Shown one piece after another: positions 1 through 64,000 of a stretch of 64,000 nucleotides of DNA. The DNA is from an uncultured Acidobacteriota bacterium (GTDB lineage Bacteria; Acidobacteriota; Thermoanaerobaculia; Multivoradales; UBA5704). How positions within the stretch are numbered: position 1 is the first letter of the stretch; each line of letters opens with the position of its first letter. The stretch spans positions 1,632,001-1,696,000 of the forward strand of contig CAVYRF010000002.1 of assembly GCA_963770895.1 (NCBI GenBank). Direction: 5' to 3'. The position numbers were made by a program, and so were the translations under genes. Below the pieces are notes generated by a model. That model had not been told where the DNA came from, searched no databases, and saw only the letters and a program-made list of their open reading frames with translations.

Positions 1-212
1 CGTATCGAGGCCGCCAGGGCGTCGAGCTCGGCGGTGTCGAAGTGAGAACGCGGTTGCAGGCGATTGGGCTTGAGCGATGCGATCGGCAAGCGCAGCTCCT
101 GGCCCGGGCGGTGGCTGGCGGCGGCCGGCTCGGCCGGCTGGCGAGTCTGAATCAACGCATCCAGGCCGCGGCCCAAGCCGCGCTTTTTTGCCGGCGGGGC
201 CGGAGCCGTCAC
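1..212 (-). CDS. parB: ParB/Spo0J partition protein, N-terminal part (runs off window)
   Basis: Manual translation from a GTG overlapping the parA stop (GTGA): MTAPAPPAKKRGLGRGLDALI...LKPNRLQPRSHFD, the typical ParB N-terminal ParA-stimulating peptide; directly downstream of parA. Confidence 0.9.
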   Translation of the reverse strand, partial: MTAPAPPAKKRGLGRGLDALIQTRQPAEPAAASHRPGQELRLPIASLKPNRLQPRSHFDTAELDALAASI

Positions 213-961
213 GCCGCCCTCCGCAGCAGCTCGCGCGCCAGGGCGAGGTAGGCCTCGGCCCCCCGCGAGCGGATGTCGTACTGAAAGATCGGCTTCCCAT
301 GGCTGGGCGCCTCGGCAAGACGGATATTGCGCGGCACCACCGTGTCGTACACCTTGTCGGCAAAGTGGCGGCGGATTTCGTCCGCCACGTCGCGTGACAG
401 GTTGGTGCGGTCGTCGTACATGGTGAGCAGGATGCCCGCAATCACCAGCCGCGTGTTCAACTGCTCCTGCACCCGCCCGATCGTCGCCAGCAGCTCGCTC
501 ACCCCCTCAAGGGCAAAGTACTCGCACTGCAGGGGAACCAGCACCCCGTCGGCCGCGACCAGGGCGTTGACCGTCAGGTGCCCCAGGGACGGCGGGCAGT
601 CGAGCAAGATGGTGTCGTATTTGCCGGCAACTTCGGCCAACACTGCCTTCAGGCGGCCCTCCCAGGCCGGCTCGCCCACGAACTCCACTTCGACGCCGAC
701 CAGGTCGCGCTGTGTGGGGATCAGATCCAGATTGGGGAAGCCCGAAGGCCGGATCGCCTCGGTCAGCGACGCATTTCCCGATAGGGCGTGGTACAGGTGA
801 GGCGACGATGCATGCAGCCCCAGCCCGCGCGTCGCATTGCCCTGCGGATCGCAATCCACCAGGAGCACGCGGCGTTCCAGCGCGCCCAGGCCGGCCCCCA
901 GATTGATGGCGGTCGTGGTCTTGCCGACCCCGCCTTTTTGATTGGCGATCGCAAGGATCAT
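209..961 (-). CDS. parA: ParA/Soj chromosome partitioning ATPase
   Basis: Deviant Walker A NQKGGVGKTT, DCDPQGNAT, DCPPSLG, LQCEYFALEG, RLAEAPSHG. Confidence 0.97.
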   Translation of the reverse strand: MILAIANQKGGVGKTTTAINLGAGLGALERRVLLVDCDPQGNATRGLGLHASSPHLYHALSGNASLTEAIRPSGFPNLDLIPTQRDLVGVEVEFVGEPAWEGRLKAVLAEVAGKYDTILLDCPPSLGHLTVNALVAADGVLVPLQCEYFALEGVSELLATIGRVQEQLNTRLVIAGILLTMYDDRTNLSRDVADEIRRHFADKVYDTVVPRNIRLAEAPSHGKPIFQYDIRSRGAEAYLALARELLRRAA

Positions 962-1623
962 ACGGCTTCAGGCTCCCGAGTTGCGGGGTGTACAGGTCGC
1001 AGCTGCAGGATGCGGCGGCGGTCTCCCCCTGCCAGGCGAAAGCTGGCTTGCAGCAAGAGCTCTTCCGGCAGCTCCGGCACTTCGTCGCCAGCCCAAAGAA
1101 GGATCGATCCGTGAGGGCTCAAGCGCCGAGCGAAGGCCCCCAACACGCCCACATCGAGCTTGAGCGCTCGCACGGTTACCAGATCGATCGATCCTGGAAG
1201 GCCGACGGGCAACGGACTTGAAACTCTAACATTGAGGGGCTGGCAGGGCAACGCAGCCTTGCGCGCCGCACTCGCCAGAAACGACCATTTCCGCTCGCGG
1301 GCTTCCAGCAGAGTCATCCGCAAACCCGGTCGCGCCGCCGCCACCACCAGACCCGGAAACCCACCGCCCGACCCCACGTCCACCCCCCACCGAGCTGACT
1401 CCGCGATCAACGGCAGCGCCGCAAGCGATTCGCCATAGTGCCGGTCCAGCAGCTCGCCAGCCGTTCCCCGGCCAATCAACCCCAGCCGCTCGTTCCACCG
1501 CACCAGCTCCAGGTAATGCGCATACAACGCCCGCAGCACCTCCGCGCTCAGAGACTCCGGCGACCGCTGCGCCACCCCCCGCTCAAACTCCTCGCGCGAC
1601 ATCGCCACCAGCTCAACTCCCAT
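958..1623 (-). CDS. rsmG: 16S rRNA m7G527 methyltransferase RsmG (GidB)
   Basis: LVRWNERLGL, DVGSGGGFPG SAM motif, VTVRA; position upstream of parA. Confidence 0.9.
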   Translation of the reverse strand: MGVELVAMSREEFERGVAQRSPESLSAEVLRALYAHYLELVRWNERLGLIGRGTAGELLDRHYGESLAALPLIAESARWGVDVGSGGGFPGLVVAAARPGLRMTLLEARERKWSFLASAARKAALPCQPLNVRVSSPLPVGLPGSIDLVTVRALKLDVGVLGAFARRLSPHGSILLWAGDEVPELPEELLLQASFRLAGGDRRRILQLRPVHPATREPEAV

Positions 1624-1804
1624 GGGCCAATGCTAGTCCAGCCCTCTTCCCCTGGCACCCCCACGTGCCCGTTTGACCCGTCCAGCACCCTTGAGGAGCG
1701 GCCCGGGCTCGCCCACAAATCATTGAAAACAAACGGCCAACGGTACCAACGCTGGTCGCTGGTCGGGATTTTGCGCCGGCGCGCCTCGCGGCCCCGGACT
1801 GGCA

Positions 1805-2462
1805 GGCCCTGCCGGGCGCCCGGCGCGATCCCGCGGTCAAGCCCACCCCGCACCGGCGCCCGCCACCAACGGCAGGAGAAAGCCCCCGCGCCGTGCCCCC
1901 GCGGCAAGACCACCCCAGGCACCAGAACGACCTTGACGCGGGGAGCGCGGCGCAACACCGGCCCGCGAATCGCTCCTGCCCCATCTGCCCTGCGTCAGAG
2001 GTATCGCGTCGGTGGGTACGCCGTTCTGGCTCCGAGTCAGGCTTGACGCGGGCCAGAACGGCGGGGGCCTTGCTTATTGGCCGAGACGAGGCGCAGCCCG
2101 GCTCGGCGTGACCGCAAGGCCCTGCCGGGCGCCCGGCGCAATCCTGCGGCCAAGCCCACCCTGCACCGGCGCCCGCCGCCAATGGCGGGAGAAAGCCTCC
2201 CGCGCCGCGCCCCCCGCGGCAAGATCAAACCAGGACCAGAAGAACCTTCACGCGGGGACCGCGGCGCAACACCGGCCAATCGGAATCGCTCCTCCCCATC
2301 TGCCCCGCGTCGTCAGAAGCATGGCGTTGCTGGCTGCGCCGTTCCGCCCCCGCGTCAAGCCTGACGCGGGGGCGGAACGGCGGGGCCTTACTCCCAACGG
2401 CCGAGACGGGCGCCGGCTCGGCTCGGCTTGACCGCTAACCCTGCCGGGCGCCCGGCGCAATC
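1805..2462. repeat. ~310-bp degenerate tandem repeat (family R1): 2 copies plus the start of a third
   Basis: Anchor GGGCGCCCGG at 1814, 2127, 2446; each full unit carries a ~20-bp stem (2020-2062, 2338-2381). Confidence 0.9.
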
Positions 2463-2483
2463 CTAGGCCCGGCTTGATCGCTG

Positions 2484-2499
2484 CGTTTCACGTGAAACG
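2484..2499. promoter_or_regulatory. parS site
   Basis: Perfect palindrome CGTTTCACGTGAAACG matching the parS consensus. Confidence 0.9.
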
Positions 2500-2632
2500 T
2501 CACGGCGGTCTGGAAACGTTGCCGGCGCCGACCACGCCGACCTCGCGAGTCCCATCATCCAGCTCGCTCATCCGGGCCGCTCGAAGTCTGACCCCGACGC
2601 GACGTACCAGCTAGACCCGGCATTGATCGCTG

Positions 2633-2648
2633 CGTTTCACGTGAAACG
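2633..2648. promoter_or_regulatory. parS site
   Basis: CGTTTCACGTGAAACG. Confidence 0.9.
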
Positions 2649-2944
2649 TCGCGGCAGTCCGGAAACGTTGCCCCGCCGACCACGCCGGCCTTGCGAGTCC
2701 CATCACCCCAGCGCCCTCATCCGGACCGCTCGGAGGTCCGACCCCGACGGCGGGGACCAGGGAGGCCGAGGACGGCCCCCCTTGCTGGCACCGGCCACTC
2801 CGCCCCAAATCCATCCCGGCACGGAAGGGTGCCGCCCGTCACGAGCCGCTCGTCTCCATCCGCCAAGCGAACGCCACCCGCCCTCACCGCTGGCCCTGCG
2901 CAGGAGGCCACCGCGCGCCAGCTGAGGCCCGGCCTTGATCGCTG

Positions 2945-2960
2945 CGCTTCACGTGAAACG
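2945..2960. promoter_or_regulatory. parS site (1 mismatch)
   Basis: CGCTTCACGTGAAACG. Confidence 0.8.
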
Positions 2961-3071
2961 TCACGGTTGTCCGGGTACGTTGCCGGCGCCGACCACGCCG
3001 ACCTCGCGAGTCCCATCATCCCGCTCGCTCATCCGGGCCGCTCGAAGTCTGACCCCGACGAGACGTACCAG

Positions 3072-3736
3072 TAAGTATCCCCCGGCAGAGCCGGGGGCTT
3101 TAGAAAAACCGTGAGCCGCTCAAAGCGGCTGGAAGGGGTCGCTAACGCGACCCCTCAGGGTTGGAGCCACCGTTACGATGGCGGGTCATCGCCAGAGGTC
3201 AAGCTGGTCCACCCGCTCGTCCTCTTTCTGCTGGGCCTTGATGTACTCTCGAACTACCCTCTCGTCACGACCGACCGTTGACACGAAGTACCCTCGTGCC
3301 CAGAAATGCTGCCCCACAAAATTCCGCTTGCGCTCTCCGTACACCCGTGCCAGATGAATTGCGCTCTTGCCCTTGATGAACCCCACCACCTGCGATACCG
3401 CGTACTTCGGCGGGATAGACAGCAGCATATGGACATGGTCGGGCATCAGGTGGCCCTCCTCCACCCGGCTCTCTTTCTGGCCGGCCAGCTTCCGGAACAC
3501 CTCGCCAAGGTGTACCCGCAGCTGACCGTACAGCGTTCTTCGTCGGCACTTCGGGATGAACACCACGTGGTATTTGCACTCCCACGTCGTGTGGCTCAAA
3601 CTCTCGTACTTGTCCATCGTGGGTCTTCCTTTCGTGCGCTTGGCGGCTCACGAAGGAAGTCTCTGCGATGGACACTCCCTAAAATGTCAAACTTCTACTG
3701 CCTCCCCGGCAGAGCCGGGGGGCCTCCTTTGGGAGG
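3072..3736 (-). mobile_element. IS200/IS605-family element (tnpA only)
   Basis: Subterminal hairpins CCCCGGCAGAGCCGGGG at both ends; boundaries (+/-1 nt) defined by the empty site GTACCAG|CTAGACCCGG at 2603-2620; no TSD. Confidence 0.92.
3186..3617 (-). CDS. tnpA: IS200/IS605 Y1 HUH transposase
   Basis: KYHVVFIPK, DHVH (HUH), FWARGYFVSTVG, catalytic Tyr in YIKAQ. Confidence 0.96.
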   Translation of the reverse strand: MDKYESLSHTTWECKYHVVFIPKCRRRTLYGQLRVHLGEVFRKLAGQKESRVEEGHLMPDHVHMLLSIPPKYAVSQVVGFIKGKSAIHLARVYGERKRNFVGQHFWARGYFVSTVGRDERVVREYIKAQQKEDERVDQLDLWR

Positions 3737-3758
3737 CTAGACCCGGCATTGATCGCTG

Positions 3759-3774
3759 CGTTTCACGTGAAACG
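3759..3774. promoter_or_regulatory. parS site
   Basis: CGTTTCACGTGAAACG. Confidence 0.9.
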
Positions 3775-4068
3775 TCCCGGCAGTCCGGAAACGTTGCCCG
3801 CCGACCACGCCGGCCTTGCGAGTCCCATCTCCCCCAGCTCCCTCATCCGGACCGCTCGGAGGTCCGACCCCGACGGCGGGGACCAGGGAGGCCGAGGACG
3901 GCCCCCCTTGCTGGCACCGGCCACTCCGCCCCAAATCCATCCCGGCACGGAAGGGTGCCGCCCGTCACGAGCCGCTCGTCTCCATCCGCCAAGCGAACGC
4001 CACCCGCCCTCACCGCTGGCCCTGCGCAGGAGGCCACAGCGCGCCAGCTGACCCGGCCTTGATCGCTG

Positions 4069-4084
4069 CGTTTCACGTGAAACG
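4069..4084. promoter_or_regulatory. parS site
   Basis: CGTTTCACGTGAAACG. Confidence 0.9.
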
Positions 4085-4182
4085 TCACGGTAGTCCGGGT
4101 ACGTTGCCGGCGCCGACCACGCCGACCTCGCGAGTCCCATCATCCCGCTCCCGATTCGGACCACTCGAAATGCGATCCCTGT

Positions 4183-4304
4183 CCAGGGTGAACAGACCCT
4201 ACGGAGTCTTGCGCTGGATACGAAGGCCGCCGGCGGCGATGAAGTAGGCCTCCAGTGAGAGTTCTCCTTCCCGCACGATCGCCGTGCCGCTCTCCGCCTG
4301 CCGC
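4183..4304 (-). pseudogene. Inverted 122-bp fragment of the cNMP-binding protein gene (20561-20682)
   Basis: Reverse complement aligns gap-free with 7 mismatches, including TAC>TAG. Confidence 0.9.
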
Positions 4305-4339
4305 ACGGCTGTGGGGGCGGGGGCTGATATGGAACGACC

Positions 4340-4654
4340 TCTTGTCAAGTGGCAAGAGCTGACCCGGGTGGGGGGCTGTTGCCGGAAGTGGCAAGGGCGA
4401 ACCGACCTGAGACGACAGACGAGCGTGGACGCTTCGACGACGAGTCACTCTGATATTCGCGGGTTGCGCCGAGGTGGCGCAGAGCCGCAGGACGGTTCTT
4501 CGTCGGGAGGAATCGCTGTCTAAGGTCGCGAGTCCAGGCCCTTTGGCCCTGTCGCATAGCCCCCGTCGCGGGTCCTCCAATCGGTGCCGTGCTCATCCGT
4601 CGTCTCAGGCGGGCTCGCGCCCCGCGCCTACCTCCTTAGCCAGCGGTGGTTCTT
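4340..4654 (-). ncRNA. Putative bridge RNA / seekRNA of the IS1111-type element (exact ends unknown)
   Basis: Non-coding region contains segments matching both halves of the reconstructed target (4557-4565, 4520-4525) and of the circle junction (4449-4456, 4416-4422). Confidence 0.75.
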
Positions 4655-5805
4655 CTACTTGGACTTCGAGATTGCAGTTGGTGGTGGCTCAACTGGCCGC
4701 AGGGTCGCCCCAGACAGCACAGCCCAGATGAACCCGCTGAGCTCGCGGGCACAGGCGACCACCGCCTTGCTCACGGGTTGTCCGCGTCCCAATACCAGCC
4801 GGCTGTAGCGCCGGTGCAGCCGCTGCTGCGCTCGATCCGCCAGGGCGATCACCGCTGCCGGTTGACCCGTGCGCCGCCGGCGCAGCGCCACGCCCACTGC
4901 CGGCCGATGGCGGTAGTGGTGGGCAGCCTCGACCAGAAGGCGCCGCAGATGCCGGTTGCCAGTCTTGGTGATGCCGCCACGATGCACGCTCCCGCCGCTC
5001 GACGATTCGCTCGGCACCAACCCCAGATGCGCCATCAACTGCCGGGCGCCGGTGAAACGCTCGAAGCCGTGCAACTCGGCCAAGAGGATCATCGAGGTGA
5101 CCGTGTCGATCCCGCGAAAACACCGCAGCCAGCTCACCCGCTCGCGGTACGGCTCCTGCTCGGCCAAGCTCACAAGCTGTGCTTCCAGCTCTCCGAGACG
5201 AGCACCGATCTGGTCTACGGCCAGCAGGTAGTCGGACAGCACCACCCGCTCCGCGGCCTGTGCCAACTGCAGGCTCCACAGCCACTGCCGATGCTGCTGC
5301 GTCCAAGGCCGGCCCCCTGAGTAGCGCAGGTCCCGCCGTAACAGCAGCTTGCTCAGCCGGTGCCGGGCTCGCATCAGGTCCACTCGCGCATCATCGCGAC
5401 ACCGGCAGAGGCCCGCACCGCCTCTTCGGCCTCGCTCGGTGGACGCACCTCGGTCAACAAACCCGCCCGCGACAGCTCCGCCAACTTCCGAGCATCCCGG
5501 CGGTCCGTCTTGATCCGCTCCCCCGACTTGCGCGGAATCAACGACGGCGCCACCACCTGACAACGCACCCCCCGGCCCCTGCAACTGACGCTGCAACCCG
5601 TAACCGCATGGACCCGCTTCGTAGGCGCACTGCACCACCCCCCTCCGTCTCGCTTCAGTTTGCGCACCAGCTTGCGAACCTCGCTCGGCTCATTGCGCAG
5701 CTCCCATTGCACCGGCTTGCTGCCAACCGAACCTGCCAGCAGCGCCACGCTGATCGACGCCTTGTGCACATCCAGACCCACGTAGGTGGTGGTACCCTCT
5801 TCCAT
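4655..5805 (-). pseudogene. IS110-family DEDD recombinase/transposase, frameshifted
   Basis: YVGLDVHK, YEAGPCGY, IKTDRRDA, GLVPSESSSG, ITKTGN motifs are spread over two alternating frames (shifts near 5640, 5575, 5410). Confidence 0.85.
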
Positions 5806-6112
5806 GACCGGTTCCTCCGTCGTCTGCGGCTCTGACGACGCCTCGGCTGCGTTAACCCGCGTTCCTCGGTGGGACCCACTCCCACCTCTCGTGACTTCCT
5901 AACGGCCAGTCACGATCCTACGACCGCGGGGAACCGGTCGTTCCATATCGTCTAAGGCCTCGAGTTCGAGCACCCCGGCAAGGGCTCTGCGGGTGGCAAC
6001 ACTCTGGAGAGAATGGTCTATTCGTGTCGTGCCGGCTCTCGCTGCCCTAGATCATCTGGGCGGTCTTCCCTATAGGGGAGGACGACTCCAGCCCGGCCCT
6101 GCTTTGCCATAA

Positions 6113-7335
6113 GGCCCTGCGGGGCACCCGGCACGATCCTGCGGTCGAGCCCATGCCGCACCGGTGCTCGCCGCGTACGGCGGGGGAAGGCTCCCCGCGC
6201 GCCGTGCTTCCTCGGCAAGGTCACACCAGGCACCGAACCACGCGGGGGCACCGCGCGCCACCGGCCATCGGAACCGCTCCTACCCATCTGCCCATGTCGG
6301 GGCGTGGCGCTGCTGGCTGTGCCGTTCCGCACCCGCGTCAAGCCTGACGCGGGTGCGGAACGGCGGGGCCTTGCTCCCAGCGACCGAGACGGGCGCCGGC
6401 CCCGCTCGGCTCGGCCGCAAGGCACTGCAGGGCGCCCGGTACGATCCTCTGGTCAAGCCCACCTGTACCGGCGCCCGCCGCCAACGGCGGGAGCAAGCTT
6501 CCCGCGCCGTGACTTCGCGGCAAGATCACACCAGACACTAGCGCTACCTTCAAGCGGGAGGCGCAGCGCAACCTTGGCGATCGGAATCACCCCCGTCTGC
6601 CCGGTCTCACAGGCGTGGTGCTGCTGGCAGCACCGTTCCGGTCCCGCGTCAAGCTGGCGCGGGCCGGATCGGCTGGGGCCTTGCTCCCAGCGGCCGAGAC
6701 GGGCGCCGGCCCGGCTCGCATTAGCCGCAAGGCACCGCAGGGCGCCCGGCACGGGCCTGCGGCCAAGTTCACCCGGCACTTGCGCCCCGCCGCCAACGGC
6801 AGGAAAAAGGCTTCGTACCGTGCTCCCGGACCAGGCACCGGGACGACCTTGACGGGAGAGCGGCGCAACACCGGCCATCGCAATCGCTCCTGCCCATCTG
6901 CCCGTGTTAGGGGCGCGGCGCTGCTGGCTGTGCCGTTCCGCACCCGCGTCAAGCCTGACGCGGGCGCGGAACGGCGGGGCCTTGCTCCCAGCGGCCGAGA
7001 CGGGCGCCGGCCCGGCTCGGCTTGGCCGCAAGGCTCTGCCGGGCGCCCGGTACGACCCCCCGGTCAAGCCCTATCTGTACCGGCGCCCGCCGCCAGCGGT
7101 GGGAGAAGGCCCCCCGCGCCGCGACCCCGCGGCAAGATCACGCCACGCACAGAACGACCCTAACGGGAAAGCGCGGCGCAACACCGACCATCGCGATCGC
7201 TCCTGTCCTGCTGCCCCATCAGAGTCATGGCGTTGCTAGCTGCGCCGTTCCGGCTCCAACGTCAAGCCCTGACGCGGTGACTTGCTCCCGCAGCCGAGAC
7301 GGGCGCCGGCCCCAGCCTGCCTTGACCGCTGGCCG
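6113..7335. repeat. ~300-310-bp degenerate tandem repeat (family R1): 4 copies
   Basis: Anchors at 6122, 6430, 6740, 7041; hairpins at 6321-6364 (perfect 20 bp), 6632-6673, 6932-6975. Confidence 0.9.
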
Positions 7336-7425
7336 CCGGGCCGGTCTTCTGGTCGCCCGACGGCGGTGCTTGCCAGATCTGTCCCGGCTTTACGGATCTG
7401 ACCGTCGGTTTGCCCAAGCAAACGA

Positions 7426-7441
7426 CGTTTCACGTGAAACA
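7426..7441. promoter_or_regulatory. parS site
   Basis: CGTTTCACGTGAAACA. Confidence 0.9.
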
Positions 7442-8190
7442 CACAACACGATGCTCAGGCTCATCGCGGCTCTTAGGTCGGTGGTTTGGTGCCAGGGCTG
7501 GCGCCGTCCGCAGAGGCCCTTCTCCCAGCCGTCGGGGTCGGCCCCTGCCGGCGATTGGACAGCCGCCCGGCCGGCTTGCAGGAGAAAACGGTGCCCGGCG
7601 GCGGCGGGAGGGACCCCTCGGCGGCGCTCTAGGGCGAGCCACCTCCCAATGCGCAAGCCACCACCGCTCCGCGAGCCTGCGGATTCCGGCGAAGGCGACC
7701 ACCCATTCCGACGGAAGGCGACCACCCGTCGGAGCGAGGCGGTGAGCGGAGGCTCATGGTTGGTTGAGGTGGTCGGCTTGGGCTTCTCCTGTGGTCCTTT
7801 TTCAGTGTATATGACCTCGTCGCCGGGGTTGTGGAAGGTCGTGGTAACCGGCGAGGGCGGGTGGTGGAGGGCGGGTGTGGTGGGGGGCCGGGAGCCGGTT
7901 TCCAAGCGGCTGTGGGAACGGCGGACCGGGGGCCGCGGCGGGCGGGGGCAGCGGAGCGTAGCGACGCGGGCGGCCCACGTTGGGTCCGCGGTTTCCATCA
8001 GCCGCGGCACCTTCCACAGCCCATGCGTGCGTTGGGGGGTGGTGGGGGTGGGTGGGGGACGGGCCGGGCGGTGGGGCGGCCGGGCGGCGGCCGGCCGCTG
8101 TCGAGGTCTCGCCGGACGCCATAGGCGAGGCGCTGGGGCTCGCGGGGGGGCGGGGGGCACCAGGCGCCGCCACGGCGCGCCGCGATCGCG

Positions 8191-8943
8191 TCACGACGGC
8201 CCCTGGGCCGGCGCCGGCGCCTTGTCCTTGCGCTTCGACTCGCCCTTAAGCGGCAGCTCGTAGGCGTTGTGCACCAGACGGTCGAGCACGGCGTCGGCCA
8301 GCGTGGCGTCGCCGATCGCATCGTGCCAGGCGGCGACCGGCAGCTGGCTCGTCACCACCGTCGAGCGCCTGCCGTAGCGATCTTCGAGGATCTCCAGCAG
8401 ATCACGCCGCTGAGCGTCGGTGAACGGATGCAGACAGAGGTCGTCGAGCACGAGGACGTCGGCCCGGGCAAGGTTGGCCAGCAGCTTGGAGTACCGGCCG
8501 TCCGCTTTGCCGGTGGCAAGCTCGGACAGCAGCCGTGGCACACGGTGATACAGCGCGGTGAAGCCTTCCCTGCACGCTTTGTGCGCCAGCGCACAGGCCA
8601 GAAAGCTTTTCCCCGTGCCGGTTTTCCCCGTAATCAAAATGTTAAGGTGTTGGGTGATCCACTGGCATGAGCACAGTGCCAGGAACAGCGCCCGATCGAG
8701 ACCGCGCGGCAGGCGCAGGTCCACGTCTTCGACCGCGGCGGCCTGGCGCAGCCGTGCCTTGGCGAGACGGTCCTTCAGCCGGCGGTTCTCGCGCTCCGTC
8801 ATCTCGCGATCGACCAGCAGCCCCAGGCGCTCGGTGAAGCCAAGCTCGTCGATGCCGGTCATCTGCAGCTGCTCCTCGAGCCCCTTGGCCATGCCGGTCA
8901 GCCGCAGGGCCTGGAGCTTGTCGAGCGTCGGATGGGTCAGCAT
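8191..8943 (-). CDS. istB: IS21 helper AAA+ ATPase
   Basis: GKTGTGKS Walker A, VLVLDD Walker B, STVVTSQ, LDRLVH. Confidence 0.96.
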   Translation of the reverse strand: MLTHPTLDKLQALRLTGMAKGLEEQLQMTGIDELGFTERLGLLVDREMTERENRRLKDRLAKARLRQAAAVEDVDLRLPRGLDRALFLALCSCQWITQHLNILITGKTGTGKSFLACALAHKACREGFTALYHRVPRLLSELATGKADGRYSKLLANLARADVLVLDDLCLHPFTDAQRRDLLEILEDRYGRRSTVVTSQLPVAAWHDAIGDATLADAVLDRLVHNAYELPLKGESKRKDKAPAPAQGPS

Positions 8944-10496
8944 GGCTTCTGCTCCCCGCCGTAGTACGAAGCGCCGCGCAGGTTCTCATGCACGAGGGGT
9001 CGCCGCGCCGACTCGGCGGCCAGATCCATCTGCCGATCCAGCCCTCCCTGCAGGATGGAGCGCACGCTGCGGAACGACGCGCCTTCGATCTCCAGCGCCA
9101 GCTGGCACGCCGCTTCCAGCCGCTCGTTGCCATACCGCTGCCCGAGCCGCAAGATCCCCAAACACGAGCGGAAGCCATGCTGCGGGTGCACCCGCGTCGA
9201 CATCACCTGCTCGATCAGGCCGGCGACCGATGGCCCCGTCGTCTGCGACCACTGCACCAGCCGCTCGGGCGTCCACTCCGCATACGCCCGATGCGGCCGC
9301 GGCATGTGCTCGTGCTGCGTCGTGTGGGCTCCCCGGCGAAAGCAGCGCACATGGCTCGCCACCCGCTTGCTCTTGGCGAAGAACTCCACCGTTCTCGCGC
9401 TCAGCCGCACGTCCAGCTGCTGGCTCACCAGCTGGTACGGCACGCTGTAATAGTGGCCGTCGACTTCGACGTGGTAGTCCGCCACGACGCGCCCCTTTTT
9501 CCACTCGGCGTAGCTGAAGCCCGACGCCGGCAGCGCCCGCAGAGCCGGCCGCTCCATGCTCTCAAAGAGCGACCGGCGCGAGCCCTCAAGCTTGCGGAAT
9601 TGACGCTCGTTCAAGCGTATCAAAAGCATTCCAATCGCCTCGTTGAGCTCAGCAAGAGAAAAGAACTTCCGGTGCCGCAATCGGGCCAGGATCCAGCGTT
9701 CGACGACCTGCACCCCCACCTCCACTTTGGCCTTGTCGCGGGGCCGCCGCACGCGCGCCGGCATCACTGCCACGCCGTAGTGCAACGCCAAATCGTGATA
9801 GGTAGGGTTCAGCTCCGGCTCGTACCGGCACGGCCGGCTGACCGCCGACTTCAAGTTATCGGGAACCACCATTTCGGTTAGGCCGCCGGCGAACTCAAAA
9901 GCCCGCACGTGCGAGCCGATCCAGTCCGCCAATCCCTGACTCCACGTCGCCTCCGCGAAGGTGTAGTTGCTCGCCCCCCACACCGCCACGAAGATCTGCG
10001 CCGCGTGCACCTCTCCCGTGCCGGCGTCGACCACCGGCACCGTCGCGCCGCAGTAGTCGACGAACAGCTTCTCGCCAGCCCGATGCACCTGGCGCATCGA
10101 CAGGTCCACCCGCCCCCGCCACTGGCCGTACAGCTCGCAGTACCGGCTGTAGCCGTAGCCGTGAGGCTCCCTCTCCCGGTACTCCTCCCACAGCAGCGAC
10201 AGGGTCACCCCTTTGCCCTTGAGCTCGCTGTGCACGGCCGCCCAGTCCACCGCTGGCCGTCGCGCCGCCGGCACCTGCTCGACCACCGGGTAGAGCCGAC
10301 GCTCCAGCGCCTCCTCGCCCAGCTCCGCCGCCACGGACCAGTCCAGCCCGCTCCTGCGCGCACGGGCCACGCACTCCACAACCGTCGTCTTGCCTATCCC
10401 GCAGCAGTCCGCCACCTGCCGCTGGCTCAGACCGCAGACCCACAGCAATCGCAACATCTCTCGAATCTTTCTCACGTTCACTCTCCGTGCCGGCAT
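8937..10496 (-). CDS. istA: IS21 DDE transposase
   Basis: N-terminal HTH, FVDYCG, VPDNLKS, PRDKAKVE; start placed at MPARRV after GAAGGGAG. Confidence 0.96.
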   Translation of the reverse strand: MPARRVNVRKIREMLRLLWVCGLSQRQVADCCGIGKTTVVECVARARRSGLDWSVAAELGEEALERRLYPVVEQVPAARRPAVDWAAVHSELKGKGVTLSLLWEEYREREPHGYGYSRYCELYGQWRGRVDLSMRQVHRAGEKLFVDYCGATVPVVDAGTGEVHAAQIFVAVWGASNYTFAEATWSQGLADWIGSHVRAFEFAGGLTEMVVPDNLKSAVSRPCRYEPELNPTYHDLALHYGVAVMPARVRRPRDKAKVEVGVQVVERWILARLRHRKFFSLAELNEAIGMLLIRLNERQFRKLEGSRRSLFESMERPALRALPASGFSYAEWKKGRVVADYHVEVDGHYYSVPYQLVSQQLDVRLSARTVEFFAKSKRVASHVRCFRRGAHTTQHEHMPRPHRAYAEWTPERLVQWSQTTGPSVAGLIEQVMSTRVHPQHGFRSCLGILRLGQRYGNERLEAACQLALEIEGASFRSVRSILQGGLDRQMDLAAESARRPLVHENLRGASYYGGEQKPC

Positions 10497-11043
10497 CTCG
10501 CTCCCTTCGTCGATGGAGACGAGCATGCCAGAGGTACGGAGCCGCCGCTTGTTGTCACCGCCCTTCTCGATCTCGATTCCGATCGAAGGCGACCACCCTT
10601 CCGGGGATGGCGACCACCCTTCCGGGCCAAGGGCTAAAAGTGGTCGCCTTCAGACTGGAATGGGTGGTCGCCTTCCGTCGGAATCAGTGGTCGCCTTGCG
10701 ACCGGAAACGGTGGTCGCCTTCGACCGGAATACGCACGAGCCCTGGCGCGACGCCGAGGGGTGCCCTCCCGCCGCCGCCCCCAAGCCGCCAAGCCCGCAG
10801 TCCTCCGATCGGTCCCAGGTCACCTGCCGGAGCAAGAAAGAGCCTGCACGAAAGAGCCAGCAAGCAAGGGAGGGGAGGAAGGAAGCGAACCACGGCCCGC
10901 CCGCGGAGGCAGGGAAGCCAGAAGGAGGCCGCGGGCCGCGCGGGCCCGGCGCTATCACAGTCAATTAGATATTGCTGCCAGATCCGACAGTGGCCCCGCC
11001 TGATGGCAGGGCCTTTAGGTGTGCCTTGGAAAGAGGAGCGGGT

Positions 11044-12123
11044 TCAGGCGGGGCGGACTGTGATGCGCTTGAAGTAGCCGTCGCCTTCGCTTTCGGTGAC
11101 GACGCCGGAGTCGTCGGCCAGGGTGACGTGCACGATGCGGCGGTCGGCGGGGTTCATGGGGACGAGGGTGCGCGGGCGGCCGCGCTGGCGGACTTCGTCG
11201 GCGACGCGCTGGGCGAGGCTGCGCAGCCTCTCTTCGCGGATCTCGTGGAAGTTGTCGCAATCGACGCGACAGAGGACGGCCTCACCCGACAGGCTGCGGA
11301 TGATGCGCGGCAGGAGGTGCTCGATCGCCATCAGCAGCTCGCCGTCATCGGCGAAACACCAGTCGGTATCGGCTCCGATGAGCTCGATTTCCAGCCGCTC
11401 TTCACTGCGATAGATATGCGGCGTCAGGTTGAGGCCGGCAATGCGCAGCAGCAGCTCAACGCCTTTCGCGGCAGCTTCGGCCTGAGGGCCTTCGGCGGCG
11501 GGATAGCGCTCGCCGATGCTGCGGGGCCGCTCAGGAAGGGTCACCAGGTCTTCGGCCGCCGCCACGGGTTCGGGAGGGTCGAAGGTCTCAAACCTCCCGG
11601 CGCCCTGGGGGCGCGCGTGCCTGGATTGCCGTTCGCGGGGGTAGGAGCCAGACGGACGGCGCGAGCGCTCGGGACGGTCTGAGCGCTCGGGGCGCCCTGG
11701 GCGTTCAGGACGCCCTGCTCCAGGGGCTGTGGGAGGATTTTGGCGGGCGCGCTCGCGTGCGGCGGCTTCTCGCGGGGTGAGGGTGCCGGCGAGCGCCCGG
11801 CTTTCGGCGCTGGAGGCCGGGGCCGGCTTTGCGGCAGGCGGCTCGGCCGCGGAACGCGCGGGGGCAGCTGCCGGTACCGGCGGCGGCGCAGAGCCGGCAG
11901 CGCGACGCGGCACGGCCGGATCGACCTCGATGACGACCTTGCGCCGCATCTTGGTGAAGCCGTGGCGCTTCTCGATCAGCTGGTAGCCGATCTCTTCCGG
12001 CTGCAGGCGAAAGTGATTGGCCGCCTGAACCAGGGCCTGCTGCAAGGTGTCGCCCGAGAAGAATCGCCGTTTTGTGTCGTTCATGTCCGCCTGTGCTTCG
12101 CCTCCCGTGATGTCTCCGCTCAT
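11044..12123 (-). CDS. jag: Jag/EloR (KhpB) RNA-binding protein: Jag-N, KH, R3H
   Basis: PMNPADRRIVH R3H motif, TESEGDG; follows yidC. Confidence 0.9.
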   Translation of the reverse strand: MSGDITGGEAQADMNDTKRRFFSGDTLQQALVQAANHFRLQPEEIGYQLIEKRHGFTKMRRKVVIEVDPAVPRRAAGSAPPPVPAAAPARSAAEPPAAKPAPASSAESRALAGTLTPREAAARERARQNPPTAPGAGRPERPGRPERSDRPERSRRPSGSYPRERQSRHARPQGAGRFETFDPPEPVAAAEDLVTLPERPRSIGERYPAAEGPQAEAAAKGVELLLRIAGLNLTPHIYRSEERLEIELIGADTDWCFADDGELLMAIEHLLPRIIRSLSGEAVLCRVDCDNFHEIREERLRSLAQRVADEVRQRGRPRTLVPMNPADRRIVHVTLADDSGVVTESEGDGYFKRITVRPA

Positions 12124-13937
12124 TGCGCGCCCTCAAGCTTCCAGAAACGGTTGTAGACCGCCTGTTGGATGATGGTCAAGACGTTGTTGGTGAGCCAGTA
12201 GAGGACCAGGCCGCTCGGCGCGGCGAAGAAGAACACCATCATGAACAGCGGCATCACCAGGAAAAGCCGGCGTTGCGAAGGATCTCCGGACTGCGGCGCG
12301 AGCAGGACCTGCAGGAACTGCGTCACGCCCATGATCAGCGGCAGGATGAAATATGGGTCCTGGGCCGACAGGTCCTTGATCCAGAAGATCCATGGCGCAT
12401 GTCGCAGCTCGACCGAGGTGGAGAGCAGGCGATAGAAAGCGAACAGGATCGGCATCTGTGCCACGAGCGGCACACAGCCCCCGGCGGGATTGACCCCCTC
12501 AGCTTTGTACAGCGCCATGATCTCTTCGTTCATCTTGCGCTGCATTTCCAGGTTCGGCCGCCCCTGCTTGTCCTTGAGCTTCGGCCGGAACCGTTCGCGG
12601 ATGGCCTGCATCCGCGGGTTCAGGACCTGCATCTTGCGCATCGACATGGTGCTCTGGTGGGTCAACGGCAGGAGGGCGATCTTGATCAGGACCGTCATCA
12701 GGATGATCGCCCAGCCGTAGTTCGGCACCACGTGGTCGTAGGTCCAGTGCAGGCCGGCGAGCAGCGGGCGCACCACCCAGCCCAGGTAGCCGAGCTTCAC
12801 GCTCTCTTGCAGCGAGTAGGGCAGCGCCTTCAGCGTCTCGTAGCGCTTTTCGCCCAGAAAGCACTCGAGCGCCACGTTGCCAGCCGCCGGCTCCAACGTC
12901 AGCTCGTACTCGCGGCCGAGATCCTTTTGCGCCTTGGTCAGCTCGTCCTTGGGCGGCACCACCGCGAACTGGGCGCCCGCGGGTCCCGATTCGACCAGGA
13001 CCGGCTGCAGCACCGCTCGCGCCACGCTGCCGGCCTGCGGCACCGCGATCACCGCGAAGAAGGTGTCTTCCAGGCCAACCCAGTCGAGCGTCCGGCCGGG
13101 AAAGAACTTGGGCTCCTCCTCGCCCTTCGGATTGAGAACCTGCACGTCGCCGCCCACCCTGACCACCGCGTCGCGCTGGCCGTAGCGGTTGCTGAGCTCC
13201 GCCGCGGTCGGATTGCCGATGCCCGGCCCCAACACCAGCGACCAGGTTCCCGCCGCCTGCACCTTCGCCGACAACAGGCCTTGCGCATCAAATTGAAAGC
13301 TCTTCTCCACGCTGCCGGCCGAGCCGCGATAGCGGAAGGTGGCGCCCTTGCCGTCCGCGGATTTCTCCACCGCGAACAGGGCGTCGTCGACGGGCAGCGG
13401 CCGCAGGTGTGAATCGACCAGGGCGAAGGGATACGGCCCCACCCCCCGAGCGCGCACCAGCTCCGTGGTCTTGGCCGCGCCGCCCGACACCGCGGTGCCG
13501 GCCTCATCCACGACGACCGATTTGAGCTGCGCACCGCGACTGCTGAAGACCGCGCGCACGTCCTTGCCGACCAGCACGACCTCTTCTTCGCGGTCGCCTC
13601 CGATCGGCGGCGCACTGACCGCCGCAGGCGCCGGCGCCCCGCTGCCCGACCCCGCTCCCACCGCGCCGCCACCACCGGCCGGCGCCGCCGATCCAACCGC
13701 CGCATTGGCCTGGCCGGCGGCCGCCCCGCCCACCGTACCGGAGCCCGCCGCGCCCGCGCCCGCGGCACCGGCCGCTGCGCTGCCCTGTGCGCCCGCCGGC
13801 GTTGCGCCCGCGTCGCTGCCGCTCGCGGCACCTGCCACCACGGGAAGCTGCCGCCGCTGCGGCGGGAAGAAATACTGCCAGACCGCGAACACCGCGATCG
13901 ATGCCAGGATGAACAAAATGACGCGGCGGCTATCCAC
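12120..13937 (-). CDS. yidC: Membrane protein insertase YidC
   Basis: NYGWAIILMT, GVNPAGGCVP, WIKDLSAQDPYFILP, PSGLVLYW. Confidence 0.97.
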   Translation of the reverse strand: MDSRRVILFILASIAVFAVWQYFFPPQRRQLPVVAGAASGSDAGATPAGAQGSAAAGAAGAGAAGSGTVGGAAAGQANAAVGSAAPAGGGGAVGAGSGSGAPAPAAVSAPPIGGDREEEVVLVGKDVRAVFSSRGAQLKSVVVDEAGTAVSGGAAKTTELVRARGVGPYPFALVDSHLRPLPVDDALFAVEKSADGKGATFRYRGSAGSVEKSFQFDAQGLLSAKVQAAGTWSLVLGPGIGNPTAAELSNRYGQRDAVVRVGGDVQVLNPKGEEEPKFFPGRTLDWVGLEDTFFAVIAVPQAGSVARAVLQPVLVESGPAGAQFAVVPPKDELTKAQKDLGREYELTLEPAAGNVALECFLGEKRYETLKALPYSLQESVKLGYLGWVVRPLLAGLHWTYDHVVPNYGWAIILMTVLIKIALLPLTHQSTMSMRKMQVLNPRMQAIRERFRPKLKDKQGRPNLEMQRKMNEEIMALYKAEGVNPAGGCVPLVAQMPILFAFYRLLSTSVELRHAPWIFWIKDLSAQDPYFILPLIMGVTQFLQVLLAPQSGDPSQRRLFLVMPLFMMVFFFAAPSGLVLYWLTNNVLTIIQQAVYNRFWKLEGAQ

Positions 13938-13985
13938 GGCTCGGAAGATCCTTTTCGGTTGGGATTGCGGCGCGGAGCACGCCGA

Positions 13986-14201
13986 TTACGGCAGATCGAT
14001 TCCGCCTGGGTGGAGAGGGTGACACCGCAGGACTCGCCAGGCGCCGAGCAGCGATCCGCGCCAGAAACCGTGCTTGAGCAGTGCCAGGCGGGCGTACTCC
14101 GAGCAGGTGGGCGAGAACCGGCACGCGCGCGGCAGCAAGGGAGAGATCCATCGTTTGTAGGAGGTCAGGACCGCCACGATCGGGCGGGTCACATACGTCA
14201 T
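13986..14201 (-). CDS. yidD: Membrane protein insertion efficiency factor YidD
   Basis: YKRWISP, CRFSPTCSEY, RVLRCHP, GGIDLP. Confidence 0.95.
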   Translation of the reverse strand: MTYVTRPIVAVLTSYKRWISPLLPRACRFSPTCSEYARLALLKHGFWRGSLLGAWRVLRCHPLHPGGIDLP

Positions 14202-14698
14202 GCGCCCGGTTGCCTCCGGTCGCCTCGCGCTCGCTGGTTCGCGACACCCTGTAGCAGCCCGGCGATATCGCGCTGGATGTCGGCGAAACCGGCGCCGCGC
14301 GCCTCGGGCTTGAGATGCATCACCAAGTCGAGCGCCGCAAGCGTTCCGCGGCCGGGCCAGCGCCGGTAGATCTCGCGGATGCGACGCTTCAGGCGATGAC
14401 GGATCACGGCGTTGCCAACCTTACGGCTGGCCGTGATCCCCATCCGCGGAAACCCGTGCGAATTCGGAACAAAGTAAAGGATCACCAGCGCACCCTGCCG
14501 CCGGCGTCCCGTCCTGTAACACCTGAGAAAGTCCGTGCGCCGCAGCAGCCTGTTACGGGCCAGCAGCCGCTCGCTGCCGGACGCCGCCGCTTGCGCCGCA
14601 CCCCGCCCCGAAACGCCGTCCGCCGGGCTCCGTCCGCCATGGGCCGAGCCGCAAAGCGCTTCGGCCTGAGGCTCCGGCGGGCCGGATCGGCGTTCCAT
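14198..14698 (-). CDS. rnpA: Ribonuclease P protein component (N-terminally extended)
   Basis: RMGITASRKVGNAVIRHRLKRRIRE; located between rpmH and yidD. Confidence 0.93.
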   Translation of the reverse strand: MERRSGPPEPQAEALCGSAHGGRSPADGVSGRGAAQAAASGSERLLARNRLLRRTDFLRCYRTGRRRQGALVILYFVPNSHGFPRMGITASRKVGNAVIRHRLKRRIREIYRRWPGRGTLAALDLVMHLKPEARGAGFADIQRDIAGLLQGVANQRARGDRRQPGA

Positions 14699-14832
14699 CA
14701 GACGCTCAGGCGCGCGCGTCCCTTCCTGCGACGCCGGGACAGCACGGCCCGCCCTTGGCGAGTGCGCATACGCACCAGGAATCCATGAGTGCGCTTCCGG
14801 CGACGATTATTCGGTTGGTAAGTACGTTTCAC
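14698..14832 (-). CDS. rpmH: 50S ribosomal protein L34
   Basis: Manual translation from GTG: [44 protein letters not shown]. Confidence 0.97.
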
Positions 14833-14915
14833 TTGATTACCGCCTTCTCTCCAACGACGATGAGGTGCATGCAGACTTGCAGCTGCAGGAGCCTGCGGCT
14901 CCGAGCGAAACCGTT

Positions 14916-14945
14916 AACTTAGTCCAAACCTGGCGCGACGGTCAA
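14916..14945 (-). promoter_or_regulatory. Candidate sigma70-type promoter for the rpmH operon
   Basis: TTGACC-N18-TAAGTT on the minus strand. Confidence 0.45.
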
Positions 14946-14963
14946 GCGAGCGCCATGAAAAGA

Positions 14964-15053
14964 TGGCGGAGAGGGTGGGATTCGAACCCACGGACCGGTT
15001 GCCCGGTCAACGGTTTTCGAGACCGCCCCATTCGACCGCTCTGGCACCTCTCC
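14964..15053 (-). tRNA. tRNA-Ser(CGA)
   Basis: GGAGAGG...GGTTCGAATCC...CCGCCA, anticodon loop CT-CGA-AA, long variable arm. Confidence 0.95.
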
Positions 15054-15076
15054 TATCTGGTTCTTACGCAAAACGA

Positions 15077-15166
<90 letters not shown>

Positions 15167-15234
15167 GGACTGCCCCAAGAACCTGCTGACAAAGAACCGT
15201 AAGCCGCACCCGCCCGCCGCGTCGACGGAGCCTC

Positions 15235-15690
15235 TTAGACAGACCGCCGCAGCGACGCGAAGAAACCGCGCAACAGCGCGGCGCTTTCTTCCGCGAGGAC
15301 TCCGCCCGTTACCGCCAATCGGTGGTTGAGCCGCGGATCCTGCGCCAGATTGCCGAGGGAGCCGCAGTATCCCGCCTTCGGGTCGACGGCACCGTACACC
15401 AATCGATCGATCCGGCAGGCAACCAGCGCCCCCGCACACATGGAACACGGTTCCAGGGTCGCATACATCGTGCAACCCAGCAGCCGCCAGCCTGCCGTGT
15501 TTCCGGCAGCCTCACGCAACGCCAGCATCTCGGCGTGCGCCAGCGGATCGCCGTCGATCTCGCGCCGGTTGTGCCCCCGCCCGACGACCTGCTCACCTCG
15601 CACCACCACCGCGCCGATCGGCACTTCACCGACCGCCGCAGCTCGCCGAGCCTCCTCCAGCGCTAGCGTCATCCAATACCGATCGTCCAT
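15235..15690 (-). CDS. tadA: tRNA adenosine(34) deaminase
   Basis: GEVPIGA, HAE, TLEPCSMCAGA, DPKAG; start placed at MDDRYWM. Confidence 0.95.
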   Translation of the reverse strand: MDDRYWMTLALEEARRAAAVGEVPIGAVVVRGEQVVGRGHNRREIDGDPLAHAEMLALREAAGNTAGWRLLGCTMYATLEPCSMCAGALVACRIDRLVYGAVDPKAGYCGSLGNLAQDPRLNHRLAVTGGVLAEESAALLRGFFASLRRSV

Positions 15691-15910
15691 GTGCCGACCC
15701 GATCCGGCCGCGGCGCGCCCAGCGCGGAAGACAGGTATCCTACTCGAAGCCGGCAACACCGGCAACGCAACCGCGTGCGGCGCGCGCGGCTCGCCGTTGG
15801 CGCTCCGCGCCCAGCTCTGCGCTCCGTGCCGGCGCCCAGCCAACAGTTACTTCGTGTATGCTCACGGCTCGCATGTCGATTTTCGGACTTCGCGGCCGCG
15901 GCGTCGTGCC

Positions 15911-15939
15911 TTTACATCCCCACCCCCAGGACATACGAT
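15911..15939 (+). promoter_or_regulatory. sigma70-type promoter of SRP RNA
   Basis: TTTACA-N17-TACGAT about 9 nt before the SRP stem. Confidence 0.65.
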
Positions 15940-15947
15940 GACGACCT

Positions 15948-16082
15948 CGGCAGTGGCCCGCGAAGGGTTCGGGTCCTGTGCATCGACGGCTTCCGAACCT
16001 CGTCAGGCCCGGAAGGGAGCAGCGATAAGGTATGCCGGCCGAGTGCCGCAGATCCACCGGAACCCTTCGTAGGCCACTGCCG
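15948..16082 (+). ncRNA. ffs: Signal recognition particle RNA (4.5S)
   Basis: Conserved helix-8 GTCAGGCCCGGAAGGGAGCAGC within a long closing stem; located upstream of dnaX. Confidence 0.92.
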
Positions 16083-16090
16083 CCTTCACC

Positions 16091-18136
16091 ATGGCCTACC
16101 AGGTCTTAGCTCGCAAGTGGCGCCCGCAGAATTTCTCGTCTCTGGTCGGGCAGGAAGCGATCGTCACGGCGCTGCGCAATGCTCTCGCCGAGGGCCGCAT
16201 TGCGCACGCCTACCTGTTTTCGGGCATCCGGGGCGTCGGCAAAACCACGGCTGCTCGCGTCCTCGCCAAGGCGCTCAACTGCGAGCGCGGACCCGCTCCC
16301 GATCCATGCAACGAATGCACGGCGTGTATCGAAATCACCCGCGGTTCCGACCTGGATGTGCTTGAGGTCGACGCCGCCACCTATTCAAAGGTCGAGCAGG
16401 TCCGCGAGCTGACCGAAAGCTTGCGCTACGGCCCGGCGCGCGACCGCCACAAGGTGGTCGTGCTCGACGAGGTCCATCGTCTATCGCGCCAGGCCTTTGA
16501 CGCGCTGCTCAAGATCGTCGAGGAGCCGCCCCCCTACCTGGTCTTCATCTTCGCCACGACCGAAATCGACGCCGTACCGGCGACCATCCTGTCGCGTTGC
16601 CAGGAGTACCACTTCCGCCGCGTGTCCGCGCCCGCCGTCGCCGGCCTGCTGCGCGAAATCTGCGACAGCGAATCCATCCAGGCCAGCGACAGCGCCCTTC
16701 GCCTGATCGCGCGCGCCGGCGAAGGCAGCGTTCGCGACGCCGTGGCGTTGCTCGATCAGCTTGCCACCTTCGGTTCGGGCACGATCGCCGACGAAGCCGC
16801 GGTGCATCTGCTCGGCGGCCTCGACCTTTCCCTGTTCCGCCGCCTGCTCGGCGCGGTTCTCGAGGGCGACGCCGTGGCGGTGTCCCGCGAAGCGCGCATG
16901 GTCGAGGACGAGGGCTGGGACGCCCGCCACGTGTTCGGCCAGTTCCTCACCTATTGCCGCGATGCCCTGCACCTCGCGTTGGGCGGCGATCTGCAGCAGG
17001 TGGACCTGGTCGCGGAAGAAGCGCAGGCGCTCGCCGACCTCGCGCGCGGCGCCGGCTACGAAAACCTGCTGCGCCTGCTCAACCAATTGCTGCTGAGCGA
17101 GCCCATGGTGCGCCGCTCCGAATCCGGCGCGCTCGCCGTCGAAATCGCCTGGCTGCGCGCCGCCGAGCTCCCCAAGCTGACCCGCGTCGAAGACCTGCTG
17201 CGCAGCGGCGCGCCTGCCACTGCCACACCGGGCGATCGCCGTGCCGCCCCTCAAGGGCATGCGGCATCTCCCGCCCAGCCGGTCCAGGCAGTCCAGCCGC
17301 GCGAAGCAACGGCCCCGCCGCGCCTGTCCCCGCCGCCAGCCGTCCCACCCGCAACCACCGCCAGGCCCGCAAACGGCCCATCCGGATCGGCGGCGCCCGC
17401 CACGGCGGCCACGCCCGGCGACCCGGCAACCGGCATGTCCACCGCTCCGGCGCCAACGGCGCCCGCACCGATGCCGGCCGCCGCCGCCACGGCACCGCAG
17501 AAACCTTCGCTGGCCTCGGCGCCAGCCGCGCCAGCTCCCGCGCCCGCAGCCGCGCCAGCTCTCGCGTCCGCAGCCGCGCCAGCTTTCGCGTCCGCAGCCG
17601 CGCCAGCTCCCGCGAACCCCGGCCCGGCTCCGGCCACGGCCACGGCTCCAGCCACTGCCGCCACGGCACCGCCGCCGCCGGCCACCGCGACCTCGGCTTC
17701 CGCTTCGGCTTCAGCCCAGACCCAGATCCAGGCGTTCCTCGACGAGGTGAGCGCGCGCAAACAGCCGCTGGCCGCCTATCTGGAACATGCCGGCCTGGCT
17801 CGCGAAGACGGCCGCCTGCTGATCCTGCTGCCGGCCGGCGACGCCTACCTCGGCTCACGCTTGCGCCAACCCGTCAATCGCGACACCATCTCCGCAGCGG
17901 TAGCCAAGGTCTGGGGCGAAGGCGCCACTTGGGATCTGGCCGAGAGCCCCGTCGCCAAGGGTTCCGCCGCCACTGCGGCGGGTGTCGCCACCCCCCGCGG
18001 CGAAGCGGCCGCCAATCCGCCGGCGCCGCTGGCTGCGGATGCCGCGGCCCTGATTCCAGCGGTGCAGACCCTGCTCGATATTTTCGGCGGCAAGGTCGAG
18101 GCCGTTGAGGAACATCGCAGCTTGAGAGAGGAATGA
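16091..18136 (+). CDS. dnaX: DNA polymerase III subunit gamma/tau
   Basis: YQVLARKWRP, GIRGVGKTT, Zn-binding Cys cluster, DEVH, SRC; long Ala/Pro linker. Confidence 0.97.
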   Translation: MAYQVLARKWRPQNFSSLVGQEAIVTALRNALAEGRIAHAYLFSGIRGVGKTTAARVLAKALNCERGPAPDPCNECTACIEITRGSDLDVLEVDAATYSKVEQVRELTESLRYGPARDRHKVVVLDEVHRLSRQAFDALLKIVEEPPPYLVFIFATTEIDAVPATILSRCQEYHFRRVSAPAVAGLLREICDSESIQASDSALRLIARAGEGSVRDAVALLDQLATFGSGTIADEAAVHLLGGLDLSLFRRLLGAVLEGDAVAVSREARMVEDEGWDARHVFGQFLTYCRDALHLALGGDLQQVDLVAEEAQALADLARGAGYENLLRLLNQLLLSEPMVRRSESGALAVEIAWLRAAELPKLTRVEDLLRSGAPATATPGDRRAAPQGHAASPAQPVQAVQPREATAPPRLSPPPAVPPATTARPANGPSGSAAPATAATPGDPATGMSTAPAPTAPAPMPAAAATAPQKPSLASAPAAPAPAPAAAPALASAAAPAFASAAAPAPANPGPAPATATAPATAATAPPPPATATSASASASAQTQIQAFLDEVSARKQPLAAYLEHAGLAREDGRLLILLPAGDAYLGSRLRQPVNRDTISAAVAKVWGEGATWDLAESPVAKGSAATAAGVATPRGEAAANPPAPLAADAAALIPAVQTLLDIFGGKVEAVEEHRSLREE

Positions 18137-18137
18137 C

Positions 18138-18434
18138 ATGAGCAGCATGCAGAAACTGATGAAGCAGGCGCAGCAGATGCTGGAGCGGCAGCAGCGCGAG
18201 CTGGCCGAAACCGTGGTCGAGGCGAGCGTCGGAGGCGGCATGGTTTCGGTCAAGATGAGCGGCCACAAGCAGCTCGTCTCCGTCAAGATCGATCCCGAAG
18301 CGATGGACAAGGAAGACCCCTCGATGCTGGAAGATCTGATCGTGGCCGCCGTCAACGAAGCCGGCCGCAAGGTCGAGGAGACCATGCAGGGGCGCATGGG
18401 AGCGCTCGCCGCCGGGCTTCCGGGACTGTTCTGA
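18138..18434 (+). CDS. ybaB: YbaB/EbfC nucleoid-associated protein
   Basis: MKQAQQM, GGGMVSV, LEDLIVAAVNEA; located between dnaX and recR. Confidence 0.93.
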   Translation: MSSMQKLMKQAQQMLERQQRELAETVVEASVGGGMVSVKMSGHKQLVSVKIDPEAMDKEDPSMLEDLIVAAVNEAGRKVEETMQGRMGALAAGLPGLF

Positions 18435-19054
18435 GCACCGCCTCGTCCGGGTCCGGCGCCGCCCGCCAGGCCGGCGATCCCCTTGCGCGCGTCATCGGCG
18501 AGCTGTCGCGTCTGCCTGGGATCGGCCCGAAGACGGCATCCCGCCTTGCACACCACCTGCTGAAAGTGCCCGCCAGCGAAGCGCAGGCGCTCGCTCAGGC
18601 GATCGTGGATGTCCGCGAGAAGCTGTTCCACTGCTCTCTGTGCAACGCCATCACCGCCTTCGATCCCTGCCGTTTCTGCGCCGACGAGCAGCGCGACCGC
18701 TCCCAGATCTGCGTCGTCGAGGAGCCCTTCAACATCGCCCCCATCGAACGCACCGGCGAATATCACGGCCTGTACCACGTGCTGCTCGGCGCGCTCTCGC
18801 CCCACCGCGGCATCGGACCCGACAGGCTGGCGATTCCGGGGCTCTTCACCCGCCTGGAGGGCATTGCCGAGATCGTGCTCGCCACCAATCCCAACGTGGA
18901 AGGCGAGGCAACAGCCCTCTATCTCGCGCGGCTGATCAAGCCGCGCGGCATCCGCGTCACCCGTCTCGCCTTCGGCATGCCGGTCGGCGGCGACATCGAG
19001 TACACGGATGAGGTGACGCTGGGCCGCTCCCTCGCCGGCCGGCGCGAGATGTGA
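18431..19054 (+). CDS. recR: Recombination mediator RecR (probable CTG start)
   Basis: HhH LPGIGPKTASRLA lies upstream of the listed GTG; C4 Zn finger, ICVVEEP, ATNPNVEGEATA TOPRIM motif. Confidence 0.93.
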   Translation: MSTASSGSGAARQAGDPLARVIGELSRLPGIGPKTASRLAHHLLKVPASEAQALAQAIVDVREKLFHCSLCNAITAFDPCRFCADEQRDRSQICVVEEPFNIAPIERTGEYHGLYHVLLGALSPHRGIGPDRLAIPGLFTRLEGIAEIVLATNPNVEGEATALYLARLIKPRGIRVTRLAFGMPVGGDIEYTDEVTLGRSLAGRREM

Positions 19055-20400
19055 GCGCCGGCGGCGATCGCCTGCCGCGCATCGTCTGCCCGCCGCCGGG
19101 CCCGCGCTCGCGCGAGCTGGCGCGACAGCTCGCCCGCCGCGAAGCGCCCGGCGTCAACACCACCGGCAGCGGCAGCCACCCCATCCTGTGGGAGGAGGCA
19201 AGCGGTGCAACCGTCGTCGACGTGGACGGCAACCGCTATCTCGACCTCACGTCTGGCTTCGGCGTCGCCGCCGTCGGCCATCGCCACCCGCGGGTGGTCG
19301 CCGCGCTGCGCCGCCAGGCCGGCCGCCTGCTGCACGGCCTGGGCGACGTGCACGCACACCCCGCCCGCGTCGAGCTTGCGGTCCGCCTCGCCCGCCTGGC
19401 GCCGATGCCGCGGGCGCAGGTCTTCTTTGCCACCTCGGGCGCCGAGGCCGTCGAGATCGCCCTCAAGACCGCGCTCGCCGCCACCGGCCGGCCGGCCATG
19501 ATCGCCTTCTCGCCGTCCTACCACGGGCTGACTCTGGGAGCCCTGGCCGCCACCTCGCGCCGCGAGTTCCGCGCCCCGTTCGCTCCCTATCTGCACCCGC
19601 ACGTCCGCCGCCTTCCCTTCGGCTGCCCACCGGCGGAGCTCGCCGCGGCGCTGGCCCCGCCACCCGCGCGGCGCCGCACCGCCGCCACCGCCGGCAAACT
19701 CACGGCCGGTGCGGACGGCGCTGCCGGCGCCGTGATCGTCGAACCGATCGTCGGCCGCGAAGGAGTCCTGCTGCCGCCGCCAGGCTGGCTTGCCGAAGTG
19801 GCGCGCCTGTGCCGCGACGCCGGCGCCATCCTGATCGCCGACGAGATCTTTACCGGCTTCGGCAGGACCGGCTCGCTCTTCGCCGTCGACGCCGAAGGCG
19901 TAGTCCCCGATCTCCTGTGCTGCGGCAAGGCACTGGGCGGCGGCCTGCCGATCGCCGCCGTTCTGGGCCGGCGCGAGCTGCTCGCCGTGTGGAAGACTCC
20001 CGGCGAGGCCCTGCACACCTCCACATTCCTGGCCAACCCGCCTGCCTGCGCCGCCGCTCTCGCCGTGCTCGACATCCTGGCGCGCGACCGCCTGCCGGAG
20101 CGAGCGGCCCGTCTGGGCGCAATCGTGGCCCGCCGTCTGGCCGCCTGGCCGGATCGCCATGGCCTGGTCGCCTGTCGCGGGCGCGGCCTGCTGTGGGGCG
20201 TCGAGCTGCACACGCGCAGGCGCGCCAGCCAGGTGGTGGCGGCGGCCCGCCGGCGCGGTCTCCTCCTGCTGGCCGGCGGCCCCGGCGGCCAGGTCCTGCA
20301 GCTGGTGCCCCCCCTGACGATCAGCCAGGTCCAGCTGGCGCACGCCCTCGATCTGCTGGAATCGGCGCTGGCGGAAACCGCGCCCGCCCGCCGCCTGTAA
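19051..20400 (+). CDS. Class III PLP aminotransferase (GabT/ArgD-like)
   Basis: DVDGNRYLD, SGAEAVE, SYHG, EPIVGREG, DEIFTGFGRTG, GKALGGG. Confidence 0.9.
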   Translation: MSAGGDRLPRIVCPPPGPRSRELARQLARREAPGVNTTGSGSHPILWEEASGATVVDVDGNRYLDLTSGFGVAAVGHRHPRVVAALRRQAGRLLHGLGDVHAHPARVELAVRLARLAPMPRAQVFFATSGAEAVEIALKTALAATGRPAMIAFSPSYHGLTLGALAATSRREFRAPFAPYLHPHVRRLPFGCPPAELAAALAPPPARRRTAATAGKLTAGADGAAGAVIVEPIVGREGVLLPPPGWLAEVARLCRDAGAILIADEIFTGFGRTGSLFAVDAEGVVPDLLCCGKALGGGLPIAAVLGRRELLAVWKTPGEALHTSTFLANPPACAAALAVLDILARDRLPERAARLGAIVARRLAAWPDRHGLVACRGRGLLWGVELHTRRRASQVVAAARRRGLLLLAGGPGGQVLQLVPPLTISQVQLAHALDLLESALAETAPARRL

Positions 20401-20471
20401 CACGGCCGCGGCTGCTGCGGCCGCAGATCGCAGGTGGATCGCGTCGGATCCTCCGCTACAATGGTCGCACT

Positions 20472-21473
20472 TTGAGCACCGAGAACGTCCTGCGGCAGTG
20501 GGAGCTCTTCTCCCACTTCGCTGACTCACAGCTCGACCGGCTGGCCGGCTGCGCGCAGTGGCGGCAGGCGGAGAGCGGCACGGCGATCGTGCGGGAAGGA
20601 GAACCCTCGCTGGAGGCCTACTTCATCGCCGCCGGCGGCGTCCGCATCCAGCGCAAGACTCCTTACGGTCTGTTCACCCTGGCCACGCTCAAGCCCGGCG
20701 ACCTGTTCGGCGAAACCAGCTTTGTCGACGGCAACGCCCGCTCCGGCGACGCCATGGCGATCAAGCCGTGCCAGCTGATGGCGCTCAATCCCCAGGCGAT
20801 CTCCCTGGCGATGGAGAGCGATCCGGCGTTCAGCGTCTCGCTGCATTGGGCGTTCTGGAAGAGCCTCTCCTTCAAACTGCGCCAGACCAACGACCAGCTG
20901 ACCCGGTTCTTCTCCAAGTCGGGCAAGCCGCCCAGCGTCCAGGCGCCCGCGGCGCCAGGCGTCGCCGACGACTTTCGCGTCGACCTGGCCTCGAAGCGCA
21001 AGCTCTTTCAGGAGCAGAAGCTCTCCAGCCTGGAGATCAACTTCCTGGCCTCGCTGTCGCGCGAAAAGAAGTTCGCGCCCCACCAGCAGATCTTCCGCGA
21101 GGGCGAGCAGGGCGACGAAATGTACGTCCTTCTGGAAGGGCGGGTGATGATCAGCAAGTTCATCCCCGGCGCCGGCGAAGAAGCGCTCGCCTTCCTCGAG
21201 CGCGGCGACTACTTCGGCGAGATGGCGCTGATCGACAACCGCGAGCGCTCGGCGGACGCGACCGCCTCCGACCAGGGCGCCGTCGTGCTGGCCATTCCGC
21301 GCGAGGTGCTGGTCGGCATCCTCGACATCCAGCGCGTTTCTTCGCTGCGCCTGCTGCGCCTGCTCTGCACCCTGGTGGCCCGGCGGCTGCGCGAGCTGGA
21401 CGACAAGATCATCGGCTGGTTCATCCTGGCCGGCGGCTCGGCAACCGGCTGGCCGGTCGGCCGCGACGCCTGA
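20472..21473 (+). CDS. Protein with two tandem cyclic-nucleotide-binding domains
   Basis: IVREGE...FGETSFVDGNARSGDA and IFREGE...FGEMALIDNRERSADA; TTG start follows TACAAT. Confidence 0.85.
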   Translation: MSTENVLRQWELFSHFADSQLDRLAGCAQWRQAESGTAIVREGEPSLEAYFIAAGGVRIQRKTPYGLFTLATLKPGDLFGETSFVDGNARSGDAMAIKPCQLMALNPQAISLAMESDPAFSVSLHWAFWKSLSFKLRQTNDQLTRFFSKSGKPPSVQAPAAPGVADDFRVDLASKRKLFQEQKLSSLEINFLASLSREKKFAPHQQIFREGEQGDEMYVLLEGRVMISKFIPGAGEEALAFLERGDYFGEMALIDNRERSADATASDQGAVVLAIPREVLVGILDIQRVSSLRLLRLLCTLVARRLRELDDKIIGWFILAGGSATGWPVGRDA

Positions 21474-22731
21474 CCCCGCCGCCGCTCGACGCGACACTCG
21501 CGTCCGCTTCCGCGCCTTTCACCAGCGCCAGCACCTTCGTCACCAGGGACGAAGTCGCCAGCCCCGCCAGCTCGTCCGCCGCAAACCACCCGCCTGACAC
21601 CGCCTCGGCAACCTCGTCAGCCTCGTGGTCGCGGCGACCGGCGGGCCAGGAGGCAGTTTCGGCATCGCTCGCCGGCGTGTCAGCCGATGCGAAGGCCGTT
21701 GCCTCCCAACCGGGAGCATTGGCTTGCTCGCCAGGAGGGATCGTGCGGCCGTCGCCGGTCGCCGCATCCCCTGATGCGAGCTGTTCGGCAAGACAGACGG
21801 TCACTTCCAGGTTCCGGTAGGTGATCCCGTGCCGCACCATACCGATGGGCGCCGCCAGGCGCCAACCGCCGCCGTATTTTGCCGCCAGCGCGGCGGCGGC
21901 CTCCACGGCGCCGTCCTGCCCGTCGATCCACGGCAGCTCCCAGGTGCCGGCCAGGAGGCTGCTCCGTTCGGAGCGCCGAAACAGCAGCACGCTGCCCTGG
22001 CGCCGGGCCACCGCCACCACCAGGCGCCGGATCTCGCCGGCACGCCGCTTCCTGGGCGGCGGGTAGCTCTCCTGCGTGCCGCTCGCCGCCGCCAGGCACC
22101 CGCGCCGCACCGGGCAGAGCAGGCAGCGCGGCCGCTGCGGCACGCAAAGGGTCGCGCCCAGCTCCATCAGCGCCTGGTTGCTGTCGCCGGGCCGCGCCGG
22201 ATCGACCAGCGCCGCCGCCGCCGCCAGCAGCCGAGCGCGAGCGTCACGGCGCTTGGGATCCGCATCCAGCGCCAGCCGGCGCGCCATCACGCGCTCGACG
22301 TTGCCGTCGAGCACCGGCGCCGCGACGCCGAAGGCGATGCTCGCCACCGCCGCCGCCGTATAGGCGCCGATGCCGGGCAGAGCCAGCAACCCCGCGACCG
22401 TGCGCGGGAACCCGCCCGCCGCCACCACCTGCGCCGCCGCGGCGTGCAGCTGCCGCGCCCGCCGGTAGTACCCCAGGCCCGACCAGAGCGCCAACACCTC
22501 GGCAAGCGGCGCCCGCGCCAGCTCCTCGACGCTGCCAAAGCGCGCCAGGAAGCGCTCATAGAATGGCAACACCGCCTCCACGCGCGTCTGCTGCAGCATC
22601 ACCTCTGACACCCAGATCCGGTAGGGGTCGGTCGTCCGCCGCCAAGGCAGATCCCGCCGATGCCGATCAAACCAAGCCAACAGCTCCGCCGCGTCCTCGC
22701 TCGCCGTCATCGCCGGATCACCCGCCTTCAT
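21421..22731 (-). CDS. mutY: A/G-specific adenine glycosylase
   Basis: RDLPWR, WVSEVMLQQT, GLGYY, LPGIGAYTA, DGNV, CX6CX2CX5C Fe-S motif. Confidence 0.95.
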   Translation of the reverse strand: MKAGDPAMTASEDAAELLAWFDRHRRDLPWRRTTDPYRIWVSEVMLQQTRVEAVLPFYERFLARFGSVEELARAPLAEVLALWSGLGYYRRARQLHAAAAQVVAAGGFPRTVAGLLALPGIGAYTAAAVASIAFGVAAPVLDGNVERVMARRLALDADPKRRDARARLLAAAAALVDPARPGDSNQALMELGATLCVPQRPRCLLCPVRRGCLAAASGTQESYPPPRKRRAGEIRRLVVAVARRQGSVLLFRRSERSSLLAGTWELPWIDGQDGAVEAAAALAAKYGGGWRLAAPIGMVRHGITYRNLEVTVCLAEQLASGDAATGDGRTIPPGEQANAPGWEATAFASADTPASDAETASWPAGRRDHEADEVAEAVSGGWFAADELAGLATSSLVTKVLALVKGAEADASVASSGGGVRRRGRPASRLPSRRPG

Positions 22732-22854
22732 CCGCGTGGTTGCCTCGGTACCGCTATGATCAGAGCCCGCTATGGCCTCCAGCAGCGGATCTTAGACCCG
22801 GTGCGGGAGTAGCCCGTGTCAGAAACTCACTACACCTGTTCGTGGCGGCAGCCA

Positions 22855-23043
22855 GGGCTGCCGCCGGGCTCGGCACTCCCGGCAGGTCGGCCGGGGCTGC
22901 CGCCGGGCCCGGCACTCCCGGCAGGGAAGCCGGGGCTGTCGCCTGGCCCGGCACTCCCCGCAGGTCGGCCGGGGCTGCCGCCGGGCCCGGCATTCCCGGC
23001 AGGGAAGCCGGGGCTGTCGCCTGGCCCGGCACTCCCCGCAGGG
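22855..23043. repeat. 39-bp tandem repeat, ~5 copies
   Basis: GGGCTG(C/T)CGCC(G/T)GGC(T/C)CGGCA(C/T)TCCC(G/C)GCAGG... units at 22855, 22894, 22933, 22972, 23011. Confidence 0.92.
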
Positions 23044-23471
23044 AGCAAGCTGCCAGAGGGGTGGACGCGCCGCACGCCACATCGGCTCACCGCGCCAATC
23101 TATACAGCGTAAAGGCCATTTTGGCGTCAGCAGTTGGCGGTTCGGCGTACGAATTGCTGCGGGAGCGCTCGGCGCCAGCCAGCGATGAAGCGGCTCCTGC
23201 GAGCGGCACCCTGGAGAGAAACCATGAACTGGTTGGTTCCAGGGGTGCCGGTCCGCCCGGTATCCGTCCCAGACACCCGCTCGGCCCCGCCGCCGGAAAC
23301 CCAGATCGCGGAGGCCCAGCGCTGGAGCGCACGCTGACGCCTCGGCCAAGTCTCGATGCGCCGCGCCGCTCGGGCCGGGTGTCTTGTGAGGAGGGCGCAA
23401 GGGTCTTGTAGAGAGGTCGGAAGGTTGGCGGCAGGCAGGCACCTTACTCTGGACTAACGATAGTTTGGAAT

Positions 23472-23487
23472 AGGCATGGCGCTTGCA
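23472..23487 (+). promoter_or_regulatory. Candidate sigma54 -24/-12 promoter
   Basis: AGGCATGGCGCTTGCA: GG-N10-GC with GGCA and TTGCA matching the consensus. Confidence 0.6.
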
Positions 23488-23497
23488 GATGTTAGGA

Positions 23498-23699
23498 GAC
23501 AACATCGAGAAACCACGAGGGGGAGGCTCCCAACCAACCAACCAAATCCCACCAACCGAGAAGCCCTCAAGGCATCTCAACCTCAATCAAAGCCCTCCTA
23601 AACCCCCTATAAACAGGGGTATAGCCTCAAAGCCCACCTCCTAAAAAGGGACCTCCCCCCTGAAGTGCCCCGGCGAACAGCCGGGGCACTTTGTCTTTT
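23498..23699 (+). ncRNA. Candidate A/C-rich small RNA (~200 nt)
   Basis: Lies between a sigma54-like promoter and an intrinsic terminator; no ATG inside; CCAA repeats and CCTCC motifs. Confidence 0.5.
23663..23699 (+). terminator. Intrinsic terminator
   Basis: AAGTGCCCCGGC-GAACA-GCCGGGGCACTT followed by TGTCTTTT. Confidence 0.8.
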
Positions 23700-23904
23700 A
23701 GGCCTACCTCTTTGCAAAAAGGTTTTACGCACCCGCTCTCTCCAACGTCGCCCCACAAGCCAGGGAGCCCCGCCTCCCAGCCAAGCGCACCCAAGCAGAC
23801 ATTCGTCGCAACGACATCGACCGGGCAACCGTGACCGCCGCGGCCCGGCACTCCGCCCATCTGTCGCCCGCAGGAGTCCCCGCGCCCCAACGCCCCTGCG
23901 TTTC

Positions 23905-24022
23905 CGTCCCTCGGCGGCGCTCTGGCTGCCAAGCGACCATTTTGCCGCCAGGCCTCACAGCTCCGCGAGCCCCAGCCGCTACGACCGAGAGGTGCCCTCC
24001 CGCCTCCGCCACCACTCGCCAA
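23905..24022. repeat. Degenerate partial copy of dispersed repeat R2
   Basis: CCCTCGGCGGCGCTC...GCTCCGCGAGCCC...GTGCCCTCCCGCC shared with 7528-10850 and 48546-48778. Confidence 0.6.
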
Positions 24023-24548
24023 AGAACATCGAGCGCAGCGGCCGCCGTCTGACCTGACCAGCGCCGCCCCGGCACCCACCGCGCCACGCCATACCGCCAC
24101 GCCGTCGCGCCATGCCGGCACGTCGCCGCCACCGCCCCATCACACCACGCACCCTGGGGTGCTAGTTACCTTTTGAAGTCCGCATCCTGGAAACCTCTGG
24201 ACGCACGGATCCCAGCGCTCTGGAGTAGAGCGCTGGGGAGGTCCCAGGTGGATGGGCTGGAGAATCTACCCCTGCGAGAGGGGAACTGGCTGGGCTTTTA
24301 GAGGATGAGACCCGCAGGCGATCTCTTCAAGGAAGGGTGTGGTGCGGTTGGTGGGACCTCCCCCTCGTGCGTTCGTGCTACTCATGCCAAAGACGTTCTG
24401 CAATATGCATACCTGCTTTGGAGAGTAGGATTGCGACCGGGGCCGTTCATGGAGGACTTGCGGAGTCAGGGTGCTGTGGTATGATTCGCCGTTGTAGCCA
24501 AGCACGCAAAGACCCGAAGGCAATCGAGCGAGTACTAGTGGATAGGTG

Positions 24549-24587
24549 TGTGGATTTTTCCACAGACTGTGGATTTTCTGTGGATTT
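24549..24587. promoter_or_regulatory. DnaA-box cluster upstream of dnaA
   Basis: TTTTCCACA (24556-24564) plus three TGTGGATTT (24549, 24568, 24579). Confidence 0.75.
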
Positions 24588-24669
24588 TGATCTGTTCCGC
24601 CCTCGCTTCTCGCTATCCTTTTGAGTAGCAAGCCAGGCCGCGTTTCTAGAGAGAGGTTGCGTAATCTCC

Positions 24670-25959
24670 ATGGCTCAATCCCTCTGGACCCTCTTGCAGA
24701 GACAGCTTCGGCGCCACCTCGATCCCGAGGAATTCGCCACCTGGTTCAGACCCCTCAAGGTACGCAACGACGGCGATCAAAAGCTGGTCCTGCTGGCGCC
24801 CAATTCGCGCTTTTTGCACACTCTGGAAGAGAGCTACCGGCCGACCGTCGATCGCGCCCTGGCCGGCCTTGACGGGCCCGCATTCGAAGTCCTGTTCTCC
24901 CTGGCCGAGGACGAGGCGGAGCCGACCGAAGTGCCGGTCGTCCTGTCGGACTTCAACCCAAAATACCTGTTCCAAACCTTCGTCATCGGCAAGTCCAACG
25001 AGTTTGCCCATGCCGCGGCGGAAGCGGTTGCAAAAAACCCCTCGCACAGCTACAACCCGCTCTTCCTGTACGGCGGCGTCGGCTTGGGCAAGACCCACCT
25101 GCTGCATGCGATCGGCCACGAGATCCTGCGCAACCAGTCTCACCTGCGCGTGCTCTACCTGGCGGCCGAGCAGTTCGTCAACGAGCTGATCAACTCCATC
25201 CGCTTCGACCGCATGCCGGCGTTCCGCGAGCGCTATCGCACGATCGACGTCTTGATGATCGACGACGTGCAGTTCCTCGCCAACAAGGAGCGGACGCAGG
25301 AGGAGTTTTTTCACACCTTCAACACCCTGTACACCAGCCAGAAGCAGATCATCCTGTCGTCCGACTCTTCGCCGCGCAACATCCCGACCCTGGAAGAGCG
25401 CCTGCGGAGCCGCTTCGAATGGGGGCTGATCGCCGACATCCAGCCACCCGACCTGGAAACCAAGGTGGCGATCCTGCAGCGCAAGGCGTACACCGAAAAC
25501 ATTCAGCTACCCGAAGAGGTGGCCGAATTCATCGCCCAGCAGGTGCGCTCCAACATCCGCGAGCTGGAAGGGCTGCTCAACCGGGTGATCGCCTTCTGCT
25601 CCCTGACCGGCAAGCCCATGTCCCTGGCCTTGGCGCGAGAGACGCTCAAGGACATCCTGCCCGAAGACGGCCGCAAGCCGACCAGCCAGGACATCATCAA
25701 GGCGGTAGCCCGCCACTACGACCTCAAGATCCAGGAGATCAAGAGCAAGAACAACTCGCGCCAGGTGGTGATCCCGCGGCAAGTGGCCATGTACCTTTGT
25801 AAAAAGCTCACCAGCCTGTCCTACCCCGAGATCGGCAAGCTCTTCAACGACAAGCACCATTCGACCGTCATGTATTCGGTGGACAAGGTGCAGCAGACCC
25901 GCACCACCGACGCCGACTTCGACCGCACCGTCCAGGCCCTCGAGCAGCGGCTGACTTAG
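24670..25959 (+). CDS. dnaA: Chromosomal replication initiator DnaA
   Basis: YNPLFLYGGVGLGKTHL, IDDVQFL, RLRSRFEWGL, NIRELEG, domain IV PRQVAMY/HSTV. Confidence 0.98.
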   Translation: MAQSLWTLLQRQLRRHLDPEEFATWFRPLKVRNDGDQKLVLLAPNSRFLHTLEESYRPTVDRALAGLDGPAFEVLFSLAEDEAEPTEVPVVLSDFNPKYLFQTFVIGKSNEFAHAAAEAVAKNPSHSYNPLFLYGGVGLGKTHLLHAIGHEILRNQSHLRVLYLAAEQFVNELINSIRFDRMPAFRERYRTIDVLMIDDVQFLANKERTQEEFFHTFNTLYTSQKQIILSSDSSPRNIPTLEERLRSRFEWGLIADIQPPDLETKVAILQRKAYTENIQLPEEVAEFIAQQVRSNIRELEGLLNRVIAFCSLTGKPMSLALARETLKDILPEDGRKPTSQDIIKAVARHYDLKIQEIKSKNNSRQVVIPRQVAMYLCKKLTSLSYPEIGKLFNDKHHSTVMYSVDKVQQTRTTDADFDRTVQALEQRLT

Positions 25960-26293
25960 TGCCGGTTGATCTGGTGCCGCAAGCCCCGCCTCCTCCGCTG
26001 GACGCGCCCAACAGCTCCAACGCCCTGTTACCGCCTGTGGAAGGCCCTGCGGACAAGTGCCGCAGGAAGGCTGCGGAAGAACTGCGGAACGTTTGCCGGG
26101 GTCGCGGTTCTGCGCAACGGCTCAGCAGCCCCTCCACAGCTTTCGCACAGCCTCCCTCCGTTGACGCCGTATTCATAAAGCACAGATTCCACGGCTGCTT
26201 ACGCGAGTTTTCCTCTTTTCCCCAGGCACCTTCTACGGCTACGGCTATGGTATATTCAGCTCTCCTTATCAGAGGAGAAGAGCGGGAGAACGC
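25960..26293. other. Probable oriC unwinding region (dnaA-dnaN intergenic)
   Basis: Multiple degenerate DnaA boxes (TGTGGAAGG, CCCTCCACA, TTTCGCACA, TTTTCCCCA) followed by CTACGGCTACGGCTAT trio-like repeats and TATATT. Confidence 0.65.
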
Positions 26294-27517
26294 ATGGAAA
26301 TCCGCCTCAAACGCAACGAGCTTCTGAGCGAGCTGATCCCCATGCAAGGGATCGTGGAGCGTAAGACCACGATCCCAGTGCTGTCGCACCTGCTCCTCGC
26401 CACTCGCGACGACCGGCTGCACCTGGCGGCGACCGACCTCGACGTGTCGCTCACTTCGCGCTGCGACGCCGAAGTGAAAGAGGGCGGCGCCATCGCCGTC
26501 CAGGCCAAGAAGCTGGTGGAAATCATCCGCTCGCTGTCGACGCCGGAAGTGCTGCTGGTGCAGGAGGAGCCGCGGGTGCTGGCGATCCGTGCCGGCAGCT
26601 CGCGCTTCAAGATCCACGGCCTGGCCGCCGACGATTTTCCGACTCTCCCCACTCTGTCCAGCGACACCGGCGTGCGCTCCGTCGAGGTCGGCTTCGCCGA
26701 CTTCCGGCGCATGATCGCCAAGGTGCTGTTCGCGGTGTCAGCCGAAGAATCACGCTTCCAGCTCAACGGCGCGTTGTTCAAGGTGAAGGACGGCGCGCTC
26801 GAAATCGCCGCCACCGACGGGCATCGTCTGGCCCTGGTGGAACGGCGTGAGGATGGGCTGCGCTACGCCGCCTCCGCCCCCGCCAGTCCTGCCGGCGAAG
26901 ACTCCGTGCTGGTGCCGCGCAAGGCCCTGCAGGAGCTGCAGCGGCTCGAAGGCGACGGGACTCTCGAATTCCGCCGCGGTGACCACCACCTGTCGTTCCG
27001 CGTCGGCGAGCGGGAGCTGATCTGCCGCATCCTGGAAGGCACGTTCCCCGACTACGAGCGGGTCATCGCCAAGGACAACGACAAAAAGGTGGTGTTCGAA
27101 CGCAAGGTGCTTGCCGAAGCCGTGCAGCGTGCCGCGCTGATGACCAGCGATCGCGCCCGTGCCGTGCGCATGCAGTTCTCCGCCGGGCAGCTGGTGATCT
27201 CGGCGGTCAGCACCGACCTCGGCGAGGCGGTGGAAGAAGTGGGCTGCGTCTACGACGGCCCGGACTTCCGCGTCGGCATCAACCCCGACTACCTGTCGCA
27301 GTTTCTTGCCGCCGTCGATACCGAGCGGGTCCGTCTCGAACTGAAAGATGAGAACACGCAGTGCGTCGCCTATCCGCAGGATCCACCGCCCGCCGCGGCG
27401 GCGCCTGACGCGCCCGACGCGCGCGACGCGGATGGCACGCCGGATGCGCCGGAACATGCCGCTCAGCCCGCCGCCGGCGGTCGCTACCTGTGCGTGATCA
27501 TGCCGATGCGGATCTGA
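26294..27517 (+). CDS. dnaN: DNA polymerase III beta sliding clamp
   Basis: ATDLD, ATDGHRL, GTFPDYERVI, C-terminal VIMPMRI. Confidence 0.97.
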   Translation: MEIRLKRNELLSELIPMQGIVERKTTIPVLSHLLLATRDDRLHLAATDLDVSLTSRCDAEVKEGGAIAVQAKKLVEIIRSLSTPEVLLVQEEPRVLAIRAGSSRFKIHGLAADDFPTLPTLSSDTGVRSVEVGFADFRRMIAKVLFAVSAEESRFQLNGALFKVKDGALEIAATDGHRLALVERREDGLRYAASAPASPAGEDSVLVPRKALQELQRLEGDGTLEFRRGDHHLSFRVGERELICRILEGTFPDYERVIAKDNDKKVVFERKVLAEAVQRAALMTSDRARAVRMQFSAGQLVISAVSTDLGEAVEEVGCVYDGPDFRVGINPDYLSQFLAAVDTERVRLELKDENTQCVAYPQDPPPAAAAPDAPDARDADGTPDAPEHAAQPAAGGRYLCVIMPMRI

Positions 27518-27529
27518 CGCGGTTGAGCC

Positions 27530-31457
<3,928 letters not shown>

Positions 31458-31558
31458 CTCGGCACGGGCGGCGGCCCGGCGCGGCGCGGCCCCAGGCGGG
31501 CTGCCGTCGCCCCTGCCGCCCACCGCCGGCGCTTGATCCACCGCTTGATAAGGACACC

Positions 31559-34093
31559 ATGAGCGAAGACGAAACTCAGCAGCCTCCCTTCGTGCCGCCG
31601 GGCGAGCAGCCCATCCCGGTGGACATCGAAGACGAGATGCGTCGCAGCTATCTCGATTACGCGATGAGCGTGATCATCGGCCGCGCGCTCCCCGACGTGC
31701 GCGACGGCATGAAGCCGGTGCATCGCCGCGTGGTCTACGGCATGTGGGAAAGCGGCAACCGTTCCGATCGCCCCTACAAAAAGTCGGCGCGCATCGTCGG
31801 CGACGTGATGGGCAAGTACCACCCGCACGGCGACTCCGCGATCTACGACACCGTGGTGCGCATGGCGCAGGACTTCGCCATGCGCTACCCGCTGGTGGAC
31901 GGCCAGGGCAACTTCGGCTCGATCGACGGCGACAATCCGGCGGCGATGCGCTACACCGAAGTGCGCCTGACGCGGCTCGCCGAAGAGATGATCCGCGAGG
32001 ACATCGACAAGGAGACCGTCGCCTGGGGTCCCAACTACGACGGCTCCGAAATCGAGCCGCTGGTGCTGCCGGCGCGGGTGCCCAACCTGTTGGTCAATGG
32101 CGCCTCGGGCATCGCGGTGGGCATGGCGACCAACATCCCGCCCCACAACCTGGGCGAAGTGGTGGACGCTCTCAACCTGCTGATCGAAAACCCCGACGTC
32201 ACGTGGCGCGAGCTGATGACCGTGCTCCCCGGTCCCGACTTCCCGACCGCCGGTTTCATCCACGGCATGCAGGGCATCCAATCGGCCTACGACAACGGAC
32301 GCGGCATCATGCAGGTGCGGGCGCGCGCCCAGGTCGAAACCCATGCGCGCGGCGACCGCCAGTCGATCGTCGTCACCGAGATCCCCTACCAGGTCAACAA
32401 GGCGCGCCTGATCGAGCGAATGGCCGAGCTGATCCGCGAAAAGAAGATCGAGGGCATCTCGGATCTGCGCGACGAATCCGATCGCGACGGCATCCGCATC
32501 GTGCTCGAAGTCAAGCGGGGCGAAGTGCCGGAGGTCATCCTGAACTCGCTGTACAAGATGACCCAGATGCAGACCACGTTCGGCATCATTCTGCTGGCGA
32601 TCGTCGACAACCAGCCCAAGGTGATGGGGCTCAAGGAGCTGCTGCAACACTTCTTGAACCATCGCAAAACGGTCATCGTGCGCCGCAGCCGCTATGACCT
32701 GCGCAAGGCCGAAGAGCGCGCCCACATCCTCGAAGGCATCCTCAAGGCGCTCGACCAGCTCGACGCAGTGATTGCCACGATCCGCGCCAGCCAGACGCCG
32801 GGGGAAGCGCGCACGCGCCTGATCAGCGGCTTCGAGCTGTCGGAGCTGCAGGCCCAGGCCATTCTCGAAATGCGCTTGCAGCGCCTGACCGGCCTGGAAC
32901 GCGAAAAGGTTGTCGAAGAGTACCGCGAGCTGATGGCGCTGATCGAGCGGCTGCGCGCGATCCTGGCGTCGGACCAGCTGGTGCTGCAGGAGATCCAGCG
33001 TGAGCTGGCGGAGCTCAAGGAAGAATTCGGCGATCGCCGCCGCACCCAGATCATTCCCGAGATGGCTGACATCTCGATCGAGGACATGATCGCCGACGAA
33101 GACATGGTGATCACGGTCACCCGCTCGGGCTACGTGAAGCGCTCGCCGCTCGCCCTCTACCGCGCGCAAAACCGCGGCGGCAAGGGGCGCACCGGCATGG
33201 TGACCAAGGAAGACGACTTCGTGGAGCACCTCTACGTAGCCTCGGCCCACAGCTACATCCTGGTCTTCACCGAGAGCGGCCGGATGCACTGGCTGAAAGT
33301 GCACGAGATTCCCGAAACCGAGCCGGCGGCGCGCGGCAAGGCGATCGTCAACCTGCTCAACCTGGAGGCCAACGAGCGCCTGGCGACGACGGTGGCGGTG
33401 CGCGCGTTCCGCGACGACCGCTACCTGTTCTTTGCCACCGCCAACGGCACGGTCAAGAAGACGGCGCTTTCGGCGTACGCCAACCCGCGCCTGGGCGGCA
33501 TCATCGGCATCAACCTCGATGCCGGCGACCGCCTGCTCGCCGTGCGCCAGACCGACGGCGGCCAGGACGTGCTGCTCGCCACCGCTCGCGGCATCGCCAT
33601 CCGCTTCCCCGAAAGCGACGTGCGTCCGACGGGCCGCGCCACCTACGGCGTGCGCGGCATCACGCTGCGGGCCGGCGACCGCGTGGTGGGCGCCGCGATC
33701 CTCGAGTCCGCGGGCGGCGAGGTGCTGACGGTGGCTGCCCACGGTTTCGGCAAGCGCACGCCGATCGACGACTACCGCAAGCAGACGCGCGGCGGATTCG
33801 GCATCATCAACCTCAAGGTCAGCGACAAGACCGGGGAAGTGATCACCGCCAAGCACGTCACCGACGGCGAAGGCCTGATGCTGATCACCCAGACGGGGAT
33901 GATCATCCGCATCAACGTCGCCACCGTCCGCCTGGTCGGCCGCTCGACGCAAGGGGTCAAGCTGATGGACCTCGACGCCGGCGACCTCCTCGTGGCGGTG
34001 GCCAAGCTCGCCGAAGAGGAGAAGCTGGACGACAACCCCGACGGCACTGACGCATCCGAGCCCGCCGACCCAGAGACCACGCCGGTGAACTGA
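31559..34093 (+). CDS. gyrA: DNA gyrase subunit A
   Basis: YAMSVI, YHPHGD, AAMRYTE, GyrA-box-like QNRGGKG, beta-pinwheel repeats. Confidence 0.98.
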
Positions 34094-34278
34094 CGTCTGG
34101 GGGTGAGCCGCCGTGGTGCCGGGCTCCGCCCGCGCCGGGCCGCCGCGCCCGGTGGGGGTGGGGCAGGCCGATTCGCATCGCACAAGCCGGCGGCTGGAGT
34201 AAGCGCATGGCTGCCGGCGGGCCGATGGTAGACTGCACAGGGGGCCATCTCTTTAAGAGCCACCAGGAGATCTGAATC

Positions 34279-35667
34279 ATGCCGAACGACTCGCGGGACG
34301 TGATGGCCCGCCTGGACGCTGAAAAAGAGTCTCACCTGGAGCAGCTGAAGGACTTCCTGCGCATTCCTTCGATCTCCACGGATCCTGAATACGCGGTCGA
34401 GGTGCGCCGGGCGGGCGAGTTCGTGCTGGGGCACCTCAAGGCGGCGGGCCTCGCCACCGAGCTGATCGAAACCGCGGGCTATCCCCTGGTCTACGGCGAG
34501 TGGCTGGGCGCCCCCGGCAAGCCGACGATCCTGTTCTACGGCCACTACGACGTGCAGCCGGTGGACCCGGTGGACCTCTGGCGGCACCCGCCGTTCGAGC
34601 CCACGGTCGAAGGCGACAAGCTGGTGGCGCGCGGCGCCACCGACGACAAGGGGCAGTCTTTCGCCCACGTCAAGGGTGTGGTGGCGACGCTGGCCCAACG
34701 CGGCACGCTCCCGGTCAACGTCAAGTTCCTGATCGAGGGCGAAGAAGAATCGGGCGGCGAGGCGATCGACAAGTACGTGCGCCAGGACGGCGGCAAGCGC
34801 CTGGCGTGCGACTGCGTGATGGTCTCCGACAGCTCGATGTTCGCGCCCGGCCAGCCGTCGCTGATCTACGGCCTGAAGGGGCTGGCCTACATGGAGCTCA
34901 AGGTGACCGGCCCCAACCGCGATCTGCATTCGGGCACCTTCGGCGGGGCGGTGACCAACCCGCTCAACGCGCTGGGCGAAATCATCGCCCGCCTGCGCGA
35001 CAGCCGCACCGGCAGGATTCTCATCCCCGGCTTCTACGACGACGTGCGGCCGCTCGCGGATTGGGAGCGCAAGGAGTTCGCGCAGCTGCCGTTCGAAGAG
35101 GAAGCCTATCGATCCGGCCTGGGTGTGCCGCAGCTGTGCGGCGAAGAGGGATACACCACCCGCGAACGCACCTGGGCGCGGCCGACGCTCGACGTGAACG
35201 GCATCTTCGGCGGCTACCAGGGGCGCGGCGCAAAAACGGTGCTGCCTTCGTGGGGCGGCGCCAAGGTATCCATGCGGCTGGTCCCCGACCAGCGGCCGGA
35301 CAAGGTGGCACGCATGTTTACCGACTACGTGCAGCAGGTCGCGCCTCCCGGAGTGGTCGTCGAAGTGACCAACCTGCATGGCGCGGAACCGGTGGCGGTC
35401 GAAGCGACCGGTCCGCTGGTCGAAGCCGCCATGTCGGCCATGGCCGACGTGTGGGGGCCGCGGCCGGTGCGCATCCGCGAGGGCGGTTCCATCCCCATCG
35501 TCGCCACCTTCTCGCAGGTTCTCGCCAAACCGGTGCTGCTGCTGGGGTTTGGGCTGACCGATGACGGTCTCCACTCACCCAACGAGAAGTTCAACCTCAG
35601 CAACTATTACAATGGAATCCGCTCCGTGGTGCGGCTGCTGGATCGATTGGGTGAAGTCAGCGCATGA
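34279..35667 (+). CDS. M20 family dipeptidase
   Basis: YGHYDVQP, RGATDDKG, EGEEE, DLHSG, HSPNE. Confidence 0.93.
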   Translation: MPNDSRDVMARLDAEKESHLEQLKDFLRIPSISTDPEYAVEVRRAGEFVLGHLKAAGLATELIETAGYPLVYGEWLGAPGKPTILFYGHYDVQPVDPVDLWRHPPFEPTVEGDKLVARGATDDKGQSFAHVKGVVATLAQRGTLPVNVKFLIEGEEESGGEAIDKYVRQDGGKRLACDCVMVSDSSMFAPGQPSLIYGLKGLAYMELKVTGPNRDLHSGTFGGAVTNPLNALGEIIARLRDSRTGRILIPGFYDDVRPLADWERKEFAQLPFEEEAYRSGLGVPQLCGEEGYTTRERTWARPTLDVNGIFGGYQGRGAKTVLPSWGGAKVSMRLVPDQRPDKVARMFTDYVQQVAPPGVVVEVTNLHGAEPVAVEATGPLVEAAMSAMADVWGPRPVRIREGGSIPIVATFSQVLAKPVLLLGFGLTDDGLHSPNEKFNLSNYYNGIRSVVRLLDRLGEVSA

Positions 35668-36218
35668 AAGGCAAACAAAACTTCGAACGAGAGATCAAGT
35701 TTCGCTCCGATGATCTATCAAAGCTGCGCGAGCGCTTGGGCGAGCTGGAAGCCGAGCGCGTAGGCCCTGCCGCTTTCGAGGACAACTGGATCATGGACCG
35801 ATCGGGCGAGCTGCTGTCGGCCGGCAGGACGCTGCGGTTGCGCACCGACGGCACGCGCTCCCACCTCACGCTCAAGGGGCCGATGAGCATGGAAGGCAAC
35901 CTCAAGGTGCGCGAGGAGCGCGAGATCGGCATCGAAAGCGCCGACGAAGCGCGCGGCCTGTTCGAAAGCCTCGGCTACTCCGTGGTGCGGCGATACCAGA
36001 AGGTACGCGAAGAGTGGCAGTTGGGCGGCGTCACCATCGCGCTGGACCACACGCCGATCGGCGACTTTGCCGAGTTCGAGGGCGACGGGGCAGAAACCGT
36101 GGCGCGGCGGTGCGGCTTCGACTCCGAAAAGGGCGAGCCGCGCACCTACCTGGGGCTCTACGAGGACTACCTGAAGGAGCACCCCGAAGCGCCGCCCGAG
36201 ATGATCTTCCGGCAGTGA
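35664..36218 (+). CDS. CYTH-domain protein (class IV adenylate cyclase-like)
   Basis: EREIK motif, LRLR, LTLKGP, REERE, YQKVREEW, FAEFE. Confidence 0.88.
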   Translation: MKGKQNFEREIKFRSDDLSKLRERLGELEAERVGPAAFEDNWIMDRSGELLSAGRTLRLRTDGTRSHLTLKGPMSMEGNLKVREEREIGIESADEARGLFESLGYSVVRRYQKVREEWQLGGVTIALDHTPIGDFAEFEGDGAETVARRCGFDSEKGEPRTYLGLYEDYLKEHPEAPPEMIFRQ

Positions 36219-37327
36219 GCCCGGCGCGCCCGCGGGCGCTGGTCCTGGCAGCCGGGCTCGGCACCCGGCTGCTGCCGCTCACCGCCACGACTCCCAAGCC
36301 GCTGTTGCCGGTGCGGGGCAAGCCGATCCTGGCGCACACGCTGCTGCAGCTGGCCGCCGCCGGTTGCGAGGCCGCTGCCGTCAACCTGCACCACCACGGC
36401 GATCAGATCCGGCGCGCCATTGGCGGCGACCGCGGCCGCGAGGGCTCCGGCGTCGTTGGCGTCAGCGGCGGCGCCGGCGGCGCTGGCATCAGCGGCATCG
36501 GTGACGGTGGCAGCATCGGCGGCATGCCGCTTGTCTGGTCCGAGGAGCCGGTGCTGCTGGGCACCCTGGGAGCCCTGGCTCCGCTGCTCGACTTCTGCGC
36601 CGCCGCCGACCCCCTGCTGATCGTCAACGGCGACAGCCTCTGCCGGTGGCCGTTCGCCGCCCTGCTGCGCCGCCACCGTGAAAGCGGCGCCCTGGCAACC
36701 CTGCTGCTGGCCAGCCGCCCCGACCCGGCAGCCTTCGGCGGCGGCGTGGCGGTCGGGCGCGGCGGCGCGGTCGTCTCGCTGCGGCCGGGAGCCGGAAGCG
36801 CCGGTGGCGAAAGCCGGCGCCGCCAGGTTTTCGCCGGCGCTCACGTGCTGTCGCGGCGCATCCTGCCCGACGTCCAGGCGGCGCTCCAGGCCGCCGGGGC
36901 GCCGCCGACCGACATCGTGCGCCGGCTGTACGAGCCGCTGCTGGCCAGCCGGCCGGGCTGCATCGCTGCCATCGCCACCGTCGGACGGTGGCACGACCTG
37001 GGGACGCCGCGGCGCTTTCTGGCCGCCGCGCTGGACTGGGCGGGCGCGGGCGGCGCGGCAAGGGCGCGGACCGGCCGGTGCGGTTGGGTCTCGCCGGCGG
37101 CAGCGGTCGCAGCGGGTGCGACGGTGACCGGATCAAGCGTCGACGCCGGCTGCGTGGTGGCGGCCGGCGCCGTGGTCGAAGGCTCGGTGCTGCTGCCCGG
37201 TGCCAGCGTCGGCGCCGGCTGCCAGGTGCGCGGCGCGCTCCTCGGCCCCGGCGCCCGTCTGCCCGCCGGCAGCCGCCTCGAAGATCAGCTGCTGGTCGCC
37301 GGTGCCAACGGCGCGATCGCGCTGTGA
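36215..37327 (+). CDS. Sugar-phosphate nucleotidyltransferase (mannose-1-P guanylyltransferase-like)
   Basis: LVLAAGLGTRLLP, PKPLLPV, LGTLG, NGD, WHDLGTP, C-terminal hexapeptide repeats. Confidence 0.85.
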   Translation: MSPARPRALVLAAGLGTRLLPLTATTPKPLLPVRGKPILAHTLLQLAAAGCEAAAVNLHHHGDQIRRAIGGDRGREGSGVVGVSGGAGGAGISGIGDGGSIGGMPLVWSEEPVLLGTLGALAPLLDFCAAADPLLIVNGDSLCRWPFAALLRRHRESGALATLLLASRPDPAAFGGGVAVGRGGAVVSLRPGAGSAGGESRRRQVFAGAHVLSRRILPDVQAALQAAGAPPTDIVRRLYEPLLASRPGCIAAIATVGRWHDLGTPRRFLAAALDWAGAGGAARARTGRCGWVSPAAAVAAGATVTGSSVDAGCVVAAGAVVEGSVLLPGASVGAGCQVRGALLGPGARLPAGSRLEDQLLVAGANGAIAL

Positions 37328-37414
37328 CCGGTGGCTCTCAAAGGGCAACCCCGCCCGCCTGCCGAGCGACAAGCGCCCCCGCTGGTGGGCCCTTCAGGGT
37401 ATCCTTGAGGGGCC

Positions 37415-37636
37415 ATGAATCTCGATCTGACACTGGTCTTTCGCAAGGTCCCTGAAGGCTACATCGGCATCGTTGAGGAGCTTCCCGGCGCCAACAGCCA
37501 GGGCGAGACCCTCGAACAGACGCGCGCGAACCTCGAGGAAGCCGTGATGCTTGTCCTGGAAGCCAACCGCTTTCTCGCCGAGCAGGAGATCGGCGGCGCG
37601 GACGTGATCCGCGAAACCATCACGACCCGGACGTGA
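37415..37636 (+). CDS. hicB: HicB-family antitoxin (short)
   Basis: ELPGANSQGETLEQTRANLEEAV partial RNase H-like fold motif. Confidence 0.85.
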   Translation: MNLDLTLVFRKVPEGYIGIVEELPGANSQGETLEQTRANLEEAVMLVLEANRFLAEQEIGGADVIRETITTRT

Positions 37637-37818
37637 AGCGCACGGACCTCGTCCGGCACCTCCACGCCCGCGGCTGCGAGCTGCTGCGCGAGGGGGCCAA
37701 TCACTCCATCTATGTCAACCGCGCCGCCCGGAAAAGCTCATCGGTACCAAGACAGCGAGAGATCAACGATTACTTGGCGCGGAAGATCTGCCGCGACCTG
37801 GGCGTGAGCGAACCGTGA
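37633..37818 (+). CDS. hicA: HicA-family toxin
   Basis: LREGANHSIY (conserved His), VPRQREI, ARKICRDL; GTGA overlap with hicB. Confidence 0.85.
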   Translation: MKRTDLVRHLHARGCELLREGANHSIYVNRAARKSSSVPRQREINDYLARKICRDLGVSEP

Positions 37819-37850
37819 AATCTGCGGGTCGTGCATCCAACGGCCTGACG

Positions 37851-38522
37851 ATGGCTGACGACGGACTGCGGCTGGTGGTGTTCGATTGGGACGGGACGCT
37901 GATGGATTCCGTGGGGTCGATCGTCCGCTGCACGCAGGCGGTTCTGCGCGAGCTGGCGCTGGGGGAGCCTGGCGAGGCGGCGATCCGCGGCACGGTGGGG
38001 CTCGGCTTGCGCGAGACCATGGACCTGCTGGTGCCGGGGTGCGACCAGCGCCTGTACGGCGTCGTCCTGGACTGCTACCGCCGGCACTGGGTGGACACGT
38101 ACCGCGATCAGCCGGTGCTGTTCGCCGGGGTGCCCGAGATGCTGGCCGAGCTGGCGGCCGGCGGCTACCTGCTGGCGGTGGCGACCGGCAAAAGCCGGCG
38201 CGGCCTCGATTACGCGCTTGACGAGACGCGGCTGCGCCCACGCTTTCAGACCACGCGCAGCGCCGACGAAGCACTGAGCAAGCCGCACCCGCAGATGCTG
38301 CTCGGCATCCTGGATGAGCTCGGGGTGGCGCCGCGGCAGGCGCTGATGGTGGGCGATTCGATCTACGACCTGCAGATGGCAACCAACGCCGGCTGTGCCG
38401 CCGTCGCCGTGCTGTCGGGCACGCACCACCGCGACGAGCTGGCGCTGCACGCGCCGCGCACCCTGCTCGACCGGGTGGCGGACCTGACCGCCTGGCTGGA
38501 TGACACTAGCCGCCGGCGCTGA
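37851..38522 (+). CDS. HAD-superfamily hydrolase (phosphoglycolate phosphatase-like)
   Basis: FDWDGTLMDS, VATGK, SKPHP, MVGDSIYD. Confidence 0.9.
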   Translation: MADDGLRLVVFDWDGTLMDSVGSIVRCTQAVLRELALGEPGEAAIRGTVGLGLRETMDLLVPGCDQRLYGVVLDCYRRHWVDTYRDQPVLFAGVPEMLAELAAGGYLLAVATGKSRRGLDYALDETRLRPRFQTTRSADEALSKPHPQMLLGILDELGVAPRQALMVGDSIYDLQMATNAGCAAVAVLSGTHHRDELALHAPRTLLDRVADLTAWLDDTSRRR

Positions 38523-39573
38523 CGCGAGCCGCGGCGGGCTGGCGCTGGATCCAGCCGTCGATATTGCGCAGCACCAGGTCCGCCAGCAGGCGCAGGTGAT
38601 CTGGCCGGTCGTTGAGCGCCGGGATGTAGCGGTAGCGCTCGCCGCCCGCGTGCTGGAAGATCTCGCGGTTGAGGCCGTCGATCTCTTCGAGCGTCTCCAG
38701 GCAGTCGGCCGAAAAACCTGGGCAGATGACGTCCAGGCTCTTCACGCCGGCCGCGGCCAAGGCGCGCATCGTGTCCTCGGTGTACGGCCGCAGCCACTCG
38801 CCGCGGCCGAACAGCGACTGAAAGCAGACCACGTAGCGGTCGCTCGGCAGCCGCAGCCGCTCGGCCACCAGGCGGGCGGTCTTCTGGCAGTGGCAGTAGT
38901 AAGGGTCGCCGGCTTCGAAGTACCGCTTGGGGATGCCGTGGAACGAAAACAGCAGCTTTTCCGCCGGCTCGCCCGCCGCCCACGCTTCGCCAATGCTGGC
39001 GGCCAGAGCTTCGATGTAAGCCGGCTCGTCGTGGTACGGATGGATCATCCGCAGCTCGGGCACCCATCGCCAGGAGGTGAATTCGGCGGCCACCGCGTCG
39101 AACGTGGAGCCGGTGGTGACCGCCGCGTACTGCGGATAGAGCGGCAGGACAGCGATCTGCCGGCATCCCAGGCCGGCCAGCTCGCGTAGCGCGCTCTGCA
39201 CCGAGGGGTTGCCGTAGCGCATGGCGATGCGCAGGTGGAGAGGGGTTGCCACCTCATTGCGCAGCAGCGCCGCCACGCCCTCGCCCTGGCGGCGGGTGAT
39301 CGCCAGCAGCGGCGAGCCCTGGGCGCTCCAGACCTTGCGGTAGAGCGCCGCCGACTTGCGCGGTCGCAACGGCAGCACGAACAGGTGCAGCACCAGCCAC
39401 CACAGCGGCCTGGGCAGCTCGATGACGCGCGGATCGAGCAGAAACTGGCGCAGGTAGCGGCGCAACGCCGGCGAATCCGGAGCGTCAGGAGTGCCCAGGT
39501 TGGCCAGCACCACCCCCACCGCGGGCACCTCGCCGTGCTGGAATCCGGGCTGACCGAAATAGCGCTGTCCCAT
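38506..39573 (-). CDS. hemH: Ferrochelatase
   Basis: NLGTP, GSPL, MRYGNP, PLYPQY, FSFHGIP, DCLETLEEI. Confidence 0.96.
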   Translation of the reverse strand: MGQRYFGQPGFQHGEVPAVGVVLANLGTPDAPDSPALRRYLRQFLLDPRVIELPRPLWWLVLHLFVLPLRPRKSAALYRKVWSAQGSPLLAITRRQGEGVAALLRNEVATPLHLRIAMRYGNPSVQSALRELAGLGCRQIAVLPLYPQYAAVTTGSTFDAVAAEFTSWRWVPELRMIHPYHDEPAYIEALAASIGEAWAAGEPAEKLLFSFHGIPKRYFEAGDPYYCHCQKTARLVAERLRLPSDRYVVCFQSLFGRGEWLRPYTEDTMRALAAAGVKSLDVICPGFSADCLETLEEIDGLNREIFQHAGGERYRYIPALNDRPDHLRLLADLVLRNIDGWIQRQPAAARVSAGG

Positions 39574-39659
39574 CGGAGGTCTATTAGACCAGGATTCAGC
39601 GTGGAACGCCCGCGGACGGCCGCGGCCCACCGGCGGCAGCCCTCAGCCATGCCTCGCGC

Positions 39660-40097
39660 ATGCGCTATGATCGCAGTCCCTTGAGACGCTTCCTGATCCT
39701 CGCAATGCCCACCCTGGTTCTGGCGATGGCGCTGTTCCGCGCCGGCGTCGACGCCCTCGGCCGCACGCCGTCGCTCGCGCAGTCGTCGGGCACGCCGCTG
39801 CCGATCTGGGTGGTGGTGGGAACCTGGCTGTTGGAATCGCTGGCCCTGGCCGCTCTCTACCTGCTGGTGCAGGCCAGCGGCGGCGGCCGCCTGCTCAACG
39901 GTCTGCTGACGGGGTGGATCGCGTGGGTCTTCCGCGGACCGCTGCTGGTGGTGGCGGTGGTGACCCTGGCCGGCCAGCCGGCGGGACCGTGGTGGTCGAT
40001 GGTGTTTTCGTGGTGGGTGCTCTACTCCGTGTGCGGCCTGCTGCTCGGGGTCGTCGCCGCGGCCTCCGGCCTGCGGCCCGCCGTCACGGGGACCTGA
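39660..40097 (+). CDS. Small 4-TM membrane protein, function unknown (start uncertain)
   Basis: Four hydrophobic stretches; GC3-biased codons; located upstream of the PKS cluster. Confidence 0.65.
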   Translation: MRYDRSPLRRFLILAMPTLVLAMALFRAGVDALGRTPSLAQSSGTPLPIWVVVGTWLLESLALAALYLLVQASGGGRLLNGLLTGWIAWVFRGPLLVVAVVTLAGQPAGPWWSMVFSWWVLYSVCGLLLGVVAAASGLRPAVTGT

Positions 40098-40122
40098 CCG
40101 CCGCCGCAAGCGGGAGCCCGCC

Positions 40123-41187
40123 GTGAAGATTGCCGCCGTCGGCCGCGCGCTCCCCCCTCACTTCTACGATCAGGACACCCTGCTGGCGGCGCTGCGCGAC
40201 CGTTGGACCGCGCGGCTGTTCAACCCCGAGAGACTGACCCGCCTGCACCAGAACGTGCTGGTCGGCGGCCGCCACCTGGCGCTGCCCATCGACGAGTACG
40301 CCGGCCTGACCACCTGGGGCAAGGCCAACGACGCGTGGATTCGCGTGGCGCAGGAGGTCGGCGGCGCCGCGGTCCTGGACGCGCTCCACCGCGCCGGCCT
40401 GGCGGTCGGCGACGTCAGCGCGCTGCTCTTCGTCACCGTCACCGGCGTCGCCACGCCGTCCATCGACGCGCGGCTGATGAACCGGCTGCGCCTGCCGGCG
40501 GACACCAAACGGTTGCCGATCTTCGGTCTGGGCTGCGTCGCCGGCGCCGCCGGCATCGCCCGCGCGGCGGATTACGTGCGCGCCTTTCCCGACCAGGTGG
40601 CGGTGCTGCTCTCCGTCGAGCTGTGCTCGCTCACCCTGCAGCCGCAGGACCTGTCGATCCCCAACCTGATCGCCAGCGGCCTGTTCGGCGACGGCGCCGC
40701 GGCGGTGGCGATGGTCGGCGAAGGTCGCGCCGCGGCCTGCGGGGGCGCCGCGGGTCCGACGGTCGTCGCCACCCGGTCGGTGTTCTACCCCGATTCGGAG
40801 CGGGTCATGGGGTGGGACATTTCGCAGGACGGCTTTCGCATCGTGCTGTCCGCCGACGTGCCGCAGGTGGTCCGCCAGTTTCTGCGGCACGACGTGGACG
40901 CCTTTCTTGCCAGCCACGGTCTGGCCCGCGCCGACATCGCTTCGTGGGTCTGCCATCCCGGCGGCCCCAAGGTGCTCGAGGCGATGGAAGACGCGCTGGA
41001 GCTGCCCGCGGGAGCGCTGGAGGTGACCTGGAAGAGCCTGCGCGAAGTGGGCAACATCTCCTCCACCTCGGTGCTGCTGGTCCTCGCCGACACCATCGAC
41101 CATCACCGGCCGCCGCCCGGCAGCTGGGGCATGCTGCTCGCGATGGGCCCCGGTTTCTGCTCCGAGCTGGTGCTGCTGCGCTGGTAG
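40123..41187 (+). CDS. Type III polyketide synthase
   Basis: Cys-His-Asn triad (GLGCVAG, HPGGPKVL, GNISS), LFGDGAAA, MGPGF. Confidence 0.95.
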   Translation: MKIAAVGRALPPHFYDQDTLLAALRDRWTARLFNPERLTRLHQNVLVGGRHLALPIDEYAGLTTWGKANDAWIRVAQEVGGAAVLDALHRAGLAVGDVSALLFVTVTGVATPSIDARLMNRLRLPADTKRLPIFGLGCVAGAAGIARAADYVRAFPDQVAVLLSVELCSLTLQPQDLSIPNLIASGLFGDGAAAVAMVGEGRAAACGGAAGPTVVATRSVFYPDSERVMGWDISQDGFRIVLSADVPQVVRQFLRHDVDAFLASHGLARADIASWVCHPGGPKVLEAMEDALELPAGALEVTWKSLREVGNISSTSVLLVLADTIDHHRPPPGSWGMLLAMGPGFCSELVLLRW

Positions 41188-41215
41188 GGGAAGGTTCGGC
41201 CAGCCGAAATCGCCG

Positions 41216-41815
41216 ATGACCATCCTGGGCCTGGACAGCCGCGTCGTATATACCTTGCTGGTGGCCGGCGTGGCGCTGCAACGCCTGGCGGAGCTGGGGC
41301 TGTCGCGCCGCCACAGCGCGGCGCTTGCGGCGCGCGGCGCGGTGCAGGTGGCGCCCCGCCACTACGGAGCCATGGTCGCGGTGCATACGGGCCTGCTGGT
41401 GTGCTGCCCGCTGGAAGTATGGTGGCTGCGGCGGCCGTTGGTGCCGGCGCTGGCGGCGGCGATGGCGGCGCTGCTGCTGGGCGCGTCGGCGCTGCGCGGC
41501 TGGGCGATCGCCACCCTGGGCGAGCGCTGGACGACGCGCATCTACTGCCTGCCGGGCGCGGCGCCGGTCGTCCAGGGGCCCTATCGCTACCTGCGCCACC
41601 CCAACTACCTGGCGGTGGTGGTGGAGATGGCGGCGCTGCCGCTGCTGCACGGTGCGTGGATCTGCGCCGCGCTCTTCTCGGCGGCCAACGCCGCGGTGCT
41701 CACCGTGCGCATCCGCGCCGAAGAGGCGGCGCTGTCGCGCCTGTCCAGCTACGCAACGGCCTTCGCCGGCAGGCCGCGGCTGCTGCCCGGCGCTCGCCGG
41801 TTGCACTGTCTTTGA
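41216..41815 (+). CDS. ICMT-family membrane methyltransferase (SrsB/FtpB-like)
   Basis: QRLAEL, LGERWTTRI, GPYRYLRHPNY, RIRAEEAAL. Confidence 0.92.
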   Translation: MTILGLDSRVVYTLLVAGVALQRLAELGLSRRHSAALAARGAVQVAPRHYGAMVAVHTGLLVCCPLEVWWLRRPLVPALAAAMAALLLGASALRGWAIATLGERWTTRIYCLPGAAPVVQGPYRYLRHPNYLAVVVEMAALPLLHGAWICAALFSAANAAVLTVRIRAEEAALSRLSSYATAFAGRPRLLPGARRLHCL

Positions 41816-41830
41816 ACGGGAGGGCAGGCC

Positions 41831-42073
41831 ATGGAGACCAATATCCTGGAAGGTGTCGCCGCGGTGGCGCGCCAGCACCTCGACTGGCAGGGCCCGGTGA
41901 CCCGCGACCTGCGGCTGGTCGAGGACATGCATCTGGATTCGGTGCGCCTGCTGACCCTGGCCGCCGAAGTGGAAAACCACTTCCACGTCATCCTCGACGA
42001 GCAGGACGAAGCGTCGATCGAAACGGTGGGAGACCTGGTGGATATCGTGCGGAGCAAGCTTGGCAGAACCTGA
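41831..42073 (+). CDS. Acyl carrier protein
   Basis: LVEDMHLDSV phosphopantetheine Ser, EVENHF, TVGDLV. Confidence 0.9.
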   Translation: METNILEGVAAVARQHLDWQGPVTRDLRLVEDMHLDSVRLLTLAAEVENHFHVILDEQDEASIETVGDLVDIVRSKLGRT

Positions 42074-43841
42074 GCCCGAGACCATCGTCGACTACCTGCT
42101 GCAGGCTGGCCGCCAGCCGGACGGCGGGCTGCGCTTCGTCGACCGTGCCGAACAGGCACGGTGGTTCGGCTGGGAAGAGGTGCGGCGGCAGGCCCACGCC
42201 GTCTGCGGCGGCCTGCTGGCGCTGGGGGTCCGCCGCGGCGACAGGGTGGCCCTGATCTTTCCCACCAGCCCCGACTTCTTCGCCGGCTTCTTCGGCACCC
42301 TGCTGGCAGGCGCCGTGCCGGTGCCGCTCTATCCGCCGGTGCGGCTGGGCCGCCTGCAGGAATACATGGCGCGCACCACCCGGATGCTCGCCGCCACGGC
42401 GGCGCGGGTCGTCCTGGCCGACGCGCGGGTCAAGCGCCTGCTCGGCGAGCCGGTCGCCGCGGCGCGGACGCGCTGGGGCTGCCGCACCCTCGCGGATCTG
42501 CCGCGCGCCGCGCCGCCGGCCGACCTGCCGCCGGCGCAACCGCAGGACCTGGCACTGATCCAGTTTTCGTCCGGCACCACGGTGGCGCCCAAGGCGGTGG
42601 CGCTCAGCCACCGCGCGCTGGTGGCGCAAACCCGCATCCTGAACAGCTTTTGGGCCGACGCTCCGGGGCTGCGCCACAGCTGCGCCAGCTGGCTGCCGCT
42701 GTACCACGACATGGGACTGATCGGCTGCGTCTTCCCGGCGCTGGCGCGCGACGCCAGCCTGACGCTGCTGCCGCCCGAGCTGTTCGTGACCCGGCCCGCC
42801 CTGTGGCTGCGCGCCATCGCCCGCTATCGCGCGACCATCTCGCCGGCCCCCAATTTCGGTTACAGCCTGTGCCTGGCGCGGGTGGCGGACGCGGAGATGG
42901 AGGGCGTCGATCTTTCCTGCTGGCGCGCCGCGCTCAACGGCGCCGAGCCCGTGGCGCCGGGGGTGTTGCGCGCCTTTGCCCAACGCTTCGCGCGGTGGGG
43001 TTTCTCGCCGGCCGCCCTGACGCCGGTCTACGGACTGTCCGAAGCCGCCCTGGCGGTGACTTTTTCGGACCTCGACCGCCCCTATCGCAGCGGCCGCTTC
43101 GACCGCCAGGCGCTGGCGACCGAGCGCCTGGCGCAGCCGCCCGGCGCGACCGCCGCCGCCACCGAGATCGTGTCGGTGGGCCGTCCGGTCCCCGGCTTCC
43201 GCCTCTCCATCCGCGGCGCGCGCGGCGAAGAGCTGCCTGCCGGCAGGGTCGGGCGTCTGTGGATCCAGGGGCCATCGCTGATGGACGGCTACCTCAACGA
43301 TCCGCAGGCCACCGCCCAGGCGCTGCGCGACGGCTGGCTCGACACCGGCGACCTGGCGTTCCTGGACGAAGGTCAGCTCTATCTTGCCGGCCGCGCCAAG
43401 GACGTCGTGATCCTGCGCGGCCGCAACCACTCGCCGGCCGAGATCGAGCAGGCGGTCGATGCCGTGCCCGGCGTGCGCCCCGGCTGCGCCGTCGCCGTCT
43501 CCTGGCTGCCCGAAGGAGCGGCGGGCGAGCGCCTGGCGCTGTTCGTGGAGACCGCGCGCCGCGCCACGGAGGCAGACCTCGCCGCGCTGCCCGCCGGCTG
43601 CCGCACCGCGGTCGCCGCGGCCACCGGTCTGGCGGTGGACCTGCTGGAGGTGCTGGCGCCCGGCACCCTGCCGCGCACCTCCTCCGGCAAGCTGCGCCGC
43701 GCCGAAACCCTGCGCCTCTACCTGGCCGGCGACCTGACACCGCCGGCCAGAGTCTCCGTCCTGCGCCTGGCCGAAGCCGCGGCGCGCTCCGGCGTCGCCT
43801 ACGCCCGCTGGCGCCTGGAGCGCCGCGGCGAGGGCGGCTGA
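42060..43841 (+). CDS. Fatty acyl-AMP ligase
   Basis: QFSSGTT, WLPLYHDMGLIG, YGLSE, TGDL, GRAKD, RTSSGK. Confidence 0.92.
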   Translation: MAEPEPETIVDYLLQAGRQPDGGLRFVDRAEQARWFGWEEVRRQAHAVCGGLLALGVRRGDRVALIFPTSPDFFAGFFGTLLAGAVPVPLYPPVRLGRLQEYMARTTRMLAATAARVVLADARVKRLLGEPVAAARTRWGCRTLADLPRAAPPADLPPAQPQDLALIQFSSGTTVAPKAVALSHRALVAQTRILNSFWADAPGLRHSCASWLPLYHDMGLIGCVFPALARDASLTLLPPELFVTRPALWLRAIARYRATISPAPNFGYSLCLARVADAEMEGVDLSCWRAALNGAEPVAPGVLRAFAQRFARWGFSPAALTPVYGLSEAALAVTFSDLDRPYRSGRFDRQALATERLAQPPGATAAATEIVSVGRPVPGFRLSIRGARGEELPAGRVGRLWIQGPSLMDGYLNDPQATAQALRDGWLDTGDLAFLDEGQLYLAGRAKDVVILRGRNHSPAEIEQAVDAVPGVRPGCAVAVSWLPEGAAGERLALFVETARRATEADLAALPAGCRTAVAAATGLAVDLLEVLAPGTLPRTSSGKLRRAETLRLYLAGDLTPPARVSVLRLAEAAARSGVAYARWRLERRGEGG

Positions 43842-45115
43842 TGGACGCCGCGGCGGGAAAGGCTGAAGCCGTGGATCCCGTGGCGGCGGCCACCGATGTG
43901 CTGATCGTGGGCGGCGGCCCCGCCGGCCTCGCCACCGCCATTCGCGCCCGTATGGCCGGCCTCTCGGTGCGAGTCGTCGACCGCGGCCAGCCCCCCGTCG
44001 ACAAGGCCTGCGGCGAGGGCCTGATGCCCGACGCCGTGCTGCACCTGCGCCAGCTGGGGGTGGAGCTGCCGCCGGATCGAAGCCGGCGTCTGGCCGGCAT
44101 CCGCTACGTCGATGGCGGCATCGTCGCCGAAGGAGCGCTGCCCGAGCCCGGTGGCCTGGGCGTCCGCCGCCTGGATCTCCACCGCGCCCTGGCCGCCCGC
44201 GCCGCCGCGGTCGGCGTCGACCTCCGCTGGGGCTGTGCCGTCAGCGGCCTGGCCCTGGCGACACCGGAGGCTGGCGCCGCTGGCGCCGGACGGCGGGCCG
44301 GCAATGGGGGGGCGGGGTGTCGCGGCCCGGCGGGCGCGGGCGACGTTTGGGTGTGCGGCGCGCTCACCGGTGCCGACGGCGACCACCTGATGCCCGCCCG
44401 CTGGGTGGTCGGCGCCGACGGTCTGCACTCGCGGGTGCGCGGCTGGGCGGGTCTGGCGGCGGCGCCGGCGGCGCGACGGCCGCGGTTCGGGGTGCGGCGG
44501 CATTTTGTCTGCGCGCCCTGGAGCGACATGGTGGAGGTGCACTGGGGCGAAGGGTGCGAAGCCTATGTCACTCCCGTCGGCCCCGACCTGGTGGGGGTCG
44601 CCCTGCTGTGGGGCGATGGCAAGGCCAGCTTCGACAGCCTGCTGGCCCGGTTCCCCTCTCTGGCCGCGCGCCTTGCCGGCGCGGCGCCCGCCTCCCGCGA
44701 TCGCGGCGCCGGGCCGCTGCGGCAACGGGTCGCCGCGGCGTGCCGCGGCAACGTGGCGCTGATCGGCGACGCCGCGGGCTACTTCGACGCCATCACCGGC
44801 GAGGGCCTGGCGGTGGCGCTCCACCAATCGGCGGCGCTGATCGACGCCATCGCCCGCGCCGATGCGCGCGGCACGAACCACATGAGCCGGTATGCGGCGG
44901 CGCATCGGCGGATCGTGCGGCTGCCCAACGCGGTCACGGCGCTGATGCTGGCGCTGGAGCGCCGCCCCCGGCTGCGCCGCCGCGCGATGCGGGCGCTGGC
45001 GGCGGAGCCGGCGCTGTTCAACCGCCTGCTGGGCATCCATGCCCGTGCGCTGCCGCCGCGACGGCTGGGCATCGACGGCGCGCTGCGGCTGGTCTATCGT
45101 CTGGTCACCGCCTGA
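43841..45115 (+). CDS. FAD-dependent monooxygenase/oxidoreductase (SrsC-like)
   Basis: IVGGGPAG, DKACGEGLMP, GADGLHS, GDAAGYFDAITGEG. Confidence 0.9.
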   Translation: MDAAAGKAEAVDPVAAATDVLIVGGGPAGLATAIRARMAGLSVRVVDRGQPPVDKACGEGLMPDAVLHLRQLGVELPPDRSRRLAGIRYVDGGIVAEGALPEPGGLGVRRLDLHRALAARAAAVGVDLRWGCAVSGLALATPEAGAAGAGRRAGNGGAGCRGPAGAGDVWVCGALTGADGDHLMPARWVVGADGLHSRVRGWAGLAAAPAARRPRFGVRRHFVCAPWSDMVEVHWGEGCEAYVTPVGPDLVGVALLWGDGKASFDSLLARFPSLAARLAGAAPASRDRGAGPLRQRVAAACRGNVALIGDAAGYFDAITGEGLAVALHQSAALIDAIARADARGTNHMSRYAAAHRRIVRLPNAVTALMLALERRPRLRRRAMRALAAEPALFNRLLGIHARALPPRRLGIDGALRLVYRLVTA

Positions 45116-45222
45116 GGCCGCCGGCGCACGCAGTTAGATGCGTGCACCGGTGCGGGCGCGAGTCCGAGCGGAGTGCCGGGTGGCGCGACGGCGACCGCCG
45201 GCAGAAGCAAGAGGAGAGCGGA

Positions 45223-46467
45223 ATGAGTCAGAGCCAGGTGCAGGAGCGGCCCCTGCTGATGATCCCCGGTCCGGTCGAAGTGTCGCCGGCCGTGATGCAA
45301 GCCTTTGCGGCGCCGCCGCCGGGCCACACCTCGCCGCCGGTGATCGCCGCCTTCGGCGAGGCGCTGGAGCGCATGCGCCGCGTGTGGCAGGCCGACCCGG
45401 CCAGCCAGCCCTTCGTCGTGGGCGGCGGCGGCACCGTCGGCATGGAGATGGCCGCCGCCAACCTGGTGGCGCCCGGCGACCGCGTGCTGGTGGTCAAGAC
45501 CGGCTACTTCTCCGACCGCATGGCCGAAATCCTCCGCCGCTACGGCGCCGAGACGATCGAGGTGGGAGCCCAGCCAGGCGATGCGCCCACCCCCGACGCG
45601 GTCCGCCAAGCCCTGGCCCAGGCAACCGCCGGCGGCCGTCCCGCCAAGGCCCTCTTTGCCACCCACGTGGACACCTCGACGGGAGTCCGCCTGGACCCCC
45701 AACCCTTCGCCCAGCTCGCCCGCCAGCAGGGCATGCTCTCCGTCTTCGACGGCGTCTGCGGCGCCGCCGGCGAACGCTTCGAAATGGCCGCATGGGACGC
45801 CGACGTCTACTTCACCGGCTCGCAAAAAGCCCTGGGCCTGCCCCCCGGCCTGGCCCTCATGGTCGCCAGCCCGCGCGCCCTCGCCGCGCGCCAGGAGCGC
45901 ACCGGCCCGCCGCCGCCCATGTACCTGGACTGGCACGTCTGGCAGCCCGTCCTGCGCGCCTACGAAGAGCGCCGCCCCGCCTACTTCTCGACCCCGCCCA
46001 CCAACCTCATCCTGGCCCTCAACGCCGGCCTGGCCGAGATCGAAAACGAAGGCATCACCGCCCGCATCGACCACCACGCCGCCACCGCCGCCGCCCTCCG
46101 CACCGCCTGGCGAGCCCTGGGCCTGCGCCTGCTCCCCCTCCGCGACGACCTGGCCGCCAACACCCTGTCCGCCCTCATGCTGAGCGAAGCCAACGCCGCC
46201 ATCGACACCGCCGCCGTCGTCGCCAGCATCGCCACCCAAGGCGTCGCCGTCGCCACCGGCCTCCTCCCCGCCTTCAAATCCCGCTACTTCCGCATCGGCC
46301 ACATGGGCTACGTCCTCACCCAACCCCACCAGCTCCGCCGCACCATCACCGCCGTCGCCGCCGCCCTCACCGCCCAAGGCATGGCACCCAGCCCCGCCGC
46401 CGAAGCCGCCGCCCTGGAAGCCCTGACCCCGATCGCCGGAGGCCACCGCTCGGCAGGTCAGCGCTGA
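45223..46467 (+). CDS. Class V PLP aminotransferase (alanine-glyoxylate/serine-pyruvate type)
   Basis: LMIPGP, HVDTSTG, GSQKALGLPPGL, FRIGHMG. Confidence 0.92.
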   Translation: MSQSQVQERPLLMIPGPVEVSPAVMQAFAAPPPGHTSPPVIAAFGEALERMRRVWQADPASQPFVVGGGGTVGMEMAAANLVAPGDRVLVVKTGYFSDRMAEILRRYGAETIEVGAQPGDAPTPDAVRQALAQATAGGRPAKALFATHVDTSTGVRLDPQPFAQLARQQGMLSVFDGVCGAAGERFEMAAWDADVYFTGSQKALGLPPGLALMVASPRALAARQERTGPPPPMYLDWHVWQPVLRAYEERRPAYFSTPPTNLILALNAGLAEIENEGITARIDHHAATAAALRTAWRALGLRLLPLRDDLAANTLSALMLSEANAAIDTAAVVASIATQGVAVATGLLPAFKSRYFRIGHMGYVLTQPHQLRRTITAVAAALTAQGMAPSPAAEAAALEALTPIAGGHRSAGQR

Positions 46468-46498
46468 GGCAACGTTAGCTGCCGGCGAGACCATCTAA

Positions 46499-46666
46499 CT
46501 AGTGGCCTGTATCAGTGAAATTGGCGGCGGATGGCGCCGCCATTCGGCGGCGCGGGCCAGGCGCGCCGACGCAGGCATAGTCGAACCTATGTCGAGGAGG
46601 CGCAACGCAGCCCCCGCCGTCGAGGGCAAGCCAGGCGCTGCCGATTTCTCTGATACAGGCCACTAG
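46499..46666. mobile_element. MITE-like element, 168 bp
   Basis: 31-bp terminal inverted repeats (3 mismatches) beginning CTAGTGGCCTGTATCAG; no ORF. Confidence 0.75.
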
Positions 46667-47202
46667 ATTTGGTTTAGATCGTCGGTCTCAAGGATTTGCT
46701 CGACGGAAAAGCCCAGAGATGCCAGGTACGCTGTCCAGGCATCGCCATGCCATAGCTCAAAGAGAGATCCGGACGCGAACACGATCCCTGTCTCGCCGTG
46801 GCTGGGTAAGATCCCAAGCTTCCGAGCTCCAGACGGCAACGCGACTGTGTAAGAGGCTTGTCCAGAGCGCTTAAGCTCAAATTTAAACGTCAGCAACCAA
46901 CGAGTTCCGAGGTAGCGCGCAGCATCCGCTCGCCTTGTACCTGCTTCACGCAGGCTCAAATCTCCTGACTCCCGCAGTCGATGGACGGCCGAATCGACTT
47001 CGGCGGGATCCAAGACCAGGATGCCGCCACGGCGACTGACCACACCTACCCGCTGGACTGTCTCGCCCACGAGCCAGGGAACCAGCTGGCCACCCCACAG
47101 TTCCTTATCTGTGAGGCGAAGGCGGGTTTCCTCGGCCGTGTAGGCCCGTACAAAAGGTTCTCCCGCGAAGTCGGTCTGGATTGGGGGGCGTCCGGCGTGC
47201 AT
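46663..47202 (-). CDS. Hypothetical protein, possibly a divergent MraZ/AbrB-like DNA-binding protein
   Basis: C-terminal VALPSGARKLGIL...IVFASGSLFELWHGDAW resembles the second MraZ repeat; judged by eye only. Confidence 0.55.
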   Translation of the reverse strand: MHAGRPPIQTDFAGEPFVRAYTAEETRLRLTDKELWGGQLVPWLVGETVQRVGVVSRRGGILVLDPAEVDSAVHRLRESGDLSLREAGTRRADAARYLGTRWLLTFKFELKRSGQASYTVALPSGARKLGILPSHGETGIVFASGSLFELWHGDAWTAYLASLGFSVEQILETDDLNQI

Positions 47203-47350
47203 AATTTTGGGATAAGCAGGTAAAAGCTAGACTATCTGGCTGATTTTACGGTATTTGATCCGGAGTAATTTTGGGATTATCATGGATCTGGTTTGTGGCG
47301 GTGAGCGAGGACGCATTGCTGAGTTCGGTGCACCCTGCTTATGGAGACGG

Positions 47351-47869
47351 ATGATGCCTGCGCCTGGAGTCTCAACGCTGATTGATTGGGTTGATCCTGC
47401 CGACGAACCCTTCAACACCATCGCGCGCGGCGAGGTGTTTGAGAAGCACGCTGCATTTCGGGTCGTTCATATCTTTCTCTTCGATCCGGCCGGGGACCTC
47501 CTCGTTCAACAGCTCGGCCATTCTCGGGACCGCAATCCCTTAAAGTGGGGCTCTTCTGTCGCTGGTTACCTGAACGCGGGAGAGGACTACCTAGAGGCGG
47601 CAAAGCGCCGCCTTAAAGAGGAGCTTGACTACGAGGGGGACCTGGCAAAGTTCGGCAGTGTAGTAATGCGGGACCAAGGCGCCAGAAAGTTCATTACCCT
47701 CTACATCGGCACTGCGTTTTCTTCGCGGGTCGCCATTGCGGAGCCAGACCATATCGAGAGGGTGCGTTTCGCTCCTCTTGGCGATTTGATCAGGGAGATA
47801 CAAGAGGAGCCAGACAGCTTCACGGAGACCTTCCGCTTCCTGCTGCGGTTTTATCTCTCGAACGGCTAA
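47351..47869 (+). CDS. NUDIX hydrolase (IPP isomerase-like subgroup)
   Basis: VVHIFLFD, AGYLNAGEDYLEAAKRRLKEEL NUDIX box; GGAGA RBS. Confidence 0.85.
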   Translation: MMPAPGVSTLIDWVDPADEPFNTIARGEVFEKHAAFRVVHIFLFDPAGDLLVQQLGHSRDRNPLKWGSSVAGYLNAGEDYLEAAKRRLKEELDYEGDLAKFGSVVMRDQGARKFITLYIGTAFSSRVAIAEPDHIERVRFAPLGDLIREIQEEPDSFTETFRFLLRFYLSNG

Positions 47870-47871
47870 CA

Positions 47872-48426
47872 TCACCGGTGCCGAGGGGTGGCGGGGAGTG
47901 GGTGAACCGACACGGTAGCCCCGGGTTGAGGCGTCGCGATGTGCGCCATACCCGGCGGCGAGGTCTGAGGTCGAGGAATAACGCCGAACCCAGAGAGCGC
48001 CCCGGCTAGGTCTACCATGAAAAGTAAGCTAAGGATGACTTGGTTGAAAGTGGTAACGCTGGCGAAACGACGGCGTCGGCTCCCAGTAGACTTTGTTCCC
48101 ATTGTGACCATATGCGCGATTCCCAGCTGTCTCGCAAGCTGGTCCTTGGCGTTCCTGGTGTCCCTGTAGTATCCGTGCTGGGTGTGAGAGCCCAGAATCG
48201 AGAGCGCTGCTACCCCCATCCCCACCAGAAACACTGCACCCGCCAAGTAGGGATGTTGAGACTGGCCTAGCAGCGCGACCCCTGCGGCAATGATGGCCGA
48301 GTTCAGGACCACATAATCGCGGGAGCGGTCCGCATTGAGCTTGACCTGAAACCTGTACTCCTCTACAGCTATCTTGTAGTGGTCAAGAAGTTCTTCACGC
48401 GACGGGCGAACCGGTTTCTCCGCCAT
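47872..48426 (-). CDS. Small membrane protein (helical N-terminus, 2+1 TM), function unknown
   Basis: YKIAVEEYRFQVKLN followed by two TM segments and a C-terminal TM; AGG RBS-like sequence. Confidence 0.7.
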   Translation of the reverse strand: MAEKPVRPSREELLDHYKIAVEEYRFQVKLNADRSRDYVVLNSAIIAAGVALLGQSQHPYLAGAVFLVGMGVAALSILGSHTQHGYYRDTRNAKDQLARQLGIAHMVTMGTKSTGSRRRRFASVTTFNQVILSLLFMVDLAGALSGFGVIPRPQTSPPGMAHIATPQPGATVSVHPLPATPRHR

Positions 48427-48545
48427 TCATTTGCCTTCCGATCCTGCCGGGGCGCTACGCTCCGACTTTCGCTCTAATTTTATCGCCAGCGACTCCTGGC
48501 ACGGCCGCCAGAATTCGCTCTGCCTGCCCTCGGCGGAGGCAACTA

Positions 48546-48778
48546 GGCCGTCAGGCTCGCCCTTCCGGTGTTGTCCCGCGCCCGTTCGTAGGAGAAACCG
48601 GTCCCGGCGGCGGGCGGGACCCTCGGCGGCGCTCCGGTGGCGAGCCGCCGGCCTATCCGCAAGCCGCCACCGCTCCGCGAGCCCCTGGCGCGACGCTGAG
48701 GAGTGCCCTCCCGCCGCTGGCCCCAAGCCACCAAGCCCACAGTCCTCCGCCCCCAGGTCACCTGCCCGAAGCAAGAAG
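48546..48778. repeat. Dispersed repeat R2, uninterrupted copy
   Basis: Matches 7528-7677 + 10737-10850, the copy split by IS21. Confidence 0.8.
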
Positions 48779-48861
48779 GGTGGACGGGGGGAGGGGGGAA
48801 GGGGAGGGGGCGGGGGGAGCCGGGAGGGAGACGGCCGAGTAGCGTACAATGCGCGGTTGCG

Positions 48862-50454
48862 ATGAAGAATCGACCCCAACGCCAACGCGAGCGCGGCCAG
48901 GACTGGTCGCCGTTTGTGCGCGCCGAGCGACCGGTGGAGCCATTTGCTGCCCATGGGCGGTTTCGGCTGGGGGTGGCGTACGCCAACACCTACCATGTCG
49001 CGATGTCCAGCCTGGGGTTCCAGCGGCTGTACGAGCTGGTGCACCGGCGGCCCGAGTGGGTGGCGGAGCGCTATTTTGCCGACGGGGTGGGTATGCCGCT
49101 TTCGGTGGAGAGCGGGCGCCCGGCCAGCGAGATGACCTGCCTGGCGTTTTCGGTGTCGTTCGAGCAGGACTTTGTCAATCTGCTCGCCATGCTGGACCGC
49201 GCCGGCATCCCGCTGCGGCGCAGCGAGCGCGGGCCCTGGCACCCGCTCATCGTCATGGGCGGCTCCTGCGCGTCGATCAACCCGCTGCCGATGGCGCACT
49301 TTGTCGACGTCTTCGCCCTGGGGGCCGCCGAAAACGTGCTGCCGCCGCTGCTTGCGGCGCTCGAAGAGGAAGACGACCGCGACGCCGTCATCGAACGCCT
49401 GGCGGCCCAGGACGGCTTCTACGTGCCCGCCTACCACCAGGTCGAAGACGACGGCAGTGAGATCGGCGCCGTCAGGAAGCTCAACAAGCTGGAGCTCACC
49501 GCCGAGCAGATGCGGCAGCCGGGGTATCTGCCGACCACCACGATCGTCACGCCGCGCACCGAGTTTGCCGACAAGTTCCTGATCGAGATGTCGCGCGGCT
49601 GTCCGGAAAAGTGCCGCTACTGCTGGGCCACGTTCGGCATGGGGCGCTTCCGCTGGCATCCTGCCGACGCCATCCTGGGATCCCTGGAGCGCGCCCGCCG
49701 GGTCACCGACCAGCTGGGCTTTGTCGCCACCGCGGTGGGGGACCATCCCGAGATCGAGCGCATCCTGCGCGAAGCCAACACGATGGGGTTTCGCACCTCG
49801 GTGTCGTCGATCCGCATTCCGGCGGTGACGCCGGCGGTGCTGGCGGCGTTGCACGCCTCGGGCGACCGCTCCATCACCCTGGCGCCCGAAACTGGCACCG
49901 ACGAGCTGCGCATCAAGATGGGCAAGCCGATCTCCAACCAGACGCTGCTCGAAAAGGTGCGGCTCATCTTCCGCCACGGCTTCACCCAGCTCAAGCTCTA
50001 CTTCATCGTCGGCCTGCCGGACGAAACGCTGGACGACGTGCACGGCATCGTCGAGCTGGCGGCGCAGGTGCGCGCCGCGATGCTCGCGGAGTGCACCGCG
50101 ACCGGCGTGATCGGCCACATCCACCTGGGCGTCAACGTCCTGGTGCCCAAGCCCTACACCCCCTGGCAGCGCCAGCCGATGGACGATCCCAGGAGCTTGC
50201 GCGAGAAGATCACGCTGCTCAAGCGCGGCTTGTCCCACCTGCCGAACGTCTCGCTGGGGTCGATCTCGGTGCGCCAGGCGGTGTGGCAGACCTACGTGAG
50301 CAAGGCTGGCAGCGACGCCGCCGACCTGCTGGAGCTGGCCGCGCGCGGCGAGCCGTTGACCTCGATTCTGCAGCGCTTCGCGCCGCGCATCGACGCCCAG
50401 GTGTTCCAGCACCTGGAGGGCGACCTGCGCTGGCACTTCATGCGCCAGGCCTGA
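48862..50454 (+). CDS. Radical SAM protein (B12-binding-like N-terminus, TIGR03960-like)
   Basis: SRGCPEKCRYC CX3CX2C motif, TLAPETG, KLYFIVGLPDET, PKPYTPWQ. Confidence 0.88.
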   Translation: MKNRPQRQRERGQDWSPFVRAERPVEPFAAHGRFRLGVAYANTYHVAMSSLGFQRLYELVHRRPEWVAERYFADGVGMPLSVESGRPASEMTCLAFSVSFEQDFVNLLAMLDRAGIPLRRSERGPWHPLIVMGGSCASINPLPMAHFVDVFALGAAENVLPPLLAALEEEDDRDAVIERLAAQDGFYVPAYHQVEDDGSEIGAVRKLNKLELTAEQMRQPGYLPTTTIVTPRTEFADKFLIEMSRGCPEKCRYCWATFGMGRFRWHPADAILGSLERARRVTDQLGFVATAVGDHPEIERILREANTMGFRTSVSSIRIPAVTPAVLAALHASGDRSITLAPETGTDELRIKMGKPISNQTLLEKVRLIFRHGFTQLKLYFIVGLPDETLDDVHGIVELAAQVRAAMLAECTATGVIGHIHLGVNVLVPKPYTPWQRQPMDDPRSLREKITLLKRGLSHLPNVSLGSISVRQAVWQTYVSKAGSDAADLLELAARGEPLTSILQRFAPRIDAQVFQHLEGDLRWHFMRQA

Positions 50455-51394
50455 GCGCCTCTTCCTCCTCGGCCGCGGCCCCATCCCCCGCGGCTCCGGC
50501 CGCCGGCGCTTCGCCGCCGGGAGCCAGGACCAGCAGCCGCTGCGGCGCGAGCCGCACGTGCACCGACTCCCCCTCCCCGACCGGGTCGCCGTCGACCTGC
50601 ATGGCCGAGCCGGGAGGCACGCTGAACACCACCTCGCTCACCTCCTGCACCGCGACGTCGGCACGCGCGATGTGCCTGCCGCGCACCACGTCCAAAATAA
50701 AGCCCAGGGTGGCGGCGCGCCCGCGGCCGCGAAAGACCACCAGCTCGAACTTGCGGCTGTCGGGCCGCGCCCGCGGCGCCATGCGGAAGTTGCCTCCGTA
50801 ATACGGGATGTTCGACACCGTCAGAAAGGTGGCCGGCGCCAGCCGCCGCCCGTCGGCCTCGATCTCAAGGTCGGGATAGGCGTAGCGCCACCACTCGCGC
50901 ACCCCTTGCAGCAGCACCGCGGTGCGCCCCAGCCGCGATTTGAAGTCGCGGTCCAGGGTCGTCAGGGCGCGGGCGTCCAGGCCGGCCGAGGTCATCATCA
51001 GGAACACGCTCATGCCTGCCATGCCGACGTCGACGGGTCGCGGCGCCAGGCCGCAGAGCAGGGCGGCCGCCGCCACCGGGTCGCGCGGCAGGCCGAGCGC
51101 GAGCGCCATCAGGTTCACCGTGCCGCCGGGCAGGATCCCCAGGTGGGTGGAGGTGCCCAGCAGGCCCGCCGCGACCTCGCGCGCGGTGCCGTCGCCGCCC
51201 AGCGCGAAAACCGCCTCCATACGGTGCTCCCGCGCCAGCTCGCCGGCCAGCTCGGTGGCCTGGCCCGGCCCGGTGGTGGGCACCGGCGCCAGCTCGAGGT
51301 CCGCCCGCCGGCAGGCGGTGACGATGGCGTCGATGGTTTTTTCGTGCCGTCCCCGCCCCGCCGCCGGGTTATAGATCAACGCGCCGTGCCGCAC
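50438..51394 (-). CDS. Diacylglycerol/lipid kinase family protein (YegS/DagK-like)
   Basis: NPAAG, GGDGT, LPGGTVN, YYGG, QVDGD. Confidence 0.9.
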   Translation of the reverse strand: MRHGALIYNPAAGRGRHEKTIDAIVTACRRADLELAPVPTTGPGQATELAGELAREHRMEAVFALGGDGTAREVAAGLLGTSTHLGILPGGTVNLMALALGLPRDPVAAAALLCGLAPRPVDVGMAGMSVFLMMTSAGLDARALTTLDRDFKSRLGRTAVLLQGVREWWRYAYPDLEIEADGRRLAPATFLTVSNIPYYGGNFRMAPRARPDSRKFELVVFRGRGRAATLGFILDVVRGRHIARADVAVQEVSEVVFSVPPGSAMQVDGDPVGEGESVHVRLAPQRLLVLAPGGEAPAAGAAGDGAAAEEEEALRPGA

Positions 51395-51419
51395 CGTGTG
51401 CCTTTCGCGAGGAGAGGGA

Positions 51420-52445
51420 TCAGAAGAGCCGCCCGGAAGTGCCGTGCCGCGGCGGCATCCCGAGGTGCTCGTAGGCGCGCCGGGTGGCGACCCGCCCCCT
51501 GGGGGTACGCTGCAGGAAACCCTCCTGGATCAGGAAGGGCTCGTACAGGTCTTCGAGCGTCCCCGCGTCTTCGCCCACCGCCGCCGCCAGCGCCTTGAGC
51601 CCCGCGGGGCCGCCGTCGTAGTGCTCGATGAGCGTGGTCAGCAGCTTGCGGTCGACGTCTTCGAAGCCGTATTCGTCCACCTCCAGCAGCGCCAGCGCCC
51701 GGCGCGCCGCGTCCAGGTCGACGCGCGCCGCCCGCTCGACCTGGGCGAAGTCGCGCACCCGCCGCAGCAGGCGATTGGCCACGCGCGGCGTGCCGCGGCT
51801 GCGGCGCGCCAGCTCGCCGGCGCCGTCGGGGTCGATGGCGATGGCGAGCAGCCGCGCCGACCGGGCGATGATCTGCGTCAGCTCTTCGGGGTGGTAGAAG
51901 TCCAGCCGGTGCACGATGCCGAACCGCGCCCGCAACGGCGCGCTGATCAGGCCGGCGCGCGTGGTGGCGCCCACCAGGGTGAAGCGGGGCAGCGTCAGCT
52001 TCACGGTGCGGGCGGCCGGCCCCTGGCCGACCACCAGGTCCAGCCGGTAGTCCTCCAGCGCCGGATACAGGATCTCTTCGACCGCCGGCCCCAGGCGATG
52101 GATCTCGTCGATGAACAGCACCTCGCCCGCTTCCAGGTTGGTCAGGATCGCCGCCAGGTCGCCTGCACGCTCCAGCACCGGACCCGAAGTGACCCGCAGC
52201 GGCGCCCCCATCTCGCTCGCGATCAGGTGCGCCAGCGTCGTCTTGCCCAGCCCCGGAGGGCCGAACAGCAGCGTGTGATCCAGGCTTTCCCGGCGCTCGC
52301 GCGCCGCGCGGATGAAGACCCGCAGGTTGTCGACCACCTTGCGCTGGCCGACGTATTCCGTCAGCTCGCGCGGCCGCAGCGACGGCTCGACCCCCAGGTC
52401 CTCCGGGTCGGGCACCCCGGAAAGCAGCCGCTCGTCAGGAACCAT
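51420..52445 (-). CDS. ruvB: Holliday junction branch migration helicase RuvB
   Basis: [36 protein letters not shown]. Confidence 0.98.
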
Positions 52446-52503
52446 GCGGCCATTCTAACCGCGCCGGCCCGCCCCGCCCGTCCAATCTGCCAACGCGGCG
52501 CGG

Positions 52504-53124
52504 TCAGGCGCGCGACAGGCGGTTGAGGCTGGCGCGCAGCAGGTCCTGGAAGGCGGCCTCGGGGCGGTCGCGCCGGGCGTCGGCCACGGCGCGTTCGGCC
52601 TGCGCCTGCCGGTAGCCCAGGTTGACCAGGGCGGACACGACGTCGTGGTCGGCCGGTGCCGCCGCGGCCGTGGCCGCGCGCGGCAGCTCGGCGGCCAGCT
52701 CGCGCACCTTGTCGCGCAGCTCCAGCACCATGCGCTCGGCGGTCTTCTTGCCGATGCCGGGGATGGTGGCCAGCCGCGCCAGGTCGCCGGCGGCCAGGGC
52801 CGCCAGCAGGTCGTCGGTGGGCATGCCCGAAAGCACCACCCGCGCCAGCCGCGGGCCGATGCCCGACACCGAGATGAGCTTTTCGAACAGCGCTCGTTCG
52901 CGCTCGCTCCAGAAACCGAACAGAGCGATGCCGTCGTCGCGCAGGTGGGTGTGGATGAAGAGCCGCACCTGGCCGGCCGCGGCGCCCCCGCCCCCGGCGC
53001 AGGCACGCTCCACCTCGTAGAACGTCGACAGCGGGATGTGCACGTCGTAGCCCACGCCGTGCACGTCCACCAGCACGCGCTCGGGGCTGAACTGCAGCAC
53101 CGTTCCCTGGAGGTGGCCGATCAT
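52504..53124 (-). CDS. ruvA: Holliday junction binding protein RuvA
   Basis: MIGHLQG, GVGY, VSGIGPRLA, IPGIGKKTAER, ALVNLGY. Confidence 0.97.
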   Translation of the reverse strand: MIGHLQGTVLQFSPERVLVDVHGVGYDVHIPLSTFYEVERACAGGGGAAAGQVRLFIHTHLRDDGIALFGFWSERERALFEKLISVSGIGPRLARVVLSGMPTDDLLAALAAGDLARLATIPGIGKKTAERMVLELRDKVRELAAELPRAATAAAAPADHDVVSALVNLGYRQAQAERAVADARRDRPEAAFQDLLRASLNRLSRA

Positions 53125-53153
53125 CGGTGCGGCTCAGGCCGGCGGACGGTCCG

Positions 53154-55133
53154 CTAGCCGGCCTGCCCAGCCGGCAGCGGCATGCCGTCCGGTCCGACGC
53201 CCAGGGTGCTGAGCAGCTGGCTGTTGTACTCCAGCCCCAGCTCGCGCTGACGGCGCTCGATGAGCGCGCCGACGATGGTGTTGAGGCGCTGCTGCACCAG
53301 GCCCCGCCGCGTCTGATCCTTGGCCGCCGCGTACTTGGCCGGATCCCAGCTCTTGCGCTCCAGCACCTCGAACAGCACGGCGCCCGCGGCATCGGTCACC
53401 GGGCCGCCGACCTTGCCGACGGGCAGGCTCATCGCCAGCTTGGCCAGCTGCGGGCTGCCGCCCAGGCCCGGAATCGAGCCGCTGGCGCCGAACTCGGGGC
53501 TCTCCTTGGCCGGCACCGCCAGCTCGGCCGCCACCTGGTCGAACGTCTTGCCCTTCTCGATCTCCTGGCGGGCCGCGGTCAGGCGCTCCAGCGCCTTCTC
53601 TTCCTGCTTGCGGGTGAAGAGCGCCTGCCGCACCTTGCCCTCCACCTCGGATTGGTCGGCCGCATGCGGCTGATAGACCGTCTTGACGAAGGCGATCGCC
53701 CAGCCGCGCGGCACCTCGACGGCGCCGGTCAGGTCGCCCGCCTTGGCGGCGAAGAACGCCGAGTTGAAGGACGGCGCCATCCCGAGGCCGGACACCGGAT
53801 CCTGCTGGCCGATCCGCTTGATCGGGGTGAAGACGACGCCGGGGTTGTCCTTGGCCAGCGCCTGCAAGGCGTCGTCGTTCTTGGGCTTCTGGCCGGCGAG
53901 CTTGGCGGCCAGGTCCTTGGCCTTGCTTTCCGCCAGCTGGCGGGCCTTGTCGAACGACAGCCGCGAGCGGATCTGCGGCGTCACTTCGGCCAGCGGCTGC
54001 ACGCCGCCCGGCCGGCGGCCGGTGACCAGCAGCAGGTGGTAGCCGAAGGGCGACTTGATCGGCCCGACCAGCTGTCCGGCTCCCTTGATCTTGTCAGGGG
54101 TGACCGAAAACGCCGCGTCTTCGAATTCCTTGACCATCCTGCCGCGGCCGAAGAAGCCCAGGTCGCCGCCGTTGGCCTTGCTGCCGGGGTCCTCGGAAAC
54201 CTGCCGCGCCACGGCGCCGAAGTCTTCGCCCTTGTCGACCCGCCGCTTGGCGTCGTCGATCTTCTGCCGCGCCTGGGCATCGGTCTGCTTGTCGTTGACC
54301 ATCACCAGGATGTGGCTGGCCCGCACCTGTTCGTCCTGCTTGAACTCCTCCTGGTGATCCTTGTAGTAGGCCTGCAGGTCGGCGTCGGAGATCTGCACCT
54401 GGTCGAGCAGCCGGCTGGGTTCGACCAGCAGGTAGCTGCCGTCGCGCTGCTCGGGCAGGCGATAGTCCTGGCGGTGCTGCTGGAAGTAAGCGCTCACTTC
54501 GGCCGGCGGCACCACCACGTCGGCAAAGCGCGCCCGCGGCAGCTCGACGTAGCGCACCTTGGCGCGCTCCACCTGGTCGCGATAGGTGCGCTCGACTTCG
54601 GAATCGCTGATGTAGAGATCGGCTTCGAGCGCTTCGAGCAGCTTTTGCCGCATGAGATCCTGGCGCTCCACCTCCTCGAAGCCGGCGACGGTCCAGCCCA
54701 TCCGCTGCAGGACCTGCTGGTAGCGCGCGTCGCCGATGAATTGGCCCTGGTCGTCGTGGAAGGTGTCCATCAGGGCGTCGCGCAGCTCGTCGTCGGTCAC
54801 CTTGAGACCGATCCGCCGCGCCTCCATCAGCAGGATCGCCTGGGTCACCGCCTGGTTGAGCGCCTTGAACCCGACGTTCATCTGCTTGGCCATGGCCGGC
54901 GTGTACTGTTCGCCGTACATCTGGCGGTTGCGCTCGTCCAGCGCCCGGTAGACGTGCTGGAAGTCATTCTGCGAGATGGTCGTGCCGCCGATCTTGGCCG
55001 CCCACGAGGCGTTGTTTCTGCCGGTGCGGATGCCGGTGCCGAAATCGACGAAGACGAAAAGCACGAACAGACCGATAATGACCCACAGAATCCAGCTTAA
55101 GTACTTGACGTTTTCGCGGAGCACCTTGAGCAT
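53154..55133 (-). CDS. PpiD/SurA-like membrane-anchored parvulin chaperone
   Basis: N-terminal TM, SurA-N region, rotamase RASHIL...SEDPGSKANGGDLG...SPFGYH; start placed at MLKVLREN. Confidence 0.9.
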   Translation of the reverse strand: MLKVLRENVKYLSWILWVIIGLFVLFVFVDFGTGIRTGRNNASWAAKIGGTTISQNDFQHVYRALDERNRQMYGEQYTPAMAKQMNVGFKALNQAVTQAILLMEARRIGLKVTDDELRDALMDTFHDDQGQFIGDARYQQVLQRMGWTVAGFEEVERQDLMRQKLLEALEADLYISDSEVERTYRDQVERAKVRYVELPRARFADVVVPPAEVSAYFQQHRQDYRLPEQRDGSYLLVEPSRLLDQVQISDADLQAYYKDHQEEFKQDEQVRASHILVMVNDKQTDAQARQKIDDAKRRVDKGEDFGAVARQVSEDPGSKANGGDLGFFGRGRMVKEFEDAAFSVTPDKIKGAGQLVGPIKSPFGYHLLLVTGRRPGGVQPLAEVTPQIRSRLSFDKARQLAESKAKDLAAKLAGQKPKNDDALQALAKDNPGVVFTPIKRIGQQDPVSGLGMAPSFNSAFFAAKAGDLTGAVEVPRGWAIAFVKTVYQPHAADQSEVEGKVRQALFTRKQEEKALERLTAARQEIEKGKTFDQVAAELAVPAKESPEFGASGSIPGLGGSPQLAKLAMSLPVGKVGGPVTDAAGAVLFEVLERKSWDPAKYAAAKDQTRRGLVQQRLNTIVGALIERRQRELGLEYNSQLLSTLGVGPDGMPLPAGQAG

Positions 55134-55269
55134 ACACCGACTCCTTTCGCTCCGGGCCGCCTGGCGCCGGAGGGACCAGCACTTTACCAGCGGCGCCCCC
55201 CGCGCGACAACCGGGGAGGGGGCTGCGCCGGTCGCCTCGCCGTCCGCGGCGGCGCGGGCAGGCGCCCCC

Positions 55270-57072
55270 GTGGCGGTCGCCGCGGTCGCCGCGGGCCTGG
55301 CCGCGCTGCTGGTCCTGCTGCTCGCCTTTGCGCTCCAGCCGCTGGTGCACGACGACCTGTTCTGGCACCTGCGCACCGGCCAATGGATCGCCGCGCACCA
55401 CCGGGTGCCGCTGACCGACCTGTTCTCCTACACCCGCTTCGGCGCGCGCTGGATCACCCACGAATGGGGGTTTTCCCTGCTCAGCCACCTGGTCTGGCGC
55501 GCCGGCGGCGCCGGCGGCCTGGTGCTGCTGACCGTGCTGCTGACCGCCGGCACCTTCGCCGCCGTGGCCTGGCGCGCCCTGGCGCTGGCGCCCCCCGCGG
55601 CGGACGGGCCCGGCCGCCGGCCCGCTTCCCACCGGCTGCTGCTGCTGGCCCTGCTGGCGCTCGGCCTGTGGGCAGGGTCGCCCGAGATCTTCCTGCGCGC
55701 GGCGCTGGCCGGCGAGCTGCTGCTGGCCCTGGCGCTGGCCGCGATCACCGCCTACGGCAGGAGCGGCCGGCGCCGCTGGCTGGTCGCCCTGGCGGCGCTC
55801 TTCTGGGTGTGGGCCAACGTCCATTCCGGGGTGCTGTTCGGCCTGCTGATCCTGGCGCTCTACGCCCTGGAGGCGGCGGTCCGACGGGCCGCGGCGACGG
55901 CGCTCTGGCTGGGGACGCTGGCGGCCGCGGCGGCGCTCACCCTGGTCAATCCCAACGGTCTGGACGCGCCGCTCTACCCGCTGCTGCTCAGCCGCATCCT
56001 GTTCGCGAGCGGCATCCCCTGGGAGCTGGGGCACTTCACCGCCGCCGCGCCGGCGGGGCCGACCGCCGCGCTCTGGCTGCTCGCGGTGCTGCTGCTGCTG
56101 GCGCTCCTGCCGCTGGCACAGGTGCGTCGTCTGGGGGGCGCCGAGGCGGCGACGATGGCCTTTTTCGCCCTTGCCAGCGTGCGCTCCCACCGCTTCGTCT
56201 TCGACCTGGTGGTGGTGGCGCTGCCGACGCTCTACAAGCTGTTGGTGCTGCCGCCGCCGTCGCCCCCGTCGTCCGGTGCGGCGCGCCTGCGCGGCCTGGC
56301 GGGCCGCCCGGCGCTGGCGGCTGCCGTAGCGCTCCTCTTCCTGCTGCCGCTGGCCCCCCTGCCGCTCACCGCCGCCGCGGCCTGGGCGCGCCGGCCGCCC
56401 GCCGCCGGCGGCCTGATCGCCGAGCCCTTTCCCGAGGCGGCCCTGCGCTTTGTCGTCCGCCAGGGGATCGCCGGACCGCACGACCGCATCTTCAACGCCC
56501 AGAACCTGGGCGGTTTCATCGGCTGGCGCCTGGGCGTGCCGGTCTTCTGGGACGGCCGCAACGACGTCTTTGCCGAGCTGGTGCGCCAGGTGGCGACGAC
56601 GCCCTTCGGCCTCACCGCCAGCCGCCACCAGTTCGACTACCTGCTGATCACCGAGCACGACCTGCCCGGCATTCAACCCGAGATCGCCGCCGGCCGCTGG
56701 GGGCTGGTCTACTGGGACGACTTCAACGCCCTCTACCTGCGGCGCGACCAGCGCTACGCGCCGCTCCTGGCGCGGCTGGAGCTGCGTCTGTTGCCGCCCT
56801 TCGGCGGCAGCCCCGGCCTGAGCGCCTGGATCGCCGCCGCCGGCGCGCCCGCCGCCGCCGCGGCGCGCGCCGAGCTCGCCCAGGTGCTGGCGGCCAACCC
56901 GGCCAACCAGCGCGCCCTCTACTTCTCGGCGGTGATCAGCCTCGACCGCGGCGAACCGCGCCGCGCCGCGCAGGAGCTGGCCGCGGCCGCCCGCATCCGC
57001 CCCTCGGAGGAGGTCGATCGCGCCTGGGACCTGCTGCGCCACACGCCTGTGGTATATTCGGCGGCCCACTGA
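55270..57072 (+). CDS. Multi-pass membrane protein, possible GT-C-type glycosyltransferase with C-terminal TPR-like helix (start uncertain)
   Basis: DLFWHLRTG, HEWGF, WANVHSG, DGRND motifs; many TM segments. Confidence 0.7.
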   Translation: MAVAAVAAGLAALLVLLLAFALQPLVHDDLFWHLRTGQWIAAHHRVPLTDLFSYTRFGARWITHEWGFSLLSHLVWRAGGAGGLVLLTVLLTAGTFAAVAWRALALAPPAADGPGRRPASHRLLLLALLALGLWAGSPEIFLRAALAGELLLALALAAITAYGRSGRRRWLVALAALFWVWANVHSGVLFGLLILALYALEAAVRRAAATALWLGTLAAAAALTLVNPNGLDAPLYPLLLSRILFASGIPWELGHFTAAAPAGPTAALWLLAVLLLLALLPLAQVRRLGGAEAATMAFFALASVRSHRFVFDLVVVALPTLYKLLVLPPPSPPSSGAARLRGLAGRPALAAAVALLFLLPLAPLPLTAAAAWARRPPAAGGLIAEPFPEAALRFVVRQGIAGPHDRIFNAQNLGGFIGWRLGVPVFWDGRNDVFAELVRQVATTPFGLTASRHQFDYLLITEHDLPGIQPEIAAGRWGLVYWDDFNALYLRRDQRYAPLLARLELRLLPPFGGSPGLSAWIAAAGAPAAAAARAELAQVLAANPANQRALYFSAVISLDRGEPRRAAQELAAAARIRPSEEVDRAWDLLRHTPVVYSAAH

Positions 57073-57095
57073 GAAGAAGAGAAAGGGATGCTCAG

Positions 57096-58562
57096 GTGCC
57101 TGCGCTGCCCTCCCGCAAGCCGATCCGCACGCGCAAAGACTGGTACAGCATCTCGGTAGACACCCTCCGTGGCTGGTTCTTCCTCTCCCTGCTGGCGGTG
57201 GCCCTGGTGCTCGGCTACATGGCGTACCGCTCGTGGGAACGCCGCCAGATGGAGCGCGACTCGCGCCGGGTGATCGAGGAAGACCAGCAGCTGCTCAACC
57301 GCGTCAGCGCCGACCTCAAGCTGGGTGAGTTCAAGAGCGAATACGACGCCGGCAAGGAGCGCTGGCAGGAAGCGCGCGGCGAGCTCGCCCAGGGCGACTT
57401 CCGCGCCGCCCTGACCAGCGCGGTCACCAGCCGCAAGCTCCTGCAATCGATCTTCGACAGCCTGGCGCTGACCAACTCGGGCGGCCAGGCGCAGTTCATC
57501 TCGCTGTCCGGCGACGTGGAGTTCAAACGCGCCGAGGGCGGCGCCTGGGAAGAAGCGCGCAACCGGCTGGCCCTGGCCGCCGGCGACACGGTGCGCACCG
57601 GCGACGGCGGCTCCGCCGAAATCGTCTTCCTGGACGGCACGCTGTACACCGTGCGGTCCAACACCCAGTTCGTCATCGCCCAGGGCGCCCCGGCGGCGGG
57701 CGGCGGCGCCGGGGGGGCCGGTTCCGAGGCGGCCGGGCAGGCCATCCAGATGGAGTACGGCTGGGTCAACCTGAACACCTCGACCCGCCCCAGCCAGGTG
57801 AAGACTCCGGGCGCCACCGCCAGCGTGCGCGAAGATTCGGAAGCCTTCGTGACCTACGACCGCGATGCCAACCGCGGACGCTTCGGCGCCGTGCGCGGCA
57901 CCATGGAGCTGGCCGCCCGCGGCGGCATGACCCGCCAGCTGGGCGAGCTGCAGCAGGTGGTGCAGACCGGCGACCTGCTGTCGCAGACGCAAAAGCTGCC
58001 GGCGCCTCCCGAGCCGGTCGAGCCCGCCGACAACCGCGAGCTGGACCTGACCCATACCGCGAGCGTCGTGCTCGCCTGGAACCCGGTTGCCGGCGCGCCC
58101 CGCTATGCGCTGCAGGTGTCGCGCAACCACCTCTTTGCCGACAACCTGATCAGTGTCGAAAATCGCGCCCGGCCCAAGGCCACCCTGGGCCTGCGCGGCG
58201 AGGGGACGTTCTTCTGGCGCGTCGCCGCCTTCAGCCGCGAGGGTTTCGAGGGGCCGTGGAGCCGGCCGCGCAAGTTTCGCGTCGCCACTTTCAAGGCCGC
58301 CGGCGACAAGCCGGGGCCGCCGCTCGAATTGGAGCTCGTGGACGTCAAATCGTACGGTAGTATCTTTATCGTCGCCGGCCGCTGTACACCCGGCGCGCGG
58401 CTTGAAATCAACGGCGAGCAGGCCGACGTCGGCGTCGACGGCTCGTTCAAGAAAACGGTGCAGTTCAACAAGGAAGGGTGGGGCGCCATCGAAGTCCGCG
58501 CCCGCGACCGGTGGGGCAGCGAAACGGTTCGCCGCCGGCGCGTGCTGGTTGAGAGTCAATAG
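57096..58562 (+). CDS. Single-TM protein with a FecR-like domain and FN3/Ig-like C-terminal domains
   Basis: TM segment, GDTVRTGDGGSAEIVFLDGT FecR-like motif, WNPV...YALQVS...FFWRV FN3-like motifs. Confidence 0.75.
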   Translation: MPALPSRKPIRTRKDWYSISVDTLRGWFFLSLLAVALVLGYMAYRSWERRQMERDSRRVIEEDQQLLNRVSADLKLGEFKSEYDAGKERWQEARGELAQGDFRAALTSAVTSRKLLQSIFDSLALTNSGGQAQFISLSGDVEFKRAEGGAWEEARNRLALAAGDTVRTGDGGSAEIVFLDGTLYTVRSNTQFVIAQGAPAAGGGAGGAGSEAAGQAIQMEYGWVNLNTSTRPSQVKTPGATASVREDSEAFVTYDRDANRGRFGAVRGTMELAARGGMTRQLGELQQVVQTGDLLSQTQKLPAPPEPVEPADNRELDLTHTASVVLAWNPVAGAPRYALQVSRNHLFADNLISVENRARPKATLGLRGEGTFFWRVAAFSREGFEGPWSRPRKFRVATFKAAGDKPGPPLELELVDVKSYGSIFIVAGRCTPGARLEINGEQADVGVDGSFKKTVQFNKEGWGAIEVRARDRWGSETVRRRRVLVESQ

Positions 58563-59678
<1,116 letters not shown>

Positions 59679-59716
59679 CCATGCCGGCGGTTGCGACCTG
59701 AAGCCGGGGGCGATCT

Positions 59717-60568
59717 GTGGATGAGCGCCGCACCGGCTACCTGCTGATCGTCCTGCTGCTGGCGCAGCTGGTGCTGGTGGCGATCGAGGGCGCCCGCGGC
59801 AGCCGTTCGCACACCTATATCGAAGTTGCCGGCCTGCGCCTGCTGGGGCCGGTGGCCCACTCGGTCGCCAGCGCCACGCAGTCGGTGGCGGGCGTCGGCC
59901 GCGACGTCCGGCTGCAGGGCCAGCTGCTCGACGAGAACCGGCGCCTGCGCCGCGAAGTCGAGGAGCTGCACCTGCGCCTGCTGCGCCTGGCCGACGTGGA
60001 GCAGGACCTGGCGCGGCTGGGCGCGGCGGTGCGCTACAGCGCCCCGCTGCTGGGTGAGATCCGCGCCGTGGACGTGGTGTACGCCGACCACACCTCGTGG
60101 CTGCGGTCCGTCATGCTCTACACCGGCGCTCACCCGGCGGTGGTCAACCAGCCCGTGCTGTCCGCCGGCGGTCTGGTCGGCCGGGTGGTGGTCGTCGCCG
60201 GCCCGTTTGCCAAGGTGCAGCTGATCACCGACCGCGCCGCGGCGGTGGGCGGCATGATCTCGCGCACCCGCCGCCAGGGGGTGGTGCACGGCAGCGGCCT
60301 GGAAGACGGCAGCCTCAGCCTCGAATACGTGCCGCTGTCCGCCGACGTGCAGCCCGGCGACCGGGTGCTGACCGCCGGCATCGACGGCGTGTTCCCCCGC
60401 GGCATCCCGGTGGGGACGGTGGTCGCGGTCGACGCGGGCGGCCAGCTTTTCCACAAGATCCGCCTGGCCCCCGCCGTCGATTTCGGCACCCTCGACCAGG
60501 TCTACCTGCTGCAGAGCGTCGCGGTTCCGCCGGAGCTCGCCAAGGCCCTTCCCGGTGCGCATCGCTAA
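59717..60568 (+). CDS. mreC: Rod shape-determining protein MreC
   Basis: TM + coiled coil, GLVGRV, VQLITD, GVFPRGIPVG. Confidence 0.92.
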   Translation: MDERRTGYLLIVLLLAQLVLVAIEGARGSRSHTYIEVAGLRLLGPVAHSVASATQSVAGVGRDVRLQGQLLDENRRLRREVEELHLRLLRLADVEQDLARLGAAVRYSAPLLGEIRAVDVVYADHTSWLRSVMLYTGAHPAVVNQPVLSAGGLVGRVVVVAGPFAKVQLITDRAAAVGGMISRTRRQGVVHGSGLEDGSLSLEYVPLSADVQPGDRVLTAGIDGVFPRGIPVGTVVAVDAGGQLFHKIRLAPAVDFGTLDQVYLLQSVAVPPELAKALPGAHR

Positions 60569-61082
60569 ACTTCTCGCCGCCCTCGGCCTGGCCGTGCTGG
60601 TGCACCTGGTCGGCACCCGCGTGATGGCGACCTTTCCGCTGCGCATCGACGTGCTGCTGGTCGTGGTGCTGCTCCACGCCCTGGAAGGCAACTCGCTGTC
60701 GGCGTTGCTCTTCGGCTTGCTGGCGGGTCTGGTGCAGGATACTCTAGCCGGTGGTCCTTTCGGCTTGTCCGGGTTTGCGGACACCCTGGTCGCCTACGGC
60801 ATCGCCAGGCTGGCGCAGCGCCTGGTGATCCAGCGGACCACAGGGGTGTTCCTGGTGGTGAGCTTCGCGTCGCTGCTGCAGCAGGTGGTTCTCGCCGTTC
60901 TCGCCTTCTTGTTGCTGCCCAATCCGACGCTGCCGGCGCCACTGGGGATGTTGGAGCAGGCGGTGATCAAGGCCGTGGCGTGCGGCGCCCTGGGGCTCGT
61001 GGTCTACGCTCTGTCAGGCCGTCTGCGCCGCGCCTTCGATGCCCGCCGGCGCGGGCACTCCGGGCGTTTGCGATTGGGGTGA
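60555..61082 (+). CDS. mreD: Rod shape-determining protein MreD
   Basis: Hydrophobic protein with GLVQD motif; operon position. Confidence 0.85.
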   Translation: MRIAKLLAALGLAVLVHLVGTRVMATFPLRIDVLLVVVLLHALEGNSLSALLFGLLAGLVQDTLAGGPFGLSGFADTLVAYGIARLAQRLVIQRTTGVFLVVSFASLLQQVVLAVLAFLLLPNPTLPAPLGMLEQAVIKAVACGALGLVVYALSGRLRRAFDARRRGHSGRLRLG

Positions 61083-61086
61083 AGCG

Positions 61087-62898
61087 ATGACACAGGTGGT
61101 GCGCGAGTATCGGGACGACCTCGTCGGGCGCGTGCGCATCCTGGCCGCCCTGGTGACGGGCGTGCTGGTGCTGATCGCCTCGGGCTTCTGGTTCGTGCAG
61201 ATCGCCCAGGGCGACTACTACCGCGAGCTGGCCGAAAACAACCGCCTGCGCAAGCTGCCGATCATCGCGCCGCGCGGCCTCATCTACGACCGCCGCGGCC
61301 GGCTGCTGGTGGAGAACCTGCCGAGCTACAACCTGATGGTGGACCGCAGCCGGGCGAGCGACCTGGACCACAGCCTGGGCTTTGCCGCCTCGGTGATGGG
61401 GCGCCCCCCCGGCGACCTGTCGGAGATCGTCGATCGCTACCACGGCGTGCCGGTCTTCAAGCCGGTCCTGGTGGCCGAAAACCTGACCCTGGCCGAGGTG
61501 GCGCGCATCGGCGTCAAGGGGCTCGAATACCCCGAATTCGAAGTCGACGTCCAGCAGTCCCGCCTGTACCGCCACCGCGAGCAGACCGCCCACGTCATCG
61601 GCTACATCGGCGAGGCCACGCCGGAAGAGATCGAGCGCTCCGAAAAGGGCGACAGGGCGGTGGCCCCCGGCGACGTCACCGGCAAGAAGGGGATCGAAAA
61701 GCGCTACGACGCGATGCTGCGCGGCAAGGACGGCGAGCGGGTGGTGGTGGTGGACAGCCGCGGCCAGCTGCTGCGCGAATTCGGCCGCATCCCCTCGGTG
61801 CCCGGCAAGGACCTCAACCTGTCGCTCGACCTGGAGCTGCAGCAGGAAGCGGCGAGCTTCCTGGACGGCCCCGAAAAGGTCGGCGCCATCGTCGCCATGG
61901 ACCCGCGCAACGGCGAGGTTCTGGCCCTGGTGTCGTCGCCCTCGTACAACTCCAACCTGTTCACCCACCGGCTGCAGGAAGACGACTGGCAGGCGCTGCT
62001 CGAAGCGCCGAACAACCCGCTGCAAAACCGCGCGCTGCAAAACGCCTATTCGCCGGGTTCGACCTTCAAGATCGTGATGGCCACGGCCGGCCTTTCCGAG
62101 CACCTGATCGACGAAAATTTCCGCCTCTTCTGCGAAGGCCAGACCACCATCTACGGCCACAGCTTCCGCTGCTGGCGCAAGGAGGGGCACGGCTCGGTCA
62201 ACGTGCGCGAAGCGCTGGAGCATTCGTGCGACGTCTTCTTCTACCACCTGGGCCAGCGCCTGGGCATCGAGCGCATCGCCCGCTACGCCCGCCTGTTCGG
62301 GTTCGGCGCCCTGACCGGCATCGACATCCCCGGCGAGAAGGAGGGGCTGGTCCCCGACGCGGCCTGGAGCCTCAAGGCGCGCCATGCCCCCTGGTATCCG
62401 GGCGAAACCATCTCCGTCGCCATCGGCCAGGGGCCGATGCTGGTGACGCCGCTGCAGATGGCGTCGATGACCGCGGTGGTGGCCAACGGCGGCAGTCGGG
62501 TGGTGCCGCACCTGGTGCGCAACGCCGGCGCGCCGCCGCCGCAAAAGCTCAACATCGACCCGCAGGCGCTCGCCATCGTGCGCCAGGGGCTGTGGGCGGT
62601 GGTCAACGATCCGGGCGGCACCGCCTACAGCTCTGCCTATCTGCCCGGCGCCGACATCGCCGGCAAGACCGGCAGCGTCCAGGTGATCGGGCAAAAGGTG
62701 CGCACCAAGGCCGAATCCCTGCCCTTCAAGTACCGCGACCACGGCTGGTTCACCTCCTTCGCCCCCGAAAGCGACCCGCGCCTGGTGGTGTCGGTCTTCT
62801 GCGAGCATGGCGGCTCGGGCCACACCGCCGCGCCCATCGCCAAGGCGCTGTACGAAAAGTGGCGCCGCATCGAGGCCAGCTATGGCGACGCTCGCTGA
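61087..62898 (+). CDS. mrdA: Penicillin-binding protein 2
   Basis: APRGLIYDR, GSTFK (SxxK), SCD, KTG. Confidence 0.95.
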   Translation: MTQVVREYRDDLVGRVRILAALVTGVLVLIASGFWFVQIAQGDYYRELAENNRLRKLPIIAPRGLIYDRRGRLLVENLPSYNLMVDRSRASDLDHSLGFAASVMGRPPGDLSEIVDRYHGVPVFKPVLVAENLTLAEVARIGVKGLEYPEFEVDVQQSRLYRHREQTAHVIGYIGEATPEEIERSEKGDRAVAPGDVTGKKGIEKRYDAMLRGKDGERVVVVDSRGQLLREFGRIPSVPGKDLNLSLDLELQQEAASFLDGPEKVGAIVAMDPRNGEVLALVSSPSYNSNLFTHRLQEDDWQALLEAPNNPLQNRALQNAYSPGSTFKIVMATAGLSEHLIDENFRLFCEGQTTIYGHSFRCWRKEGHGSVNVREALEHSCDVFFYHLGQRLGIERIARYARLFGFGALTGIDIPGEKEGLVPDAAWSLKARHAPWYPGETISVAIGQGPMLVTPLQMASMTAVVANGGSRVVPHLVRNAGAPPPQKLNIDPQALAIVRQGLWAVVNDPGGTAYSSAYLPGADIAGKTGSVQVIGQKVRTKAESLPFKYRDHGWFTSFAPESDPRLVVSVFCEHGGSGHTAAPIAKALYEKWRRIEASYGDAR

Positions 62899-63994
62899 GG
62901 AAAAACCGGCGTTCCGCCACCTGTCGTCGATCGACGGCGGCCTGGTGGCGGCGGTGGTGCTGCTGTCCGCCATCGGCCTGGCCACCGTGCACAGCGCCAG
63001 CTCCGAGATGGCGGTCGACTACCTGCCGCGCCAGGCGCTGTGGTTCGGCATCGGCGTCCTGGTGCTGCTGGCGACCATGAGCGTCGACTACCACGTGCTG
63101 CTCGACGTCTCGCTGGTGCTCTACCTGGCGGGCGTCGCTCTGCTGGTGCTGGTGCTGGCCGCCGGCGTCGCCCACGGCGGCGCCGCCAACTGGTTCCGTA
63201 TCGGCCCCTGGCAGTTCCAGCCGTCGGAGTTCGCCAAGCTGGCGACGATCCTGATGCTGGCCCGCTACCTGTCCAACCTCAACCAGCGCGTGCTGGACCT
63301 GTCGCAGATCGTCATCGGCGTCGGCATCGTCGCGCTGCCCATGCTGCTGGTCCTGGTCGAGCCGGACCTGGGCGGCGCCATGATGTTCGCTCCGATCATG
63401 GTCGGCATGCTGCTGGTGGCCGGGGTGCGCGTCCGCATGTTGATCATGGCGGCGTTGGTGGGCCTGCTGCTGGGCGCCGGCATGTGGTCGTTCGGCATGC
63501 GCGGCTACCAGCGCCAGCGGGTGCTCACCTTCCTTTCCCCCGACAGCGACCCGCTGGGCGCCGGCTACCAGGTGCGGCAGAGCAAGATCGCCGTCGGCTC
63601 GGGAGAGGCGATGGGCAAGGGCTACATGCAGGGCACCCAGAGCCAGCTGCGCTTCCTGCCGGCCCGCCACACCGATTTCATCCTGTCGGTGCTGGCCGAA
63701 GAATGGGGCTTCGCCGGCGTCGTCACCGTCCTGCTGCTGTACAGCCTGTACGTCGCGAGCGCCGCGCGCATCGCCATGCGCGCCCGCGATCGCGCCGGCA
63801 TCCTGCTGGTCACCGGCATCCTGTCGGTGCTCTGCTTTCACGTCCTGTACAACTCCTCGATGGTGGTCGGCTTCGTGCCGATCACCGGCATCCCCCTGCC
63901 CTTCCTCTCCTACGGCGGCTCGTTCACCATGGTCAACTTCATGGGCACGGGGCTGATGTTGGGAGTCGATCTTCGCCGCTACGTCAACCGATAG
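62882..63994 (+). CDS. rodA: SEDS glycosyltransferase RodA
   Basis: FQPSEFAK, EPDLG, QSKIAVGSG, HTDFI, PFLSYGGS. Confidence 0.95.
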   Translation: MATLAEEKPAFRHLSSIDGGLVAAVVLLSAIGLATVHSASSEMAVDYLPRQALWFGIGVLVLLATMSVDYHVLLDVSLVLYLAGVALLVLVLAAGVAHGGAANWFRIGPWQFQPSEFAKLATILMLARYLSNLNQRVLDLSQIVIGVGIVALPMLLVLVEPDLGGAMMFAPIMVGMLLVAGVRVRMLIMAALVGLLLGAGMWSFGMRGYQRQRVLTFLSPDSDPLGAGYQVRQSKIAVGSGEAMGKGYMQGTQSQLRFLPARHTDFILSVLAEEWGFAGVVTVLLLYSLYVASAARIAMRARDRAGILLVTGILSVLCFHVLYNSSMVVGFVPITGIPLPFLSYGGSFTMVNFMGTGLMLGVDLRRYVNR

Positions 63995-64000
63995 TGTCCG

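Follow-up and report, generated by a model that had tools for sequence, protein, structure and literature searches.

Does the non-coding region of the insertion sequence at 4324-5953 of the window (the whole stretch of 64,000 nucleotides that was analysed) encode an RNA that reads both the target and the ends of its own element, and if so, which of its bases do the reading? An earlier note on this DNA had placed an RNA-guide region 3' of an IS110/IS1111 transposase gene and had named four guide segments in it, two for the target and two for the donor. It is very likely (probability about 0.88) that 4324-5953 holds a single copy, now decayed, of an RNA-guided insertion sequence that belongs to the IS110 family and within it to the IS1111 type, and the arguments for this assignment are given first, followed by those for the individual guides. 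The published accounts of seekRNAs (PMC11187229) and bridge RNAs (PMC11208160, PMC13626964) are cited throughout from parts of their text.

Anatomy of the element and its ends

The element consists of the following parts, where minus is the strand of the transposase gene.

4324-5953 (minus): complete insertion sequence, the core dinucleotides at both ends included; 1628 bp, to which the second core copy is added, as read from the junctions
4324-4325 (no strand): core dinucleotide at the right-end junction, CT on the plus strand and AG on the transposase strand
4326-4339 (no strand): right-end subterminal inverted repeat of 14 bp, the reverse complement of 5936-5949
4326-4654 (minus): non-coding region encoding the predicted seekRNA/bridge RNA, from the fold, the family alignment and covarying helices
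4343-4348 (minus): TTGACA, conserved close to the right end and a candidate for the -35 box of a promoter at the junction, in a conserved alignment block (columns ~333-340 of alignment A1, see below)
4655-5805 (minus): gene for a DEDD transposase of the IS110 family, interrupted by frameshifts at three places, near 5638, 5570 and 5411
5936-5949 (no strand): left-end subterminal inverted repeat, separated from the core by a 2-nt extension (5950-5951)
5952-5953 (no strand): core dinucleotide at the left-end junction, CT/AG

On the plus strand, the low-end junction reads ...CGGGGG-CT-GATATGG... (4318-4332; in a longer reading ...CGGGGG-CT-GATATGGAACGACC...) and the high-end junction ...CCATATCGT-CT-AAGG (5943-5957; in a longer reading ...GGTCGTTCCATATCGT-CT-AAGG...), exactly as the earlier note had it with CGGGGG-CT-AAGG as the target and a donor across the element ends with the same CT core. 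In the orientation of the transposase, the target is CCTT-AG-CCCCCG (12 bp) and the circle junction ...CCATATC-AG-ACGATATGG..., and the extent of the element is supported by a metagenome contig of 1636 nt that spans exactly 4321-5954. The core dinucleotide is duplicated without a long target duplication, with CT/AG at both junctions, as expected for the IS110 family. The IS1111 type has been described by subterminal inverted repeats, a downstream non-coding region and a GL-P----S(t)G motif in the transposase (Siddiquee et al. 2024, PMC11187229). In the window, which has a G+C content of 69%, the repeats are 14 bp long and lie within the range of 7-17 bp for this type, and the longer non-coding region is indeed the one 3' of the transposase, with 329 nt from the stop codon at 4655 to the right end as compared to 146 nt upstream.

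The TTGACA stands 17 nt from the right end in the window copy and is kept in most relatives. By analogy with the promoter formed at the circle junction that is discussed for seekRNA elements (PMC11187229), it is a candidate for the -35 box of such a promoter; no convincing -10 box was seen by eye at the standard spacing from it.

The unoccupied 12-mer target has 0 occurrences in the element's own genome, with 4.43 expected from base composition, and no empty site was found across 92 family genomes searched with each flank. The right flank is without relatives. The left flank (4180-4304) is a 94% identical inverted duplicate of 20561-20675, an internal fragment of a gene at about 20.5-21.5 kb that by eye resembles a cyclic-nucleotide-binding protein, and the similarity stops 19 nt short of the insertion point.

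The element sits in a repeat-rich stretch downstream of the rsmG/gidB gene (958-1623), with arrays of about 300-310-nt units on both of its sides (1760-2460 and 6070-7260; also 2468-4195), and this repeat field also holds a 143-nt unit family and a 220-nt pair at 99% identity. An IS200-like Y1 transposase (PF01797, E 1.2e-36) is encoded at 3186-3617 on the minus strand, with the same G+C-rich palindrome (CCCCGGCAGAGCCGGGG) on both of its sides (3079-3098 and 3704-3722), and the locus probably represents the insertion of an IS200/IS605-type element into this repeat field. In the genome (G000), words that contain CTAG are strongly depleted: GGGGCTAAGG occurs 2 times where 35 are expected, and several 10-13-nt words with CCTAGG are found 0 times where base composition predicts 4-86.

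The transposase and the state of the copy

The transposase gene is read in two overlapping pieces on the minus strand, with PF01548 (DEDD_Tnp_IS110, E 1.5e-8) in the open reading frame 5805-5374 and PF02371 (Transposase_20, E 1.1e-19) in the open reading frame 5638-4655, so that both the N-terminal DEDD/RuvC-like and the C-terminal domain of the IS110 family are present in a frameshifted gene. The NCBIfam model NF033542 ('IS110 family RNA-guided transposase') matches both pieces with 62.3 and 126.6 bits, each of which alone is below the cut-off of 140 bits. Homologues align to the gene in alternating frames, and a read-through with N at the three frameshifts gives 383 aa in the homologous order, with GLVPSESSSG at residue 262, which is the GL-P----S(t)G motif of the C-terminal domain in IS1111 transposases; the read-through is longer than the 330-350 aa given for these transposases (PMC11187229). 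The Pfam and NCBIfam matches, the motif, the 14-bp repeats and the 329-nt non-coding region together bear out the proposed assignment to IS110/IS1111 with an RNA-guide region 3' of the transposase.

The 1636-nt contig that covers 4321-5954 (X6) comes from a soil metagenome of another study and differs from the window by 40 substitutions and by indels at 5411, 5570 and 5638, exactly the places where the frame changes, and it is in frame at all three. Intact proteins of 383 aa with 98% and 93% identity over the C-terminal 246-residue query (4655-5395) are found in public data. The genome of the window holds one copy of the element and one IS110-type transposase, and as this one is frameshifted three times and there is no other IS110-family transposase in the genome, the window copy cannot move by itself. 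We read the frameshifts as real decay of this copy. They could also be assembly errors in an intact and active element, for which the guide RNA reading would be the same, and two of the three sites do sit in C6 runs, X6 is in frame at all three sites and another contig (X1) at one, and the assembly has only 3 contigs, which is taken as a sign of long reads. This is nevertheless unlikely, because the 5411 site is outside homopolymer runs, X1, which is from the same locus and extends into the right flank up to 6297, keeps both C6-run states (though not the 5411 state), and a contig of run X5 is identical to the window over 5104-5768 with all three sites included, although X5 is possibly the assembly's own source and so not certainly independent. 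For X5 and also for X7, the uncovered parts of the examined stretch were left out of the interpretation.

Relatives of the element

From the 125 relatives that a scan of species genomes yielded, 80 were retained, with at best 64% identity over the C-terminal 246 residues, and from the 208 of a scan of metagenome contigs likewise 80, with at best 82% identity. Closer metagenome relatives have 73-82% protein identity and nearly the same RNA backbone. The ends of the elements were fixed by multi-copy sets and then by family end motifs; a search seeded with inverted repeats had turned out too noisy in G+C-rich DNA and was replaced by these multi-copy comparisons and motifs. The family-wide motifs are AG-AC..TATGG at the left end and CCATAT[C/G]-AG at the right end, and both were found in 43 of 80 related genome loci. 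AG stands at the left-end junction in all 43 two-ended relatives, and at the right-end junction in all but L098 and L099, which have GG. Covariation was counted on an alignment of 24 non-coding regions (A1), with the flanks of other elements and 5000 permutations as controls, and as the relatives are kin, permutation counts overstate independence.

In L098, L099 and L190, the right junction reads GG where the left one reads AG, so the two core copies are not always identical after insertion, and the target 5' guide of L098 (GGAAUCCA) agrees with the GG form. In some relatives the non-coding region is longer by 200-300 nt: it measures about 575-597 nt in L054, L060, L063, L065 and L071, with the extra sequence between the donor loop and the right end, and 527-607 nt in L108, L164 and L180. 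Left-end-only fragments of 74-93% identity occur in a set formed by L006, L007, L009, L023 and L024 (in the same-genus genomes G080, G081 and G083) and L003 (G000:C1:2004827-2004891), and other fragments of this set comprise just the part from the donor loop to the right end, with the similarity beginning at the donor loop and without a target loop. These fragments have various flanks and no adjacent IS110-type transposase, PF02371 has no match in G081, and they could be relics or non-autonomous pieces. A 45-kb element between a left-end-like and a right-end-like fragment on contig 85 of G080 was considered and dropped for lack of support: the sole IS110-type transposase of G080 is on another contig, relatives have the left flank in common for no more than about 138 nt from the fragment, and the right flank does not lie close by.

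The predicted RNA and its two loops

The non-coding region folds with -155 kcal/mol (z -4.57), and the predicted RNA has the following parts, in 5' to 3' order on the minus strand.

4591-4610 (minus): basal helix P1, 5' strand, in predicted folds
4506-4578 (minus): target-binding domain, in the constrained fold
4557-4565 (minus): CGGGGGCUA, 5'-side guide of the target loop and complement of T-AG-CCCCCG in the transposase strand
4520-4525 (minus): CCUUAG, 3'-side guide of the target loop, identical to the left flank CCTT plus core AG
4435-4505 (minus): donor-binding domain, in the constrained fold
4491-4495 (minus): CCGUC, 5'-side guide of the donor loop, for the left end; the homologous column in the family
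4449-4456 (minus): AUAUCAGA, 3'-side guide of the donor loop, for the right end; corresponding to the right end ATATC, core AG and the first left-end base
4405-4424 (minus): basal helix P1, 3' strand, pairing with 4610-4591 over 20 bp and including UCGUCUG

The constrained fold is one in which the four guides are held unpaired. Its target domain has lower stems at 4578-4573/4511-4506 and 4570-4568/4516-4514, an upper stem at 4556-4552/4531-4527 and an apical hairpin, and its donor domain has a lower stem at 4505-4500/4440-4435, an upper stem at 4489-4485/4462-4458 and an apical hairpin at 4481-4476/4470-4465. In this fold CGGGGGCUA faces CCUUAG across one internal loop and CCGUC faces AUAUCAGA across the other. 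The proposed order of a target-binding loop followed by a donor-binding loop is supported. In the RNAalifold prediction, the target loop has stems on either side and the donor loop has them above it.

The stems also covary. When a hand-drawn structure of four helices was counted on A1, 83.2% of the cells were paired, in contrast to 34-43% with the 3' partners slid, and double-sided changes were found in 12 of 24 pairs, in contrast to 5-8 when slid, values of pairing and double-sided change that were reached in 0 of 500 shuffles. Helices 1 and 2, which belong to the target domain, have double-sided changes in 7/9 and 3/5 pairs, and in the donor domain, pairing of the upper stem reaches 100%, and one of its pairs shows 10 double-sided changes. 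The guides therefore lie in internal loops flanked by conserved stems, as in seekRNAs and bridge RNAs, with the restriction that the lower donor stem is almost invariant, which is why covariation cannot confirm it; one subgroup has an alternative upstream partner for this stem. A scan of 4200-6100 against Rfam with E values up to 10 gave no matching family, only two sub-threshold chance hits.

The guides of the target loop

All four strings of the earlier note are present on the minus strand where it had put them, namely CGGGGGCTA at 4565-4557, CCTTAG at 4525-4520, ATATCAGA at 4456-4449 and TCGTCTG at 4422-4416, and the question is which of them are guides. For the two target guides, the matches were compared with 5000 dinucleotide shuffles of the 329-nt non-coding region. 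A core-spanning target match of at least 9 nt to either strand occurs in 2.0% of the shuffles, and such a 9-nt match followed within 20-80 nt by a match of at least 6 nt to the other strand in 0.04%, so the target pair, with its joint arrangement, is far beyond chance. The two guides, of 9 nt and 6 nt, match both strands of the element's own target and overlap at the core, which is the arrangement of seekRNAs and bridge RNAs.

The same arrangement is found in the relatives, where the guides change together with the flanks. Among 35 distinct non-coding regions, the longest core-spanning match to the right flank usually lies 215-245 nt from the right end, and the matches differ between elements, for example CTGCGTCCT, GATGGCTA, TCGACTA and AGAGCCTA. 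In the 24 regions of A1, the 5' guide fits the right flank of its own element at 63 of 87 positions (17 distinct pairs), compared to 29% for the flanks of other elements, and 0 of 5000 permutations reach this value, which is an undercount, as eight sequences are one column out of register. The 3' guide fits its own left flank at 55 of 80 positions on A1, compared to 36%, again with 0 of 5000 permutations. Among the closer metagenome relatives, the respective figures are 61/85 for the 5' guide (permutation mean 27.1, 0 of 10000) and 33/52 for the 3' guide (8 of 10000). The fit is not perfect everywhere: at the aligned columns, L152 (0/5), L163 (2/5) and L148 (3/5) fit their right flanks poorly, the misfits of L167 (0/5) and L157 (2/5) are register shifts in the alignment, and the left-flank guide matches just 2 of 4 variable positions in many relatives. 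The shuffles, the fold and the covariation together support the reading of CGGGGG-CT-AAGG by CGGGGGCUA and CCUUAG.

Two variants, X6 and X7, have changes at 4523 and 4525 that turn CCUUAG into UCCUAG. On the sequence, this is a putative natural change of the left-flank guide. One X7 contig has CGGGGG-CT and the right end in common with the window and a different upstream sequence (31 letters on the element side, depth 3.1), which hints weakly at an independent insertion into that half-site.

The guides of the donor loop

The second loop holds AUAUCAGA, which reads the right end plus core as had been proposed, and which is perfect at the aligned columns in 24/24 sequences. As a donor match of at least 8 nt to either strand occurs in 3.8% of the shuffles, this guide is moderately beyond chance when taken alone. 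A match of at least 7 nt to right end plus core stands at the same relative place in 35/35 distinct non-coding regions, with a distance to the right end of 96-147 nt in short elements and of about 385-402 nt in those with the long insertion. The donor 3' columns agree with the right end at 5/5 positions in all 24 aligned sequences, which represent just three distinct end variants (ATATC, ATATG and ATACC), too few for a permutation test.

For the left end, the earlier note had chosen UCGUCUG (4422-4416), downstream of AUAUCAGA, and had concluded that the two loops read their sites in opposite strand order. The family alignment points to another segment: the predicted homologous left-end guide is CCGUC (4495-4491), which lies 5' of AUAUCAGA and of which CGUC (4494-4491) pairs with G-ACG of the core plus left end. 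On A1, the donor 5' columns match their own left end at 50 of 72 positions, compared to 50% for other elements, with 0 of 5000 permutations. Across from left-end position 3, 10 of 13 relatives have a complementary base, giving C:G, U:A and G:C, and the other three (L146, L148 and L154) a mismatch. In the window copy this guide is short, with 4 contiguous pairs, and the base opposite the second core position is unpaired. As the left-end guide lies at CCGUC, on the 5' side, both loops read their sites in the same order, with the complement of the top strand on the 5' side and the complement of the bottom strand on the 3' side, and the opposite strand order falls.

UCGUCUG was rejected as a guide since it lies within the predicted 20-bp basal helix, in the free and the constrained minimum-energy folds alike. 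Its 7 nt are perfectly complementary to C-AG-ACGA, which spans the donor junction, a longer match than the 4 contiguous nucleotides at the homologous 5' position, and on this basis the full original model, with UCGUCUG as the fourth guide and a donor loop of opposite strand order, has something in its favour. However, a donor match of at least 7 nt to either strand occurs in 17% of the shuffles, so the match alone may be due to chance, and the aligned columns fit their own donor junction at 42 of 106 positions, compared to 37% for other junctions, a value reached by 1195 of 5000 permutations. The base for left-end position 3 is complementary in just 2 of 13 relatives, and relatives with the left end ACAAT retain UCGUC(U/C)G. 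In the minimum-energy folds of 21 of the 24 aligned sequences, every base of the aligned segment pairs with the strand 5' of the target loop in 11/21, and no more than one base fails to do so in 15/21, and in L039 and L088 both strands of the helix have changed together at this segment with the pairing kept, which is a compensatory change. The original model is thus very improbable, and CCGUC on the 5' side of the donor loop is the preferred left-end guide.

Of the four segments that were supposed to lie in two internal loops, three do and UCGUCUG does not, and likewise the target guides and the right-end guide track the flanks and ends of the homologues and UCGUCUG does not. The combination of a place in a stem with a lack of covariation, which the earlier note itself had named as speaking against its guides, is found for this segment and not for the other three. 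With CCGUC in its place, guide positions covary with targets and donors across the orthologues, as in the known seekRNA and bridge RNA systems.

A possible mechanism

The anatomy of the element, the covariation of the guides with flanks and ends, the covarying stems and the three frameshifts are direct observations; the production of the RNA, its binding by the protein and the recombination chemistry are pictured here by analogy with ISEc11, ISPa11 and IS621. None of the sequencing runs listed for this sequence is an RNA run, which is neutral as to whether the RNA is made. The 3' non-coding region would be transcribed together with the transposase and fold into a long basal helix with two stem-loop domains. 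In the first loop, CGGGGGCUA would pair with the transposase-sense target strand T-AG-CCCCCG, and CCUUAG with the opposite strand of CCTT-AG. In the second loop, CCGUC would pair with the core plus left end (G-ACG) of the circular junction and AUAUCAGA with the opposite strand of its right end plus core (ATATC-AG-A). The DEDD/Ser recombinase would then exchange the strands at the AG/CT core, and the element would be placed in one orientation in CCTT-AG-CCCCCG. That the matches are coincidental, and the region just a structured 3' untranslated region or a transposase-binding end, is hardly credible even with no Rfam match and a guide RNA known here from sequence alone, given the joint chance of 0.04% for the target pair, guide columns that vary with flanks and ends across dozens of relatives in a conserved backbone, and an arrangement that is the one published for IS1111 seekRNAs (PMC11187229).

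Comparison with known seekRNAs and bridge RNAs

The element resembles the IS1111 elements with seekRNAs (ISEc11, ISPa11, ISKpn4 and ISPst6; PMC11187229) in its DEDD transposase, the motif, the repeats and the non-coding region. IS1111 seekRNAs have two target matches, with the complement of the top strand 5' of the complement of the bottom strand (PMC11187229), and the two short target matches of the window element likewise overlap at the insertion point and stand in the same order. Its target domain of about 73 nt (4578-4506) fits the 70-100 nt of the short seekRNA, and the target and donor domains together, with about 144 nt (4578-4435), fit the 145-170 nt of the long seekRNA (PMC11187229). 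It differs in that the window copy is broken and was read as DNA only, and in that guides for the donor ends are readable as well, whereas the seekRNA description, in the part cited, is one of target matches (PMC11187229).

With the bridge RNA of IS621 (PMC11208160; Hiraizumi-type structures via PMC13626964), the RNA shares two internal loops, the target loop first and the donor loop second, and the core CT. The target guides of 9 nt (5') and 6 nt (3') are within the IS621 ranges of 8-9 and 4-7 nt (PMC11208160, PMC13626964). In contrast to IS621, which has its RNA in the left end (PMC11208160), the RNA here is at the right end, 3' of the transposase, the CT core is on the strand opposite to the one from which transposase and RNA are transcribed, the subterminal inverted repeats have 14 bp instead of 2-3 bp, and the left-end type of donor guide is short, with its 4 contiguous pairs and the second core base unpaired; in IS621 every pairing takes in the core (Durrant et al. 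2024, PMC11208160). The bridge RNAs predicted by covariance models for the IS1111 group (Durrant et al. 2024, PMC11208160) lie in the right end as well, and have 8-14 nt of complementarity between their loops and target or donor (PMC11208160). The donor-binding bases of many IS1111 RNAs are in a multi-loop (PMC11208160), whereas here they are in a simple internal loop of the constrained fold.

By the IS621 rule, the 5' guide repeats the left half of the site together with the core, and the 3' guide is the complement of the core and the right half (PMC11208160). If the window element is read on the strand with the CT core (the plus strand of the window), CGGGGGCUA in the target loop has the sequence of the left half with the core, and CCUUAG is the complement of the core with the right half; in the donor loop, CCGUC is the counterpart of ..CGT-C in the left donor half, and AUAUCAGA is complementary to CT-GATAT. 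In our own reading, both loops fit the IS621 rule on the CT strand, and the difference is that transposase and RNA are on the other strand and the RNA at the other end.

What the element means for the family

The class of this system, IS110/IS1111 RNA-guided, has been known since 2024, and no new principle is added; the earlier note had rightly called the class known. For annotation, the locus is a dead insertion sequence and not an active one. It is a clean natural example from soil bacteria in which a 12-bp target and both ends can be read from an IS1111-type RNA, with a donor loop of a kind that is without description in the seekRNA account as far as the part cited goes (PMC11187229). The odds seem even that in this family, and possibly in the IS1111 type generally, both loops obey the geometry of IS621 on the strand of the CT core, including a readable two-part donor loop. 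The 'reversed order' of IS1111 seekRNAs would then be an inversion of the transposase-RNA cassette relative to the crossover site and not a different recognition mechanism, and the 73-82% identical relatives, with their conserved backbone and freely varying guides, would be a natural series of reprogrammed guides. As the relatives keep the scaffold and change at the guide positions, such a series could help to define the programmable positions of IS1111-type RNAs, those of the donor loop included.
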